Part shown: positions 1 to 64,000 of the stretch, piece after piece | How positions within the stretch are numbered: position 1 is the stretch's first letter | Layout of the letters: every line of letters starts with the position of its first letter | From: Alphaproteobacteria bacterium | GTDB taxonomy: Bacteria > Pseudomonadota > Alphaproteobacteria > GCA-2731375 | DNA: 64,000 nucleotides | Assembly (NCBI GenBank): GCA_965225945.1 | Contig: CBDDBZ010000033.1 | Coordinates: forward strand, 247,533 to 311,532 | Direction: 5' to 3' | The notes under the pieces: generated by a model | Databases searched by the model: none | Seen by the model: the letters and a program-made list of their open reading frames with translations, nothing else | What the model was told of the DNA's origin: nothing | Position numbers and translations under genes: made by a program

Positions 1-3000
1 CGGTCCACCAGCTCGGCCGCGAAGGCATCGATCTCGGCGGCTTCCCGCAATCGGCCCAGGCGGCGGTAGAGGCCGAGGCGGAGATCGAGATCGGCGACGT
101 AATCGCCGGGGATCAGCACCGCCATGCCGAGGGCGATCTGTGGCGACCAATCGCCACGCTCGACCTCGTCCATCCCCTCGCCATCGCGCGCGCGGGCCAC
201 CGCCTCCTCCAGCAATTGCTGGTAGAGCTCGAGCCCGACTTCCTTGATATGGCCAGACTGCTCCTCGCCCAAGAGATTGCCGGCGCCGCGAATGTCGAGG
301 TCGTGGCTCGCCAGAGAGAAGCCGGCGCCGAGCGTGTCGAGCGCCTGCAGGACCTTCAGGCGTTTCATCGCGTTGGCGCTGGGGGCGCGGCGAGGCGGCA
401 GGGTGAAGTAGGAATAGGCCCGCTTCTTGGCCCGCCCGATGCGGCCGCGCAACTGATAGAGCTGGGCCAGGCCGAACATGTCGGCGCGGTGCACGACGAG
501 GGTGTTGGCGTTGGGAATATCCAGCCCCGATTCGATGATCGTGGTGGTGACCAATACATCGAACGCACCGTCGTAGAAGGCGCTCATCACCTCCTCGAGC
601 TCGCCCCCCGACAGCCGCCCATGCGCGGTCACGAACTTCACCTCGGGGATGTTGTCGCGGAGGAAGGTGGCGGCGTCGGGAAGGTCCTGGATGCGGGGGC
701 AGACGTAGAAGCTCTGTCCGCCGCGATAGTGCTCTCGAAGGATCGCCTCGCGCACGATCACCGGATCGAACGGCAGGACGAAGGTCCGGACCGCCAGGCG
801 GTCGACCGGTGGCGTCGCGATCAGGCTCAACTCCTTCACGCCGCTCATCGCCAGTTGCAGCGTCCTGGGGATCGGCGTCGCGGTGAGGGTCAGGACGTGG
901 ACGTCCTCCCGCAGTTGCTTCAGCCGTTCCTTGTGCTTGACCCCGAAGTGTTGCTCCTCGTCGACGATCAGCAGCTCGAGAGCCTTGAAGCGGATACGCT
1001 TGGCGAGCAACGCGTGGGTGCCGATCACGATATCGACGCGACCGCTCTCCATGTCCGCCCGCGTCGCCGCCGCGTCCTTGGTGGCGACCAGGCGGGACAG
1101 TTGACGGATCTCCACCGCGGAATCGCGAAAACGCTCCGCGAAGGTCTCGAAGTGTTGGCGCGCCAACAGCGTCGTCGGCGTCACCACCGCGACTTGGCCC
1201 CCGGCCATCACCGTGGCGAAGGCGCTTCGAAGTGCTACCTCGGTCTTGCCGAAGCCGACGTCGCCGCAGATCAGGCGGTCCATCGGCCGGCCGGCCGCCA
1301 GGTCGGCCATCACGTCCTCGATCGCGCGGCTCTGATCCTCCGTCTCCTCGAAGGGGAAGCGGGCGCAGAATGTGGCGTAGAGCGGATCGTCCGCGTCGAT
1401 CTTGGGCGCGGACTTGAGCGCACGGGCCGACGCCACCTTGATCAAGGCCTCCGCCATGTCCTCGAGGCGAGACTTCAGCCGGGCCTTGCGCGCCTGCCAA
1501 CCGGCACCGCCCAGGCGGTCGAGGGCGACGCCCGCCTGCTCCGAGCCGTAGCGGGACAGCATCTCGATGTTGACCACCGGAAGGTAGAGCTTGTCGCCGC
1601 CGTCGTAGCGCAGGTGCAGGCAATCGTGCGGCGCGCCGCCGACGTCGATCGTCAACAGCCCTTCATAGCGAGCGATCCCATGTTCCGCGTGGACCACCAA
1701 GTCGCCGACGCCGAGCTCGGTGGCGCTGGTCAGGAATTCTTCCGCCCGGCGCGATCGCCGGCCGGCGCGGCGCATGCGATCGCCCAGAATGTCCTGCTCG
1801 CCGACGACGACCAGATCGTCGGTCTCGAAGCCGTGCTCCAGCGCCAGCACGATCAACGCCAGCCGGCCTCGCGCCAGGCCCGCCAGCGCCGGGCCGTCCG
1901 CGACCACGCTCGCGTCGTCGATCTCGTAATCCCCGAGCAGCGTCGCCAAACGGTCCGCCGAGCCGGGGGAGTAAGCGGCGATGGCGACCCGGCGCCCAGC
2001 CGATACATGGGCTCGAAGGTGATCGCGAAGGGCGCCGAAGACGTCGAGCCCGTCGTGCTGCCGCTCGGCGGCAAAATCGCGCCCGCGCCGGCCACCGAGG
2101 TCGATCACGCTCTCCGACGGCGGCGCCCGAAACGGCGTCAGGGCCAGCGCGGCGCGCGCCGCCAACACCTCGTCCCACTCGCCCTGGCGGAGATAGAGTC
2201 GCTCCGACGGCAGCGGATTGTAAGGCGGCGCCTCGTCACCGCGCTGGGCGACATGGTCCTTGCGGGCTTCGAAATGTTCCTCGATCTGCGACAGGCGGGC
2301 GACGACCGCTTCCTCCACCAGGGGGTCGAGAGCGATCCGTGCCTCCGGGAGGAAATCGAACAGGCTTTCCAGCCCCTCGTGGAACAGCGGCAACCAGTGC
2401 TCCATTCCAATGTGACGGCGGCCGGCGCTGACTCCGTGATAGAGCAGGTCCTCCCCGGTCACGGCGCCGAAGGCGCGGCGATAGCCGGCGCGAAAGCGGT
2501 CGATCGAGGCCTGGTCGAGCGAGACCTCGGATACCGGTCCCAAGCGAAATTCCACGGCCTTGCCGGTGGTGCGCTGGGTCAGCGGATCGAAGAGGCGGAT
2601 ACTCTCCAACTCGTCGCCGAAGAAGTCGAGCCGCATCGGCGCCTCGCCCCCCGGTGGAAAGATGTCCAGCAGGCCGCCCCGCTGGGCGAATTCTCCCGGC
2701 TCCATCACCGTGCCGGATCGCGAATAGCCGTTTCGCGCCAGAAACGCGCCCAGGGCGTCGAGCGAGACCGCGCCCGCGATCCGGCCCTCGAACACCGTGC
2801 CGGCGAAGCTCGCCCGCATCGGAACCCGTTGCAGGGCGGCGCTGACGGTGGTGACGAGGATGTGCGGACGCCCGGCGCCCGCCCCGGGCTCGGCCAGGCG
2901 CGAGAGCATGTCGGCGCGCCTGGCCGCCACCTCCGCGTTGGGCGAGGCGCGATCGTAGGGCAGGCAGTCCCACGCCGGAAAGCACCAGACCTCGAGCCCG

Positions 3001-3182
3001 GGATCGAAGAAGGCGAGCGCCTCGGCGAGCGCCATCATCCGTCCCTCGTCCCGCGCGACGTGGAGCAGACCACCGTCGAGCCGGCGGGCGAGGCCTGCGA
3101 GAAATTGCGCGTCGACCCCCTCCGGCGCGCCGGCGAGCGTCAGGCGCCCAGGCGCGCCGACAACCTGCTCGATTCCGTTCAT
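1..3182 (-). CDS. mfd: Transcription-repair coupling factor Mfd (3' end runs off the window)
   Basis: The minus strand from ATG 3182 reads MNGIEQVVGAPGRLTLAGAPEG. It contains ICGDVGFGKTEV (Walker A) and DEEQHFGVKHKERLKQLR. It is absent from the ORF track because its stop lies outside the window. Confidence 0.95.
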   Translation of the reverse strand, partial: MNGIEQVVGAPGRLTLAGAPEGVDAQFLAGLARRLDGGLLHVARDEGRMMALAEALAFFDPGLEVWCFPAWDCLPYDRASPNAEVAARRADMLSRLAEPGAGAGRPHILVTTVSAALQRVPMRASFAGTVFEGRIAGAVSLDALGAFLARNGYSRSGTVMEPGEFAQRGGLLDIFPPGGEAPMRLDFFGDELESIRLFDPLTQRTTGKAVEFRLGPVSEVSLDQASIDRFRAGYRRAFGAVTGEDLLYHGVSAGRRHIGMEHWLPLFHEGLESLFDFLPEARIALDPLVEEAVVARLSQIEEHFEARKDHVAQRGDEAPPYNPLPSERLYLRQGEWDEVLAARAALALTPFRAPPSESVIDLGGRRGRDFAAERQHDGLDVFGALRDHLRAHVSAGRRVAIAAYSPGSADRLATLLGDYEIDDASVVADGPALAGLARGRLALIVLALEHGFETDDLVVVGEQDILGDRMRRAGRRSRRAEEFLTSATELGVGDLVVHAEHGIARYEGLLTIDVGGAPHDCLHLRYDGGDKLYLPVVNIEMLSRYGSEQAGVALDRLGGAGWQARKARLKSRLEDMAEALIKVASARALKSAPKIDADDPLYATFCARFPFEETEDQSRAIEDVMADLAAGRPMDRLICGDVGFGKTEVALRSAFATVMAGGQVAVVTPTTLLARQHFETFAERFRDSAVEIRQLSRLVATKDAAATRADMESGRVDIVIGTHALLAKRIRFKALELLIVDEEQHFGVKHKERLKQLREDVHVLTLTATPIPRTLQLAMSGVKELSLIATPPVDRLAVRTFVLPFDPVIVREAILREHYRGGQSFYVCPRIQDLPDAATFLRDNIPEVKFVTAHGRLSGGELEEVMSAFYDGAFDVLVTTTIIESGLDIPNANTLVVHRADMFGLAQLYQLRGRIGRAKKRAYSYFTLPPRRAPSANAMKRLKVLQALDTLGAGFSLASHDLDIRGAGNLLGEEQSGHIKEVGLELYQQLLEEAVARARDGEGMDEVERGDWSPQIALGMAVLIPGDYVADLDLRLGLYRRLGRLREAAEIDAFAAELVD

Positions 3183-3798
3183 ACCAACCGCCAAAAATGG
3201 CGACTCCCCGGCCGCCCCGCTCCCGGTTTTCTCCCCTGGCCAAACCCCATAGGATAATTCCGACGGCCGCTCTCCCGCGTGTTTCATTGGAGAGCGGCCG
3301 TGGTTGAGTATGTCGGAGGGAACGAATCGAGGGAAGAGACGGCGAATTGCATCAAGGACGCGTCGGGCGCGGTGTTGTATCGGGCAAGGTGGCGAGGAGG
3401 TCGACGAGAGAATTGGAATGAAAAGCCGTGTTGGCTCGGCGCGAGACGACACCCCCGAGGCCAGGGCCGGCGATCCGAGCGGGCTCGGGTTCACCAAGGG
3501 CAAGGGGCCGCCTTCCCCTCTCCGCCACCGTCGCTCGCCGGGCTAAGTTGCGCGGTCGTTCGAACCCCGATCTAATGTTCGATATAGTTCGGCGGACGCG
3601 ACCGTCGACGCCATGGGAACCTGTCCTGGAGCGAGAGAACCATGAGCGATCGCCCGCTTGAGGATAAGGTCTCGATGTCGGCGGGGGAGAAATGAGGCGT
3701 GGCCGCGCAATGGTGACGGTTCGGCTAGCCACGATCCTACTCGCCTGGTGCCTGTCGTTCGCGAGGTCGAGAAATAGTGTACTCTCCCCCGAAACGGC

Positions 3799-3927
3799 GA
3801 ATTGAAACGCCGCGAGCAGGAACTGGCGGAGAAGGAAGCGCAACTCCGGGTCGCGCTGGACAATATGCTGGGCGGCATGATGCTTGGCGATCGAGAGCTC
3901 GACTGGGTGCTCTTCATTGCGCAGTAA
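3799..3927 (+). pseudogene. Orphan PAS-domain fragment of a sensor kinase
   Basis: Reads ELKRREQELAEKEAQLRVALDNMLGGMMLGDRELDWVLF then stops. It is similar to [30 protein letters not shown] in the kinase at about 8010-8100. Confidence 0.6.
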
Positions 3928-4062
3928 AGCGGGTTGCACGATTGCGATGGCGTTGACGCCAGCCGTCGTGGATATTCGAGGTTCGAGGATAATTTTATCG
4001 CCTGCGGGTACGACGTGTAAGTCGCGAATCTGAGGGAGGAACGAACGAGGGAGAATTGAACG

Positions 4063-4843
4063 ATGCGTCGCATGCTGACCTGCTTGGTCGCTTCATGGAT
4101 CTTAATCCTCGGTTGTGGCGTGGCTGCCGCGCAGACGTCGAAGACCATCCGCCTGACCAACGGCGAGTGGCAGCCCTATCTCTCGAAGGACACGCTGCAC
4201 TACGAGTACGCTTCGCACATCGTCACCGAGGCCTTTGCCCTCGTCGGCGTCGAGGTCGAAAACGGTTTCTTCCCATGGAAGCGGTCGTTCAAACTCGTAA
4301 AGGAAGGAACTTGGGACGGCACCGTGGTCTGGCTCTACACCGACGAGCGCCGAGAGCATTTTCTTTACTCGCAAGGGGTCGTCCAAACGAAGTATGCGTT
4401 CTTCTATCTGAAAGGTTCCGATTTCGATTGGAATAGCTACGAGGGATTGAGAGGCATCCGTATTGGCGGGACGTTGCAATACACATATGGCGAGGGATTT
4501 GACGCCGCAGAGAAGGCCGGCATTATCAATACGAATCGGGCGCCAAGCGACGAAATCGGACTCAAGAAGCTGCTGAAGGGCCGAATCGAAGCGTTTCCCG
4601 GCGAGGTCAAGGTGACCTACGCGCAGATTCGCGACACCTTCTCCCAGGAGGACGCGGCGTTGTTCACGCACCACCCCAAAGCCATAAACGAGGCCCCGAT
4701 GCACCTCTTGCTGAGCAAAAATGTCGCGGGGAACGAGGCGATGCGCGATCTGTTCAACGAAGGACTGAAGCGCCTCAAGGTAAAGCGGGCGGTATGACCA
4801 GATCATCGCCGACGCTCTGGCCGGCAAGTACGCCAAGCCGTGA
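4063..4843 (+). CDS. Family 3 periplasmic substrate-binding protein; apparent 1-nt insertion near the C-terminus
   Basis: Signal peptide, TNGEWQPY, FFPWKR and LLKGRIEAF motifs. The typical tail SGRYDQIIADALAGKYAKP* continues in another frame to TGA 4843. Confidence 0.8.
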
Positions 4844-4848
4844 CGAGG

Positions 4849-5097
4849 CGCGAGAAGAGACATATCAAGCGGATAACTGGCGCGGCTCTCATGTAGCGCG
4901 TCGTGATCGTGATCTCAATGGGGGTGCGAAACATGATTAGAGAGTCCGGCTTTCTTTCGTTCAACACGATCCGGGCAAAGTTTCTCGCGAGAAGAGACAT
5001 ATCAAGCGGATAACTGGCGCGGCTCTCATGTAGCGCGTCGTGATCGTGATCTCAATGGGGGTGCGAAACATGATTAGAGAGTCCGGCTTTCTTTCGT
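4849..5097. repeat. 112-bp exact direct repeat (4849-4960 and 4986-5097) separated by 25 bp
   Basis: Direct comparison: cgcgagaagagacatatc...ggctttctttcgt occurs twice. Confidence 0.95.
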
Positions 5098-5269
5098 CAT
5101 CCCGCTTGTGTTGCTTTCGACGATCGCCGTCTTCGGGCTGTTCGAGTTCGATGCCCGCCGGGACGCAAACCGCATGCTTCAGGACAAGCTCGACAAGCTG
5201 GTCGCCATCCAGAGCGCGGTGGTCGCCAAATCGCTGTGGAACGTCGCCGACGAGCAGATCAAGTTGATT

Positions 5270-6026
5270 CCTTGCCTATCCGGTTATCACCCACACCCAC
5301 TATATGTAGTGTGCACCCATTTTCCTGAGTAAAGCTCGGTGCAGGTCGAAGCGGAGATATCTCCGGCGATGCCGAGCAGGGACTCGGACGGCATTGTAGC
5401 GCCTTTTAGGCGACACTTTAGCGTGGTGGAAATCCTAATCATTGAGTCGGATTTGGCAAAACGCCACGTTGCATAAAGGACCGTCACTTCATTGAAATTT
5501 ATCTGAAATCGGAGGTGAACGACACCGATGGAATATTCCAGGAAATCAGAGCTTCATTGAATTGTAGGATTCGAGTGCCGGATTATTCACAAATAGCTCT
5601 GTGAACTGGTTTTCAAGTTCGCTCAATACGTCATATGAAGTAAACGGATTGAGGATCACGTTCTTGCGTGTCGCTTCGTCTTCGCTGCGACTCAAAACGC
5701 GCAGGAGACTAACAGGCGCGGACGGGTTCTTCGCAACGATTCGTGCCAGCGCGTCGCTTTCTTCGACTAGTGCCGTCAATCGCTCAGACGATGTCGTTTC
5801 ATCAGCAGCTTCCCGTCTGGCCGTGGGTTTCTTCGTTTTTCCCTTGGTCGCCACCGTTCCGTCCCCCGATGTTAAGTACGTGACGTGAATTAAACTCCGG
5901 TTCGGTTTTCAGAACAATCAAGAATTAGCCGGATCGCCTCCTCAATGCGCCTGCGCCGGCCCTTGCCTGCAGTCCAAGGAGACACACTACATATAGTGGG
6001 TGTGGGTGATAACCGGATAGGCAAGG
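5270..6026 (-). mobile_element. MITE-like unit A with 44-bp perfect terminal inverted repeats and no transposase
   Basis: ccttgcctatccggttatcacccacacccactatatgtagtgtg at 5270-5313 and its reverse complement at 5983-6026. Confidence 0.9.
5546..5854 (-). CDS. 102-aa passenger protein with leucine-rich-variant/HEAT-like repeats (copy A)
   Basis: Repeated xNPxxP/T-xxLLxxL pattern (AKNPSAPVSLLRVL, ILNPFTSYDVLSEL, VNNPAL). GGGGGA SD-like sequence upstream of the GTG. Confidence 0.55.
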   Translation of the reverse strand: MATKGKTKKPTARREAADETTSSERLTALVEESDALARIVAKNPSAPVSLLRVLSRSEDEATRKNVILNPFTSYDVLSELENQFTELFVNNPALESYNSMKL

Positions 6027-6333
6027 CTTCAACCTCGAAGACACCCACATGACCGACCCGGAGCGCATCTCCAAGCTCACCGCCGTCCTTTCCATCACCT
6101 TCTGCTGGGCGCACAAAGTCGGCGATTGGCTCCACGAGGCCGAGCCGATCCGCCTCAAAACCCACAAAAGGATGGCAAAATCCATCTTCCGATACGGTTT
6201 CGAGTGGATAAGGCGACAGCTCGTCAATCCTATCGACAGGCGTCAAGCCATTGAGCTGATTCGTTTCCTCGTCCCCGGAAAACCACCAGTCCAGGTGCCC
6301 AGGCCAAAGCCAGCATGAACGAGTCGTGTACTG
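6027..6333 (+). pseudogene. C-terminal fragment and probable right end of an IS4-family (ISAba1/IS10-like) transposase
   Basis: (G)FNLEDTHMTDPERISKL...FCWA...SIFRYGFEW; gagtcgtgtactg after the stop resembles the ISAba1-type inverted repeat. Confidence 0.75.
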
Positions 6334-6379
6334 TGCAATCTGACATTAAGTGCACTGTCACCTAATGCTGTCGATCACC

Positions 6380-6425
6380 GATTGAGCAACCTGATGTGTG
6401 GAAATTCGGAACGCCGTTGATCAGT
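6380..6425 (-). mobile_element. Isolated right end of the IS256 element also present at 60244
   Basis: gattgagcaacctgatgtgtggaaattcggaacgccgttgatcagt is identical to 60244-60289. Confidence 0.9.
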
Positions 6426-7182
6426 CCTTGCCTATCCGGTTATCACCCACACCCACTATATGTAGTGTGTCTCCTTGGACTGCAGGCAAGGGCCGGCGCA
6501 GGCGCATTGAGGAGGCGATCCGGCTAATTCTTGATTGTTCTGAAAACCGAACCGGAGTTTAATTCACGTCACGTACTTAACATCGGGGGACGGAACGGTG
6601 GCGACCAAGGGAAAAACGAAGAAACCCACGGCCAGACGGGAAGCTGCTGATGAAACGACATCGTCTGAGCGATTGACGGCACTAGTCGAAGAAAGCGACG
6701 CGCTGGCACGAATCGTTGCGAAGAACCCGTCCGCGCCTGTTAGTCTCCTGCGCGTTTTGAGTCGCAGCGAAGACGAAGCGACACGCAAGAACGTGATCCT
6801 CAATCCGTTTACTTCATATGACGTATTGAGCGAACTTGAAAACCAGTTCACAGAGCTATTTGTGAATAATCCGGCACTCGAATCCTACAATTCAATGAAG
6901 CTCTGATTTCCTGGAATATTCCATCGGTGTCGTTCACCTCCGATTTCAGATAAATTTCAATGAAGTGACGGTCCTTTATGCAACGTGGCGTTTTGCCAAA
7001 TCCGACTCAATGATTAGGATTTCCACCACGCTAAAGTGTCGCCTAAAAGGCGCTACAATGCCGTCCGAGTCCCTGCTCGGCATCGCCGGAGATATCTCCG
7101 CTTCGACCTGCACCGAGCTTTACTCAGGAAAATGGGTGCACACTACATATAGTGGGTGTGGGTGATAACCGGATAGGTAAGG
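6426..7182 (+). mobile_element. MITE-like unit B (inverted copy of unit A)
   Basis: Same 44-bp TIRs, with one mismatch in the right TIR (ggtaagg). Confidence 0.9.
6598..6906 (+). CDS. 102-aa LRV/HEAT-like passenger protein (copy B)
   Basis: Translation identical to 5546-5854. Confidence 0.55.
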   Translation: MATKGKTKKPTARREAADETTSSERLTALVEESDALARIVAKNPSAPVSLLRVLSRSEDEATRKNVILNPFTSYDVLSELENQFTELFVNNPALESYNSMKL

Positions 7183-8575
7183 TTGATTCTCGCCGCGCTG
7201 GCCATCGATCCCGACGTCGAGAGCGCCGCCGTATACGACGAGCGGGACCAGCTCGTCGGCTTTACCGGATCGGCCGATGAGATCGAGACACGGCCGTTCT
7301 TCGCGTCGAAAGAGATCGTCTACGTCTATGACGAGAAGCCCGAGGTCATCGGCCGGCTGACGGTTGCCTTGACCGACGCGCGTCTGCAATCCGCCGCACG
7401 GGAGCGCATGTTCCTGGCCGGCGTTTTGGCGGCCATTCTCATCGTCTCGGTCGTGTTCAGCGCGTTGCTCGGCAACCGTCGCACGATCGGCATCCCGCTC
7501 GAGCGGCTGCTCGCCTCGATCGACCGTTCGCGCGAGGGCGGCAAACGCCAAGCCGTCGATTGGCGGAGCAACGACGAGATCGGCGCCGTGGTCTCGGCGT
7601 TCAACGAGATGCAGGAACGCCAAAAGGCTTACGAGCAGGATCTCGAGGCAACGCGCGACATGCTCGAGCGCCGCGTCGAGGAGCGCACCCGCGAGCTCGC
7701 CCATCTCGCCCGGTTCCCGTCCGAGGACCCGAGCCCGGTGCTCAGGGTGATGCCCGACGGCGCCGTGCTCTACGCCAACGATGCCGCGATTGCGGTCAAT
7801 GGGCTGCTCGAGGGAGGCAGGAAGTCGACGCTCCCGCGCGACCTCGCCGGGGTTTGTGCCGAGGCGTCTCGCACCGCCGAGGTCCGGGAGAGCGAGTTCG
7901 AAAGCGGCGATTGCGTCTTCGCCTTGTCGATCGCACCGGTCGCCGACGAGTCCTACATCAATATTTACGGCCGCGACATCACCGAACGCAAACGGGCGGA
8001 AGCGGACCTGTCCGAGAAGGAAGCCCAACTCCGTCTGACGCTGAACCGTATGCCCGGCGGCATAAGGCTTGTCGATAAGGACAGAAATTACGTATTATTC
8101 AACTCGCGATACTCCGAATTGTACGATTTTCCCGAAGGACTTCTCAAAGTCGGCGATTCCAGCCGTGTCGAGAATCTTTACCAGGCCCGACGCGGCGACT
8201 TCGGCGACGGCGATCCGGAGACGCTGGTCGATGAATGGCGAAACGAAATTCCGGTGCAAACCGAACCCGCGAGTTGGGAACGAAGAACGGTTGGCGGGAA
8301 AACGCTTCGGGTCCGCACGGCACCAACGCCGGATGGCGGTTTCGTGAATATTGTTACCGACATCACCGCGCACAAGCGCGCCGAGGAAGCGTCGCGCGAG
8401 GCGCGCGACTCCGCCGAATTGGCGACGCAGGCCAAGGCGGCGTTCCTCGCCACAATGAGCCATGAGATCCGCACGCCCATGAACGGCGTCATCGGCATGG
8501 TCGACCTGCTGCGCCGGACCACGCTGGATGATGATCAACGCCAGATGATGACGACCGTGCGCGAATCGGCGTATT

Positions 8576-8606
<31 letters not shown>

Positions 8607-10463
8607 CTTCTCGAAGATCGAGGCCGGCAAGCTCGATCTCGAGGCGATCCCGATCTCGATCTGCGATGCCCTCGAAGGCGTCGGCGAAACCCTTGCGCCC
8701 ACCGCCAGAAACAAGGGCATCCGGCTCAGCACCTACGTCGATCCCGCCATTCCCGATGCGGTTGTCGGTGACCAAACGCGCATCCGCCAGATCCTTTTTA
8801 ATCTGGGCGGCAACGCGATCAAGTTCACCGAAGCGGGCAAGGTGCTGATTCGCGCCGACAGGGTGCCCTCGAAGGCGAAGAAGAAGGTGACCGTCCGCTT
8901 CCAGATCATCGATTCAGGCATCGGAATTCCGAAGGAGGCTCAAAGGGAGCTGTTCCAGGCCTTCACCCAAGCCGAACGTTCGACGGCGCGGCGCTACGGC
9001 GGCACCGGGCTGGGGCTCTCGATTGTCCAGCGCTTGGCCAAGATGATGAAGGGTTCGATCGAGGTGGAGAGCACGCCCGGAAAGGGTTCCGTCTTCACGC
9101 TCACGGCGAGCTTCCCCGTGGCCGAGGAGCATCGCATCAAATCCGACGGCCTCGATCTCGCTGGCCTGAACGTCCTCTTGCTCGTTAGGGACGACGACGT
9201 GCGGGAGTTGTTCTCCCGATATCTACGACATTGGAATGCCGAGGTCACTCTGTGCGGGCAGATCGGCCGAACGAAGCGGCTCGCGCCGGATGCCGTGGCT
9301 AAGGGCAAGCCGTTCGATGTCATCGTCATTGGTTCGGGATGGTCGCCTAAAAAGCAGGCCGATGTCATCGCGTCCATTCGCGGCGCCGAGGGCCTGGCCG
9401 GGACCCGGTTCACCGTCATGGCTTCAACCCGTACGAAGGTGGATCGAATGCATATTGCCGAGACCGCGATTGTGGATGCGGACCCACTGCGCCGAGCCAG
9501 ATTTATCCGCGCCGTCGCCATGGCGGCCGGTCGGGCCAGCCCGGAAGTTCAGTTCGATGAGGATGTAGTTGCCGCCAAGGGCAGACCGGCGCCCTCGGTC
9601 GAGGAAGCCGAAGCGATGGGACAGCTCATCCTGGTGGCCGAGGACGACGTCACGAATCAACAGGTCATCCTTCGCCAGCTCAATGTACTCGGCTATGCGG
9701 CGACGATCGCAACCGACGGCAAGGAAGCGATGGAGGCCTTGCGGACCAGATCCCACGCTCTGCTGCTGACGGACTGCCACATGCCGAACATGGATGGCTA
9801 CGAGCTGACCGAGGCCATCAGGAAGGCCGAAAAGAAAACCGGAACGCGCCGCCCCATCATCGCGATCACCGCCAGCGCGCTGAAAGCGGAGATCGATCGG
9901 TGCTTCGAGTCGGGGATGGACGACTATCTCTCCAAACCGCTGGAGATGTCGAAGCTGAACGAGGCCCTGCGCAAATGGATGCCGGTCCCCGATGACGGAT
10001 TGCCGGTTGCGGCCGTGGAAGCGCCCGCGATGACGCCGGCCAAGGGTGAACAAGACGACGGCCCGACCGGTCCCCTCGACCCGAACGCCCTGAAAAGCTT
10101 GTTCGGCGACGCCGCCGACACCATCCGTAAACTCCTCGCGAAATTCGTTGCGTCGGCGTCGGAGACGGTCGCCCAAATCGAAGACGCCTGCAGGCGGAAA
10201 TCGGCTGAGGAGGTGGGCGCCCTCGGCCACAAATTGAAGTCGTCGTCGAGACAGATTGGGGCATACGCTCTGTCCGAGGTTTGTGTCGTACTAGAGCGAG
10301 CGGGCGCGGCATCCGATTGGCCGACGATCGAGAGCGATGTGCCGATACTGCGCGAGCGCATGAGCGAGGTGGCCGACTTCATCGCCAATCAGTCTTGAGG
10401 CGAACACGCGTGCTACCGATGCGATGCGCGGTGCCAGAACCAGGATGAAGCCATGACGGTTCC

Positions 10464-10965
10464 TTAGTGTCTGGCCCAAAAAGAGTTGAGTGATTTCAGT
10501 ATGTTGTGATTCTCTCGTTTGTGTTGAAGCAAATTAGGAGGCACGATGTGTGGACTGAAATGACTCAGCCGCAGCATGACTGGTCCAGCCTACGATATAT
10601 AAGTGATCTGACGGAGGCGGAATGGAACTCGATTGCGCCCTGTTGCCATCGGTCAGGCGTCTGGGTCGCCCACGGAGGAGCGATTTTCGCGAACTGCCGA
10701 ACGCGATCGTACCCATGGCGCGCACGGGTTGGCAATGGAGGATATTGCCGCGCGAGTTCCCGCCGCGCTCGACCCTGTAGCGCTAGTTTTACGCCTGGCG
10801 TCGCGACGCCGTCCTGCACGATCTCGACCATCATCCCCCAATGGCGGCGGCTTGCTGCTCGGCGCCCTGGTCGGCGATATCCAGGACCGCGACGGCGCGA
10901 CGGTGCTGCAGGCGTCGCTCCGAGAGGCCTTCCCCGGGCGGTGCCATGGCTTCGCCGACGGCGCC
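10464..10965 (+). pseudogene. Degraded IS5-family element (boundaries approximate)
   Basis: VWTEMTQPQHDWSSLRYISDLTEAEW matches the IS5 N-terminal motif YxSDLTDAEW; DIQDRDGA follows in another frame; multiple frameshifts. Confidence 0.75.
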
Positions 10966-10969
10966 ATCA

Positions 10970-11201
10970 CTTGGCAAACGAGGAAATGCGGGAGGCCCAC
11001 CACCTGGTTCACACGGTGAAGGGGGCGGCCGGACATTTGGCGGCGTTGGAACTGTACGCTCATGCCGAAAAACTCGAGCACGCCTTGCTAGAGCCCCATT
11101 CCAAGGGGCTTGCCGATCTGGTAAATTATTTCGAAGCTGCCTTTAACGAGGCCGTCGGCGCGGCGGAACGATTGGCTTCGACGCGTCGGGCGCGGGGCTA
11201 G
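10970..11201 (+). pseudogene. Truncated Hpt-domain fragment
   Basis: AHHLVHTVKGAAGHLAALELYAHAEKLE matches the Hpt HxxKG motif; the N-terminus is replaced by the IS5 relic. Confidence 0.65.
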
Positions 11202-11235
11202 TGGGAATCTTCACCTCGACCGCAACCCGTGGAGA

Positions 11236-12503
11236 ATGTATGGCATGACCGATTCATCGCCAAAGACCTACAAATTCTTCGTCGTGGATGACGACCCGTT
11301 CTTCATCGAGGCTCTGAGCGGCCTGCTCGAAGCCGAGGGGCATGACGTCCGCTCGACCTCGACGAGCGGCGAGGCCATCGCCAAAATTCGCGAGGCCCGG
11401 CCCGATTGCGTGCTGACCGACCTGTTGATGCCCGGCACCGACGGAATGCAGCTGGTGAAGACGATAAAGCAAGACGCCGAGCTGGCGGGAATCAAGGTCA
11501 TCGTGGTGTCGGCCAAGTCCTTCGGCTTCGATAAACGGCAAGCCAGGAAATTCGGAGCCGATGCGTTTATCGAAAAACCCTTCGACGCCGACGGATTTTT
11601 CAGCGTCGTCGACCAGGTGATGGAAGATAAGATCGAAGTCACGTTCTGGGGCGTGCGCGGCACCCTTCCCGTCGCCGGGCGACGCTCGTTACGCTACGGC
11701 GGAAACACCTCCTGCGTGACATTGTCTCTTCCCCAGGGGCGTCTCTTCCCCAGGGGCGGTTTTTCATTTTCGATGCCGGCACCGGCATCAAGGAGCTATC
11801 CAATGCCCTGGCGGCCGGAAACAAATTGAACTTGGACGCCAAGATATTCATTTCGCACCCGCATTGGGATCACATCAACGCCCTGCCCTTCTTCGCGCCG
11901 CTCTATCTTCCGGGCAACGAATTTGAAATCTCCGGCCCGGTGCACGCGGATATGTCCATGCGGGAGCTGATTTCGGCACAAATGGACGATGTATTTTTCC
12001 CGATAACCATGAAGGAATTCGGCGCGCGGGTTTATTTTCGGGACCTGGGCGAAGAGGAATTCGAAATCGAGGGGCTCGCCGTCAAGACCATGTTGCTCAG
12101 CCATCCGGGAAATTGCCTCGGATATCGGGTCGAATACGGCGGCCGATCGGTTTGCTATATTACCGACAATGAACTCTTTCTTCCCGACTCTCCACAGCAC
12201 AATCCGCATTACCTCGACCGCTTGACGGCGTTCGTGGCGGGCACCGACGCCTTGATAACCGAATGCACATACACGGACGAGGAATACGCGACCAAGGTCG
12301 GCTGGGGCCATTCCTGCGTCAGCCAGGTCGTCGATCTCGCCCACCGGGCAAAGGCCGAAAATCTGTACATCGTCCATCACGACCCCGATCAAGACGACGA
12401 CGACATCGATGCTAAATTGGCAAGCGCCCAGAGCAGACTGGCTTCGCTCAACTCGGACACCCGATGCCGGGCCCCGGTCGAGGCGGAGACGATAAAAATC
12501 TAG
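11236..12503 (+). pseudogene. Response regulator (REC) fused to an MBL-fold metallohydrolase, frameshifted by a 17-bp tandem duplication
   Basis: REC (VVDDD, LTDLLMP), then FWGVRGT...YGGNTSCV, DAGTGI, SHPHWDH and GWGHS. gtctcttccccaggggc is doubled at 11724-11757. Confidence 0.85.
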
Positions 12504-12513
12504 CCGCGTAACT

Positions 12514-13689
12514 TATACCAATTGACCTTGAGGGAGACTCACTTTGAGGATTCCCATGGTGGATGATTTCTGACTCAATTCCGGTGATTCGGAGTTGAGG
12601 AGGTTCACCATGGGAGCGGCGATCGGGTTACGAGAGGATTTCGATGCGGCGGAGCTGCGTCGCTTGGCGAAGCTTTCCAAGGATGCCGGCCAGAGCCGCC
12701 GGCTCTTGGCTCTCGCGGTGATCTATGACGGTGGGCGGCGGACGGATGCGGCACGGACCGGCCACGTGGGGCTTCAGGTGATCCGAGATTGGGTGTTGCA
12801 TTTCAACGCCGAGGGCCCGGACGGCTTGATCGATCGCAAGGCGCCCGGTGCGGTGGCGAAGCTCGACGATGCACAACGCCAGGCGCTGGGGGCACGCGTC
12901 GATGCGGGGCCGAACCCGGCGGTCGACGGCGTGGTGCGCTGGCGGCTGAAGGATCTGGCGGGCTGGATCCGGGATATGTTCGCGATCTCGCTCGACGAGA
13001 CCACGGTGAGCCGGGAATTGAAGGCGATGGGCTTCACGAAGATGACGGCGCGTCCGCGCCACCATGCCCAGGAGGAGGGCGTCATCGAGGATTTTAAAAA
13101 AAATTCCCCGAGCTGGTGGCGCAAGCCCGCCGGCGCCTGCCCGACGGCACCGAGATAGAAATCTGGTGGCAGGACGAAGCCCGTGTCGGCCAGAAGAACA
13201 AGATCACTCGGCGCTGGGCGCGGCGCGGAACCCGGCCCCGCGCACCGCATGACCAGCGCACCAAATCAGCCTATATCTTCGGCGCCATCTGTCCCGAACG
13301 CGGCGTCGGCGCCGCCCTCGTGCTCCCCCACTGCGACACCCAGGCCATGCAGCTGCATCTGGAGGAGATCTCCTCCCGGGTAGGCGCGCGCGCGCATGCC
13401 CTCCTGCTCCTCGATCAGGCGGGTTGGCACACCACGGACAAGCTGAAGATCCCCGCCAACGTTACCCTCCTGCCCCTGCCACCACGCTCGCCGGAGCTCA
13501 ATCCGACCGAAAACATCTGGCAGTTCATGCGCGACAACTGGCTGTCCAACTTGGTCTTCCAATCCGACGAGCAGATCATCACCTCCTGCTGCGAAGCCTG
13601 GAACAAGCTCATCGATCAACCATGGAACATCACGTCCATCGGGCGGCGTAAATGGGCGCATGAGTTCTGGTTAATGCCGATTGGTATTA
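12514..13689 (+). mobile_element. IS630-family element with two ORFs (12610-13158, 13116-13697) joined by a -1 frameshift
   Basis: Ends ataccaat...attggtat; HTH ORF A; WQDEAR, LDQAGWH and SPELNPTE DDE motifs; TTTTAAAAAAAA slippery site at 13092-13103. Confidence 0.9.
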
Positions 13690-13693
13690 GAGC

Positions 13694-14754
13694 ATGACCC
13701 GGGGAAATCGATTTAGCGGATTGATCCTCGGCACCGCCGTCGGCGACGCGCTCGGCCTGCCGTTCGAAGGGCTGGGGCGGCGGCGGATCGCGCGCCTGCA
13801 CGAGGGACGCTGGCGCCATCGCTTTCTCTTCGGTCGTGGCTTCGTCAGCGACGATACCAACCACACCCTCCTCGTCGCGCTTTCGCTCATCGCCGCGCCC
13901 CGCGCGCGGGAGCGCTTCGAGGCCATCCTGGCGCGCCGCCTCCGGTGGTGGCTGGTTGGACTGCCGCTGGGCGCGGGCCGCGCCACCTACCTCTCGATCC
14001 TCCGCCTGTGGCTCGGGTTCCCTCCGAGCCGAAGCGGTATCCATTCCGCCGGCAACGGCCCGGCGATGCGAAGTGCGGCGATCGGCGCGTTCTTCGCCGA
14101 TGATCGGGTGGCGCTCGACGACTATGTCGAAGCCTCGACCCGGATCACCCACACCGATCCCCGCGCCCTGGTCGGTGCCCGTGCCGTGGCGCTCGTCGCC
14201 GCCCTGATCGTGGCCACGGATTGCGACCGCCGCCCGGAGATCGACGCGCTGGACGCCGCCTTGCGCCCGGCGGGCGAAGGCGACGCGGCGTGGTCGGAGC
14301 TTTGCGACCAGATACGACGTGCCGCCACCGATCGACTTTCGGTCGCAGACTTCGCCGGCCGGCTCGGCCTCGGCGATGGCGTCAGCGGTTTCATCTATCA
14401 CACCGTCCCCGTGGCGATTTACGCCTGGCATGCCCATTGGGGTGACTTCGAGGCGACCCCGGCCGAGGTCCTGGAAGCGGGCGGCGATACGGATACGGTC
14501 GTGGCGCCGGCGCGCTCGCCGGCGCCACGACGGGAGAGGACGGCATCCCGAAGGATTGGATCGATGGTCTCGCCGCCTGGCCGCACGGTGTCGGCTACAT
14601 GCGCCGGGTGGCGGCGCACCTGGAGCATGTCGCGACGACGGGTTCGGCGGCCGCCCCGCCGGCTTGCTTCTGGCCCCTGTTGCCGATGCGAAATCTGCTC
14701 GGAAACTATGTGGCCCTGGCCCATCTGGCGAAACGGTTGGTTCCGTCGGGCTGA
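13694..14754 (+). pseudogene. ADP-ribosylglycohydrolase family protein, frameshifted near 14505
   Basis: GTAVGDALGLPFEG, SDDT, SAGNGPAMR, THTDP and GGDTDTV; the expected GALAGA continues in another frame. Confidence 0.8.
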
Positions 14755-14785
14755 GGCCTTGCCCGAATTCTCGCAATCGAGCCCT

Positions 14786-17700
14786 CTACTCGAGCGCGAG
14801 GAGTAGCGCTTCGGCGTCCTTCAAGTCGGGGGTGTCGAAGCCTTCCCGGAACCAGCCGTGGATCGGTGCCAGAAGGTCACGTGCCGTGTCCCTCCAACCT
14901 TGATCGCGCCACAGCGTGGCGAGGGAGGTTGCCGCGCGAAGTTCCCAAGACTTCGCCTGCTGATCGCGTGCAATCGAAATCGCCTGGCCAAAGCACCTCT
15001 CGGCATCGACTTCTCGATCGCTCGGCTCGTCACACCGCAGCAGAAGTACCCCCTTCAAACGCCGCAGCTCCGCCTCGACCAGTCGGTCACCGGTCCGATC
15101 GACCACCGCGAGGGCGTCGTTCAGGGCTTCGCGGGCCTCTTCAAACCTGCCGGCGGCGAGACAGCTATCGACCAGGGCGAAGGGCCACCAAGCCTCCGTC
15201 TTCGGCACGGGCATGTCGAGGCCGCGACGGATCTCCGCCATGCCGTCGTCGAGCGATCCACACAGGACCAGGGCTCGCCCGCGATAGACGGTAGCGAAGG
15301 CCAAGAAGAACGGAAGCTCGTAGTCGGTCGCGAGCGCGATCGTTCGATCGGCCTCGATCCGGCTTTGCTCCACGTCGCGAAGCAACGCGTAGACGAAGGT
15401 CGTCACGATCCCCACGACGGCCCGTGAATAGGGGTGGTTCAGGTGGTCGGCATGCTCGACAGCTCGTCGCAGCAGACGGTCGGCGCGCTCCGGATAGCCC
15501 AATATCCACAGTGCGGCACCCGCCATGCATGATGACACGACGAAGGGATCCTGCCCGTAGGTCATGGCATTTTCACCATGGGCCGCGGGATCGTAGAGCT
15601 CGAGCCCATGTTCGAAATGATCACGCGCCATGGCAAAATCACCGCGCCAAAGCGCTGTTTGCCCGAGGGCCCGATACGATTCGACGGCGTAAGTCGAGCT
15701 CTCTCGCGATTGTGCCAGTTGCAACAGTTCGTGACCGATTTCGCGAGCGGCATCCAGGCGCGAGCCGACCTGATAACAGAGCCACAACCCCCGCAATACG
15801 GCAAAGAGCTGATAGGCGTCGGGCACCCGCCGGCAAAGTTCTCGCGCGCGAAGGAAGGCCGATTCCACCTCGGGCGCGGCCTGTCCCTTGGTGGCCGTGT
15901 AGGCCATGCCCAGGCGGGCCTGTAGTTCGACCTCCGATCGAATGCGCTCGCCGTCCTCGGGCAGTTCAGGAAGCACCTCGAGCGCTCGCGTCAGGTGTTC
16001 CACCGCGTCACGATGCGCCGATCGCTCCACGGCCCGGCGCGCCGCCAACTGCCAGTAGTGAATACCTCGCTCGAAGTCGCCGGCAGAGACGAAATGGTGG
16101 GCGACGAGCTCCGGCTCCGCCTCGACGCGACCCGCGAAGTCGGTCTCCAGCGAGCGCGCAATCCGCCCGTGCAAAATTCGCCGCTTAGCCAGCAACAGGC
16201 TCTCATAGGCCGTATCGCGGACCAGCGCATGTTTGAACGTGTAGCGAGCATCCGGCGGCACGCCGCGACGAAACAACAACTCCGCGCCCTCGAGCTGATC
16301 GAGCGCCTCCCCGAGCGCTCCATCGTCGAGCGGTGAGATGGCCGGCAAGAGTGGGAAGTCGAACTGGCGGCCGATGCAGGCGGCGCTCTGCGCCACCTCC
16401 TTGACGGGTTGCAGGCGATCGAGACGTGCCATCAACGAGTCGTGCAACGTCGCGGGGATAGCCAACCGGCTCAAGGATCCTTCGAGCACGTAGGCATCGT
16501 CGGTTTCGGTCAGTCCATCAGATTCGAGCAAAGTCTTGGTCAACTCCTCGACGAACAGCGGTACGCCGTCGGTCCTGGCGACGATTTCGTCGAGGAGCTC
16601 GGCGGGAAGCACCTTGCCATCCGTCATGCCCTCGGCGATGGCGAGGATATGGTCACGGCCGAGGCGATTGAGGGCGAGACGGGTGACATTCGGGTGTCCA
16701 CCGAAGCCATGCGTGAAGGTGGGACGCGCGGTCACGAGGATGAACACGGGCGCATCGCCCACGTGATCGAGACACAGATCGAGGAATTCCAGCGTCGTCG
16801 CATCGATCCAATGCGCGTCCTCGACGACGAACAGGACGGGCTTCGCGCGCGACAGGCCGACGAGTTGATCGGCGAGCGCATCGAGGGTGCGGTTGCGCCG
16901 TTGTTGCGGCGAGAGGTCGAGTTTGCCGTGACGGACCTCGCCGTCAAGACCGATCAGCTCGGCGATCAGCGCCGTCGCCATGGCATTGCTCTCGCCGGCC
17001 AGGGACAGAAGCGCCTCGAGTTTGTCGAGCCCGATCTGGTTCGTGTCCTCGGGCTGGATCCGAGCGGCCATGTTCAATTGCCGAACGGCCGGGTGAAGGG
17101 CCGAGTCGGCGTGATAGGGAGAGCACTGATAAGTCACCCGAATGTTATCGTCCCCGGCCACGGCGTCGATCAGCGCGCGGGTGATCCGCGACTTGCCGAT
17201 CCCGGCCTCGCCGCTCAGAAACACCATCTGGCCTTCGCCCGCCCGCGCCTGGCGCCAGCGCTCCCGCAGCAGGGCCAATTCCTGCTCGCGCCCGATCAAG
17301 GGGAGGACCTTGTCCGAGGAACGAGCCTCGAAGCGGCTTTCGAAGCGGCGTTCTCCACTTACCTCATAGGCGGTCACCGGGCCTTCCAGCCCCTTGAGAT
17401 CGAGGGAAGCGAGCTCAGCCAGGACGAACCGTCGCCCGACGAGCCTCGAAGCGGCTTTCGAAGCGGCGTTCTCCACTTACCTCAGACTCTTCGTGGCCTC
17501 CGATATGACGACCCGTCCGGGACCCGCGACAGCTTGCAGACGCGCCGCCAAATTCGGCGTGACGCCTAGCACAGCCTCCTCCTGCGCCGCGCCCTCGCCG
17601 ATCAGGTCGCCGACCACGACCCGCCCCGTGGCGATGCCGATGCGCACTTGCAACGGGCCCGTGGTGTCGCGCGCGAGTTCCCGGACCGCGCGAACGATCG

Positions 17701-18253
17701 ACAGTGCCGAATGGATCGCGCGGGCGGCATCGTCCTCGTGCGCCACGGGATAGCCGAAATAGGCGATCACGGCATCGCCCATGAACTTGGCGACATGGCC
17801 TCCGTAGCCCGTGATCTCGCTGGCGACCCTGCTCTGATAGGCTCGCATCACCTCGCGCAGGTCTTCGGGATCGAGCTGTTGCGACAACTCGGTCGAGCCG
17901 ACGAGATCGCAAAATAAGACTGTCAACTGGCGCCGTTCGGCGTCCTGACCGACCCGCGGGTGCGGCAAGGCTTCGGGTCCGTCGGGGGTGGGCGACGCCA
18001 TTTGCCGATCACGGAGCTCGGTGATCGCCTTCAGGGCGCGGCGGCGGGGGCCGATCGGCAGCCCCAATTCCTCGAGATCGTCTTCGGTGATTTCCGGGAG
18101 GTCGTCGAGGGCGATCTCGTTCGCGGCAAAGACATCTCGATACTTCCCAAGACCGAGATCAATGAGCCAACCGTCGATATCGCTTCCCATGGCGGCCCTC
18201 CCGCGTGCCATCGTAGCAGAGCAACCCCGAGGTTGCGGGCAAGCTTCGAGCAC
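14786..18253 (-). pseudogene. SAM-adenylate/guanylate cyclase-AAA ATPase-TPR protein split by an in-frame stop inside a templated insertion
   Basis: SAM (LGLPIGPRRR), cyclase (RRQLTVLFCDLVGST, GDAVIAYFG), ATPase (GEAGIGKS, VEDAHW) and TPR tail. ORFs 17477-18253 and 14786-17476 are in the same frame; 17439-17484 duplicates 17321-17366. Confidence 0.88.
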
Positions 18254-18286
18254 CTGCGAGATGGCACCGCCCAGCCCGTCCCGCTA

Positions 18287-19423
18287 GTGTTCCGATCCTA
18301 ACAAAAGTTTCCCAAAGGGCTTGCGTTCTGCGATTCTGGGGGAATGACGAAGACATTGGCATGCATCTGGCTGTCTCCCGCGGAGCGGGCGACGCTGGAA
18401 GGGTTGGTTTCTGGGCGGAACACGCCGCAGAAGCTGGTTTGGCGGGCACGGATCGTGTTGCTGTCGGCTGACGGGATCGGCACGATGACGATCGTCCGGT
18501 TGGTCGGCAAAAGTAAGGTGACGGTGTGGCGCTGGCAGGAGCGCTACCTTGCCAAAGGCATCGCCGGACTGCGCCGCGATGCGACGCGACCGGGACGCAA
18601 GCCGCCGCTGAGCGCCGAGGTGATCGAGCGGGTTGTGCATAAGACCTTGCACGAGACGCCGGAGGCGGCGACGCATTGGAGCATCCGCAAGATGGCCCGT
18701 GCCGTCGGCCTCAGCTACACCAGCGTGCAGCGGGTCTGGAAGGCGCACGGCCTCAAGCCGCACCTGGTGAAGACCTTCAAGCTGTCGAATGACGAGCACT
18801 TCGTCGAGAAGGTGCGCGATATCGTCGGTCTCTATCTCGATCCGCCGGACAAGGCGCTGGTTCTCTCGGTCGACGAGAAGAGCCAGATCCAGGCGCTCGA
18901 CCGCACACAGCCCGGCTTGCCGATCAAGAAGGGCCGAGCCGGCACCATGACGCATGACTACAAGCGCCACGGCACGACGACATTGTTCGCCGCGCTCGAC
19001 GTCGCCACCGGCAAGGTCATCGGCCACTGCATGAAGCGGCACCGCCATCAGGAATGGCTGAAATTCCTGCGCCGTATCGACGCCGAGACGCCCAAGAAGC
19101 TCGACCTGCATCTGATCGCCGACAACTACGCCACCCACAAGCATCCCAAGGTCAAGGCGTGGTTGGCAAAACATCCTCGCTTCCATATGCACTTCACTCC
19201 GACATCCGCCTCCTGGCTCAGCCAGGTCGAACGCTTCTTCGGCCTGATCACCAGCGATCAAATCCGTTGCGGCGTGTTCAAGAGCGTCGCCGAACTCGAA
19301 ACAGCCATTCAGGAATACCTCGAGCACCACAATGCCGATCCAAAACCCTTCGTATGGACCGCTTCCGCCACCGCCATACTCGAAAAAGTCGCTCGTGGGC
19401 GACAGGCGTTAGAGTCGGTACAC
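18287..19423 (+). mobile_element. IS630-family element with a single transposase ORF (18344-19426) and TA target duplication
   Basis: cTA-gtgttccgatcctaac ... gttagagtcggtacac-TAg; SVDEKSQIQAL, DNYATHK and SASWLSQVE motifs. Confidence 0.92.
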
Positions 19424-19491
19424 TAGTCTAGCCTCATCTCGCCCGGCGCCTTCCACGCCATCGCCGTGGCGCCCCTCATCCTTGGCGGTCC

Positions 19492-20358
19492 ATGAAACCA
19501 CCGGCTTTCGAGTACTTCGCCCCGGAGAGCCTCGAGGAGGCGGTCGCACTGCTCGCGCGCCACGGCGACGACGCCAAGCTGTTGGCCGGCGGCCAGAGCC
19601 TCGTGGCGATGCTCAACTTTCGTCTGCTGAGTCCCGCCGTCATCGTCGATATCAACCGAATCCCCGAACTCGACCAGATCGAGGAACGGGCCAGTGGGCT
19701 TCGGATCGGCGCGCTCACCCGCCACCATCGCCTGGAGATGTCCGAGGCCGTCCACGCCCGGTTTCCGGTGCTGACCGCGGCCATGGCTCATGTTGCGCAC
19801 CTGGCCATTCGCAATCGGGGGACCCTCGGTGGCAGCCTCGCGCACGGCGATCCGGCGGCCGAGTTGCCGATGATCGCGGTCCTGCTGGAGGCGCGGATCA
19901 CCGCCACGGGCAGCGGCGGCGAGCGCGAAATCGAGGCGGGCCGGTTCTTCTCGGGCGCGCTCGCCACCGTGCTTCGAGACGACGAAATCATCACCCGGAT
20001 CGACCTCCCGGTGCTTGCCCAAGGCACCGGCTGGGGATTCGAGGAGTTCGCGCGACGGGCCGGCGATTTCGGGCTCGCGGGCGCGGCGGCGACGGTGACG
20101 CTTTCGGGCACGCGGGCGCGCGAGGTCCGCATCGCGCTTCTGGGCGTCGACGCCACGCCCGTCCGCGCGCGCGAAGCCGAGGCGATCCTCGTGGACACCG
20201 AGGGCGACGGCGACAGCCTCGACGCCGCGATTCTGGTGCTCCGCGCGTCGATCACGCCCGGCGAGGATCTCCACGCCTCGCCCGACTACCGGCGCCATCT
20301 GGCGGGCGTCCTGGCGAAACGCGCGCTCACCTCCGCCTGGGCCAGGGCGGCCCCATGA
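19492..20358 (+). CDS. Molybdenum hydroxylase FAD-binding subunit (CoxM/CutM-like)
   Basis: MKPPAFEY, AGGQSL, IRNRGTLGGS. Confidence 0.9.
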   Translation: MKPPAFEYFAPESLEEAVALLARHGDDAKLLAGGQSLVAMLNFRLLSPAVIVDINRIPELDQIEERASGLRIGALTRHHRLEMSEAVHARFPVLTAAMAHVAHLAIRNRGTLGGSLAHGDPAAELPMIAVLLEARITATGSGGEREIEAGRFFSGALATVLRDDEIITRIDLPVLAQGTGWGFEEFARRAGDFGLAGAAATVTLSGTRAREVRIALLGVDATPVRAREAEAILVDTEGDGDSLDAAILVLRASITPGEDLHASPDYRRHLAGVLAKRALTSAWARAAP

Positions 20359-20840
20359 GCAAGCGACGGGCGATCTCGCTGACCGTGAACGGCGCCACTT
20401 TCGAGCGGGAGGTGGAGCCCCGGCTGCTGCTGTCGGATTTTCTCCGCGACACGCTCGGCCTGACCGGCACCCATGTCGGCTGCGAGCATGGCGTTTGTGG
20501 CGCCTGCACCGTCATCGTCGACGGCGACAGCCAGCGATCCTGCCTCACGCTCGCCGTGCAATGTGACGGCGCCGAAATCGAGACCGTCGAGGGCCTGGGC
20601 CGGATCGAGGAAATGAGCCGGCTGCAACGGGCTTTTCGCGAGCACCACGCGTTGCAGTGCGGCTTCTGCACGCCCGGCCTGTTGATGACGATCACCGACC
20701 TCTTGGCGAAGTATCCGTTGGCGAGCGAGGCGGAAATCCGGGCCGGCCTCGCGGGCAACATCTGCCGTTGTACCGGCTATGACAACATCGTCCGCGCGGT
20801 ACGCGCTCTGGTCGACGAGCGGGAAGGCATTGCGCCGTGA
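20355..20840 (+). CDS. Molybdenum hydroxylase [2Fe-2S] subunit (CoxS-like)
   Basis: GCEHGVCGACT, QCGFCTPG, GNICRCTGY; ATG 20355 overlaps the previous stop. Confidence 0.92.
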   Translation: MSKRRAISLTVNGATFEREVEPRLLLSDFLRDTLGLTGTHVGCEHGVCGACTVIVDGDSQRSCLTLAVQCDGAEIETVEGLGRIEEMSRLQRAFREHHALQCGFCTPGLLMTITDLLAKYPLASEAEIRAGLAGNICRCTGYDNIVRAVRALVDEREGIAP

Positions 20841-23236
20841 CGGACGAGACGGTGACGGCGCGGCCCAAGGCCGTCGGCGCCCGGGTCCAACGGCTCGAGG
20901 ATCCCCGCTTTCTCACCGGCCACGGCGCCTTCGTGGACGACCGCCGCCTGCCCGACACGCTGCACGTGGCGTTCCGTCGGAGCGAGCATGCCCATGCCCG
21001 GATCACCGGGATCGATTGCGCCGCCGCCCGGGAGATGGCGGGCGTCGTCGGCGTGTTCGTGGCGGCCGATATCGGGGCGCTGACCCGGCCCCTTTGGGCG
21101 CTGTCGCGGATGCCGGACTATACCGCGACGAGCTTCGTGGCGCTGGCCGGCGACAAGGTTCGCCATGTGGGCGAGCCGATCGCCGCCGTCGTCGCCGAAA
21201 GCCGCTACATCGCGGAGGACGCGGTGGAATGCATCGATGTCGGCTTCGAAGCCCTGCCCGCCCTCGGCCATGCCGAGGCGGCGCTCGCCGAGGATGCGTC
21301 GCTGCTGCATGACGAGGCCGCCACCAACGTCCTGGCCAGGCGCACGTTCACCCAGGGCGACGTCGATGGCGCGATGGCCACGGCCCACCTGAAGGTCGCC
21401 GGGCGCTTTCGATGTCGCCGCAAGACGCCGGCGGCGCTGGAGAACCGGGCCTATCACGCCGAATTTGAACCCGGCCGGCAATTGTTGACGCTCTATTCCT
21501 CGACCCAGGTGCCCGGCTTGGTGCGTGATGCGCTGGCCGACATTCTGGACCTGCCGGGCCATCGAATTCGCGTCGTCGCTCCCGATGTCGGCGGTGGGTT
21601 CGGCGGCAAGGCCTCGCTCTACCCGGAAGAGGTCGTCGTCTCGGTCCTCGCGCGCCGGCTCGCCCGCACCATCAAGTGGACCGGCGACCGCTTGGAAGAC
21701 CTGGCGACGACGAGCCAGGCGTTCGACGAAATCGTCGATGCCGAATTGGCGGTCGGCGCCGAGGGTGAACTTCTGGCCCTCGAGGCCGACGTCGTCGGCG
21801 ACGTCGGCGCCTATTCCATCTATCCCTGGACGGCCGCGCTGGAGCCGGTGCAGGTCGCCAGCTTCCTGCCCGGCCCCTACCGCTTGGCGCATTACCGCGC
21901 TTCGGTACGCGCGGTCGCCACCTCGAAGGCGCCGACGGGCCCCTATCGCGGCGTCGGCCGCCCGATCGCCGCCTTCGTCATGGAACGCCTGATCGACATG
22001 GCCGCCCACCGGCTCGGCATCGATTCCGTCGAGATGCGGGCGCGAAACCTCGTGGCCGAGGACGAGTTTCCCTACAAGACCGGCTCGGGCCTGGTCTGGG
22101 ATCGTTCCGGCTTCCGGGAATGCCTCGAGGCGGCTTGCGAAAGAAGCGACTATGCTGGCCTCCGCGCGCGCCAAGCCGAGGCCCGCGCGGCCGGCCGCTG
22201 GTTCGGCATCGGCATCGCGTCCTATGCCGAGTTGACCGGCATCGGCTCGCGGATTTCGGCGGCACCAGGCATGGTGATCAACACCGGCACCGAGACCGCC
22301 ACCATACGGATGGACGCCACCGGCGCCATCAGCGCCGCCTTCGGCATCGCCTCTCACGGTCAAGGACTGGAGACGACGCTCGCCCAGATCGTTGCCGACG
22401 AGCTCGGCGCGGCGATCGACGAGATCGACATCGTCCAGGGCGACAGCGCCGCCGTCGCCCACGGCACGGGCACCTATGCCAGTCGTAGCGCGGTGCTGGC
22501 GGGCGGCGCGGCCACGCTCTCGGCCCGAGCCCTGCGCGAGAACATCGTCCAGGTGGCCGCGCAGCTCTTCGAGGCCGCGCCCGCCGACATCGAGATCGCG
22601 AATGGCATCGTTTCCGTCGCCGGCACCGACAGGCGAATGGGTTTTCGCGACCTGGCCCGAGCGTTCTATTCCGAGATGGGCCGCCTGCCTAGGCAAGTCC
22701 GCGAGACCCTGGAGCTGGAAGTGACGCGGGTCTACGACCCCTTCCTCGGCACCACCACGTCGGCGACACACATCGCGGTGGTCGACATCGACCCCCTGAC
22801 CTACGCCGTCGACATTCTGAAATACGTCGTCGCGGAGGACTGTGGGCGGGTGATCAATCCGGCGATCGTCGAGGGACAGGTCCACGGCGGCGTCGCCCAG
22901 GGAATCGGCGCCGCCCTCTTCGAGGAGGTCTGTTACGACGAGAACGGACAACACCTGACAGGCAGCTTCGTCGACTATGTCGTGCCGTCGGCGGCGGAAA
23001 TCCCAGCGATGGACGTCGTCCATATCGAGACCGAGCTTCCCGCCACGCTCGGCGGCTTTCGCGGCATGGGCGAAGGCGGCACGATCGGGGCTGTGGGCGC
23101 GATCGCCAACGCGGTGTCCGACGCGCTCCGGCCCCTCGGCATCGAGATCATGGAACTCCCGGTGACGCCCGAACGGCTGTTTCGACTTGTCCGGGACGCG
23201 AAGGCGCGGCAACGGGGAGACGAGGAGGCGAGATGA
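20837..23236 (+). CDS. Xanthine dehydrogenase-family molybdopterin-binding subunit (CoxL-like, not form I CODH)
   Basis: DVGGGFGGK, HGQG, GTYASRS, RGMGEGG; the active-site loop is PYRGVGR. Confidence 0.9.
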   Translation: MTDETVTARPKAVGARVQRLEDPRFLTGHGAFVDDRRLPDTLHVAFRRSEHAHARITGIDCAAAREMAGVVGVFVAADIGALTRPLWALSRMPDYTATSFVALAGDKVRHVGEPIAAVVAESRYIAEDAVECIDVGFEALPALGHAEAALAEDASLLHDEAATNVLARRTFTQGDVDGAMATAHLKVAGRFRCRRKTPAALENRAYHAEFEPGRQLLTLYSSTQVPGLVRDALADILDLPGHRIRVVAPDVGGGFGGKASLYPEEVVVSVLARRLARTIKWTGDRLEDLATTSQAFDEIVDAELAVGAEGELLALEADVVGDVGAYSIYPWTAALEPVQVASFLPGPYRLAHYRASVRAVATSKAPTGPYRGVGRPIAAFVMERLIDMAAHRLGIDSVEMRARNLVAEDEFPYKTGSGLVWDRSGFRECLEAACERSDYAGLRARQAEARAAGRWFGIGIASYAELTGIGSRISAAPGMVINTGTETATIRMDATGAISAAFGIASHGQGLETTLAQIVADELGAAIDEIDIVQGDSAAVAHGTGTYASRSAVLAGGAATLSARALRENIVQVAAQLFEAAPADIEIANGIVSVAGTDRRMGFRDLARAFYSEMGRLPRQVRETLELEVTRVYDPFLGTTTSATHIAVVDIDPLTYAVDILKYVVAEDCGRVINPAIVEGQVHGGVAQGIGAALFEEVCYDENGQHLTGSFVDYVVPSAAEIPAMDVVHIETELPATLGGFRGMGEGGTIGAVGAIANAVSDALRPLGIEIMELPVTPERLFRLVRDAKARQRGDEEAR

Positions 23237-23991
23237 ATTTGGGGATCGAAGGCAAGGTCGCTCTGGTCACCGGGGCCGCGCGCGATATCGGACGCGAGAT
23301 CGCCCGTGCGCTCGCCGCCGAGGGCGCGAAACTGGCGATCAACTACAACAGCTCGGGCCGGGCGGCGGCCGCGCTGGTCGAGGAGATTACCTCCCAGGGT
23401 GGCACGGCCCGGGCCTACCAGGGCGACGTCGGCGACTATCGGGCGGTCGAAGCCATGGCGGGCAAAATCGAGACGGATCTCGGTGCCATCCACATTCTGG
23501 TCAACAACGCCGGATGGGTGGAACCCAAGACCTTCCTCGAGTCGACGCCCGAGGAATGGAAGCGCCAGATCGACGTCGGGCTCTATGGCGTGATTCATTG
23601 CTGCCACGCCGTCGGGCGGCGGATGATCGCCAACGAGGGCGGACGCATCATCAACATCGCCGGGGATTCGGCCCGGGTCGGCGAACGGCGCCTGGCGGTG
23701 ACCGCGTCGTCGCGGGGTGGTGTCCTCTCACTCACCAAGTCGCTCGCGCGCGAGTTCGGCGGCGCCGCCATCACGGTCAACGCCATCGCCTTCGGCCTGA
23801 TCGAAACTTCGCACAGCGATAAGGTTTGGCTCGACGAGCACCGCGATCGGATCGTGCGCCACTATCCCCTGGGGCGGATCGGCACGCCCGAAGACGTGGC
23901 GCCGATGGTCGCCTTCATGGCCTCGGCCGGCGCCGGCTGGATCACCGGCCAGGTCATGAGCATCAACGGCGGCTATAGCATGGTTGGGTGA
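23233..23991 (+). CDS. SDR family oxidoreductase (atypical active site)
   Basis: TGAARDIG, NNAG, ITGQVMSINGG; TASSR replaces YxxxK. Confidence 0.85.
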   Translation: MNLGIEGKVALVTGAARDIGREIARALAAEGAKLAINYNSSGRAAAALVEEITSQGGTARAYQGDVGDYRAVEAMAGKIETDLGAIHILVNNAGWVEPKTFLESTPEEWKRQIDVGLYGVIHCCHAVGRRMIANEGGRIINIAGDSARVGERRLAVTASSRGGVLSLTKSLAREFGGAAITVNAIAFGLIETSHSDKVWLDEHRDRIVRHYPLGRIGTPEDVAPMVAFMASAGAGWITGQVMSINGGYSMVG

Positions 23992-24181
23992 ACGCGCCGT
24001 CCCGACAAAGCCGCGCGGCCGGACTGCCCGACGGCGGCAAACATAGCGCCTCGGAAGACCCGGCCACCAAGTGGCCGCGATCGTCGGAATGCGCGGGCAA
24101 GCCACGGCGACCGCCGCGAGGCGTTGACCGGTGGAATGCGGGCCACGTATCGTTGGCCCGCGCGAGGTCAGATGCGGGGCG

Positions 24182-25516
24182 CTATCGTTCCTCAAAACCT
24201 ATTCTGCAGCGGGGGGGGGGGGGGGGGGGTCCGAGACGAACGACCCGGGCGACAGTGTCGGTCGTTGGACCCGGCGGAAAGATTGCAACGGTCGCATCGG
24301 CCGATATGCAGGCGGAATGCTGGCGCTGTGTTCTTTTTCTCAACGGTGTCGGCGCAGCGGAAACGGGCCGCTCGCTTCTTGCAGCACCTCCTGGGACAGT
24401 GCCGTTGTCGGTCCTTAGGCCGCGAGGCGCTCGTACCGGTGATGAAGTCCTCCAACTCGAGGAAACGCAACCACCTTTCCGCCGTCGGCCGACTGGACGG
24501 GCCGTCCGTCGGGCGTATCCTTCCCGAGCGCCAAGTGCGTGCGAGACCCGTGGTAGTAGGCGAGGTAGGAACAAAGAATCTGTCGGAGATGGCGCTCGTT
24601 GAGAACAATGACGTGGTCCAGACAATCTCGCCTGATCGAGCCGATTGCCCTTTCGACGAACGGATTTTGCCATGGGCTTCGCGGCGCCGTCACAACCTCC
24701 TCGATGCCCATCGCCTTCAACCGCTCCCGAAACTCCTGACCGTACGCCCCGTCCCGATCACGCATGATATACCGTGGTGCCGTGTCCCACGGAAAAACCT
24801 CGCGGATCTGCTGCGCCACCCACGCCGTGGTCGGGTGTGCTGTAACACCGACGTGCTCGATGCGCCGCCGTTCGTGGCGTAGCACGATGAAGACGAACAG
24901 AACGGCGAACGTGGCCGTCGGCACCACAAAGAAATCGGCCGAGACGAGGCAGCCGACGTGGTTGTCGAGGAACGTCCGCCACGTCTGCGACGGTGGCTTC
25001 CGATGCCGCACCATGTACCTCGATACCGTCGCCTCCGATGCCTCGATTCCCAGCTTCATGAGTTCGCCGTGGATGCGAGGAGCGCCCCACAAGGGGTTCT
25101 CCCGACACATTCGACGGATGAGTTCGCGGACATCCTTGGGCACCGGAGGCCGTCCTGGTTTGCCGCGCCTGGATTTCCAGGTCCAGAATGCACGAAATCC
25201 CCTGCGGTGCCAGCCGATGACGGTTTCCGGCCTTACGATCACCAGCACCTCGCGCCAGCGCGGCCAAAGGCGGGAAAGGATGACCCAGAACAAGCGGTCG
25301 AGCGTCTGGAGCCGCGGCCGTCGCCTTTCCCGCTTCAGGATTGCCACCTGCTGGCGGAGGGCGAGGTTTTGCAGGTGTAGCGACGCGCGGCTGAGGAAGC
25401 TCTCGCGCAGCGTGGTGGAGAGAATCATGATGGTCGCTTGCATGCCGACGACGGTAGTCGGCAGTGGCCGGAAACGCTATGATTTCTGCGGCAGATGGGG
25501 TTTTGACGAGCCACAG
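24182..25516 (-). mobile_element. IS3/IS481-like element with an integrase-core (rve) transposase at 24415-25443
   Basis: ENPLWGAPRIHGEL, ADFFVV, RDRDGAYG, PWQNPFVER, GGLHHRY. Imperfect inverted ends ctatcgttcctcaaaacctattc / gatggggttttgacgagccacag. Confidence 0.8.
24211..24229 (+). repeat. G19 homopolymer
   Basis: Seen directly in the sequence. Confidence 0.9.
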
Positions 25517-25658
25517 CCAAATCCGCGGATATACCCGCTGTGATTCGTCTCTCCCGTCCAGGACAGGATGCTTCCAGCCGCACAACCTCCGGTAATTTCA
25601 AGCAAATCAGCGACAGCCGGGTGAACCTGTTTTACTATATGAATCAATGACTTAGAAT

Positions 25659-25732
25659 TGGCTGGGGGAGAAGGATTCGAACCTTCACTGGCGGAGTCAG
25701 AGTCCGCTGTCCTACCATTAGACGATCCCCCA
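25659..25732 (-). tRNA. tRNA-Gln(CUG)
   Basis: TGGGGGA acceptor stem, anticodon arm GCGGA-CT-CTG-AC-TCCGC, GGTTCGAATCC T-arm, encoded CCA. Confidence 0.95.
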
Positions 25733-25954
25733 TATCCGGGTGGCCAAGGCAGCGAAGCGCCCGCGTCATGATTTAGGTTTCACCGCCGCCGTTGTCAATC
25801 GGCCTCGCCACGCCCGCCGCCCCCGCCTCTCGCGCTGTCGCCGGGAGCGGGCGCGGCTCGCCATCCTCCGCCCTCGGCTGGACGGAGCCGACGGGCGATG
25901 TCATATTCCGGCCGGCGTCGAGGCGGGCGCGCGACACGGGGAAGAGTGAAATCG

Positions 25955-26305
25955 ATGAGCGCCACCATCGGCACGAGGCTGATGACCTGGTGGAAGGGCG
26001 AGCGAGTCGGCGAGGACAACTTCGGCAACGCCTATTACCGCGAGAAGGACGGCGGCAAGCGGCGCTGGGTGATCTTCGCCGGCCGGCCCGAAGCCTCGAA
26101 GGTGCCGCCCGAATGGCACGCTTGGCTGCACCGCACCGTCGAGGAAGCCCCGAGCGAGAGCGCGCCCCCTCGCCACGATTGGGAGAAGGCGCACCTCCCC
26201 AACTTCACCGGCACCGATCACGCCTACCACCCGCTGGGAAGCCTCATCGGCGGCGGCGTACGGGCGCCCGCGACCGGGGACTACGAGCCCTGGCGGCCGA
26301 ACTGA
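25955..26305 (+). CDS. NADH:ubiquinone oxidoreductase subunit NDUFA12 family
   Basis: GEDNFGNAYY, RRWVIF, EASKVPPEWHAWLH, DYEPWRP. Confidence 0.93.
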   Translation: MSATIGTRLMTWWKGERVGEDNFGNAYYREKDGGKRRWVIFAGRPEASKVPPEWHAWLHRTVEEAPSESAPPRHDWEKAHLPNFTGTDHAYHPLGSLIGGGVRAPATGDYEPWRPN

Positions 26306-26333
26306 CGCGCGGCTCTGATTGCGCCGGCCCGCC

Positions 26334-26750
26334 ATGGTCCCGCCTCTCGCCCTTCTTTCGCTGCTTCTGGGGGCCTTCGTCGCCCTCGAGGCGAGCGCCC
26401 AGACGACCTCCGCCTCGATCCGGGGCGACATCGTCGTCGTGCGCGGCCTCGACCGGATCACCGCCCGGGTCACCGACATGGAGATCGCCCTCGGCGAGGC
26501 CCGGAGCTTCGGCCGCCTGGTGATCACCGCCCGGGTCTGCTATTCGCGCCCGCCCGAGGAGCCGCCGGAGACCTCCGCCTTCCTCGAGATCAAGGAGTTT
26601 CGCCACGGCGAAACTCAGTCGACGCCGCTCTTTACCGGCTGGATGTTCGCCTCCAGCCCGGCCCTCTCGGCGCTGGAGCACGCCGTCTACGACGTCTGGG
26701 TGATCGCCTGCAAAACGGCCGCGCCCGAGGCGCCCTCGGCCAAGCAGTAG
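26334..26750 (+). CDS. DUF2155 domain protein
   Basis: RGLDRITAR, PPEEPPE, FTGWMFASSPALSALEHAVYDVWV. Confidence 0.9.
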   Translation: MVPPLALLSLLLGAFVALEASAQTTSASIRGDIVVVRGLDRITARVTDMEIALGEARSFGRLVITARVCYSRPPEEPPETSAFLEIKEFRHGETQSTPLFTGWMFASSPALSALEHAVYDVWVIACKTAAPEAPSAKQ

Positions 26751-27337
26751 AAGTCGCCTCGGGCGTCGAGCGCGCTCGCCAGCAGTTGGTGATAGCGCTC
26801 GCGGGCGATTTCGACGGCGCCGAACTGGGCCAGATGCGTGGTGGTGAACTGCGCGTCGAGCAGGAGGTAGCCGCCGGCGAGCAGACGGGCCACCAGATGC
26901 ACCAGGCCCACCTTGCTGGCATCGCGTTCATGGCTGAACATGCTCTCGCCGAAGAAGGCGGCGCCCAGCGCCACGCCATAGAGCCCGCCGACCAGCCGGC
27001 CCTCGCGCCAGACCTCGAGGCTGTGGACGAAGCCTTGGGCGTGGAGATCGCCGTAGAGATCGACGATCCGCTGGTTGATCCAGGTCCCCTTGGTGTCCCG
27101 TCGCGCGGCGGCGCAGGCCCTGATCACGCCCTCGAAGCGGCGGTCGACGGAAACCTCGAAGCGCTCGGCGCGAACGGTGCGGGCGAGCCGCCGCGGCACG
27201 TGGAATTGCCTCGGCGGAATGATGCAGCGATGCTCGGGGTCGACCCAGAAGAGCGCGTCGTCCCGCCCATCCTCGGCCATCGGAAAGACTCCGGCGGCAT
27301 AAGCGCGCAGCACCAGATCGGGCGTGATCTCGACCAT
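26687..27337 (-). CDS. aat: Leucyl/phenylalanyl-tRNA--protein transferase
   Basis: LRAYAAGVFPM, TWIN, VGGLYGV, FFGESMF, DASKVGL. Confidence 0.93.
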   Translation of the reverse strand: MVEITPDLVLRAYAAGVFPMAEDGRDDALFWVDPEHRCIIPPRQFHVPRRLARTVRAERFEVSVDRRFEGVIRACAAARRDTKGTWINQRIVDLYGDLHAQGFVHSLEVWREGRLVGGLYGVALGAAFFGESMFSHERDASKVGLVHLVARLLAGGYLLLDAQFTTTHLAQFGAVEIARERYHQLLASALDARGDFYCLAEGASGAAVLQAITQTS

Positions 27338-27496
27338 CGGCCGGGCGGTCTCCCTCGCGTTACGCAGGCTGGGCCCACCGATCATGAACCGGCCGGCCCA
27401 GCCTGTGCAACGTGCCCCGCTTTCACCATCCTCGGCTCGCCTCGGTCACCTGCGAGAGCCTTTCCTACAGCTCATCGTGTTCGCTAGACTTCCGCC

Positions 27497-27620
27497 ATGT
27501 TCGAGGGCACTCAGCGCAAACTGGCGGCGATCTCGGCTGGCGACGTCGTCGGTTACGGCCGCCTTAGGGGCGATGGCGAAGAGGGAACCCTGGCGCGCCC
27601 GAAGGCCCACCGGCACCGAT
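27497..27620 (+). pseudogene. N-terminal fragment of a class III adenylate cyclase
   Basis: QRKLAAISAGDVVGYGRLRGDGEEGTLARPKAHR is a degenerate RRLAAILAADVVGYSRLM..DE.GTL motif; similarity ends there. Confidence 0.65.
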
Positions 27621-27723
27621 GGCGGTCCATGTCATGTCTCGGCCGACCCGGCAGAGCCGAAACCGGCGTCAACTCATCTCATCGGCGGTGGATCCGCCAT
27701 CGAAGACGGCTCGATGGTGGACG

Positions 27724-28542
27724 ATGAGAAGTCTCGAAGAACAGGCGCAAATTGAACGCTTTGCGAAGACCTATCTCTGTGCCCAAACACCAACCATGCG
27801 GGCGATCGAACGCAGCGTTTGCGGTTGCGACTACGGCGGAACGAGCTGGACTACGCGTGAACAATGCGAGCAAATCAGTGCGCTCTTGGAACTACGCCCG
27901 GGAATGCGGCTGCTGGATGTAGGTGCAGGCTCCGGTTGGCCGGCGCTGTACATGACCGGGTCGAGCGGTTGCGACATCGTGCTCGTCGATCTTCCCTTGG
28001 CGGGACTTAAGATCGCCGCCGAGCGCGCGGTTTTGGATGGCATAATCAGCCGTTGCCGGGTCGCTGTCGCCGACGGCGCGAACCTGCCGTTTCCCGACGA
28101 GTGCTTCGATGCCGTCAGCCACAGCGACCTGCTCTGCTGCCTCGGGCCCAAGCGCGCGGTTCTCGGGGCCTGTCGGCGGGTGATCCGCCGAGGCGGCCGC
28201 ATGGTTTTCTCGGTGCTCTCCGTCGCGCCGGGGCTTTCGCCGGCAGATTATTCGCGTGCCGTCGAGAACGGGCCGGAATTCATCGAATCGGAGGCCGATT
28301 ATTCGACGCTGCTCACCGAGACGGGTTGGGGACGTGTCGAGCGTTTCGACCTGACGACGGACTATGCCGCCTCATGTCGCCGTCAGCTTGAAGCCGATGA
28401 AGAGCACGAGGAGGCATTGCAGACGCTCATTGGCGCCTCCGAGTTTGGGGAGCGCAATGTCGGGTGGCGATCAAAACTCACGGCCATCGGCGACGGGCTC
28501 CTACGACGCGAGCTCTTCGTCGCAACAAGCAGCTCGACATAG
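27724..28542 (+). CDS. Class I SAM-dependent methyltransferase
   Basis: LLDVGAGSG motif I and LPFPDECFDAV. Confidence 0.85.
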   Translation: MRSLEEQAQIERFAKTYLCAQTPTMRAIERSVCGCDYGGTSWTTREQCEQISALLELRPGMRLLDVGAGSGWPALYMTGSSGCDIVLVDLPLAGLKIAAERAVLDGIISRCRVAVADGANLPFPDECFDAVSHSDLLCCLGPKRAVLGACRRVIRRGGRMVFSVLSVAPGLSPADYSRAVENGPEFIESEADYSTLLTETGWGRVERFDLTTDYAASCRRQLEADEEHEEALQTLIGASEFGERNVGWRSKLTAIGDGLLRRELFVATSSST

Positions 28543-29010
28543 GCTCGATTGCCGAAATTTCCGGACGACCGCCACTAGCGCGCGAACGGCCCATTGTCCG
28601 GGCGGATCCCCCCTGACCATTAGGGCTTTCTAATGGAAGGCCCGTTGCTGAGGGGACTCCTGACGTCGATTCGGCAAAACCCGGCGTTCGGCCATCAATA
28701 TCGTCTATCGGGGGTAGACTTCCCGTCGGGCGAGGGAGGCCGATTCGGTGATTCCTAGAGCAATATTCGAACGGATGGAATCGGCGCGGTTCCCTCCGTT
28801 CGGATAGATTTGCTCTATTCTTCAATAAGATAGCGCAGCTTTATCCGCCAGTTGGATCGCCGGAAGCGATTTCCTTTCGGACGGATGCGGCTCTAGCCAG
28901 AACCGGTCATGGCGATGCCATTCCAATGGCATGGATTGTCCGGTCCTTGGTCGTTAGTCTTCTGGGCGAGGATGAGACGGGGCGTTTAGCTGGAGTTGGG
29001 GGAATGCGAA

Positions 29011-29481
29011 ATGGCAAATAAGGACCAATTCGAAAAATTCAGAAAGATGCTGTGGCCGAAGATCGAGGATGCTTCCACGGCCATGGAGGCCTCGAAACTT
29101 GCGCAGTGGGTCGGAGTTCTGATTGCCATCGGATATGGGCTTGCTCTGGTTCTTGCGATATCAACCGATCAATATCCCGATGGAACACCAGCTGAAGACG
29201 AAGCGGAACTGTATGGGATGGCTTTCTTTTCCGTCGTGCTGCTATTGCTCGCCTTGTTGTTCTGGTTTCTGGCCCGACAGGGCAAGGGCTGGGCTGTCTT
29301 GATCTTATCCGTATGGGGCCTGATCGAGGCGGTCGTTAAGCTGGTCACATTGCCCGGTCAGGGTGTCATCCTGACGATATTGATAATCCTGTTTTGCATC
29401 AGTGGGATTCGGGGCTGGTTTGGCGTCCGCAAATTCGGCCAACCAGGCGTGCCGCCAGACGAGACGGCTGTCTCCGAATAG
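29011..29481 (+). CDS. Hypothetical multi-pass membrane protein
   Basis: Four hydrophobic segments; lower GC than the flanking genes. Confidence 0.65.
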   Translation: MANKDQFEKFRKMLWPKIEDASTAMEASKLAQWVGVLIAIGYGLALVLAISTDQYPDGTPAEDEAELYGMAFFSVVLLLLALLFWFLARQGKGWAVLILSVWGLIEAVVKLVTLPGQGVILTILIILFCISGIRGWFGVRKFGQPGVPPDETAVSE

Positions 29482-29590
29482 GAGTGTCACCCTCGCCGCG
29501 TCTGCCCAGATGACGGATTGCGCGTCCGTCCCCTTCCGAGCGAGTTAGCCTACAGTCGTGCCTCGGCATCGCAGCCGACGGGAGGGCCGG

Positions 29591-30436
29591 ATGAAGCGTC
29601 TGGTCATGATCGGCCTTGCCGTCTTGCTTCTCGCCGGCCTGGCGCTGGCCGGCCATGCCACCTTGATCGAGCCGGACCGGCTGGTGACGCGACGCCTCGG
29701 CCTCGCCTCGCCCCACTGGCCGGCCGGGCGAGCCCCGCTCCGCATCGTGGCGATCTCCGACCTCCACGCGGGCGCCCCCCATATCGACGCCGGGAAGATC
29801 GCCGAGATCGTGCGACGGGTAAACGCGGAAGCTCCAGACCTGATCCTGCTGCTGGGGGATTTCGTCATCCATGGCGTCATCGGCGGAAGCTTCATGGCGC
29901 CGGAGACGCTAGCCGCGCTGTTGGCGCCGCTCAGGGCGCGCTATGGGGTGGTCGCGGTGTTGGGCAATCACGACTGGTGGCTCGACGGCGAACGGGTCCG
30001 AGCAGCGCTCGAGGCCCAAGGCATCACCGTCCTGGAAAACGCCGCCGTGGCGCTCGGCGAAGGCGAGGAGCGCTTCCACGTCGCCGGTCTCGCCGACGAT
30101 TCGAGCCGGACACCGGACGGCCGGGCCGCGCTCGAGGAGGTGCCGGAGGAAGCGCCGGTCATCATGGCGATGCACAATCCGGCGGCGATCGAAGTTGTGC
30201 CGCGCCGGGTCGCCCTCTCGCTGGCCGGCCACACCCATGGCGGACAGATCTATCTGCCGTGGCTGTTTGATCCGGTGGTGCCCGGGCGGGCCGGACCCGA
30301 CCTCGCCCATGGCCTGATCCGCCGCGACGGCAAGCCGATCTACGTCACGGGCGGGATCGGCACCTCGATTCTGCCGGTGCGGCTCAACATGCCGCCCGAA
30401 ATCACCGTGCTGACCCTGAGCCACGGGCTCGAATGA
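29591..30436 (+). CDS. Metallophosphoesterase (YkuE-like)
   Basis: SDLH, GDF, GNHD, HNP, GHTHGGQ. Confidence 0.92.
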   Translation: MKRLVMIGLAVLLLAGLALAGHATLIEPDRLVTRRLGLASPHWPAGRAPLRIVAISDLHAGAPHIDAGKIAEIVRRVNAEAPDLILLLGDFVIHGVIGGSFMAPETLAALLAPLRARYGVVAVLGNHDWWLDGERVRAALEAQGITVLENAAVALGEGEERFHVAGLADDSSRTPDGRAALEEVPEEAPVIMAMHNPAAIEVVPRRVALSLAGHTHGGQIYLPWLFDPVVPGRAGPDLAHGLIRRDGKPIYVTGGIGTSILPVRLNMPPEITVLTLSHGLE

Positions 30437-30529
30437 CGCCGCCTCGCGGCGTTGTTCGCGGCCGAGCTATCCTATAGAGACGCGGAGCTAGAGACGCGGA
30501 GCGCGGGAACGGCCGGGGGAGAAGGCGAG

Positions 30530-32017
30530 ATGGCGAGGGCGGACGGGCAATACGACGTGGTCGTGGTCGGCGGCGGCAATGCCGCCTTCTCGGCCGCGCT
30601 GGCGGCCCAGGAACGCGGCGCCCGAGTGGCGGTGCTGGAACGCGCGCCCGAGGAGGAAAGCGGCGGCAACAGCCGATTTACCGCCGGCGCCATTCGCTTC
30701 GCCTACCGGAGCGTCGAGGACATCCAGCAGCTCACCGAACTGACCGAGGAGGAGGTCGCCACCACCGACTTCGGCACCTACACCGAGGATCAGTTCTTCG
30801 ACGACATGTTCCGCGTGACCAAGTACCGCGCCGATCCGGACCTGGTCGAGATCCTGGTCAGGCGGAGCTTCGAGACCATGGTGTGGATGCATGGCAACGG
30901 CATCCGCTTCGTGCCGATCTACGGCCGGCAAGCCTTCAAGGTGGACGGCAGGTTCAAGTTCTGGGGCGGGTTGGCGCTGGAGACCTGGGGCGGCGGTCCG
31001 GGCCTGGTGGACTCCGAGACCAAAATCGCCACGGAGCGCGGCATCGACGTGCTCTATCGCTGTCGCGCGCTCGAGCTGCTGCAGGACGGCGACCGGGTCC
31101 ATGGCGTCAAGGTGCGCCACGCCGGCGAGCGCTATGAAATCCAAGCCCGCTCGGTCGTCCTGGCGAGCGGCGGCTTCCAGGCCGACCCCGAGATGCGGAC
31201 CCGCTACCTGGGACCGGGGTGGGAACTCGCCAAGGTCCGCGGCACCCGCTTCAACACCGGCGACGGCATCAAGATGGCGCTCGACGTCGGCGCCGCGGCG
31301 CGCGGCAACTGGTCCGGCTGTCACGCCGTCGGCTGGGACTTCAATGCGCCGGAATTCGGCGACCTCGCGGTCGGCGACGGCTTCCAGAAGCACTCCTATC
31401 CCTTCGGCATCATGGTGAACGCCACCGGCCGGCGCTTCCTCGACGAGGGCGCGGATTTCCGCAACTACACCTACGCCAAATACGGCCGGGTGATCCTGGA
31501 GCAGCCAGACAATTTCGCCTGGCAGATTTTCGACAAGAAGGTGCTGCACCTCCTGCGCGACGAATACCGGATCCGTCAGGTGACCAAGGTCTCGGCCGAG
31601 AGCCTGGAGGAGCTGGCGGGCAAGCTGGAAGGGGTCGACCGACAAGACTTCCTCGACGAGATCGCCAATTACAACGCCGCCGTCCGCACCGACATCGGCT
31701 TCGATCCGAACGTCAAGGACGGGCGGGGGACGCAAGGCCTAGCCCTCGACAAGACCAACTGGGCCAACACCATCGAGGAGCCGCCCTACGAAGCCTATCA
31801 GGTCGGCTGCGGCATCACCTTCACCTTCGGCGGCTTGCGGATCGACACCCAGGCCCAGGTTCTCGACACCGACCTGGAGCCGATACCCGGGCTCTTCGCG
31901 GCCGGCGAGTTGGTGGGCGGCCTGTTCTATTTCAACTACCCCGGCGGCAGCGGGTTGATATCGGGCTCGGTGTTCGGACGATTGGCCGGCACCTCGGCCG
32001 CTGGCGGCAACGAATAA
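30530..32017 (+). CDS. tcuA: FAD-dependent tricarballylate dehydrogenase TcuA family
   Basis: VVGGGNAA, GGNSRFT, RFLDEGADFRNYTYAKYG, GITFTFGG, NYPGGSGL. Confidence 0.85.
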   Translation: MARADGQYDVVVVGGGNAAFSAALAAQERGARVAVLERAPEEESGGNSRFTAGAIRFAYRSVEDIQQLTELTEEEVATTDFGTYTEDQFFDDMFRVTKYRADPDLVEILVRRSFETMVWMHGNGIRFVPIYGRQAFKVDGRFKFWGGLALETWGGGPGLVDSETKIATERGIDVLYRCRALELLQDGDRVHGVKVRHAGERYEIQARSVVLASGGFQADPEMRTRYLGPGWELAKVRGTRFNTGDGIKMALDVGAAARGNWSGCHAVGWDFNAPEFGDLAVGDGFQKHSYPFGIMVNATGRRFLDEGADFRNYTYAKYGRVILEQPDNFAWQIFDKKVLHLLRDEYRIRQVTKVSAESLEELAGKLEGVDRQDFLDEIANYNAAVRTDIGFDPNVKDGRGTQGLALDKTNWANTIEEPPYEAYQVGCGITFTFGGLRIDTQAQVLDTDLEPIPGLFAAGELVGGLFYFNYPGGSGLISGSVFGRLAGTSAAGGNE

Positions 32018-32058
32018 TACCGGTGAGCCTATGAGCTGACCTGTCCGCCACAACGGAT

Positions 32059-32167
32059 GTCATCGCGAGCGAAGCGTGGCGATCCAGAGCCACGCGAAAG
32101 ATGTCGACGTATCCGGGCGGCTTCGAAGCCGCCTGGATTGCCACGGTGCGCAGCACCTCGCGATGAC
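32059..32167. repeat. Alphaproteobacterial palindromic REP/RPE-like element
   Basis: gtcatcgcgagcgaagcgtggcgatccag ... ctggattgccacgg...ctcgcgatgac folds back on itself. Confidence 0.7.
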
Positions 32168-32857
32168 GGCTTTGCGGCGCGCAGCACCTCGCGATTGACG
32201 GCGGTGCGAGCTGCCGGCGAGGAGTCGAATCATCGGATCGACACTATGATGGTACCAGCCCTTCTCACCTTCGATGGTGAGCGAGGTGCCGGGGGCTGTA
32301 AAGGTTGAGCCTTCGGCTCCCCGCTACGCGGCTTCGACCTTGACAGCCCCCGTCCCCTCACTCCCACGCTCCGCCATGAGAAGTATTGGGGAGAGGAGGC
32401 CATCGTGTTCCCTCGACGTCGATCCCGCCGGATAACCGCTATCGCATATCCTTTCCTTACCCCCGCTCCACGCCATTAGTTGGCATGGCGGAGCAGGAAA
32501 GGTGAGCGACGCCGCCAGTCAAGGCCGGAGCCGCGCAGCGGTGGCCCGTAGGGCCAGCCTTTACTTGCGGCGGCGCCCGACGGATCATCGAGTCTGCCAT
32601 CGAGGGCGGAAATACGAGCACCTTTGCGAAGCGAAAAAGACCCCCGGACACGCGAGCCTTCTTCCCCTCCGAATGGCGCTACGACCCGCGCATCGCGGGA
32701 CCGGTTTACTCTCTCGCGGCCGCGCCAAAACGTCAAAGTGCCGGGCGCGCGGCCCTGGCTCGCCACGCCTCGCCCGGCCCGACGACTCGTGCGGCCGATG
32801 GCTCCGTTCATAGGCTCGCCGGTATGATACCAACCGACGTAAGTCCCGACCGCGACG

Positions 32858-33376
32858 TCAGATCCGCTTTTCCCTCGGGTTGAAGATCTGCGGCGGCGCC
32901 TGTGGTCGCTTCAGGGGTGGCATCGGCGGCGGGCGAATTTCGACGTTGAGATCGCCGAGATCCTCCAGGCTCTTCTTGAAGAAGGGCCTGGTGATGACGA
33001 TACCGACGCGGCGGCGGACCGCCTCGTCCACCGCATCCTCCAGCTTCTCGGCGAGCTTCAGGTTCCACGGCACGACATAGGCGCGCGGCTCGATCGAACC
33101 GTCGAGGCGGAGCCAGAGATAGATCGCCTTGCCCTCGTCGAGGCTGACGCCCAGCAGCGCCGCGCTCTCGACGTGGCGCTCGTACCACTCGAAGCTGGCG
33201 GGCTTGGGCTTGCCCAGGACCTCGACGATCTGGGCATAGACCACCGGCAGGAACAGCGCGGTAACGGCGGTGGCGAGGATGCGGATGCGCGCCCGGCGCG
33301 GCGCCCAGATCGCGAAGGCGGCGAGGGCCGCGGCGAGGGCCGTCGCGGCGGCGAATACATAGAAGAGAATGCTCAT
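32858..33376 (-). CDS. Hypothetical membrane protein (2 TM, soluble domain, Pro-rich tail); third gene of the MotA-like operon
   Basis: ORF lies 2 nt from the upstream stop; hydrophobic N-terminus. Confidence 0.75.
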   Translation of the reverse strand: MSILFYVFAAATALAAALAAFAIWAPRRARIRILATAVTALFLPVVYAQIVEVLGKPKPASFEWYERHVESAALLGVSLDEGKAIYLWLRLDGSIEPRAYVVPWNLKLAEKLEDAVDEAVRRRVGIVITRPFFKKSLEDLGDLNVEIRPPPMPPLKRPQAPPQIFNPREKRI

Positions 33377-33378
33377 AC

Positions 33379-33975
33379 CTATCTCCCGGTGATCAGCGGG
33401 CGGCGCAGCGTGCTGACGCTGCCCTCGACCAGTTCACCCTCGCTCGTCAGGCGAAAGCGGAACGCCGTCTCCTCCTGACCGTGGCGCTCCAGTTTCACCG
33501 TGGTGGCGAGAAGTTGGCGCGTGTCCTCGAGCCACTTCTTGACGCTCACGACGATGCTGACGGGCACCGTATCACCCTTCGAGAGCGGCCCGTACATGTG
33601 CACGTTGATGATATATTCGCCCGGCGGAATGCCCCGGCTGTAGCTGACCTCGTAGTTGCGGTCGGTGGCGTCGCCCTCGATCCCGAGGTCGTCGCGCAGC
33701 AGGTTGAAGGTCTGCCCCCCCTGGTTCCAATAGCCCACCGGGACCTCACGCGGCGCCTTTACCCAGAGATCGACGTCGACCGGCAGATCGTTGGGCCATT
33801 GCATCTCGACGATGACGTTGCCGGGCGCCCTGTGCTCGTCGGTCTCGGTCTTCACCGGGCGGACGTGGGGCAGCAGCATGATCACCATGGCGACGAAGCC
33901 GATCAACGCCAGCAGGATGACGTCGCGAAAGACGGTGCCCCAGCTTTCCTCGTCGAGCGGATCAAGACCCTGCAC
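33379..33975 (-). CDS. Single-TM protein with an Asp at the TM start and a YfaP/DUF2135-like soluble domain
   Basis: VFRDVILLALIGFVAMVIMLL TM; WPNDLPVDVDLWVKAP, LLRDDLG, PGEYIINVHMY. Confidence 0.75.
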   Translation of the reverse strand: MQGLDPLDEESWGTVFRDVILLALIGFVAMVIMLLPHVRPVKTETDEHRAPGNVIVEMQWPNDLPVDVDLWVKAPREVPVGYWNQGGQTFNLLRDDLGIEGDATDRNYEVSYSRGIPPGEYIINVHMYGPLSKGDTVPVSIVVSVKKWLEDTRQLLATTVKLERHGQEETAFRFRLTSEGELVEGSVSTLRRPLITGR

Positions 33976-34588
33976 GACGCTCCCCCAATTCCATCGCCCC
34001 GGCGATGAGGTCGACCGTGCCGCTCACCAGGATTCGATAGTTGAGGGTGAGCCAGATGTAGAGCACGGCGCCGGTGAGCGTGGTGTGCAGCGCCACCGAC
34101 ATGCCGTTGATCAAGGTCGCCACCATCGAGGAGACGTTCTCGACGTCCCCCGCCGCTTTCGGATCGACGCCGGAGAGCGCGACGATGAAGCCGATCACCG
34201 TGCCCACCAGGCCGAGGAAGATCAGGGCGTTGGCGATATCGCGAATGCCGACGATGCGGTCCGTCAAACGCAGGCGAAGCGCCGCCGCCATGGTGGCGCG
34301 GCCCTCGGACTCCGCGCCCTGGAGCTGGGCCAGATAGCGACCGGCCCAACTTTCCGGGTCCGGCGCGGCGGCCAGCACCGCGTCGAGGTCGGCACTGTGG
34401 CGCCACACCCGGAACCCGCAGAGGCAGAGGCCATAAAGGAACACGAGGACGATCAGAGCCGAGAGTTCCCGGAGATGGCCGTATATCAGGCCGTCGAGCC
34501 AGCCTTGCAGGAAGGCCGCCACGACCAGTGCCGTCGCGACGATGTTGACCAGCAGAAAGCGGACGAACAGCAGATATCGATGTTGCAA
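33962..34588 (-). CDS. MotA/TolQ/ExbB proton channel family protein
   Basis: LIFLGLVGTVIGF and GMSVALHTTLTG channel helices. Confidence 0.85.
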   Translation of the reverse strand: MQHRYLLFVRFLLVNIVATALVVAAFLQGWLDGLIYGHLRELSALIVLVFLYGLCLCGFRVWRHSADLDAVLAAAPDPESWAGRYLAQLQGAESEGRATMAAALRLRLTDRIVGIRDIANALIFLGLVGTVIGFIVALSGVDPKAAGDVENVSSMVATLINGMSVALHTTLTGAVLYIWLTLNYRILVSGTVDLIAGAMELGERRAGS

Positions 34589-34645
34589 GCGGCGGTCCCC
34601 TCGATGCGGTCGGCTTTCCGCCGCCCCGGCTCCGAAGGCGACAGT

Positions 34646-34915
34646 CTATTGGATAGAATCCAACATATGGTACCCCTACGACGGTTTCCCGAGCTCGTCC
34701 GGAAAGGCGCCTGGTGCGCCGTGATGGGAGCGCATCACAAGCGCCGGTCAACGCGTCCGGCGGGCTCGGGAAGCCGCCCTTCGGGTCCCCTATCCTGGCT
34801 TCTCGGGGCGTCGGGCACCCTTGACGATGTGCCGGCATCGCCGGCGGGCGCCCTCCTGGCGAGAAACCAGGATAGGGGATCGTAGGGGTACCATATGTTG
34901 GATTCTATCCACTAG
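34646..34915. mobile_element. 270-bp structured MITE-like element with 36-bp terminal inverted repeats
   Basis: ctattggatagaatccaacatatggtacccctacga (34646-34681) against the reverse complement of 34880-34915, one mismatch; internal hairpins. Confidence 0.7.
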
Positions 34916-35044
34916 CACCGCGCGCGCGATCCGGCCGATCACGTTGGCGCGCCGAGCACCCGGCATGGCGGACGGGTAACACTTGCCCGAAAATTCGCCT
35001 CGGCGCGCGGTTCCGCTTCGAATTCGCGAAGCTTGCTGTATAAC

Positions 35045-35567
35045 TCTACGAAGCGCGGGAGTGGTCTACGAAGCGCTCTACGAAGCGCGGGAGTGGTCTA
35101 CGAAGCGCGGGAGTGGTCTACGAAGCGCGGGAGTGGTCTACGAAGCGCGGGAGTGGTCTACGAAGCGCGGGAGTGGTCTACGAAGCGCGGGAGTGGTCTA
35201 CGAAGCGCGGGAGTGGTCTACGAAGCGCGGGAGTGGTCTACGAAGCGCGGGAGTGGTCTACGAAGCGCGGGAGTGGTCTACGAAGCGCGGGAGTGGTCTA
35301 CGAAGCGCGGGAGTGGTCTACGAAGCGCGGGAGTGGTCTACGAAGCGCGGGAGTGGTCTACGAAGCGCGGGAGTGGTCTACGAAGCGCGGGAGTGGTCTA
35401 CGAAGCGCGGGAGTGGTCTACGAAGCGCGGGAGTGGTCTACGAAGCGCGGGAGTGGTCTACGAAGCGCGGGAGTGGTCTACGAAGCGCGGGAGTGGTCTA
35501 CGAAGCGCGGGAGTGGTCTACGAAGCGCGGGAGTGGTCTACGAAGCCGGGAGTGGTCTACGAAGCGC
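35045..35567 (+). repeat. Tandem array of the 20-bp unit TCTACGAAGCGCGGGAGTGG (about 25 units)
   Basis: One unit, a 12-bp partial, 23 perfect units (35077-35536), one 19-bp unit, and a 12-bp partial. Confidence 0.97.
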
Positions 35568-35983
35568 TGCGATTTGTCGGACTTTTGGCCGTGTTGATCT
35601 TGGCGGGATGCGCCAACAAGGTGATGCCCTTATACATCGGTGGCACGCTGGAGGTGCCGATGCAGCATTTGGGTGTGGCGCATGGCGCCTACGACGCCGA
35701 TTTTGGGCAGCGCGTCTTCGTCTTCGCCAAATCCGACTTCGGCTGGGGGGCCCGGTCGGAGAATACCAACTACTACGCCATCGGCCCGACCGAAAAACAC
35801 TATTCCGAGGTCAAGGGCAGCTTTTCGAACTGCGAATATGCCCTTTACGCCAAGCCGAACACACCCAGGCCAGTCGGACCCGGGGATTGGGAGGTCGTCA
35901 GCTACCAGCAGCTCGATTCCCAGGTCTGCGAGCGCCTGCCGGTGCCGAGCGCCGTGGTCGCGCGCTGGTTCCCGATCCCCTAG
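35552..35983 (+). CDS. Putative lipoprotein
   Basis: GTG start within the last repeat unit; VYEALRFVGLLAVLILAG-C lipobox. Confidence 0.7.
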   Translation: MVYEALRFVGLLAVLILAGCANKVMPLYIGGTLEVPMQHLGVAHGAYDADFGQRVFVFAKSDFGWGARSENTNYYAIGPTEKHYSEVKGSFSNCEYALYAKPNTPRPVGPGDWEVVSYQQLDSQVCERLPVPSAVVARWFPIP

Positions 35984-36296
35984 CGCAATATCCGCACGGA
36001 TGCTGCTCTAGCACCACCTGCAACGCGAATTGCGCGACGGGGCCGCCCATGGCGGCCCTCGTCGTCAGGGCATGATTCGCTCACGCGGATCGCCCGACCA
36101 CCGCGGGGGCACGCGAGCAATTCGCCACGGCTCGAGGGGGCTTCTCACGAGGATCGCCCCGCATCGTGAGCAATCGTGATCGCTGTCGGGCGCGGCGGTG
36201 ATGGCGATCGCCTCGACGACGCCTCGGGCAATGTTTTGCGGTAATCTCGGCAAGGCCGGGCACGCCCGAGCGGACGAGAGGGAAGGAAAACACATC

Positions 36297-37478
36297 ATGT
36301 CGGACACCGGGCCACTTTCACGCTTCACCGTGATCGATCTGACGCGCGCGCGCGCGGGGCCGACCGCCGTCCGGCAACTCGCCGATTGGGGCGCCAAGGT
36401 GGTCAAGATCGAGATGCCACCCGAGGCTGGCGGCGATACGCTCGGTGGCGATCGCGATAGCTTCGATTTCCAGAACCTGCATCGCAACAAGCGCGCCATG
36501 ACACTCGACATGAAGGACCCGCGCGGTCGCGACCTGCTGCTCGCCATGGCCCGCGAGGCCGATGTCCTGGTGGAGAACTTCCGCCCCCGGGTCAAGCATC
36601 GCCTGGGAATCGACTATGAGACCATCGCCGAGATCAATCCGCGCATCGTCTATGGGTCGATCTCCGGATTCGGCCAGCAAGGTCCCTATGCCGAGCGCCC
36701 TGGGCTCGATCAGATCGCCCAAGGGCTGGGCGGCCTGATGTCGGTGACCGGGCTGCCCGGACAGGGCCCGCTCCGAGTCGGCATCCCGATCGCCGACCTC
36801 TCCGCCGGCTTCAATCTGGCCATGGGTATCCTCATCGCGCTCTTGGAGCGCGAGAGCTCCGGCCAGGGACAGTGGGTCACGAGCTCCCTGCTGGAGGCCC
36901 AGATCACGATGATGGATCTGCAGGCCGCGCGCTATCTGATCCGGGGCGAGGTGCCGGGACAGGCCGGCAACAACCACCCGGTGCACACACCGACCGGGGT
37001 TTTCGAGACCCGTGACGGCGCGATCAACATCCAAGCGAGCGCCCAGCACCTCTTCAAGCGGCTATGCGAGGCGCTCGGCGCGCCGGAGATCTACGATGAT
37101 CCGAACTACGCCGACGGTCCGGGTCGCACGGCGCGTCGCGATGAATTGAACGAGGCGATCACCGCCTATACGCGCCGACGCGGCACCGATGAATGGATCG
37201 AATTCCTGGCCGAGGCGGGCGTCCCTTGCGGGCCGATCTACAGCCTCGATGAGACCTTCGCCGACCCTCAGGTCCAGACCTTGGCCATGGCGCCCGAGGT
37301 GGTTCATCCCAGGCTCGGTGTCCAGCGGCTCGTCGGCCAAGCGGTCAAGCTGTCGCGGACCCCGATGCAAATGCGCGAGGCGACGCCGGAACTCGGCGCC
37401 GACACCGACGCGATCCTGGGCGAGCTCGGCCTCGGTCCCGACGAGATCGCCGCGTTACGCGCGGACGGCGTGGTCTGA
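36297..37478 (+). CDS. CaiB/BaiF family III CoA-transferase
   Basis: RAGPTAVRQLADWGAKVVKIE, RNKR, ENFRP, SGFGQQGP. Confidence 0.92.
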   Translation: MSDTGPLSRFTVIDLTRARAGPTAVRQLADWGAKVVKIEMPPEAGGDTLGGDRDSFDFQNLHRNKRAMTLDMKDPRGRDLLLAMAREADVLVENFRPRVKHRLGIDYETIAEINPRIVYGSISGFGQQGPYAERPGLDQIAQGLGGLMSVTGLPGQGPLRVGIPIADLSAGFNLAMGILIALLERESSGQGQWVTSSLLEAQITMMDLQAARYLIRGEVPGQAGNNHPVHTPTGVFETRDGAINIQASAQHLFKRLCEALGAPEIYDDPNYADGPGRTARRDELNEAITAYTRRRGTDEWIEFLAEAGVPCGPIYSLDETFADPQVQTLAMAPEVVHPRLGVQRLVGQAVKLSRTPMQMREATPELGADTDAILGELGLGPDEIAALRADGVV

Positions 37479-37685
37479 GTGCAATGAGATAAATTGCGAC
37501 TCGCCGGCCGACCCGCGCCTTCCCAGCCCCCGGAATTGGTGCCCTCGGGGGGTGGTTGGGCCGGGGGAGCGGGCGGTCAGGGTCCGATCCGCCAGCTGCG
37601 TTCGAACCTAGCGCGGGAACGATGATATACTCCGCGCGGTCGAAGCATGGAGGCGCCCGGGCGGCGCGCCGGAACGAAGGCCGGA

Positions 37686-39089
37686 ATGAAGGACAGTTAC
37701 GATCTAATCGTCATCGGGGCCGGTCCGGCAGGCGAGAAAGGGGCGGCGCAGGCGGCCTATTTCGGCAAGTCGGTGGCACTTGTCGAGATGGCTGAGGTGC
37801 CCGGCGGCGCCGGCGTGAACAGCGGCACGCTGCCGTCCAAGACACTCCGCGAAACCGCCTTGCACCTCACGGGCTTTCGCCATCGGGGCCTCTACGGTGT
37901 CGACATGCGCTTGCGCCGCGAGGTCGAGGCGCGGGACTTCCTGCATCGCGCGCCGCGCGTGGCACGGGCCGAACATCGTCGGATCGCCGACAATCTGGCG
38001 CGCCACGGTATCGATACGGTGCGAGGCCGCGCTCGCTTCGTCGAGCCGCATGTCATCGAGGTCTCCCGCGACGCGGAACCGGGACTGCGTCTCGGGGGCG
38101 AGGTGTTCCTGATCGCCACCGGTTCCTCGCCGCGGCGACCCACCGACCTGCCCTTCGAGGATTCCAGGATCTATGATTCCGATACCATTCTCGACATCGA
38201 CAAGCTGCCCGAGCGGCTGCTGGTCGTCGGTGGCGGCGTGGTCGGCGCGGAATACGCCTGCATGTTCGCCGCGCTCGATATTCAGGTCCATCTGGTGGAT
38301 GGCCGCGACCGTCTGCTCGGCTTCATGGACGACGAGATCTCGGCGGTGCTGGCCCGCGAGATGATCGGAATGGGTGTGGAACTGCTGCTCAAGCAAAAGG
38401 TCGAAGCGGTGGAGACCGGGGACGTGCTCACGGTGAGGCTCGCCTCGGGCCGACGGTTCGAAGTCGACGCGTTGTTGGCCGCGACCGGGCGCCTCGGGAA
38501 CAGCGCCGACATGGGTCTGGAGGATGTCGGGATAGATGTCGGACCGCGCGGCCATATCGAGGTCGACGACTGCTTCCGCACCAGCCTATCCCATGTCCAC
38601 GCCGTGGGCGACGTCATCGGCTTCCCGGCGCTCGCCTCCACGTCCATGGAGCAGGCGCGAGTCGCCATGGTTCATGCCTTCGACCTCGGCTACAAGACCG
38701 CCCTCGCCGCCATCTTGCCGTTCGGGATCTACACCATTCCCGAATGCTCCATGGCCGGGGCGACGGAAGAGAGCCTGATCGAGGCGAACGTCGACTACGT
38801 CGCCGGCCGGGCCCGCTTTGCCGACAACGCCCGGGGCCGGATCGTGGGCGACGACAGCGGCTTCCTGAAGCTGCTGTTCGAGACCGACTCGATGCGGCTC
38901 CTAGGCGTCCACGTGATCGGCGAGCAGGCGAGCGAACTCGTCCATATTGGCCTGACGGCGCTGCTGTGCGAGGCGAAGGCCGAGCTCTTCATTCAGACCT
39001 GTTACAATCATCCGACGCTGTCGGAGGTCTATAAATACGCCGCCTACGATGCCATCGGCGAACGCGACCGCCGCCGACCGAGCGGTTAG
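37686..39089 (+). CDS. sthA: Soluble pyridine nucleotide transhydrogenase
   Basis: GAGPAGEKGA, GTLPSKTLRE without a redox CxxxxC, GFPALASTSMEQAR, GIYTIPE, PTLSEVYKYAA. Confidence 0.88.
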   Translation: MKDSYDLIVIGAGPAGEKGAAQAAYFGKSVALVEMAEVPGGAGVNSGTLPSKTLRETALHLTGFRHRGLYGVDMRLRREVEARDFLHRAPRVARAEHRRIADNLARHGIDTVRGRARFVEPHVIEVSRDAEPGLRLGGEVFLIATGSSPRRPTDLPFEDSRIYDSDTILDIDKLPERLLVVGGGVVGAEYACMFAALDIQVHLVDGRDRLLGFMDDEISAVLAREMIGMGVELLLKQKVEAVETGDVLTVRLASGRRFEVDALLAATGRLGNSADMGLEDVGIDVGPRGHIEVDDCFRTSLSHVHAVGDVIGFPALASTSMEQARVAMVHAFDLGYKTALAAILPFGIYTIPECSMAGATEESLIEANVDYVAGRARFADNARGRIVGDDSGFLKLLFETDSMRLLGVHVIGEQASELVHIGLTALLCEAKAELFIQTCYNHPTLSEVYKYAAYDAIGERDRRRPSG

Positions 39090-39180
39090 CGGCAAGGGCG
39101 ACGTGCGGCCTATCGCGCCGCGATGCCGGACATGGACGGCTGATCGACTCGTTGAGACAGTGCCGAGAGAGCAAAGCGCG

Positions 39181-39576
39181 ATGTCCTTGCCGATCCATCA
39201 CATGGTAGCGGGTGGCCCCAGGCCGGTCGCCCCGTTTTCGCATGCCGTGGAGGCCGACGGCTGGATATTTCTGACCGGTCAAGTGCCGAGCGACCCGGCG
39301 GCTCCCGACGCGTCCTTGCCGCCGGGCGTGGCGGCGCAGACGCGACGGGTGATGGAGAATCTACGGCTGGTTTTGGGAGGGCTCGGCTTGGATTTCGCCA
39401 ATGTCACCGTCGCGAGAGTCTATCTCACCGATTTCAAGCGCGATTACGCAGGTATGAACGGGGTCTACCAGTCCTATTTCGAAGCGGACAAGCTGCCGGC
39501 GCGGACTTGCGTAGGCGTCACCGGACTGGCGCTCGACGCCTTGGTCGAAATCGATCTCGTGGCCAGGCGGCCGTAG
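39181..39576 (+). CDS. RidA/YjgF family protein
   Basis: APFSHAV, TGQVP, PARTCVGV, LVEID. Confidence 0.9.
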   Translation: MSLPIHHMVAGGPRPVAPFSHAVEADGWIFLTGQVPSDPAAPDASLPPGVAAQTRRVMENLRLVLGGLGLDFANVTVARVYLTDFKRDYAGMNGVYQSYFEADKLPARTCVGVTGLALDALVEIDLVARRP

Positions 39577-39662
39577 GAAGCGAACCGCGGTCTCGATGAT
39601 TGCGGTTTCGCGATCACCGGGCCCCATGAGGATGGTCTGGAGGCCAACGGCGATACGGCGCT

Positions 39663-39739
39663 TGGCGACCCCGGCAGGATTCGAACCCGCGACCTGTGGA
39701 GTAGAAATCCACTGCTCTATCCAGCTGAGCTACGGGGCC
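39663..39739 (-). tRNA. tRNA-Arg(UCU)
   Basis: GGCCCCG acceptor, GTGGA-TT-TCT-AC-TCCAC anticodon arm, TTCGAAT, CCA. Confidence 0.95.
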
Positions 39740-39867
39740 TCCGGACGCCTCGGAATACACCCTGAAAATATCGTATACATTGGTTTAAATATGACAATCA
39801 AGTTATTGAAAAATAGTTGTTCTTCGATATTCAACTTTCACCTCGCCGAGCTTGCGGCTCTGGCCCG

Positions 39868-40191
39868 TCAGGAGCTCTCGTAAGGTGCGGAGCCGGGGCC
39901 GCGCACGCTCGAATAGCTGAAGTTGTCGGCGTAGACCTTCGGCCGGACCCGGCGCTCGCGCGGCTCGCGGATCTGATAGTCGATTCCGCGCCGCCGACAG
40001 AAGGCGATCGCCGCCGCCTCGCTCTCGAACTCGAGGCGAAGTTGCTGGCGGGTATCGGCCGACGCGGTCCAGCCCATCAGCGGCTCGACCTCGCGGGCCG
40101 CGGTCGGATCGAACTCCAGCCGCCAGCTCGCCGTCTTGGCCCCCCCCGACTGCATCGCCGTCCTCGCCGGTCGAAAGATTACCGCCTTCAT
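39868..40191 (-). CDS. ETC complex I subunit (NDUFS4 family)
   Basis: PARTAMQSG, EPLMGWTAS, YADNF. Confidence 0.92.
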   Translation of the reverse strand: MKAVIFRPARTAMQSGGAKTASWRLEFDPTAAREVEPLMGWTASADTRQQLRLEFESEAAAIAFCRRRGIDYQIREPRERRVRPKVYADNFSYSSVRGPGSAPYESS

Positions 40192-40243
40192 CGGGCCGCC
40201 CCCGTTCCTTAGGCCCGCGACTATCGGAAATGGCCGCGCGGCG

Positions 40244-40320
40244 TGGTCGGGGAGACTGGATTCGAACCAGCGACCCTCTGCTCCCAAAGCAGATGCGCTA
40301 CCAGGCTGCGCCACTCCCCG
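40244..40320 (-). tRNA. tRNA-Pro(UGG)
   Basis: CGGGGAG acceptor, TCTGC-TT-TGG-GA-GCAGA anticodon arm, TTCGAAT, CCA. Confidence 0.95.
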
Positions 40321-40460
40321 ATCGCGGAAAACTGCGGTTTTTTAGTGACGGTGTCAAATCAAAAAGGGAATTTTGCGAAACAAATGGCGTCCAAAGTCGC
40401 GTCCACTCGTTCCCGCCGCGTTCGCCCCGCTACTGGCGGAGGTACGGCCATGAAACCCCG

Positions 40461-41201
40461 TCATGGGAACACGTCGACGGCGTCGGCTCGCTGGTCCCCG
40501 GCGGGGCGGTGGAGGAAGGCGGCGATCTCGGCCGGCGGATCGTCGCCGAAGATCACGGCCGAATCGTGGACACCGACGACTTCGCCGTTCTCGATATAGG
40601 CCACGCGCTCGGCGATCCTCTGGGCATCGTCCGGCTGGTGGCTCACCATCATGATCGTCAGGCCCCGGTCGCGGCGGATCTCGTCCACCAGATCCAGCAT
40701 CGCGCGGCGCAAGGGCGGGTCGAGGGCGCTGAACGGCTCGTCCAGCAGCAGCACCGGCTTGCGTCGCGCCAGCGTGCGGGCCAGCACCACGCGCTGGCGC
40801 TGCCCGCCGGAGAGTTCCGCCGGCAGGCGGCGCTCGAGCCCCTCGAGGCCGACGCGGGCCATGGCCTCGCCGATCTCGCGCCGGTGCGCCGCGTTCAGCC
40901 GGAGGCCCGGGTCGAGCGCCAGGCCGATGTTCTTCTCGACGCTCAGATGGCCGAAGAGGTTGTGTTCCTGGAACAGCGTCGTCACCGGTCGCCGGTCGGG
41001 GGTGAGCTTGCCGACGTCCACCCCGTCGATTGTGACCCGGCCGCCGAGCGGCTTGTCGAAGCCGCCGACGAGGCTCAACAGCGTCGACTTGCCGGCGCCG
41101 CTCGGGCCGATGACGGCCATGCACTCACCCCGCGCGACATCGAGCGAGAAGCACATCGAGACCTCGTCGTAGGCGTAACGCAGGCGATCGATCTCGATCA
41201 C
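40461..41201 (-). CDS. thiQ: Thiamine ABC transporter ATPase
   Basis: GPSGAGKST, LFQEHNLFGHL, LSGGQRQR, LLDEPF. Confidence 0.9.
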   Translation of the reverse strand: MIEIDRLRYAYDEVSMCFSLDVARGECMAVIGPSGAGKSTLLSLVGGFDKPLGGRVTIDGVDVGKLTPDRRPVTTLFQEHNLFGHLSVEKNIGLALDPGLRLNAAHRREIGEAMARVGLEGLERRLPAELSGGQRQRVVLARTLARRKPVLLLDEPFSALDPPLRRAMLDLVDEIRRDRGLTIMMVSHQPDDAQRIAERVAYIENGEVVGVHDSAVIFGDDPPAEIAAFLHRPAGDQRADAVDVFP

Positions 41202-42817
41202 CGCCGGCGGCCTCCAACGCTTCTCTCAATCGCCCAGAAGAGAACCAGGCAGAGCACGGCCAGCACCGTCGCGGTGACCGCGGCGGCCTCCATCTGATAG
41301 GCGCCCATGCGGCGATAGAGCAGCAGCGGCAGGGTTTCGTTGTCGTGAGAGCCGAACAGGGCGATGACGCCGACGTCGCCGGCCGCCAGCGTCGCGGCGA
41401 TCGCGAAGGCCAAGGCCGCGGCATCGCGGATCAGCGGCCAGTCGACCAGCCTGAGCCGGTTGCAGCCGCGAATGCCCAGCCCGAGGCAGAGCCGGCGGGC
41501 CTCCTCGTCCGCCCGCGCCATCGCCGGCGCCAGCACGCGCAGCACGAACGGCAGGCCCATCAAGGCATTGACCGCGATCGTCAGGTAGAGACCGAGGGAA
41601 AGCACGTCGGCATAGGGCCTGAGCAGCAGGAACAGCCCGCTCGCCAACATCAAGGGGGGCGTGATCAGCGGCAGCATCCCACTCAGCTCCATCGCGCCGG
41701 CGAGACGGGGCCGGGCAAATTCGGCCCGCGCCGTCCGGCCGCCATGAAGCAGGCCGAGGCCGAGCGCGAGCGAGAGTCCGCCGGCCGCCAAGGCGACGAA
41801 GAGGCTGCGCCCGGCCGCGCGCCAGAGCGCCGCGTCGTCGAGCACGGCGAGCCAGGTGCCGTTGAGGCCCGATACCAGGACCGCGGCCAGGGGCGCGACG
41901 ACGAGGGCGAGCGCCATCGCCAACGCCGCCGCATCGGTGAGGCGCGTCGAGCCGCGATCGATGTCGGGCCGGGGACAGGGGCGCCGCTCGGTCAGCGAGA
42001 ACGCTGCCCCGCCCGCGCCCATCGACAGGAACACGGCGCCGAAGGCGAGGCAGGCGGTGATCTGCACGCCCGCCAGCGCGACGGCGCGGGAGATATCGAA
42101 CTCCAGCCGCAGCGCCTGATAGATCGCGACCTCGATGGTGGTCGCCCAGGGCCCGCCCCCGAGCGTCAGGACGGCGGCGAAAGAGGTGAAGCAGAGCATG
42201 AATATGGCGCCGGCGACGCCGGGCAGGACGCGGCGCACCGCCGGCCAGTCGATTAGCCGGAAGATCGCGCCGGGGCCCATGCCCAACTGGCTCGCCAGGC
42301 GCCAGTTCTCCGGCGGCACGTCCTCGATCGCGCGCAGGAAGACGCGGGTCGCCAACGGCATGTTGAAGAAGACGTGCGCCAGCAGGATCCCGACCAGGCC
42401 ATAGAGATAGTGGCCGCCACTGAAGCCGCCGAAGGCCAGCAGTTCGTTGACCCAGCCGCTTCGGCCGTGAACGGTGGCGATGCCGAGGATGGCGATCATC
42501 GCCGGCGCCACCAGTGCCAGGTTGAAGAGCCTGAGCAGAAAGTCGATACCGGGGAGACGATGGCGCCGGGCGAGCGCCCGGGCGAGGGGAATCGCCAGCC
42601 CAACCGAGAGCGCCGTCGACAACGCCGCCTGCCACAGGCTGAAGAAGGCGACGTGGCGGAGGTAGGGGTCGCGGAGCGCCTCGATGATGCCCGCCGCCGG
42701 CGCGGCGCCCGCGAGCGCCGCCAGCGGCAGCACGATCAGCGCCGCGATTCCGGTCAGCGCAACGGCGCCGGGAAGCCACGGCAAAACCGTGGCCGGACCG
42801 GGGCCGAGTGCCCTCAT
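41198..42817 (-). CDS. thiP: Thiamine ABC transporter permease
   Basis: GILLAHVFFNMPL, LTLGGGP..TTIEVAIYQAL, TLPLLLY; ATG 42817 overlaps the thiB stop. Confidence 0.9.
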   Translation of the reverse strand: MRALGPGPATVLPWLPGAVALTGIAALIVLPLAALAGAAPAAGIIEALRDPYLRHVAFFSLWQAALSTALSVGLAIPLARALARRHRLPGIDFLLRLFNLALVAPAMIAILGIATVHGRSGWVNELLAFGGFSGGHYLYGLVGILLAHVFFNMPLATRVFLRAIEDVPPENWRLASQLGMGPGAIFRLIDWPAVRRVLPGVAGAIFMLCFTSFAAVLTLGGGPWATTIEVAIYQALRLEFDISRAVALAGVQITACLAFGAVFLSMGAGGAAFSLTERRPCPRPDIDRGSTRLTDAAALAMALALVVAPLAAVLVSGLNGTWLAVLDDAALWRAAGRSLFVALAAGGLSLALGLGLLHGGRTARAEFARPRLAGAMELSGMLPLITPPLMLASGLFLLLRPYADVLSLGLYLTIAVNALMGLPFVLRVLAPAMARADEEARRLCLGLGIRGCNRLRLVDWPLIRDAAALAFAIAATLAAGDVGVIALFGSHDNETLPLLLYRRMGAYQMEAAAVTATVLAVLCLVLFWAIERSVGGRRR

Positions 42818-43827
42818 CTGCTCAAGGCTCGGCGCCACTCGGCCGACCAGGCCTTGCGGTTCTCGGTGATCTCCGCCGGCGTAAAGAGCAGCGGCGTGTC
42901 GACCGCCACGAGCTCTGCGAAGGCGCCGGGGAGTGCCGCGCCGATATCGGCCGCCGGATACATCCAGTTGCCGGTCGGAATAATGTTCTGGAAGGCGGGC
43001 GAGAGCATGAAGCGCAGGAACTGGCCGGCGAGCTCCGGTTCCTTGGCGGTCTTCAGCTTGGCGGCCGTCTCGATCTGCATGTAGTGCCCGTCGGCAAAGC
43101 GCGCCGCGCGGTAATTGTGCTTGCTCTCCGCGATCATGTGATAGGCGGGCGAGGTGGTGTAGCTCAGCACCATGTCCGCCTCGCCCTTGAGAAACAGGCC
43201 GTAAGCCTCGCTCCAGCCCTTGGTGACGGTGACGATGCGCGGCGCCAGCCGGGCCCAGGCATCGCCCGCGCCCGCGCCATGGATCTTCTTCATCCAGAGC
43301 ATCAGGCCCAGCCCGGGCGAGCTGGTGCGCGGATCTTGCACGATGACCGTGGGACCGTCCTTCGCCGCCACCAGTTGCTTCAGGCTCCGGGGCGGCGAGG
43401 CGAGCTTGTCGGAATCGTAGACGAAGGCGAAGTAGCCATAATCGAACGGCGCGAAGACGGGATTGGTCCAGCCAACCGGTAGGCTCAGAGCGGAAAGGTC
43501 GAGACCGTGCGGCGCGAAATATCCCGTCGCGCGGGCCTCGTGGATCATCGAGCTGTCGAGGCCGAGGGCGATATCGGCCTTGGAATGCCCCCCTTCCAGG
43601 CGCAGCCGGCCGAGGATGGCGACGGCGTCGTCGAGGCCGACGAGGTCGAGCGTGCAGCCGCACTCTTTCTCGAAGGCCGCCTTTATCTTCGGCCCGGGGC
43701 CCCATTTGGAAACGAAGGAATCATAGGTGTAGACGGTCAGTGTGCGGGCCGTCGCCTCGGGCGCAAGGCCGCCCGGGCCCGCCAGGCTGGTCGAAATCAG
43801 GCAGAGAAAGGCTAGAAGTCTGGTCAT
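42814..43827 (-). CDS. thiB: Thiamine ABC transporter substrate-binding protein
   Basis: LTVYTYDSF..WGPGP, DPRTSSPG, GWSEAYGLF, LSYTTSPAYH. Confidence 0.93.
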   Translation of the reverse strand: MTRLLAFLCLISTSLAGPGGLAPEATARTLTVYTYDSFVSKWGPGPKIKAAFEKECGCTLDLVGLDDAVAILGRLRLEGGHSKADIALGLDSSMIHEARATGYFAPHGLDLSALSLPVGWTNPVFAPFDYGYFAFVYDSDKLASPPRSLKQLVAAKDGPTVIVQDPRTSSPGLGLMLWMKKIHGAGAGDAWARLAPRIVTVTKGWSEAYGLFLKGEADMVLSYTTSPAYHMIAESKHNYRAARFADGHYMQIETAAKLKTAKEPELAGQFLRFMLSPAFQNIIPTGNWMYPAADIGAALPGAFAELVAVDTPLLFTPAEITENRKAWSAEWRRALSR

Positions 43828-43895
43828 GGTTTCGCTCCATTCGAGGATGGGGCGAAGGGTGTTTGCGCGTGTTGGAAAGGTTGCTTTGCCAACCC

Positions 43896-44016
43896 TCTCA
43901 ATCCCTCCGCCGGTATGATCCGGATCAGGTTCATCGGGTTGGTCCAGGAACCCCGGCCGAAGAGCCGAGCCTTCTTGACCTCTCAGTCCCACGCACGCGA
44001 GACACCCCGTTGAGAT
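43896..44016 (-). promoter_or_regulatory. TPP riboswitch
   Basis: Minus strand reads GGGGTG...CTGAGA...ACCCGATGAACCTGATCCGGATCATACCGGCGGAGGGA, directly upstream of thiB. Confidence 0.93.
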
Positions 44017-44078
44017 GGCGCACAGTGTAGTCGCTTCGGACCGCTTTGGCCAACCCGTCGGCCACGACGCGAAGCGGC

Positions 44079-45095
44079 TCAGAATTCGAGGGGTATTTCT
44101 CGGTTCTCGGCCAGCGAGCGTTCCGCCGCGAGACAGACGATCACCGCCCGTCGCGCCGCCTCGCCCGTCACCAGGGGCCGGCGATCGCGAAAGCCCTCGA
44201 CCACCAGGCGCAGTTGGGTGTCGAGTTCGAACACCTCGCCCGAGATCTCGATGGGCCGGATCTCCGGCGCCGAGTCGCCCTTCCGCTTCACTTTCAGCTC
44301 GAAACTGGGCTCATAGGTGCGGTCCATGACGCCCGACCACCAGGTCCGCAAGGCGCCGTCCTCGCCGACGATCTCCAGCACGAAATGATTTTCGAAGCCG
44401 CCGAGACTCTGCGTCACCGAGGCTTGTAGCCCACCGGGGAAGCGGAGCCAGACGGCGACGTTGCCGATGAGCCCCCGATCCTCGGCCCTGCCTCGACCTC
44501 GGGCGAGGACGGCGATTGGATCGCCCGCCGCCGCGAAATACCAGAGCAGCAGGTCGAAAAAATGCACCGGCTCCTCCAGCAGCCAGGAGCCGACCTTGTC
44601 CGGCGCATGGCGCCAGCCCTCGGCGCCCGGACGGAAGGGAAAGCGGAAGAGGGAGAAATTGGCGAAGCGGGGCCGGCCGATCTCGCCGGCCTCGATGATT
44701 CGCTTGACGGCGCCCCATTGCGTCGACAGGCGCAGCTCGTGGCCGATGGTGAGGACGCGATCGTTGCGTGTCGCCGCCTGGATCAGACGATCGCACTCCT
44801 CGCGCGTGATGGCCATCGGCTTCTCCAGCAGCACATCCTTGCCCGCGTCCAAGGCGCCGGCGCCGATCTCGCCGTGGAGGTGGTTGGGGACGACGATGTC
44901 GATCGCCTCCAAGTTCGGATCACGGACCAGTTCACGCCAATCGTCCAGGATCGCGACGCCCGGATGCTCGGCGGCGGCCTGCCGCGCGCTCGCCTCGCCC
45001 CGACAGCAAATCGCCCCCAATTCCGCCCCGGCCCGCAGAATCGCGCGGGCGTGCAACCGTCCCCAGGCGCCGTAACCGATCAGTCCCATCCGCAT
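44079..45095 (-). CDS. Gfo/Idh/MocA family oxidoreductase
   Basis: GLIGYGAWG, VPNHLH, LLEKPMA. Confidence 0.9.
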   Translation of the reverse strand: MRMGLIGYGAWGRLHARAILRAGAELGAICCRGEASARQAAAEHPGVAILDDWRELVRDPNLEAIDIVVPNHLHGEIGAGALDAGKDVLLEKPMAITREECDRLIQAATRNDRVLTIGHELRLSTQWGAVKRIIEAGEIGRPRFANFSLFRFPFRPGAEGWRHAPDKVGSWLLEEPVHFFDLLLWYFAAAGDPIAVLARGRGRAEDRGLIGNVAVWLRFPGGLQASVTQSLGGFENHFVLEIVGEDGALRTWWSGVMDRTYEPSFELKVKRKGDSAPEIRPIEISGEVFELDTQLRLVVEGFRDRRPLVTGEAARRAVIVCLAAERSLAENREIPLEF

Positions 45096-45261
45096 GCCAA
45101 AGTCCCCGCCGATCAAACCGGCGGCGACGGTACGACGCCGTCGCCGGGCCGGCAATCGGCGGGCGGGCTGAGATCGGGCGGCCTTGACAGTGGGACGAAG
45201 CCCTTCGCAGAATCGACGCGCCATGGTGCCGGGACTTCCCGGGAGGGGGCGAGGTGGGAGC

Positions 45262-45849
45262 GTGAGCGAAGCGCCCGGGAAGGCGGAGTCCGGCGGGCGG
45301 GTGATCGCCGGGATCGAATGTCTGGAGGGGCTTGTCGGCCGCTACAATCGGGCGGCGCTCGGTCTCTTCAAGTGGCTGTCGATCACCGTCCTGGCGGTCA
45401 TGACCGGCATCGTCGTCTCCGGCGTCTTCTTCCGCTACGTCCTTAACGACGCGCTGCCCTGGTCGGAGGAGGTCGCCAAGGCCTTCATGGTCTGGTTGAC
45501 CTTCCTGGCGGCGCCGGTCGGGCTCGCCCGGGGCTCCCACGTCGCCATCGAGGCGCTGTCGAGCCGCCTCGGGGGCCGGCTCCGCCAGGCGCTGCTGGCG
45601 GGCATCTTCATGCTGATCATCTGGCTAATGGTGGTGTTCGTGGACGTGGGGATTTTCCTCACCTGGAACGCCCGGATTCAGCGCCATTCGACGGTCGATA
45701 TCTCGATTCTCTATGTCTACATGGCGATGCCCATCGGGTGTGCCGCCATGGGTTTGGTGGCGCTCGAGCAGTTGCTCGGCGCGATCAAGGGGGTCTTCGA
45801 TCCATCCCGGGTCAAGGAGCGTGAAGCCGACTTCCCTCTGACAGAATAG
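45262..45849 (+). CDS. dctQ: TRAP transporter small permease
   Basis: VFFRYV...WSEEVA, HVAI; four TM segments. Confidence 0.88.
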   Translation: MSEAPGKAESGGRVIAGIECLEGLVGRYNRAALGLFKWLSITVLAVMTGIVVSGVFFRYVLNDALPWSEEVAKAFMVWLTFLAAPVGLARGSHVAIEALSSRLGGRLRQALLAGIFMLIIWLMVVFVDVGIFLTWNARIQRHSTVDISILYVYMAMPIGCAAMGLVALEQLLGAIKGVFDPSRVKEREADFPLTE

Positions 45850-45883
45850 ACGGGAGGCAATAGGTGGGGCGCGGAGTGTCGTC

Positions 45884-47170
45884 ATGAGTTTGGTGTTCTT
45901 CTGGGTCTTTCTGGGCGCCATGGCGATCGGCGTGCCGATCGTCTTCGCCCTCGCGCTCGCACCACTGGTCGGCTTCATTCTGGCCGAAAAAACTATTTTC
46001 CTGAACATGATCGTGCAGCGGACCTTCGCCGGCATCAATCAGTTTCCGCTCCTCGCGATCCCCTTCTTCATCCTCGCCGGCGAGCTGATGAACCGAGGCG
46101 GCATCACCTTGAGACTCGTGAGCTTCGCCAATACCCTGGTCGGCCATCTGAGGGGGGGACTGGCGCACGTCAATATCGTGACCTCGATTCTCTTTGCCGG
46201 GATCAGCGGCTCGGCCGTGGCCGATACCTCGGCGGTCGGCTCGATCATGATCCCGGCGATGGAACGCGACGGCTACAGCCGCAAGTTCGCGGCCGCGGTG
46301 ACGGCGGCCTCCTCGGTGATCGGACCGATCATACCGCCCAGCATCATCATGGTGATCTACGCCTTCATGATGAACGTCTCGGTCGCCGGCCTGTTCGCCG
46401 CCGGCCTGGTCCCGGGGCTCATGGTCGGTTTCGCCCTGATGGCGGTGACGGCGATTATTTCCAAGCGGCGCGGCTACCCGAAAGCCGAACGGCGCGCGCC
46501 GCTCGGCGAGGTGGCCAGGTCGGCCAGGAGCGCGGCCCTGCCGCTGATGACGCCGGTGATCATCCTCGGCGGCATCATCGGCGGCGTCTTCACGCCGACC
46601 GAGGCGGCCTCGGTCGCCGCTTTCTATGCCCTGGTGCTCAGCCTCTTCGTGCTCAGGAGCTTGAAGCCGAACGAGCTGCCGGAGATCTTCATGAACGCGG
46701 CCATCGCGTCGGGCGCGATCCTGCTGGTGGTCGGCACAGCGACCGCCTTCGCCTGGATCGCCACGCTCTCGCAGCTTCCGATCAAGCTTACGACCCTGTT
46801 GTTCTCGATCAGCGACAATCCCTATGTTTTGCTGTTCCTGGTCAACGTCCTGCTGCTTTTCGTCGGCATGTTTCTCGACGCCGGCCCGGCGATCCTGATC
46901 CTCGGCCCGATCCTGGCGCCGACCATGGTCCAGCTCGGTATCCACCCCCTGCACTTCGCCATCGTCATGTGCGTCAATCTGACGGTCGGCCTGGCGACGC
47001 CGCCGATGGGGCTGATCCTGTTCGTCGCCTCCAGCCTGACGCGGCTCCGCGTCGAGGTCATCGCGCTCGAGATGCTGCCGTTCCTCGCCGTCGAGATCGG
47101 CGTCATCTTTCTCATCACCTATGTGCCGGCGGTCTCGATGACGGTGCCGAAGCTCTTGGGTTTCTATTAG
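45884..47170 (+). CDS. dctM: TRAP transporter large permease
   Basis: LAIPFFILAG, SGSAVAD, IIPPS, FTPTE, TPPMG. Confidence 0.93.
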   Translation: MSLVFFWVFLGAMAIGVPIVFALALAPLVGFILAEKTIFLNMIVQRTFAGINQFPLLAIPFFILAGELMNRGGITLRLVSFANTLVGHLRGGLAHVNIVTSILFAGISGSAVADTSAVGSIMIPAMERDGYSRKFAAAVTAASSVIGPIIPPSIIMVIYAFMMNVSVAGLFAAGLVPGLMVGFALMAVTAIISKRRGYPKAERRAPLGEVARSARSAALPLMTPVIILGGIIGGVFTPTEAASVAAFYALVLSLFVLRSLKPNELPEIFMNAAIASGAILLVVGTATAFAWIATLSQLPIKLTTLLFSISDNPYVLLFLVNVLLLFVGMFLDAGPAILILGPILAPTMVQLGIHPLHFAIVMCVNLTVGLATPPMGLILFVASSLTRLRVEVIALEMLPFLAVEIGVIFLITYVPAVSMTVPKLLGFY

Positions 47171-47246
47171 CGAAATCGGAAAATTGACCGCGTTTCCGAT
47201 TCTCGCGCATCATTCGCGGTCACCACGAAAGCCTAGGGAGGAGAGA

Positions 47247-48308
47247 ATGAGAGTTCCGAGAATGTCTTCACGATTGTTCCGCTGGGGTATTGCCTCGCTC
47301 GCGGCCGTCGCCATCGCCACGGGCGCCAGCGCGGCCGAGTTCACGATCAAGATCGGCCACATCGGCTCGACCACGGACGAGGACCACAAGGGCGCCTTGG
47401 TGTTTCAGGACTTCGTGCAGTCGCAGACCAACGGCCGGGTAAAGGTCGAGGTCTATCCGGGCGGCCAGCTCTGCGGCAACTTCCGCCAGTGTCTCGAGGC
47501 GGTGCAGATCGGCACCATCGAGATCACCGGCACCACGGTGGGCGGCGCCGCCAACATCCTGCCCGAGCTGCAAGTGACCGACCTGCCCTACATGTTCCCG
47601 AACGACCGGGTGGCGGAAAAGGTCATGCATAGCGCCTTCATGGGCAAGGTTCGCGCCGCGATGCTCAAGAAGACGGGCACCTTGCGTCTGATGGGCCTGA
47701 ACAACACCGGCGGTTGGCGCGATTTCTTCACGACGAAAAAGCAGATCCGCTCCCCGGCCGACCTGAAGGGCGTCAAGCTCAGGACGATCGAATCCGAGCT
47801 GCAGGTGGAGATGGTGAAGCTCTTGGGCGGTAGCCCGACGCCGATTCCCTGGCAGGAGCTTTACACCTCGCTGGCCACCGGCGTGGTCGTCGGCAACAAG
47901 AACGGCATCACCGACATCGTCAACATGAAGTTCCACGATTTCCTGCGCTTCGTCACGCTGGACCACCATGCCTACATGTACCTGTTCTGGTGGATGAACG
48001 ACGACGCGCTACAAAGCTATCCGAAGGACATACAGAAGGTGGTTCTGGATGGCTTCCATCACATGACCACCATGGCCAGCAACGATCCGAAGTACACCCA
48101 GTTGGCGGCCTATGAGGCCTTCCGCAAGGCGGGTGGCGTGGTTTATGTGCCGACGCCCGCGCAAAAGGCCCAGTTCGTCGAGATGGTGCAGCCACTCAAG
48201 AAGTGGTTCACGGACAAGTATGGCAACGAGTGGCTGGAGGCGCTCGAGGCCTCGATCGCCAAGGCGGAAACCGACATCGCGGCGGAAGACGCGGCCATCC
48301 TCAAGTAG
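47247..48308 (+). CDS. dctP: TRAP transporter substrate-binding protein
   Basis: Signal peptide, VYPGGQL, DLKGVKLR, ELYTSLATGVV. Confidence 0.9.
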   Translation: MRVPRMSSRLFRWGIASLAAVAIATGASAAEFTIKIGHIGSTTDEDHKGALVFQDFVQSQTNGRVKVEVYPGGQLCGNFRQCLEAVQIGTIEITGTTVGGAANILPELQVTDLPYMFPNDRVAEKVMHSAFMGKVRAAMLKKTGTLRLMGLNNTGGWRDFFTTKKQIRSPADLKGVKLRTIESELQVEMVKLLGGSPTPIPWQELYTSLATGVVVGNKNGITDIVNMKFHDFLRFVTLDHHAYMYLFWWMNDDALQSYPKDIQKVVLDGFHHMTTMASNDPKYTQLAAYEAFRKAGGVVYVPTPAQKAQFVEMVQPLKKWFTDKYGNEWLEALEASIAKAETDIAAEDAAILK

Positions 48309-48398
48309 CGGCCACGGAGGCGACGTCACGCGGGGCCGGCCGAGCGGTCGGCCCCGCGTGTCGATTTCGCGTGATGGCGTCGCGGGAGGGGCAGGCGG

Positions 48399-49178
48399 AT
48401 GCCCGATGGGCTCGCGGATCTGATCGGGCCGGCGGGCTATCCGGGGCTGGCGTTGGTGGTGGGCGCGGTGCTGCTCGGCGGCTTTCTGCGCGGCTTCGTC
48501 GGTTTCGGCGGGGCGATGGTGAACGTGCCGGTGCTGAGCCTGACGTACGGCCCGCTCGCGGGATTGGCGATATCCGCCCTGCTCTCCCTGCCGACGGTAT
48601 TGCAGTTGTTGCCGACCGCCGTTCGCTTCTCCGAGCGATCCCTGGTCTGGCCCATCGCGTTCGCCTGCTTCGCCGCCGCGCCGCTGGGCACCTGGATCCT
48701 GATCTCGTTCCGCCCGGAGGTGATGAAGATCGCCATCTCGGCAATCGTTCTCGTCATGGTGGGAATGCTGTGTCGGGGCTGGCGGCTGGCGCGCCGCCCC
48801 GGCATCGCGACGTTGTTGGGGGCCGGCGCCGTCGCCGGGTTGGTGCAAGGCACGGCGGGCGTGGGCGGCCCGCCGGTGGTCGCGGTCGCGCTGTCGCGCC
48901 CCGGCGCGGCGGAACGCACACGGGCCAACGTCCTCGGCGTGATGACCGCCCTCCCCCTCTCCTCGATACCGCCGCTCTGGTACCACGGCCTTTTCACGCT
49001 CGAGGTCGCGGCCGTCGCCCTGGCGCTCATCCCGCCACAGATCGGCGCCACTTGGCTCGGCGCCCGCGTGTTCTCCGATCACGGTCGTCGGCACTATCGA
49101 AACTTGGCCTTGCTCGCGCTGGCCGTCATCGGCCTCCTCACCCTGGTCTTCGCGATCCGGGATATCCTCCAGGGTTGA
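48399..49178 (+). CDS. TauE/SafE (TSUP) family exporter
   Basis: GFVGFGG and GVGGPP repeats; polytopic. Confidence 0.85.
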   Translation: MPDGLADLIGPAGYPGLALVVGAVLLGGFLRGFVGFGGAMVNVPVLSLTYGPLAGLAISALLSLPTVLQLLPTAVRFSERSLVWPIAFACFAAAPLGTWILISFRPEVMKIAISAIVLVMVGMLCRGWRLARRPGIATLLGAGAVAGLVQGTAGVGGPPVVAVALSRPGAAERTRANVLGVMTALPLSSIPPLWYHGLFTLEVAAVALALIPPQIGATWLGARVFSDHGRRHYRNLALLALAVIGLLTLVFAIRDILQG

Positions 49179-49261
49179 GCCTGACGGAGCGACCGGCTGG
49201 ACACGGCGACCCGGCCGGCGGCACATTGTGCCGTGGCTTTCGGCTGTCGGGAGGGATACCC

Positions 49262-50026
49262 ATGACCAACACCGCCGTCGTGACGGGCGCGGCCTCGGGC
49301 ATCGGGCTGGAGACATCGCGCGATCTCTTGGCGCGGGACTGGACGGTTTATGGCCTCGACGTGACGGAAGACGTCGTGCGCGAGGCGGGCGAGAGGCTGG
49401 CGAACAGCCGCTTCCACCCCATGGCCTGCGACGTGCGCTCGCCCGAGGCGGTCGCGGCGACGATGGCCGCGATCGGGGCGCAGGCGGGCGCGGTCAACGC
49501 GCTGATCTGCTGCGCCGGCATCCTGCGGGTCGGTTTGCTTTCGGAGATGTCGGTCGAGGACTACGACCTGATCTTCGACGTCAACACACGCGGCCTCTGG
49601 CTCTCGGCGCGGGAGGCGATGCCGTGGCTCGAGGCGGCGGCGGCCCGGGGCGAAGTGGCGCGAATCGTCTTCCTCTCCTCGATCGCGGCGCTGCGGCCGA
49701 CGATCGAGAGCGGCGCCTACTCGGCCTCCAAGTCGGCGGTGAGCCAATTGACCCGCGTGCTTGCGGCCGAATGCGCGGGCGCCGGCATCCTGGTCAACGC
49801 GATCGCCCCCGGCACGGTGGACACGCCCATGGTTCGCGAGCAGAGCGAAGCGGCCAAGGGGGGCGCCTGGCGGCCCTCGGGGCCCTCGCCGCTCGGCCGC
49901 ATCGCGCAACCCGACGACATCGCCCGCGTCGTCCGCTTTCTCCTCTCGGAGGAGGCGGCCTACGTCACCGGCACGACGATTCCCGTCGACGGCGGCACCC
50001 AGGCGGCCTTCGTGCCGCCGCCCTAG
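49262..50026 (+). CDS. SDR family oxidoreductase
   Basis: TGAASGIG, YSASK, NAIAPG, VDGG. Confidence 0.9.
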   Translation: MTNTAVVTGAASGIGLETSRDLLARDWTVYGLDVTEDVVREAGERLANSRFHPMACDVRSPEAVAATMAAIGAQAGAVNALICCAGILRVGLLSEMSVEDYDLIFDVNTRGLWLSAREAMPWLEAAAARGEVARIVFLSSIAALRPTIESGAYSASKSAVSQLTRVLAAECAGAGILVNAIAPGTVDTPMVREQSEAAKGGAWRPSGPSPLGRIAQPDDIARVVRFLLSEEAAYVTGTTIPVDGGTQAAFVPPP

Positions 50027-50108
50027 GGGGGGCGGCGATTGGTCCGCTTGTTGCCCGGTGGCATCCCGACTAGGCTCGCCGACGTTTCGAGGCAGCCCAG
50101 GTCGAGCC

Positions 50109-51710
50109 GTGCCAAAATACGACGTCATCATCATCGGCGCCGGCATATCCGGCATGTATCAGCTCCACCGCCTGCGCCAGCTCGGCCTCTCGGTCCGGGT
50201 CTTCGAGGCGGGGACGGGAGTCGGGGGGACCTGGTACTGGAACCGCTATCCGGGTGCCCGCTTCGATTCCGAAAGCTACAGCTACGGCTATTCCTTTTCC
50301 CCGGAAATCCTGGACGAGTGGGAGTGGAGCGAGCACTTCTCGGCCCAGCCGGAGACGCTGCGCTATTGCGAGTTCGTCGCCGACAAGCTGGACCTCCGCC
50401 CGGATATCCAGTTCGAGAGCCGGGTCCGGGCCGCGACCTACGACGAGGGCGAGAACGCTTGGGAGATCGCGCTGGAGGATGGCGCGCGGGCCCGGGCGCG
50501 CTTCCTCGTCACCGCCGTCGGGCCGCTCTCCGTGCCCACGATGCCGGCGATCGAGGGCCTCGAGAGCTTCCGGGGCGAGGCCTTCCACACGGGCCTCTGG
50601 CCGCACGAGGCGGTGGAATTCCGCAATAAGCGCGTCGCCATCATCGGCACCGGGGCGACCGGCGTGCAGGTGATCCAGGAGATCGCCAAGACCGTCGGCC
50701 ACCTGACCGTCTTCCAGCGCTCACCCGAGTTTTGCGCGCCGCTCGGCAACCGCCCGATCGATGCCGAGACTCAAGCCCGGATCAAGGCGAGCTACGACGA
50801 GATCTTCAAATTGTGCCGCGAATCCCATGGCTGCTTCATGCACAAGGCGGATCGGCGCAAGGCCCTGGAGGTCACGGCGGCGGAGCGCGAGGCGTTCTAC
50901 GAGAAGCTCTACGGCGAGCCCGGCTTCGGCATCTGGATGGGCAATTTCCGCGACATCCTGGTCGATCCCGAGGCCAACCGGACGATCACCGAATTTATGC
51001 ATCGCAAGATTCGCGAGCGGGTCGCGGACCGGCAAGTAGCGGAAAAGCTGATCCCGCGGGACCACGGCTTCGGCACCCGGCGGGTGCCGCTCGAGACCGA
51101 CTACTACGAGGTTTACAACCAGGCGAACGTCCACCTGGTCGATATCAACGAGGCGCCGATTGAGCGGATCACGCAGCGTGGCATTCGCACGGCCAAGGGC
51201 GACCACGACGTCGACATGATCATCTACGCGACCGGCTTCGACGCCATCACCGGGGCCTTCGACCGGATCGATATCCGGGGCCGGGACGGGCAATGCCTGC
51301 GGCAGAAATGGGCGGACGGACCCCGCACCTATCTCGGCCTGCAGACGGCGGGCTTCCCCAACATGTTGACCCTGGTGGGCCCGCACAACGCCGCGACCTT
51401 CTGCAACATCCCCCGCTGCATCGAGCAGAATGTCGATTGGGTCACCGAGCTGATCGACTACATGGCGCGGAACGACTACTCCCGCGTCGAGGCCAGCCTC
51501 GAAGCGGAGGACGAATGGACCGCGCATGTGCTGGAGCTGGGGGAGCGCATGCTCTTCACCAAGGTCGATTCCTGGTTCATGGGCATCAACTCCAACCTGG
51601 CGCACAAGAACAAGCGGACCTTCCTGCTTTATTCCGGCGGCGCGCCCGCTTACCGAGAGCGCTGCGAGGAGGCCGCCCGCAACGGCTACGAGGGTTTCCT
51701 GCTGAGCTGA
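50109..51710 (+). CDS. Baeyer-Villiger monooxygenase (type I)
   Basis: GAGISG, GGTWYWNRYPGARFD, FRGEAFHTGLWP fingerprint, GTGATG. Confidence 0.92.
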   Translation: MPKYDVIIIGAGISGMYQLHRLRQLGLSVRVFEAGTGVGGTWYWNRYPGARFDSESYSYGYSFSPEILDEWEWSEHFSAQPETLRYCEFVADKLDLRPDIQFESRVRAATYDEGENAWEIALEDGARARARFLVTAVGPLSVPTMPAIEGLESFRGEAFHTGLWPHEAVEFRNKRVAIIGTGATGVQVIQEIAKTVGHLTVFQRSPEFCAPLGNRPIDAETQARIKASYDEIFKLCRESHGCFMHKADRRKALEVTAAEREAFYEKLYGEPGFGIWMGNFRDILVDPEANRTITEFMHRKIRERVADRQVAEKLIPRDHGFGTRRVPLETDYYEVYNQANVHLVDINEAPIERITQRGIRTAKGDHDVDMIIYATGFDAITGAFDRIDIRGRDGQCLRQKWADGPRTYLGLQTAGFPNMLTLVGPHNAATFCNIPRCIEQNVDWVTELIDYMARNDYSRVEASLEAEDEWTAHVLELGERMLFTKVDSWFMGINSNLAHKNKRTFLLYSGGAPAYRERCEEAARNGYEGFLLS

Positions 51711-51736
51711 CGGCGGCGGGAAGAGGAGGCCCGGAC

Positions 51737-52645
51737 ATGACGATCACCCTATCGCCGCACCATCCGCTGTTCTTCGCCGAGCTCGAGGGCGTCGACCTGA
51801 CCCGCCCCATGACTCAGGCATCGTTCGCCGAGATCGAGGCGGCGTTCCACGAGCACGCGGTCCTGCTGTTCCGAGACCAGCCCCTCACCGATGCCCAGCA
51901 GGTGAGCTTCAGCGAATTCTTCGGTCCCCTCTTCAAGGTGACGAACTACGCTTGGCGCAACGAGACGCCCAGAATTCGCCTCGACGTCACCGATATCTCC
52001 AACATCGACCACGAAGGCCGCCTGCTGGCCGAGGACGATCAACGCCGGCTCAACTATCAGGGCAATTTGGTTTGGCACACCGACAACAGCTTCAAGCAGG
52101 TGCCGGCGCGCTGCTCGCTGCTCTCGGCGCGGGAAATACCGCTGAACGGCGGCGATACCGAGTTCGCCGACATGCGCGCCGCTTATGACGCGCTTCCCGA
52201 GACCCGCGCCCGAGAGATCGACGGACTCATTGTCGAGCACAGCATCTTTTATTCCCGCGCGCGGCTGGGCTTCACCGATTTTTCCGAGACCGCGCGGGCG
52301 GAACTGCCGCCGGTGAACCAAGTCCTGGTGCGCGAACACCCCGGCACGGCACGAAAGGCGCTCTACCTCGCCTCGCACGCCGCCCACGTGGTCGGCTGGC
52401 CGGAAGAAAAGGGACGGCGGCTCCTGGACGAGCTGATCGCGTTTGCGACCCGGCCCGAGTTCGTCCACCGCCACCTTTGGCGGGAGGGCGACCTGATCGT
52501 CTGGGACAACCGCTGCACCATGCACCGCGCGCTGCCCTACGCGGAGATGACCGAGCGCCGGGTGCTGCATCGGACCACGGTGTCCGACGAGATCAACACG
52601 GTCGAGCGCGCGCGCCTCGCGCTCGATACGGCGGCGGCGTCCTGA
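51737..52645 (+). CDS. TauD/TfdA family 2-oxoglutarate/Fe(II) dioxygenase
   Basis: WHTD, GGDTEFADM, WDNRCTMH. Confidence 0.92.
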   Translation: MTITLSPHHPLFFAELEGVDLTRPMTQASFAEIEAAFHEHAVLLFRDQPLTDAQQVSFSEFFGPLFKVTNYAWRNETPRIRLDVTDISNIDHEGRLLAEDDQRRLNYQGNLVWHTDNSFKQVPARCSLLSAREIPLNGGDTEFADMRAAYDALPETRAREIDGLIVEHSIFYSRARLGFTDFSETARAELPPVNQVLVREHPGTARKALYLASHAAHVVGWPEEKGRRLLDELIAFATRPEFVHRHLWREGDLIVWDNRCTMHRALPYAEMTERRVLHRTTVSDEINTVERARLALDTAAAS

Positions 52646-52877
52646 GTGGTGACCATCGGGCCGCGAAGTGGACGGGGCACCACCGCGGATCGCCGCGCCA
52701 CTGCTGGCCCGCGCGCTTGCGCAAAAAGGGGTCATTCTACTTCCTGATTACGCACTTTACTCAGCCGGATTGATGTGGTACAAATCGTGAATATTTGTAA
52801 CTACCCAGGTCTGATTGGCCCGAGCGTTTGTATGTGAGGGATCGTGGGGGTCCGGGCTGGTAGCGGTGCCGGTGTTC

Positions 52878-54416
52878 TCAGAGGCGCAGTTGGGGGATTA
52901 GTTGCATCGGATCGGGATGCACCAGGGTCTGGAGGACGTTCCAGCCTTGCTTTCGGGCGGTGGCGATGACGGCACGCATTCTGGCGAAGTTGTAGGCACC
53001 CCTCTCGGAGCGGAAGCCACCGGAGATCTTCTGGCGCAGCTTGGCCATTCGGAGGTCACGTTCGGCCTCATTGTTCGTAAACGGCGTGCGCGGGTCGGTG
53101 AGGAATCGCAGGCATCCCTCCTTGTGCTTGCGGAGGCGGAGCGCGAGGTTATGACCGATGCGGCGTTTCTTTCGTCCGCGCTTGCCGGTCCGGAGCGGCG
53201 GCTGCGCCTCGTGGAAGGCGATGGCGTGGTCGAGGATGCGGGCCCAGGCCCGCGAGATCCGGGCCACCAGGGAGGCGGGCACGTCGCGGCCGTTCTCACG
53301 GGAGAAGCGGGTAGCCCTGTGTGCGCGCTCAAGGAGGCGGTGCATGCTCTTTGCCCAGTCTTCCTTCTCGATGTCGATCAGGGCCTGGAGTTCGCGCAGG
53401 TGATGGGCGTTGCAGGCGCCGTGGCGCACGCCCTTGAGGGTGAAGTAGGCGGCGTAATCGTCATGGATGAGGATGCCTTCGAGGTCCTTTTCGACATCGC
53501 CGCGTCCCGCGCCGATGCGCAGGACGGTCAGGAATGGGGTGCACAGCACGTGGAGCCAGCGGGTACGGGCGGCGATCCGCAGGCCGGTTTCGTCGAGGTG
53601 CTTGACCGGGACCGCTGTGCGGATCACGTCTGCGACATGGGCGAGGAAGGGCTCGAAGCGCCTGGCGATTCGCCGGCCCATGGCGGTGATCGTGGCTGTG
53701 GAGATGGACACTGCGAAGAGGTCGCTCATGAGTTCGGCCAAGCGCTTCTCGGGAACGAACTGGGCGTACAGCAGGTAGCTCACCCAGGCGGTGATGCGTG
53801 GCCCGTACTGGACCGGGGCGGTCACGCCGTCCGGGAAGACGGCTCCTGTCACGGTGGCGCAGGCGCCGCAGAGGCAGCGATGGGCGCGGTGTTCGGTGAC
53901 CTCCAGGGGGCGTGGCTCGGGCACATCGAAGACCTGTCGACAGACGGGCGCGCGGTGACGGTCGGCGTCCGACAGCGGTGCGCCGCAGCCCGAACAGGCG
54001 GAGGGGTCATGATCCACAACATGGTCCGGGCTCTCGGTCCGCGCCAGCGTCGTTCCCTTGTGGCCCGGCTGGCCGCCGCTTGGCCTGCCGGACTTGCCGC
54101 GCTGGCTTCGGGTGCGCCTCTGGGTTCCGCTCTTCTTGCGCAGGCCGTCGCTGGCGGGCGGCTTGCTGCTGGTGGTGCTGTCAAGCGCCGCGCTCCGCTC
54201 GAGCTCGGCGATGCGGTCCCGCAGGGTCGCGTTCTCCCGCTCGAGCGCGGCATTCTCCCGGACGAGCGCCGTGGCCAGGCGCAACAGCCCCTGGCCCCAT
54301 TCCCGGAAGGCCTTGACGACTGTGATTGCGAAGGATGAGGGGTCAAGAAGATCTTGCAGGCACGCGAAGGCCTTGTCATGGGCGGCGAGGTCCTCGTGCC
54401 AGCGCGACAGCGTCAC
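52878..54416 (-). CDS. tnpC: IS66 transposase
   Basis: SSKPPASD, GGQPGHKG, Zn ribbon, HLDETG, CNAHHLREL, TNNEAERDLR. Confidence 0.92.
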   Translation of the reverse strand: MTLSRWHEDLAAHDKAFACLQDLLDPSSFAITVVKAFREWGQGLLRLATALVRENAALERENATLRDRIAELERSAALDSTTSSKPPASDGLRKKSGTQRRTRSQRGKSGRPSGGQPGHKGTTLARTESPDHVVDHDPSACSGCGAPLSDADRHRAPVCRQVFDVPEPRPLEVTEHRAHRCLCGACATVTGAVFPDGVTAPVQYGPRITAWVSYLLYAQFVPEKRLAELMSDLFAVSISTATITAMGRRIARRFEPFLAHVADVIRTAVPVKHLDETGLRIAARTRWLHVLCTPFLTVLRIGAGRGDVEKDLEGILIHDDYAAYFTLKGVRHGACNAHHLRELQALIDIEKEDWAKSMHRLLERAHRATRFSRENGRDVPASLVARISRAWARILDHAIAFHEAQPPLRTGKRGRKKRRIGHNLALRLRKHKEGCLRFLTDPRTPFTNNEAERDLRMAKLRQKISGGFRSERGAYNFARMRAVIATARKQGWNVLQTLVHPDPMQLIPQLRL

Positions 54417-55078
54417 GGGTCCTCGGCATCGACGGCCATCATGGCGGCCAGCACCGCGAGGCGTTCGCCCGCCGGCAAGGCCTTGTAACGCCGGCCCCAG
54501 TTGGCCGCCTTACGCTTGATGCGCTGGCGGTCGGTGAAGTTCCGGCCTGCGTAGCTCGCCCAATGCACCCGGTCGGGCGCGAAGTTGAACCACACGACCT
54601 CGGTCCGCACCTGGGCCTGGGTCGTCACCTGCAGCGCCAGACTGCGCCAGCCCGCCAGCATCTCGTCATAGAGCGCCGAGGGATGGCCCGAGACCATCAC
54701 CTGGCAGGGCAGATCCTTGAGCAGGTCCAGGAGCGCGACATGGTCGACCTCCTCGTAGTCGAAGCGATAGCGCCGTGCCGAACGGCGGGTCGCGTGCAGA
54801 TAGGGGGGATCGCTGTAGACCAGCTCCGGGCCCAGAAACGGGAACGAGGCCAAAAAGGCATGGGCACAGCCATGCACCAACTCGACCGGGTAGTCACAGG
54901 CAAAGGCCTCGAGCGCCTGCGCATCGCGGTCGATGCCGATCGAGCGCACGCCCGTTGGCTTGCGCTTCATCAGCGCACCGCCCCCCAGGTGGCTCTCGAT
55001 GTAAACGCTGTGCGGCGGCATCAGCGCAATCAGCGCCTGGCACAGACCGCTCGTCGCCTTCGACCCAAAATATTCCAC
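54413..55078 (-). CDS. DNA adenine methyltransferase (Dam/D12-like)
   Basis: YFGSK motif X, YIESHLGGGA motif I, VYSDPPY motif IV, TEVVWFNF; stop overlaps the tnpC GTG. Confidence 0.85.
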   Translation of the reverse strand: MEYFGSKATSGLCQALIALMPPHSVYIESHLGGGALMKRKPTGVRSIGIDRDAQALEAFACDYPVELVHGCAHAFLASFPFLGPELVYSDPPYLHATRRSARRYRFDYEEVDHVALLDLLKDLPCQVMVSGHPSALYDEMLAGWRSLALQVTTQAQVRTEVVWFNFAPDRVHWASYAGRNFTDRQRIKRKAANWGRRYKALPAGERLAVLAAMMAVDAEDP

Positions 55079-55258
55079 GCGCCGCTCCCGTCACACGAGA
55101 GCGCAACCCATAGACGCCCGATTCTATGGAGTCAAGAGACGATCAACGACGCGGCGGCGGAAACCCGGCCCCGGCGACCACCTACATCATCCTCTCGCGG
55201 TCAGGAGCGGGGTACCTGGGTAGTTACGAATATTTGGTGGTTTTTCTGGAGGTTCACA

Positions 55259-56206
55259 ATGCCACGCAACAAGGTTCAGTTCCAGAAGGGGCTCAGCGAG
55301 CCGCGTTTCCGTGAAATGTACGGCACCGAGGAGCAGTGCCGCGAGGCCCTGTTCCGCTGGCGTTGGCCGGAGGGCTTCTCCTGCCCCCGATGCGGCGCCA
55401 CGCGCCATTGCGAGATCGCCGGGCGCAAACTCTACCAATGCGCCGCCTGCCGTCATCAAGTCTCGCTGACCGCCGGCACGCTCTTCCACGCGACCAAGCT
55501 GGCGCTGACCCTGTGGTTTTCGGCGATCTATCACATGACCCAATCGAAGAAGGGGATCTCCTCCATCGAACTCGGCCGCCGGCTCGGCGTCACCCAGACC
55601 ACGGCCTGGAAGATCAAGCAGAAACTGATGCAATCCATGCTCGAGCGCGACGCCAAATTGCCGCTCACCGGGCGGGTGGAGATGGACGACGCCTACCTCG
55701 GCGGCCGCCGTTCCGGGGCCAAGCGCGGCCGGGGCGCGCCGGGCAAGACGCCGTTCGTCGCCGCCGTCCAGACCACGGCGGAGGGCCAGCCCGTGCGCAT
55801 CAAGCTGCGCCGCGTCAAGGGCTTCCGCAAGGCCGAAATCGCCAAGATGGCCAAGCGCGACCTGAGCCCCGGGACGAGCGTCTTCAGCGACGGGCTCAAC
55901 TGCTTCACCGCGGTCACCGCGCAAGGCTGCGCCCACCATCCGATACCCACCGGCTCCGGACCAGGGGCCGTCGCCGTGCCGGCCTTCAAATGGGTCAACA
56001 CCACCCTCGGCAATCTCAAGAACACCCTGCGTGGCACCTACCATGCGATCCGGCCCAAACACGTTCCGCGCTACCTGGCGGCGTTCCAATACCGATATAA
56101 CCGCCGCTACCGGCTCGCCGACATGATCGAGGCCCTCGGACGCGACGCCCTGCGCACGCCCCCCATGCCATATCGGCTCCTCAAATTGGCTGAGGTTGAT
56201 GCGTAA
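55259..56206 (+). CDS. IS1595 transposase
   Basis: MPRNKVQFQKG, CPRCG..C..C Zn ribbon, VEMDDAYLGG, SDG, YLAAFQYRYNRR; GGAGG SD upstream. Confidence 0.92.
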   Translation: MPRNKVQFQKGLSEPRFREMYGTEEQCREALFRWRWPEGFSCPRCGATRHCEIAGRKLYQCAACRHQVSLTAGTLFHATKLALTLWFSAIYHMTQSKKGISSIELGRRLGVTQTTAWKIKQKLMQSMLERDAKLPLTGRVEMDDAYLGGRRSGAKRGRGAPGKTPFVAAVQTTAEGQPVRIKLRRVKGFRKAEIAKMAKRDLSPGTSVFSDGLNCFTAVTAQGCAHHPIPTGSGPGAVAVPAFKWVNTTLGNLKNTLRGTYHAIRPKHVPRYLAAFQYRYNRRYRLADMIEALGRDALRTPPMPYRLLKLAEVDA

Positions 56207-56445
56207 TCAGGTTCTACTTTGATCGGTCAATGCGGCGCAAGAAAAGGGGTCATTCTGCTTTATTGGCCGCTGCGGCAGGCCTCTTCATGGCTCGTGTCGC
56301 CAGCGCCAGCGGAGGCGGAAAAGTAGAATGACCCCTTTTTCGGTACGGCGGCGGCGTCCTGAGTGGTGACCATCAGGCCGCGAAGTGGACGAGGCACCAC
56401 CGCGGATCGCCGCGCCACTGCCGGCCCGCGCGCTTGCGCAAAAAG

Positions 56446-56477
56446 ATCGCGGTAGGGACATGAGTTACCCCACGCCC
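56446..56477 (-). ncRNA. Orphan group II intron domain VI (3' tail of an older intron)
   Basis: Minus strand GGGCGTGGGGTAACTCATGTCCCTACCGCGAT: a hairpin with a bulged A and an AY end, paralogous to the adjacent DVI. Confidence 0.6.
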
Positions 56478-57138
56478 TTCGCCGTAGGGACGCGGGTTAC
56501 CCCGCGCCCCCGGCACAAAACCCGGCGTGCGGAACTACCGCACCGGGCTTCCACCTCGGATGTTTGACGGCAAAGCAACTTGCCGTACACGCTCCAGCCC
56601 CTGGGTCACGCTTACCCGGCTCGGTGTCCGGTACGTATCGGGTTGAACCATGTTCTCCTCGGCGCCTCCCCTTGGCTCCACCAGCTCCGCCGTCGATTGT
56701 TCGACTTTGTTCGCCGGCTTCACGGCTACTATGGGAGGCTCAGACTTCTGGCGGCCGTTCATCGCCGGCGACGCCCCCTCGGGGCTTCCCAGCACGACCC
56801 GAGCCCACCAAGCGGTCTCGGGTAGCCACCAGATCTCCCGGTTCCCTGACAAAGTGCGTATGCGCATGCCTGGGGTCTTGGACCACGCCGGGCCGGCAAA
56901 CCGCTCGCGCTAACGCGGTGCGCCATGTTGTCTTCCCCATAACGGGAGAGGGTCGACACCCGGGACGACAGCTGTTTCACGGCTCGATATCCCAGCCTGC
57001 GCACACCCCTACCGACGCTTCGCCGACACCCTCGCGGATGCCAACGCACGGCTCGGAGGCCGATGTGGTTCGCTACTCCTTCATGCGCACCCCCCGCGGT
57101 TACGGTAGGAATGCGCTTGCACCTCCAACACCTTGCCG
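56478..57138 (-). ncRNA. ORF-less (internally deleted) group II intron, 5' end interrupted
   Basis: DV GAAGCCCGGTGCGGTAGTTCCGCACGCCGGGTT and DVI; domain I similar to the intron at 59207. RT relic RTPSRVSVTQGLERVRQ is joined directly to the 3' end. Confidence 0.8.
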
Positions 57139-57326
57139 GTTACGGTAGGAATGCGCATTGCTGCGCACCCCCCGCGGTTACGGTAGGAATGCGCATTGCT
57201 GCGCACCCCCCGCGGTTACGGTAGGAATGCGCATTGCTGCGCACCCCCCGCGGTTACGGTAGGAATGCGCATTGCCGCACCCCCCGCGGTTACGGTAGGA
57301 ATGCGCATTGCTGCGCACCCCCCGCG
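57139..57326 (-). repeat. Five tandem copies (38,38,38,36,38 nt) of the intron domain VI tail, plus a partial copy at 57085-57116
   Basis: Unit gttacggtaggaatgcgcattgctgcgcaccccccgcg starts at 57139, 57177, 57215, 57253 and 57289. Confidence 0.93.
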
Positions 57327-59207
57327 CAGATCCGGACGTGGTCGTTGAACCATCCGGCTCCTACCTCGGGTGCTTGACGGCAAACCGCTGGTCCGGCCAT
57401 GGGTGGCGGATGGAGGCGCGTGGCCACAGGATTTCGGTCATGCGCTCCAGTCGCTTCCAACTAAATCGGGCTCGCTGGGACCGGCGGCGTAGCGCCCGCA
57501 TCCACCGGCGTTGCAGCCTGCGGAGGAACGCACGGATGAACCGGCCTGACCCTGGGACGGCAAAGTAGTTGAGCCAGCCATTGCAGACTCGCCCCAGCCA
57601 CCTACCAACTTCCCAGATGTCGTGGTGCCAGCGCTTGCGGAGCACCTCGTCGATGCGCGCCAGGGTCCTGTTGACCCGTTTGGCGACCGGTTTGCGACCA
57701 AGCCGAAAGCGTCCTCTCAGGGTCGTCGTGCAATAGTGCGTGAGGCCCAGAAAGTCGAAAGTCTCCGGCTTGCCCACCCCGCGCTGGCGCCGGTTCAAAT
57801 CCGCGAACCGGCCAAACTCCACGAGGCGGGTCTTGTCCTGGTGGAGGCTGAGACCGAACCGGGCCAGCCTCTCCCGAACGTCGCGGAGGTACCGCTCCGC
57901 ATCCCGCTTGTGTTGGAACCCGACAACGATATCGTCAGCGTAACGGACGATGATCGCTTCGCCATCCGGGACGTTCGGGCGCCATTTCTTGTGGAACCAC
58001 AAGTCGAGCACGTAATGCAGGAACACGTTCGCCAAGACGGGGGAGACTATTGCCCCCTGCGGCGTGCCCATACCCGTATCTGCCCATGACCCACTCTCTA
58101 TGACGCCGGCGTTCAGCCATTTCCAGATCAGACGGATGACCCGCCTGTCTCCGATGCGGTGCTCTAGGAACCTGATCAACCAATCCCGCGGGATCGTGTC
58201 GAAGTACGCCCGGAGGTCTGCATCGACTATCCAGCTGACCTTGCGCCGTTTTATCCCGAAGGCCAGGGCATCGAGCGCATCGTGCGCCCCCCGCCCCGGT
58301 CGGAACCCGTAGCTGAAGCCAAGAAACACCACCTCGTAGATCGGTGTCAGGATCACATCCACAACCGCCTTCTGGACGACCTTGTCCTCCAGCGCCGCGA
58401 TCCCGAGCGGTCGTGTCCCCCCGTCCGGCTTGGGTATCTCTACCCGCCGAACCGGCGGCGCCCGGTACGCTCCCCCTCTGTGCAGGCGCCGGTGCAGGTC
58501 GAGCAGGCGCTCATCCAGACCCTCGCCGTACATGTCCCACGTAACGCCGTCGACACCGGCTGCTGCGTCCTTCTTCAATGCGAAGTAGGCCGCACCGAGC
58601 GCGTCCGGCGTAATGTGGTGGAAGAGCGCAGTGAGACCTTCCTTCGGGTTTCTCTCTGCAGCTTTCCGTATCCGGGCCGCCGCCTGTGGCACGCTTACCC
58701 GACACTGGGTTCGGCGCGTGCTTTGGCAATCCGGATTCCCCTTGGTTGAGGCCCTTTCCTCCGGCGACTCCGCAGAAGCTCGCGCTCCCTTGTTCGCCGC
58801 CCTCACAGGTCGTACGGCCTCATCCGACTTCTTCAAACCGTTCATCATAGGCTTCGGTTTTCTCCATTCCCTACGCGGCCCCTTTACGACAACCGGGGCA
58901 GTTTGAAGACCTCCCAGGGTCCCAACAGAAGGCGTGCGAACGTGCATGGGTTCTCTGACACCGCGGGGCTCGCCGACATCTCACCAAAACGACGCCTGCG
59001 ATATTGCCTTCGACCGATCTGAAAGCCTCGGCACCCCGGACCATCGCTTTTACGGTGCTCAATAGCCCTGCCCATCCATGCCGCTACCGACGCTTCGCCT
59101 GCCCCCTCACGGGAGCCAACGCACGGCTCGCGGAGAAACGTGGTTCGGTTACTCCTTCGTTCCGGGGGACTTGCACCCCCTACCTTCTGCCAGTTCGCCT
59201 GGCGCAC
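57289..59207 (-). mobile_element. Complete group II intron (bacterial class E-like, no En domain)
   Basis: 5' GTGCG at 59207; DV GAGCCGGATGGTTCAACGACCACGTCCGGATCT; DVI ending in AAC at 57289. Confidence 0.88.
57361..58947 (-). CDS. ltrA: Group II intron reverse transcriptase/maturase (true start probably further downstream)
   Basis: AAGVDG, IPKPDG..RPLGI, SYGFRPGR, GTPQG..SP.LAN, RYADD, FDFLG. Confidence 0.93.
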   Translation of the reverse strand: MHVRTPSVGTLGGLQTAPVVVKGPRREWRKPKPMMNGLKKSDEAVRPVRAANKGARASAESPEERASTKGNPDCQSTRRTQCRVSVPQAAARIRKAAERNPKEGLTALFHHITPDALGAAYFALKKDAAAGVDGVTWDMYGEGLDERLLDLHRRLHRGGAYRAPPVRRVEIPKPDGGTRPLGIAALEDKVVQKAVVDVILTPIYEVVFLGFSYGFRPGRGAHDALDALAFGIKRRKVSWIVDADLRAYFDTIPRDWLIRFLEHRIGDRRVIRLIWKWLNAGVIESGSWADTGMGTPQGAIVSPVLANVFLHYVLDLWFHKKWRPNVPDGEAIIVRYADDIVVGFQHKRDAERYLRDVRERLARFGLSLHQDKTRLVEFGRFADLNRRQRGVGKPETFDFLGLTHYCTTTLRGRFRLGRKPVAKRVNRTLARIDEVLRKRWHHDIWEVGRWLGRVCNGWLNYFAVPGSGRFIRAFLRRLQRRWMRALRRRSQRARFSWKRLERMTEILWPRASIRHPWPDQRFAVKHPR

Positions 59208-60243
59208 CAGATCCGGACGTGGTCGTTGAACCATCCGGCTCCTACCTCGGGTGCTTGACGGCAAACCGCTGGTCCGGCCATGGGTGGCGGATGGAGGCGC
59301 GTGGCCACAGGATTTCGGTCATGCGCTCCAGTCGCTTCCAACTAAATCGGGCTCGCTGGGACCGGCGGCGTAGCGCCCGCATCCACCGGCGTTGCAGCCT
59401 GCGGAGGAACGCACGGATGAACCGGCCTGACCCTGGGACGGCAAAGTAGTTGAGCCAGCCATTGCAGACTCGCCCCAGCCACCTACCAACTTCCCAGATG
59501 TCGTGGTGCCAGCGCTTGCGGAGCACCTCGTCGATGCGCGCCAGGGTCCTGTTGACCCGTTTGGCGACCGGTTTGCGACCAAGCCGAAAGCGTCCTCTCA
59601 GGGTCGTCGTGCAATAGTGCGTGAGGCCCAGAAAGTCGAAAGTCTCCGGCTTGCCCACCCCGCGCTGGCGCCGGTTCAAATCCGCGAACCGGCCAAACTC
59701 CACGAGGCGGGTCTTGTCCTGGTGGAGGCTGAGACCGAACCGGGCCAGCCTCTCCCGAACGTCGCGGAGGTACCGCTCCGCATCCCGCTTGTGTTGGAAC
59801 CCGACAACGATATCGTCAGCGTAACGGACGATGATCGCTTCGCCATCCGGGACGTTCGGGCGCCATTTCTTGTGGAACCACAAGTCGAGCACGTAATGCA
59901 GGAACACGTTCGCCAAGACGCGGGAGACTATTGCCCCCTGCGGCGTGCCCATACCCGTATCTGCCCATGACCCACTCTCTATGACGCCGGCGTTCAGCCA
60001 TTTCCAGATCAGACGGATGACCCGCCTGTCTCCGATGCGGTGCTCTAGGAACCTGATCAACCAATCCGCGGGATCGTGTCGAAGTACGCCCGGAGGTCTG
60101 CATCGACTATCCAGCTGACCTTGCGCCGTTCTATCCCGAAGGCCAGGGCATCGAGCGCATCGTGCGCCCCCCGCCCCGGTCGGAACCCGTAGCTGAAGCC
60201 AAGAAACACCACCTCGTAGATCGGTGTCAGGATCACATCCACA
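59208..60243 (-). pseudogene. ltrA: Second near-identical intron copy: lacks DVI, 5' part cut by IS256, RT frameshifted near 60066
   Basis: Near-identical to 57327-58363; ends exactly at ...CCGGATCTG, where the complete copy begins. Confidence 0.9.
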
Positions 60244-61290
60244 GATTGAGCAACCTGATGTGTGGAAATTCGGAACGCCGTTGATCAGTCATCCTCTGCT
60301 TTCCAAGTGATGTAGGGTTTTTCGGTGGTTTCCCATTTCTCGTCGATTTCGACGAGGATGGCGGTGACCAGACGTTCGAGCGAGGCCTCGTTGGGAAAGA
60401 CCCTGACCTTTACGGTGCGGCGCTTGATCTCCTGCTGGATGGATCGCTCCATGGGGTTCGAGGTTCGCATGCGCTTTTGGTGGCGCTCGGGCAGGGCGAA
60501 GACGGCGAGGCCCTCGGGGATCGCCGTCTCCAGCCAATCGGCGAGCTTGGGGGCGCTGTCGCGGTAGGCCGCCACCAGATGGCCCAGCTCGGCCTCGGCG
60601 GCCTTGCCGTCGGCGGCGTTCCAGACCCGGCGCAGCTCCTTGCCGATGGCCTTTCGGATGGCGAGGTTGGGGGCGTGATGGATGGCGTTTTGAGCCAGAT
60701 GGTACTGACAGCGCTGCCAGACGGCGCCGCCGAGGACGGCCTTGCGCGCGGCGCCGAGGCCTGGATGATCATCGGAAACGATATAGGCGACACCGCGCAT
60801 GCCACCGGCAACCAGGGTCTCCAGGAAGGCGCGCCAGTGCACTTCGGCCTCGGAGAGCGCACAGGAAACACCGAGCACCCGGCGGCGCTGGTCGGGGCCG
60901 ATGCCGATCACCGAGAGCACGGCGGCGTCGCGCACCACGCCACCCTCTCGGACTTTCTCATAGCGCGCGTCGAGGAGCAGGTAGCGGATCTCGCCCAGCG
61001 GCCGGTTGCGCCAGGCATCCAGCTCCCCATCCAAGAGCTTGGCGGCGCGGCTGACCTGGCTCGACGACAGGCTCTCCAGGCCGAACTCGCGCATCACCGC
61101 CTCGGCGTCACGGGTGGAGACGCCTTTGATATACATCTCCGCCACGGCCAGCATGACAGCGCGGCAGGAGCGCCGTCCGCGCTCCAGGGCTTGGGGGTAA
61201 AAAGGCGCCTCATGACCGGCGGTCTTGGGAACCTCGAGCCTCACCGTACCGGCCGGGGTGTCGATCTTCTTGGGTCTGGTGCCGTTGGCG
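60244..61290 (-). mobile_element. IS256-family element, 5'-truncated by IS21 (transposase 60285-61290)
   Basis: MYIKGVSTR, LLDARYEKVR, VSDDHPG, WQRCQYH, RTSNPMER, RVFPNE. Confidence 0.9.
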
Positions 61291-61494
61291 TGTCAATCGG
61301 CGTTGAACATTGACCCCCTATCGGCGTGCAATGTTGACCCCTTTGGGGATGCACGGCGGAGGTCGTACAGGTAGTCCATAGGAGGGGCCCGCGCGCGGGC
61401 CGACGCGCCCACCACGCGGCTGGCGGCGGACCGCGCGTGGGAGGTTCCTGTGGGCCCCACCTGGGCGACCGGGCGGCAGGTGGATCGGTTGCCT

Positions 61495-62228
61495 TTAGGA
61501 CCCGATTCTTGAAGCGCCAGGAGTCGTTTCCGGTCTCGATGATCTCCGCAGTGGTGCGTCAGACGATCGAGGAGCGCGGTGGTCATCTTGGCGTCGCCGA
61601 AGACGGACGGCCATTCGCCGAAGGTCAGGTTGGTGGTGACGATGATCCGAGGTGCGCTCGTAGAGCCGGCTGACGAGGTGGAACAGCAGCTGGCCTCCGG
61701 TTTGGGCGAAGGGCAGGTAGCCGAGCTCGTCGAGGATGACGAGGTCGCGCGGGGCCAGCTGATCGGCGAGCCGGCCCTGGCGGCCGGCGCGGGCTTCGGC
61801 CTCGAGCCGGTTGACCAGGTCGACGACGTTGAAGAAGCGGCCCCGGGCGCCATCGCGGATGCAGGCCCGCGCGATGGTGACGGCGAGATGGCTCTTGCCG
61901 GTGCCGGTGCCGCCGATCAGCACGGCGTTGCGCTGGTTGGCCAGGAAAGCCGCCGACCGCCAACTCGCGGACCAGCGGCTCGTTGACCGGGGTGTCGGTG
62001 AAGTCGAAGTCGGCCAGCTCCTTGGCCAGCGGCAGCTTGGCGCCACTCATCTGGTACTTGATGGATCGCGCCTGCTTGTCGGCGATCTCGGCCTTCAACA
62101 GCTCGCCGATGATTCGCTGCATCGGGATGCTGGCGCTTGAGGCCGTCGGCGAGCACCTCGTCGAACGCGTCGCGCATGCCGGCGAGCTTGAGTGCGGCCA
62201 TCATCTCCAGGACCTCATGGCGCTCCAT
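61495..62228 (-). pseudogene. istB: IS21 helper ATPase, several frameshifts
   Basis: [39 protein letters not shown] distributed over different frames. Confidence 0.85.
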
Positions 62229-63745
62229 GGCCGACCCCCCTCAAGCGGTCGTAGCGGGTGCAATCGGCCACCGGGCTCAAAGCGAAGACGCAGGTTCGCG
62301 GGCGGTCGGGATCGGCGCCGTCTCGGACGGCTGGCGCCGACGATTGAGGATGTTGAGCACGACGTCGGCGCTGCACACGCCGCCAGCGAGCGCCTCGGCA
62401 CAGGCGGCCTCCACCGCCGCCAGCCCATCCGCCAGCACGGCGGTGAGGATCTCGACCATCTGCCTGTCGCCGTCGTCGTGGCCGGCGAGCCGGACGCGCA
62501 CGCGACCCAGGGCGCCGGGCAGCGCCCAGTCCTTGAACGGGCGCGCCGTTACGAAGCGCACCGGGCTTCCTCGCCAGCACGGGCACGTAGTGCCACGGGT
62601 CATAGACGGTCTGGTCGCGGCCTGAAGCGCCGGGCATGCTCGGCGACGATCTCGCCGTCCTGGCGGATGACGATGCGATCGGCGTAGGCATGGACCTCGA
62701 CCGGACGGCCGACGGCGCGCGCCGCCCACGCTGTACTTGTTGCTGTCGAAGCGCACCAGGCAGGTCTTCGACACCGACGCCGGGACCGCGTGGAAGCCGT
62801 CGAACGGCCCGCGATAGCCGACCAGGGACGGACGCTCGTCCTCGAACACCTGCCAGACAGTCCTGTCCTTGAACACCGGAGTGGGGATGACGCCGGGCGT
62901 AGGCGACGCACTGGTCCAAGAGCCAGGCGTTGAGCTCGTCGTAGGTCTTGAAGCGCAGCCGCGGGGTGAAGAACCGACCGCGGATGATCCCGACCTGGTT
63001 CTCGACCTGCCCTTCTCCCCATCCCGCTCCCGGGCGTGCATGCTGTCGGTTCGACCAGGTAGTGGCCACACATCTGCACGAAGCGCCGGTTGAACGCGCG
63101 CTCCTTGCCGATGAGGACGGTCTGCACCGCCGTCTTCATGTTGTCGTAGATGCCTCGCCGGCAGGCACCCTGGAACAGCCGGAATGCCCGGTCGTGGGCG
63201 TCGAACACCATCTCCTGGCTCTCGCGCGGATAAGCGCGGACGAAGAACATTCGGCTGTGGCACAGCCGGACGTGCGCGACCTTGACCTTGGTCGTCACCC
63301 CGCCAGCACCACGTACTCGTGGCTCCAGTCGAACTGATAGGCCTCGCCCGGCGAGAACACCAACGGCACATAGGTCTGGCGCCGTCGATGCCGAACGGCG
63401 CCACCGCCACGCCTTGGCGTAGCGCCGCACCGCGTCGTAGCCGCCGCCATAGCCCAGACCCTCGAGGGCTTCGGAGATCCGTAGCAGCGTCAGCAGCTCC
63501 CGCTTCGACTTGGTCTCGTTGGCCTCCAGCATCCGCTCCAGCTCGACCGTCCACGGCCCCAGCTTCGGCATCGGCTGGACCCGCCGGTCGTAGGTGAACG
63601 CCGTCGCCTGCGAACGGATCACCTTGCGCACCGTGTTGCCCGAGACCTTCACGTCCCGCACGATCTCCTTGATCGGCTTCCCCTTGACGAAATACTCCCG
63701 CCGGATCCGCGCTATCGTCTCCACGACCGTCTCCACGACCAACAT
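62215..63745 (-). pseudogene. istA: IS21 transposase, several frameshifts
   Basis: ETIARIRR, YDNMKTAV, GQVENQV, VRFDSNKYS, KPGALRNGAP across frames. Confidence 0.85.
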
Positions 63746-63859
63746 CCCCCACCACCTCGTCCGCCAAAAACGAGGTGACTTGGACTAGCCAGGCTCAGGG
63801 GGTCAAATTTGGACGCCGATCACCCCTCAACAGGGGTCAACTTTGCACGCCGTTCCACA

Positions 63860-64000
63860 CCCCGGAACGGCGGCCGCCCGAGGTAGGCATCGTCCATCTC
63901 CACCCGCCCGGTGAGCGGCAATTTGGCATCGCGCTCGAGCATGGACTGCATCAGTTTCTGCTTGATCTTCCAGGCCGTGGTCTGGGTGACGCCGAGCCGG
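63860..64000 (-). pseudogene. Partial second copy of the IS1595 transposase
   Basis: Reverse complement of about 55578-55718 with a few substitutions. Confidence 0.88.

Follow-up and report, generated by a model that had tools for sequence, protein, structure and literature searches.

Dai and Zimmerly reportedly described nested group II introns in Methanosarcina acetivorans in 2003. According to the available text of two papers, these introns home site-specifically into other group II introns to form nests of up to five, and copies are lost from the nests via homologous recombination (PMC4424553, PMC2882425). The nest is presented, in the same partial text, as a 'perpetual homing site' that costs host genes nothing (PMC4424553). 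A first-pass annotation of the locus studied here proposed a 'self-perpetuating safe harbour', an idea that had thus already been published for the Methanosarcina introns and is not new as a concept. Side-by-side tandem integration has been described, in the portions available, for EcKTE56.groEL and for retargeted RmInt1, with EBS3 pairing with the first intron base (PMC12584367, PMC4075523). Here, we describe a bacterial group II intron, intron A, and conclude with a probability of roughly 0.85 that it is an active retroelement that has repeatedly entered its own copies and related introns at the linker between domains V and VI (DV and DVI).

The window, by which we mean the whole stretch of DNA analysed, is 64,000 nucleotides long. 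Its relevant features are as follows, where a head is a D1-DV unit and a tail is a DVI unit.

56441..57083, minus strand: remnant of a B-type RF02005 intron (RF02005, 142.3 bits at 56873..57093)
57084..57138, minus strand: rearranged array end (by-eye comparison with the intact B-type 5' end on contig C24)
57176..57139, minus strand: extra DVI tail 4 (direct reading)
57214..57177, minus strand: extra DVI tail 3 (direct reading)
57252..57215, minus strand: extra DVI tail 2 (direct reading)
57288..57253, minus strand: extra DVI tail 1, 36 nt, with a 2-nt deletion (direct reading)
57289..57326, minus strand: intron A's own DVI, 38 nt (fold)
57327..57361, minus strand: DV helix (57361..57328) and linker G (57327) (fold of 57289..57362)
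57361..58947, minus strand: intron ORF, 528 aa from the first ATG (Pfam)
59016..59021, minus strand: EBS1, CAGAUC, intron positions 187-192 (covariance-model alignment)
57289..59207, minus strand: intron A, innermost copy of the nest (direct reading, RF02005 and RF00029 matches)
59208..60243, minus strand: outer head, intron positions 845-1881, ending at DV (99.7% identity over 1037 nt)
60285..61244, minus strand: IS256-like transposase ORF (Pfam Transposase_mut, 1.1e-74)

Direct reading of the minus strand gives a complete intron A at 59207..57289 (1919 nt), with GTGCGCC as its first bases and CCTACCGTAAC as its last. Its first base is directly preceded by ...CACGTCCGGATCTG, the DV end of an upstream copy (60243..59208). 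This outer head has no DVI and differs from the complete copy at three places, including a 1-nt deletion within the ORF; its ORF fragment at 59242..60060 matches RVT_1 and GIIM in Pfam. We thereby reproduced the coordinates and the junction given in the first-pass annotation, which had placed a complete intron behind the DV of a near-identical, DVI-less copy. The four further DVI tails that it had claimed were all located too, in agreement with its start coordinate of 57139, and Tandem Repeats Finder reports the tails as a repeat of period 38 with 6.4 copies and a score of 396. Its count of at least five nested copies would be an indirect estimate, as only two heads are left in the window. At its far end, in a part absent from the first-pass annotation, the array is rearranged: a 40-nt chimeric unit (57138..57099) joins B-type positions 16-38 to the final 17 nt of an A tail, and at 57098..57084 the initial 15 nt of a further A tail run straight into the D1 of the B-type intron. 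At the opposite end, the IS256-like element cuts the 5' side of the outer head at 60243/60244, and an identical 100-nt IS end adjoins the cut head of an array on contig C38. Unit counts in the window can be altered by recombination or slippage. A chance origin is excluded because identical junctions recur genome-wide.

The D1 of intron A (58949..59173) matches the full RF02005 model (group-II-D1D4-6, positions 1-225) at 163.7 bits against a gathering score of 49. Its DV-DVI (57289..57362) matches RF00029 at 35.4 bits, which is below the gathering score of 40, and can be aligned with the DV-DVI of eight relatives. This segment folds at -35.7 kcal/mol (z = -3.7) with both helices present: DV is a 34-nt helix with an AGC triad, and DVI has a GCAA tetraloop and, in the fold, a bulged A that sits 7 nt from the 3' end. 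The ORF matches RVT_1 (3.3e-37) and GIIM (2e-4; 21.6 bits, just below the cut-off of 23); no other Pfam family was found in it, and no endonuclease (D/En, HNH) domain. The protein ends about 30 aa past the maturase match, the stop lies 1 nt before DV, and the real start is probably further downstream, within DIV. A relative from Sinorhizobium meliloti belongs to the same Rfam D1 family (RF02005, 189 bits) and shares ~64% nucleotide identity with intron A. By its sequence, intron A belongs with the mobile group II introns of the RF02005 lineage, in the endonuclease-less RmInt1-like subclass.

We find that the Rfam model puts the CAGAUC hexamer inside the hairpin loop UUCAGAUC, closed by GGCU/GGUC, which bears out the earlier proposal that it occupies the EBS1 position. 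The stem-loop first drawn around it also had the hexamer in the loop, but its stem pairs differ slightly from those of the Rfam alignment. The register of the loop is confirmed because the same columns in 11 related intron types are complementary to these introns' own 5-6 nt 5' flanks (6/6 in seven types, 5/6 in four). A minimum-free-energy fold of D1 alone contained no EBS1 hairpin (z = -0.1), and covariance-model alignment and covariation were used instead.

The IBS1 used by incoming copies is GAUCUG, comprising the last 6 nt of DV plus linker, with the insertion point at 57327/57326. The annotation had anticipated GATCTG at the 5' junctions of other copies, and every readable one indeed carries GATCTG, GGTCTG, or GGTTTG. 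Thus, G(A/G)T(C/T)TG precedes all 24 readable 5' junctions (15/15 in this genome, 7/7 in a congener, and 2/2 in a genome of another family). With G-U pairs counted, all 24 match CAGAUC at 6/6 positions, as only 4 of the 4096 possible hexamers could. DV ends in GGATCTG followed by (T/A/C)GCGGGG in all eight relatives, which are plasmid-borne and represent six genera; on this alignment, the DV-end target motif is invariant in the lineage of intron A. Intron A is the only one of 11 types whose EBS1 matches it. The genome contains 2259 GG(A/G)TCTG sites, yet intron DV ends account for 11 of its 15 readable junctions. The self-site may be imperfect at IBS3, because its +1 base is C whereas T prevails at non-intron sites (10/14). 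Alignment with relatives leaves two candidates for the EBS3 base: homology with RmInt1 G329 suggests G, and the excess of T at +1 suggests A. In the same alignment, no D1 segment pairs consistently with flank positions -9 to -13, where EBS2 pairing was sought. CATCGC recurs at three sites and GCGAUG lies within a D1 loop, which is a lead for EBS2 only.

Self-junctions of the form DV/GTGCG occur eight times in the genome, at five places (contigs C33, C31, and C37, and two arrays on C38). They share the same 40-nt context, and in none of the eight are the heads separated by a DVI. Genome-wide, there are 19 D1-DV units and 27 DVI units, the latter at 11 loci (26 with at most two substitutions, plus the 36-nt unit of the window). 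Copies 99.2-100% identical to intron A occur at nine further places. The array at C38:555991-562657 has four tails and four heads, of which the first is truncated where the contig ends. In the congener G002, the sequences that border the C31 array on its 5' side and the C38:141849 array on its 3' side are neighbours (541320/541321); the two arrays are therefore one locus, with at least five heads (three on C31, two on C38) and six tails. The empty site in G002 can be read directly as ...GGGTCTG/C..., within an alpha-2-macroglobulin-like gene whose reading frame is kept. The stop-free ORF frame is intact in all 12 near-identical copies of this genome. Together, these open ORFs and the empty site are indirect indications of recent mobility.

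Tail numbers vary among loci. Heads and tails are often mismatched: the window has two heads and five tails plus fragments, C34b and C39 each have one head and three tails, and C37 has two heads and one tail followed by an unrelated 3' flank. Numbers are unequal at four of the six loci with both ends readable, and secondary rearrangement must therefore be invoked. This inequality favours an account in which each locus received at most one nested insertion and unequal recombination or slippage multiplied heads and tails afterwards, the arrays then being no record of retrohoming. Copy number changes readily in direct repeats of 1.9 kb and in tandem 38-mers, and the genome is rich in repeats and rearrangements. 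We consider this account unlikely. Four heads with four tails, and at least five heads with six tails, are not expected from independent expansion, and at least one nested insertion would still be required at each of at least five places. In addition, heads inside one array carry different combinations of shared SNPs (positions 500, 570, and 1036), and are therefore not assembler-made copies, and individual tails have private changes, among them the window's 2-nt deletion and, on C38, a first base that is T instead of C; both kinds of difference also count against later multiplication. Two loci retain equal or near-equal head and tail numbers; with repeated self-insertion, the others, including the window, would have lost heads to IS elements or recombination.

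Intron A also resides in other introns. Judged from assembled sequence, at least five other host introns, spread over four genomes, carry it in their DV/DVI linkers, at the following heterologous twintrons.

C24 and C37, this genome: host type C
C34, this genome: host type 3
L008, genome G029: other assembly
L014, a MAG locus: other assembly
L038, genome G002: other assembly

Twintron boundaries are exact in self and other hosts, the outer DV passing into the inner GTGCG and the inner 3' end into the outer DVI; at C34b, L008, and L014 the outer host's own DVI is present downstream of the inner intron A. All intron-borne sites of intron A are DV/DVI linkers, and it also occupies at least 14 ordinary chromosomal sites with the same motif. 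The proposal that its target is its own DV/DVI junction is therefore upheld by nested self-insertion at eight junctions but was too narrow, in that the linkers of other introns and ordinary chromosomal sites are also used.

The same DNA structure is predicted if a lariat enters the DV/DVI linker of intron RNA, whether precursor or already excised, by reverse splicing, and a cDNA of the composite then recombines with a resident copy. Every intron transcript contains the IBS1 motif, EBS1 is complementary to the DV 3' strand of the same RNA, and no result here separates this route from a DNA target. We nevertheless regard it as improbable: the ordinary chromosomal sites with the same motif represent normal DNA retrohoming or retrotransposition, and in the fold the motif is buried in RNA by the DV helix. 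Wrong concatenation of intron reads in a repeat-rich long-read assembly is very improbable; three arrays do reach contig ends (C31, C35, and C38), copies show homopolymer indels of the sort that long-read errors typically produce, and the genome has a contamination score of 5.6%, but the same exact junction occurs eight times within contigs as long as 563 kb and has unique flanks, tail numbers differ by locus, heterologous twintrons occupy the identical point in three other assemblies (two closed or nearly so), and a congener has the empty site.

The congener G002 has six full copies with the same intact self-target, none of which is occupied. Position 241 (C here, U in the un-nested G002 copies) was considered as an explanation and rejected, as it is a helix position at which both bases pair. 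A search of 185,579 species genomes with the junction 23-mer returned two loci, the twintron L014 and an 86-nt fragment (L013), and no self-nest. JGI metagenome contigs gave no matches to the exact tail-tail 35-mer or to the self-junction 33-mer. Intron A is abundant in public runs. In four runs, whose short-read contigs are unable to resolve arrays, no listed piece spans 59207/59208 or a tail-tail boundary with 31 nt on each side; one 37-nt contig in run X3 passes a tail boundary by just 9 nt. By eye, loose ends in public runs enter the DV (X1, X3) or DVI (X5, RNA run X15) of other introns. The product of inner splicing has the same sequence as an ordinary copy.

We propose that repeated insertion of intron A into DV/DVI linkers proceeds as follows. 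The complementarity of EBS1 CAGAUC to GAUCUG, at the DV end and DV/DVI linker, would set the target. The ribonucleoprotein would reverse-splice between DV and DVI of related introns, own copies included, with DNA rather than RNA as the likely target and, by analogy with RmInt1, priming probably at the replication fork. Insertion into the innermost copy would divide it into an 1881-nt head (D1-DV) and a 38-nt tail (DVI), and every insertion would supply a new intact target. Repeated rounds would then produce n tandem heads, one complete copy, and n tandem tails, presumably with one tail per event. Heads would later be lost or reshuffled by recombination between 1.9-kb heads, IS insertions, and exchanges among dispersed copies, and short tails would persist. 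The tail excess points to such head loss by recombination, and the window would have two heads but five tails because heads were lost later while tails remained. Splicing of the nest would be sequential, from the inside out.

A more speculative reading is that intron A specialises in parasitising its own lineage, with an EBS1 that evolved to read a short motif unchangeable in all members, the 3' end of the catalytic DV. Every related intron, including its own copies, might then be a harmless landing pad. The arrays might serve as polycistronic factories, yielding one ribonucleoprotein per head per transcript via inside-out splicing, and the DVI tail arrays might be a lasting tally of past retrohoming events. 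As a fourth part, the B-type intron would appear to read the adjoining invariant motif, the DVI start. We put forward this combination tentatively, as a possibility towards which we do not lean. The B-type remnant in the window is missing ~48 nt at its start and, over 701 nt, shares 96% identity with the C24 copy. No RT similarity was found downstream in the remnant, and no 3' end of the B-type intron was found. RF00029 matches on C24 and C38 were considered for this 3' end and rejected as part of an unrelated intron.

These arrays suggest how a retroelement could multiply without harm to its host, through targeting of an invariant part of its own kind, and the nesting leaves a readable structure in which heads and tails lie on opposite sides. 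They offer a natural system in which to study how group II introns without an endonuclease choose their targets, what it costs an intron to carry an EBS1 that can pair with its own catalytic domain, how deep nests are spliced in order, and how arrays of retroelements decay by recombination. In annotation, tandem 38-nt repeats next to an RT gene become recognisable as intron DVI tails, and intron finders that assume one DV-DVI per group II intron will miscount nested loci.

Several known systems share parts of this arrangement, as far as the available text of the cited papers describes them. RmInt1 of Sinorhizobium meliloti, a IIB intron, resembles intron A in its endonuclease-less RT-maturase, its length of ~1.9 kb, its GUGCGCC 5' end, and its DV ending in GGAUCUG, but it homes to an insertion sequence (PMC3123198, PMC4075523). 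A word search of two RmInt1 papers found no mention of a twintron, nested, or tandem arrangement. In EcKTE56.groEL (PMC12584367) and retargeted RmInt1 (PMC4075523), a resident copy likewise recreates the target and copies accumulate at one locus. However, these are complete introns placed head to tail, with the DVI 3' end abutting GTGCG; none of the eight junctions here has this form, and all are DV/GTGCG.

The bacterial and plastid twintrons of Thermosynechococcus (TeI3 in TeI4, PMC2882425), Trichodesmium (PMC4649490), and Euglena share the exact boundaries and an inner intron expected to splice first. In the descriptions at hand, their inner and outer introns differ, insertion is in DIV or elsewhere, and there is no iterative self-nesting. 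The four DV/DVI repeats of Clostridium tetani C.te.I1 are likewise repeated 3' modules downstream of one core (PMC4424553). Those repeats, as the accessible part of that paper presents them, include DV, are separated by coding exons, and provide alternative 3' splice sites, whereas the repeats here are DVI only, lie back to back, and would be a by-product of nesting. The lycophyte mitochondrial intron cox1i1149g2, described as 'invading itself', is also a group II intron within its own copy (PMC7049729). On the evidence of the text available, that was a single ancient domain IV event in an organelle, and the inner 'zombie' copy no longer splices; here, the events are many, recent, and bacterial, the site is the DV/DVI linker, and the ORFs are intact.

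The Methanosarcina introns share with intron A the feature of repeated nesting, here up to four and at least five deep. Their targets, in the text available, are in the ORFs (domain IV) of related introns, with several types alternating, whereas here one intron enters its own copies at the DV/DVI linker. Self-entry at this linker therefore gives tandem 1881-nt heads and separate tandem 38-nt tails, unlike the Methanosarcina nests. The literature searched yielded no published case of self-nesting at the DV/DVI linker in which heads and tails form separate arrays. The nested Methanosarcina introns are thus the closest precedent, and the self-nesting arrays of intron A are a new twist on intron-in-intron arrangements.

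The complete copy of intron A, a 1919-nt group II intron of RF02005 type with an RT-maturase ORF, was read directly from the sequence; it begins with GTGCGCC and ends with CCTACCGTAAC (minus-strand reading). Its domain I (D1) covers the whole RF02005 model (163.7 bits; gathering score, 49). Folding of the 3′-terminal 74 nt gives domain V (DV, 34 nt) and domain VI (DVI); the latter is capped by a GCAA loop, and an adenosine bulges out of it 7 nt short of the 3′ end. Against RF00029, this stretch scores 35.4 bits, under the cut-off of 40. The ORF has the Pfam domains RVT_1 and group II maturase and no others, and therefore no endonuclease domain. The features concerned, and others in the window, are as follows.

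59207..57289, minus strand: complete intron A, 1919 nt
60243..59208, minus strand: outer copy (intron positions 845-1881), directly upstream of the complete copy
43885..44019, minus strand: TPP riboswitch, no relation to the arrays
39666..39739, 40247..40320 and 25662..25732, minus strand: three tRNA genes, no relation to the arrays

The outer copy runs as far as the final base of DV (...CCGGATCTG); the adjacent base is the first of the complete intron. The minus-strand reading across 59208/59207 thus bears out the first-pass annotation, in which a complete intron starts right after the DV of a copy without DVI. The four additional DVI units that it placed after the complete intron's own DVI are also present, one with a 2-nt deletion. 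Beyond that description, the outer copy is truncated on its 5′ side, where it meets one end of an IS256-like element, and the array is rearranged at its distal end: a 40-nt chimera and then a 15-nt tail start follow the DVI units, both joined to pieces of another RF02005 intron, type B. There are only two copies of type B in the genome, at 56441..57141 of the window and at C24:80986 (minus strand). The window copy lacks its first ~48 nt and lies in a patchwork with A tails; its remnant includes a 32-nt tandem repeat (56447..56509; 2.0 copies, 83% matches). Type B and the A tail have an 11-nt identity in common, GCGGGGTGCGC, which may have promoted this scrambling.

A BLAST search of the assembly (6.27 Mb, 39 contigs) with intron A found 11 loci. 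Nine units stop at position 1881 ("heads", D1 to DV, 1881 nt) and 10 reach 1919; isolated matches to the 38-nt DVI ("tails") are many. All eight junctions between a head and the next copy read DV/GTGCG (the slash marks the insertion point) in an identical 40-nt context, with no DVI between the heads at any of the eight. The genome holds 26 DVI units that carry no more than two substitutions, besides the window's 36-nt unit, and 19 D1-DV units.

Heads and tails of intron A at each locus.
Window array: 2 heads, 5 tails, fragments besides
C38:141849-146452: 2 heads (one IS-cut and IS-interrupted), 6 tails
C38:555991-562657: 4 heads (first cut by contig end), 4 tails
C31:260176-265560: 3 heads, tails not seen (array leaves contig)
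C37 array: 2 heads, 1 tail
C34:398142-400136: 1 head, 3 tails
C39 array: 1 head (5′-cut), 3 tails
C35 array: partial head, 2 tails (contig end is array start)
C24, C20 and C34:328597: 1 head and 1 tail at each

Covariance-model alignment places CAGAUC (intron positions 187-192) within the loop UUCAGAUC, in the hairpin just before the last D1 hairpin. The EBS1 region was aligned for 11 intron types: three from this genome (A, B, and C) and eight relatives borne on plasmids of Sinorhizobium, Burkholderia, Acidithiobacillus, Rhizobium (two), Agrobacterium, Aminobacter, and Bradyrhizobium. In all 11, the bases directly 5′ of the intron can pair with one and the same set of loop columns (e.g., TGACGT with ACGTCA, CAACTG with CAGTTG, and CCAAAG with CTTTGG). 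Pairing is 6/6 in seven types, although the Agrobacterium and Aminobacter introns have one loop in common, and 5/6 in four, with one G-U pair in type B. This covariation fixes the register of EBS1, and the proposal that CAGAUC occupies its loop stands. The hexamer preceding intron A is GATCTG, GGTCTG, or GGTTTG at every readable junction (15/15 in this genome, 7/7 in the congener G002, and 2/2 in G029, from another family), and each pairs 6/6 with CAGAUC, G-U allowed. Loci L013 and L014 were left out of this tally, since the search pattern that found them included the motif. Tail counts vary as the first-pass annotation anticipated (1 to 6 per locus), and the 5′ junctions carry GATCTG or one of two other hexamers that pair with the same loop. 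Alignment with relatives located neither EBS2 nor EBS3. A passage of PMC3123198 describes G329 of RmInt1 pairing with C at +1; taken with a CCG that is conserved in A, this suggests that EBS3 is G, in which case the self-site would be a perfect match. The +1 base is T at 10/14 non-intron sites of A, which points away from this assignment.

In all eight plasmid-borne relatives, DV ends in GGATCTG and the DVI that follows opens with (T/A/C)GCGGGG; among the 11 types compared, only intron A has an EBS1 matching the GGATCTG motif. The target of A is invariant throughout the lineage. With the motif invariant and read by its EBS1, A or its 93-94% variants are found at exactly that point in other introns.

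Other host introns occupied at the DV/DVI point.
C24 and C37: host type C, occupied by A
C34: host type 3, occupied by A; the host's own DVI follows the A tails
L008 (G029): host type 3, occupied by A or variant
L014 (Alphaproteobacteria MAG): 70%-related host, occupied by A or variant
L038 (G002): another host, occupied by a 305-nt A fragment

Three copies of type C (C37:367868, C24:91151, and C29:42100) each follow AGAATGACCC in otherwise different flanks. Their RT region is interrupted by ~1.5 kb of inserted sequence in two copies and by ~5.4 kb in the third, and A sits at each of the two DV ends that survive. On C24, type B begins 6 nt inside the DVI of type C, beside A's insertion point (...CCGTAAC/TGCGGG/GTGCGCC), and the CCCGU in its EBS1-loop columns pairs with GCGGG, the DVI start that is invariant in the lineage. 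In G029, L011 is what is left of an intron's DV-DVI and still offers a perfect empty target (GTCCGGATCTG/CGCGGGG). At L012, the final 31 nt of an A-like DVI precede the DVI of a different intron, apparently a decayed twintron relic.

Intron A also occupies ordinary motif-bearing sites (seven in G002, an IS3-like orfA on C20, and several genes) and is therefore not confined to introns. The proposal that it targets its own DV/DVI junction thus holds for eight self-junctions, but not as the sole target. This genome has 2259 GG(A/G)TCTG sites, and intron DV ends make up 11 of the 15 readable junctions. This excess could arise if A additionally recognizes the DV/DVI context, if it acts in cis where it is made, or if insertions that do no harm are the ones that persist. 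Six intact self-targets of A in G002 are all empty.

The largest array breaks an alpha-2-macroglobulin–like gene (C31:260175/C38:141848) that is intact in G002 (C3:541320). The 600 nt 5′ of the C31 array match G002:C3:540721-541320, and the 600 nt 3′ of the C38:141849 array match from base 541331 (query bases 11-600 aligned); by eye, the same frame carries on between the matches. At this unoccupied site (...GGGTCTG/CTC...), the open frame runs on into YPYGCTEQ, which we take to be the thioester region of such proteins, and its length equals that in the present genome once the array is taken out. Because the flanks adjoin there, the pieces on the two contigs belong to a single insertion locus, one at either end, with at least five heads (three on C31 and two on C38) and six tails. 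This locus and the array of four heads and four tails are as predicted for one head and one tail per event. In the outermost head of the largest array, the first base is T rather than G, a change expected to prevent use of the 5′ splice site of that head.

Elsewhere, head and tail counts differ. As direct repeats of 1.9 kb, heads would be open to recombination with one another, which would take heads away and leave tails, in agreement with reports for Methanosarcina. Identical IS256-like ends cut heads at intron positions ~843 (window 60244..60343) and ~821 (C38:146453-146552), with no remainder of the cut head across the element end in either array; a further IS splits one head on C38. No host DVI is present in the 3′ flank of the C37 array, which fits exchange between dispersed copies. 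Near-identical mobile elements are abundant, with ~60 copies of ~1.0 kb, ~20 of 4.1 kb, and >90 of ~0.76 kb (estimated by eye from BLAST rows, seen from C24:68000-80992; mostly 98-100% identical). Tail counts are at best minimum estimates. Units could also be gained by unequal exchange or slippage. Copies within an array differ at SNP positions also found in copies elsewhere, a pattern that argues for separate insertions, or at minimum distinct molecules.

Near-identical copies, heads included, have all kept a frame free of stops across the RT (12/12), whereas the frame is broken in two older single copies (97% and 95% identical). In-frame or long insertions in the RT region occur at C37:376948-378878, C34:328597-330605, and L005 (G002); in the alignment columns, these insertions (12 nt; 56 + 34 nt; 48 nt in blocks of 5, 10, and 33 nt) look like local duplications.

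One search returned 24 public sequencing runs, of which 20 (seven studies) contain the window stretch or part of it; some are labeled sponge metagenome. All are stored as short-read contigs. In the four examined, intron A is at high depth, and none of their pieces can confirm or deny the arrays. By eye, loose ends lead into DV of host type 3 (X1 and X3) and, in X5 and X15, into sequence resembling the DVI of other hosts. X15 is an RNA run, and its contig would represent no more than a twintron transcript that is still unspliced, or DNA carry-over in the library.

Twintrons are well known. Passages of PMC4424553 describe introns of Methanosarcina that homed repeatedly into related introns and formed nests of up to five, with recombinational loss and a "perpetual homing site"; one in PMC2882425 also cites this case. 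Excerpts from other papers report a single self-invasion of a plant mitochondrial intron in domain IV (PMC7049729) and side-by-side tandem copies arising where EBS3 pairs with the intron's first G (PMC12584367 and PMC4075523). Full-text searches of the openly readable literature, and word searches of two RmInt1 papers, gave no report of an intron inserting into its own DV/DVI linker, nor of separate head and tail arrays. We thus rate the arrays of intron A, as read from their sequence, as a variation on known intron nesting, in which the self-insertion at the DV/DVI linker and the split head and tail arrays would be new.
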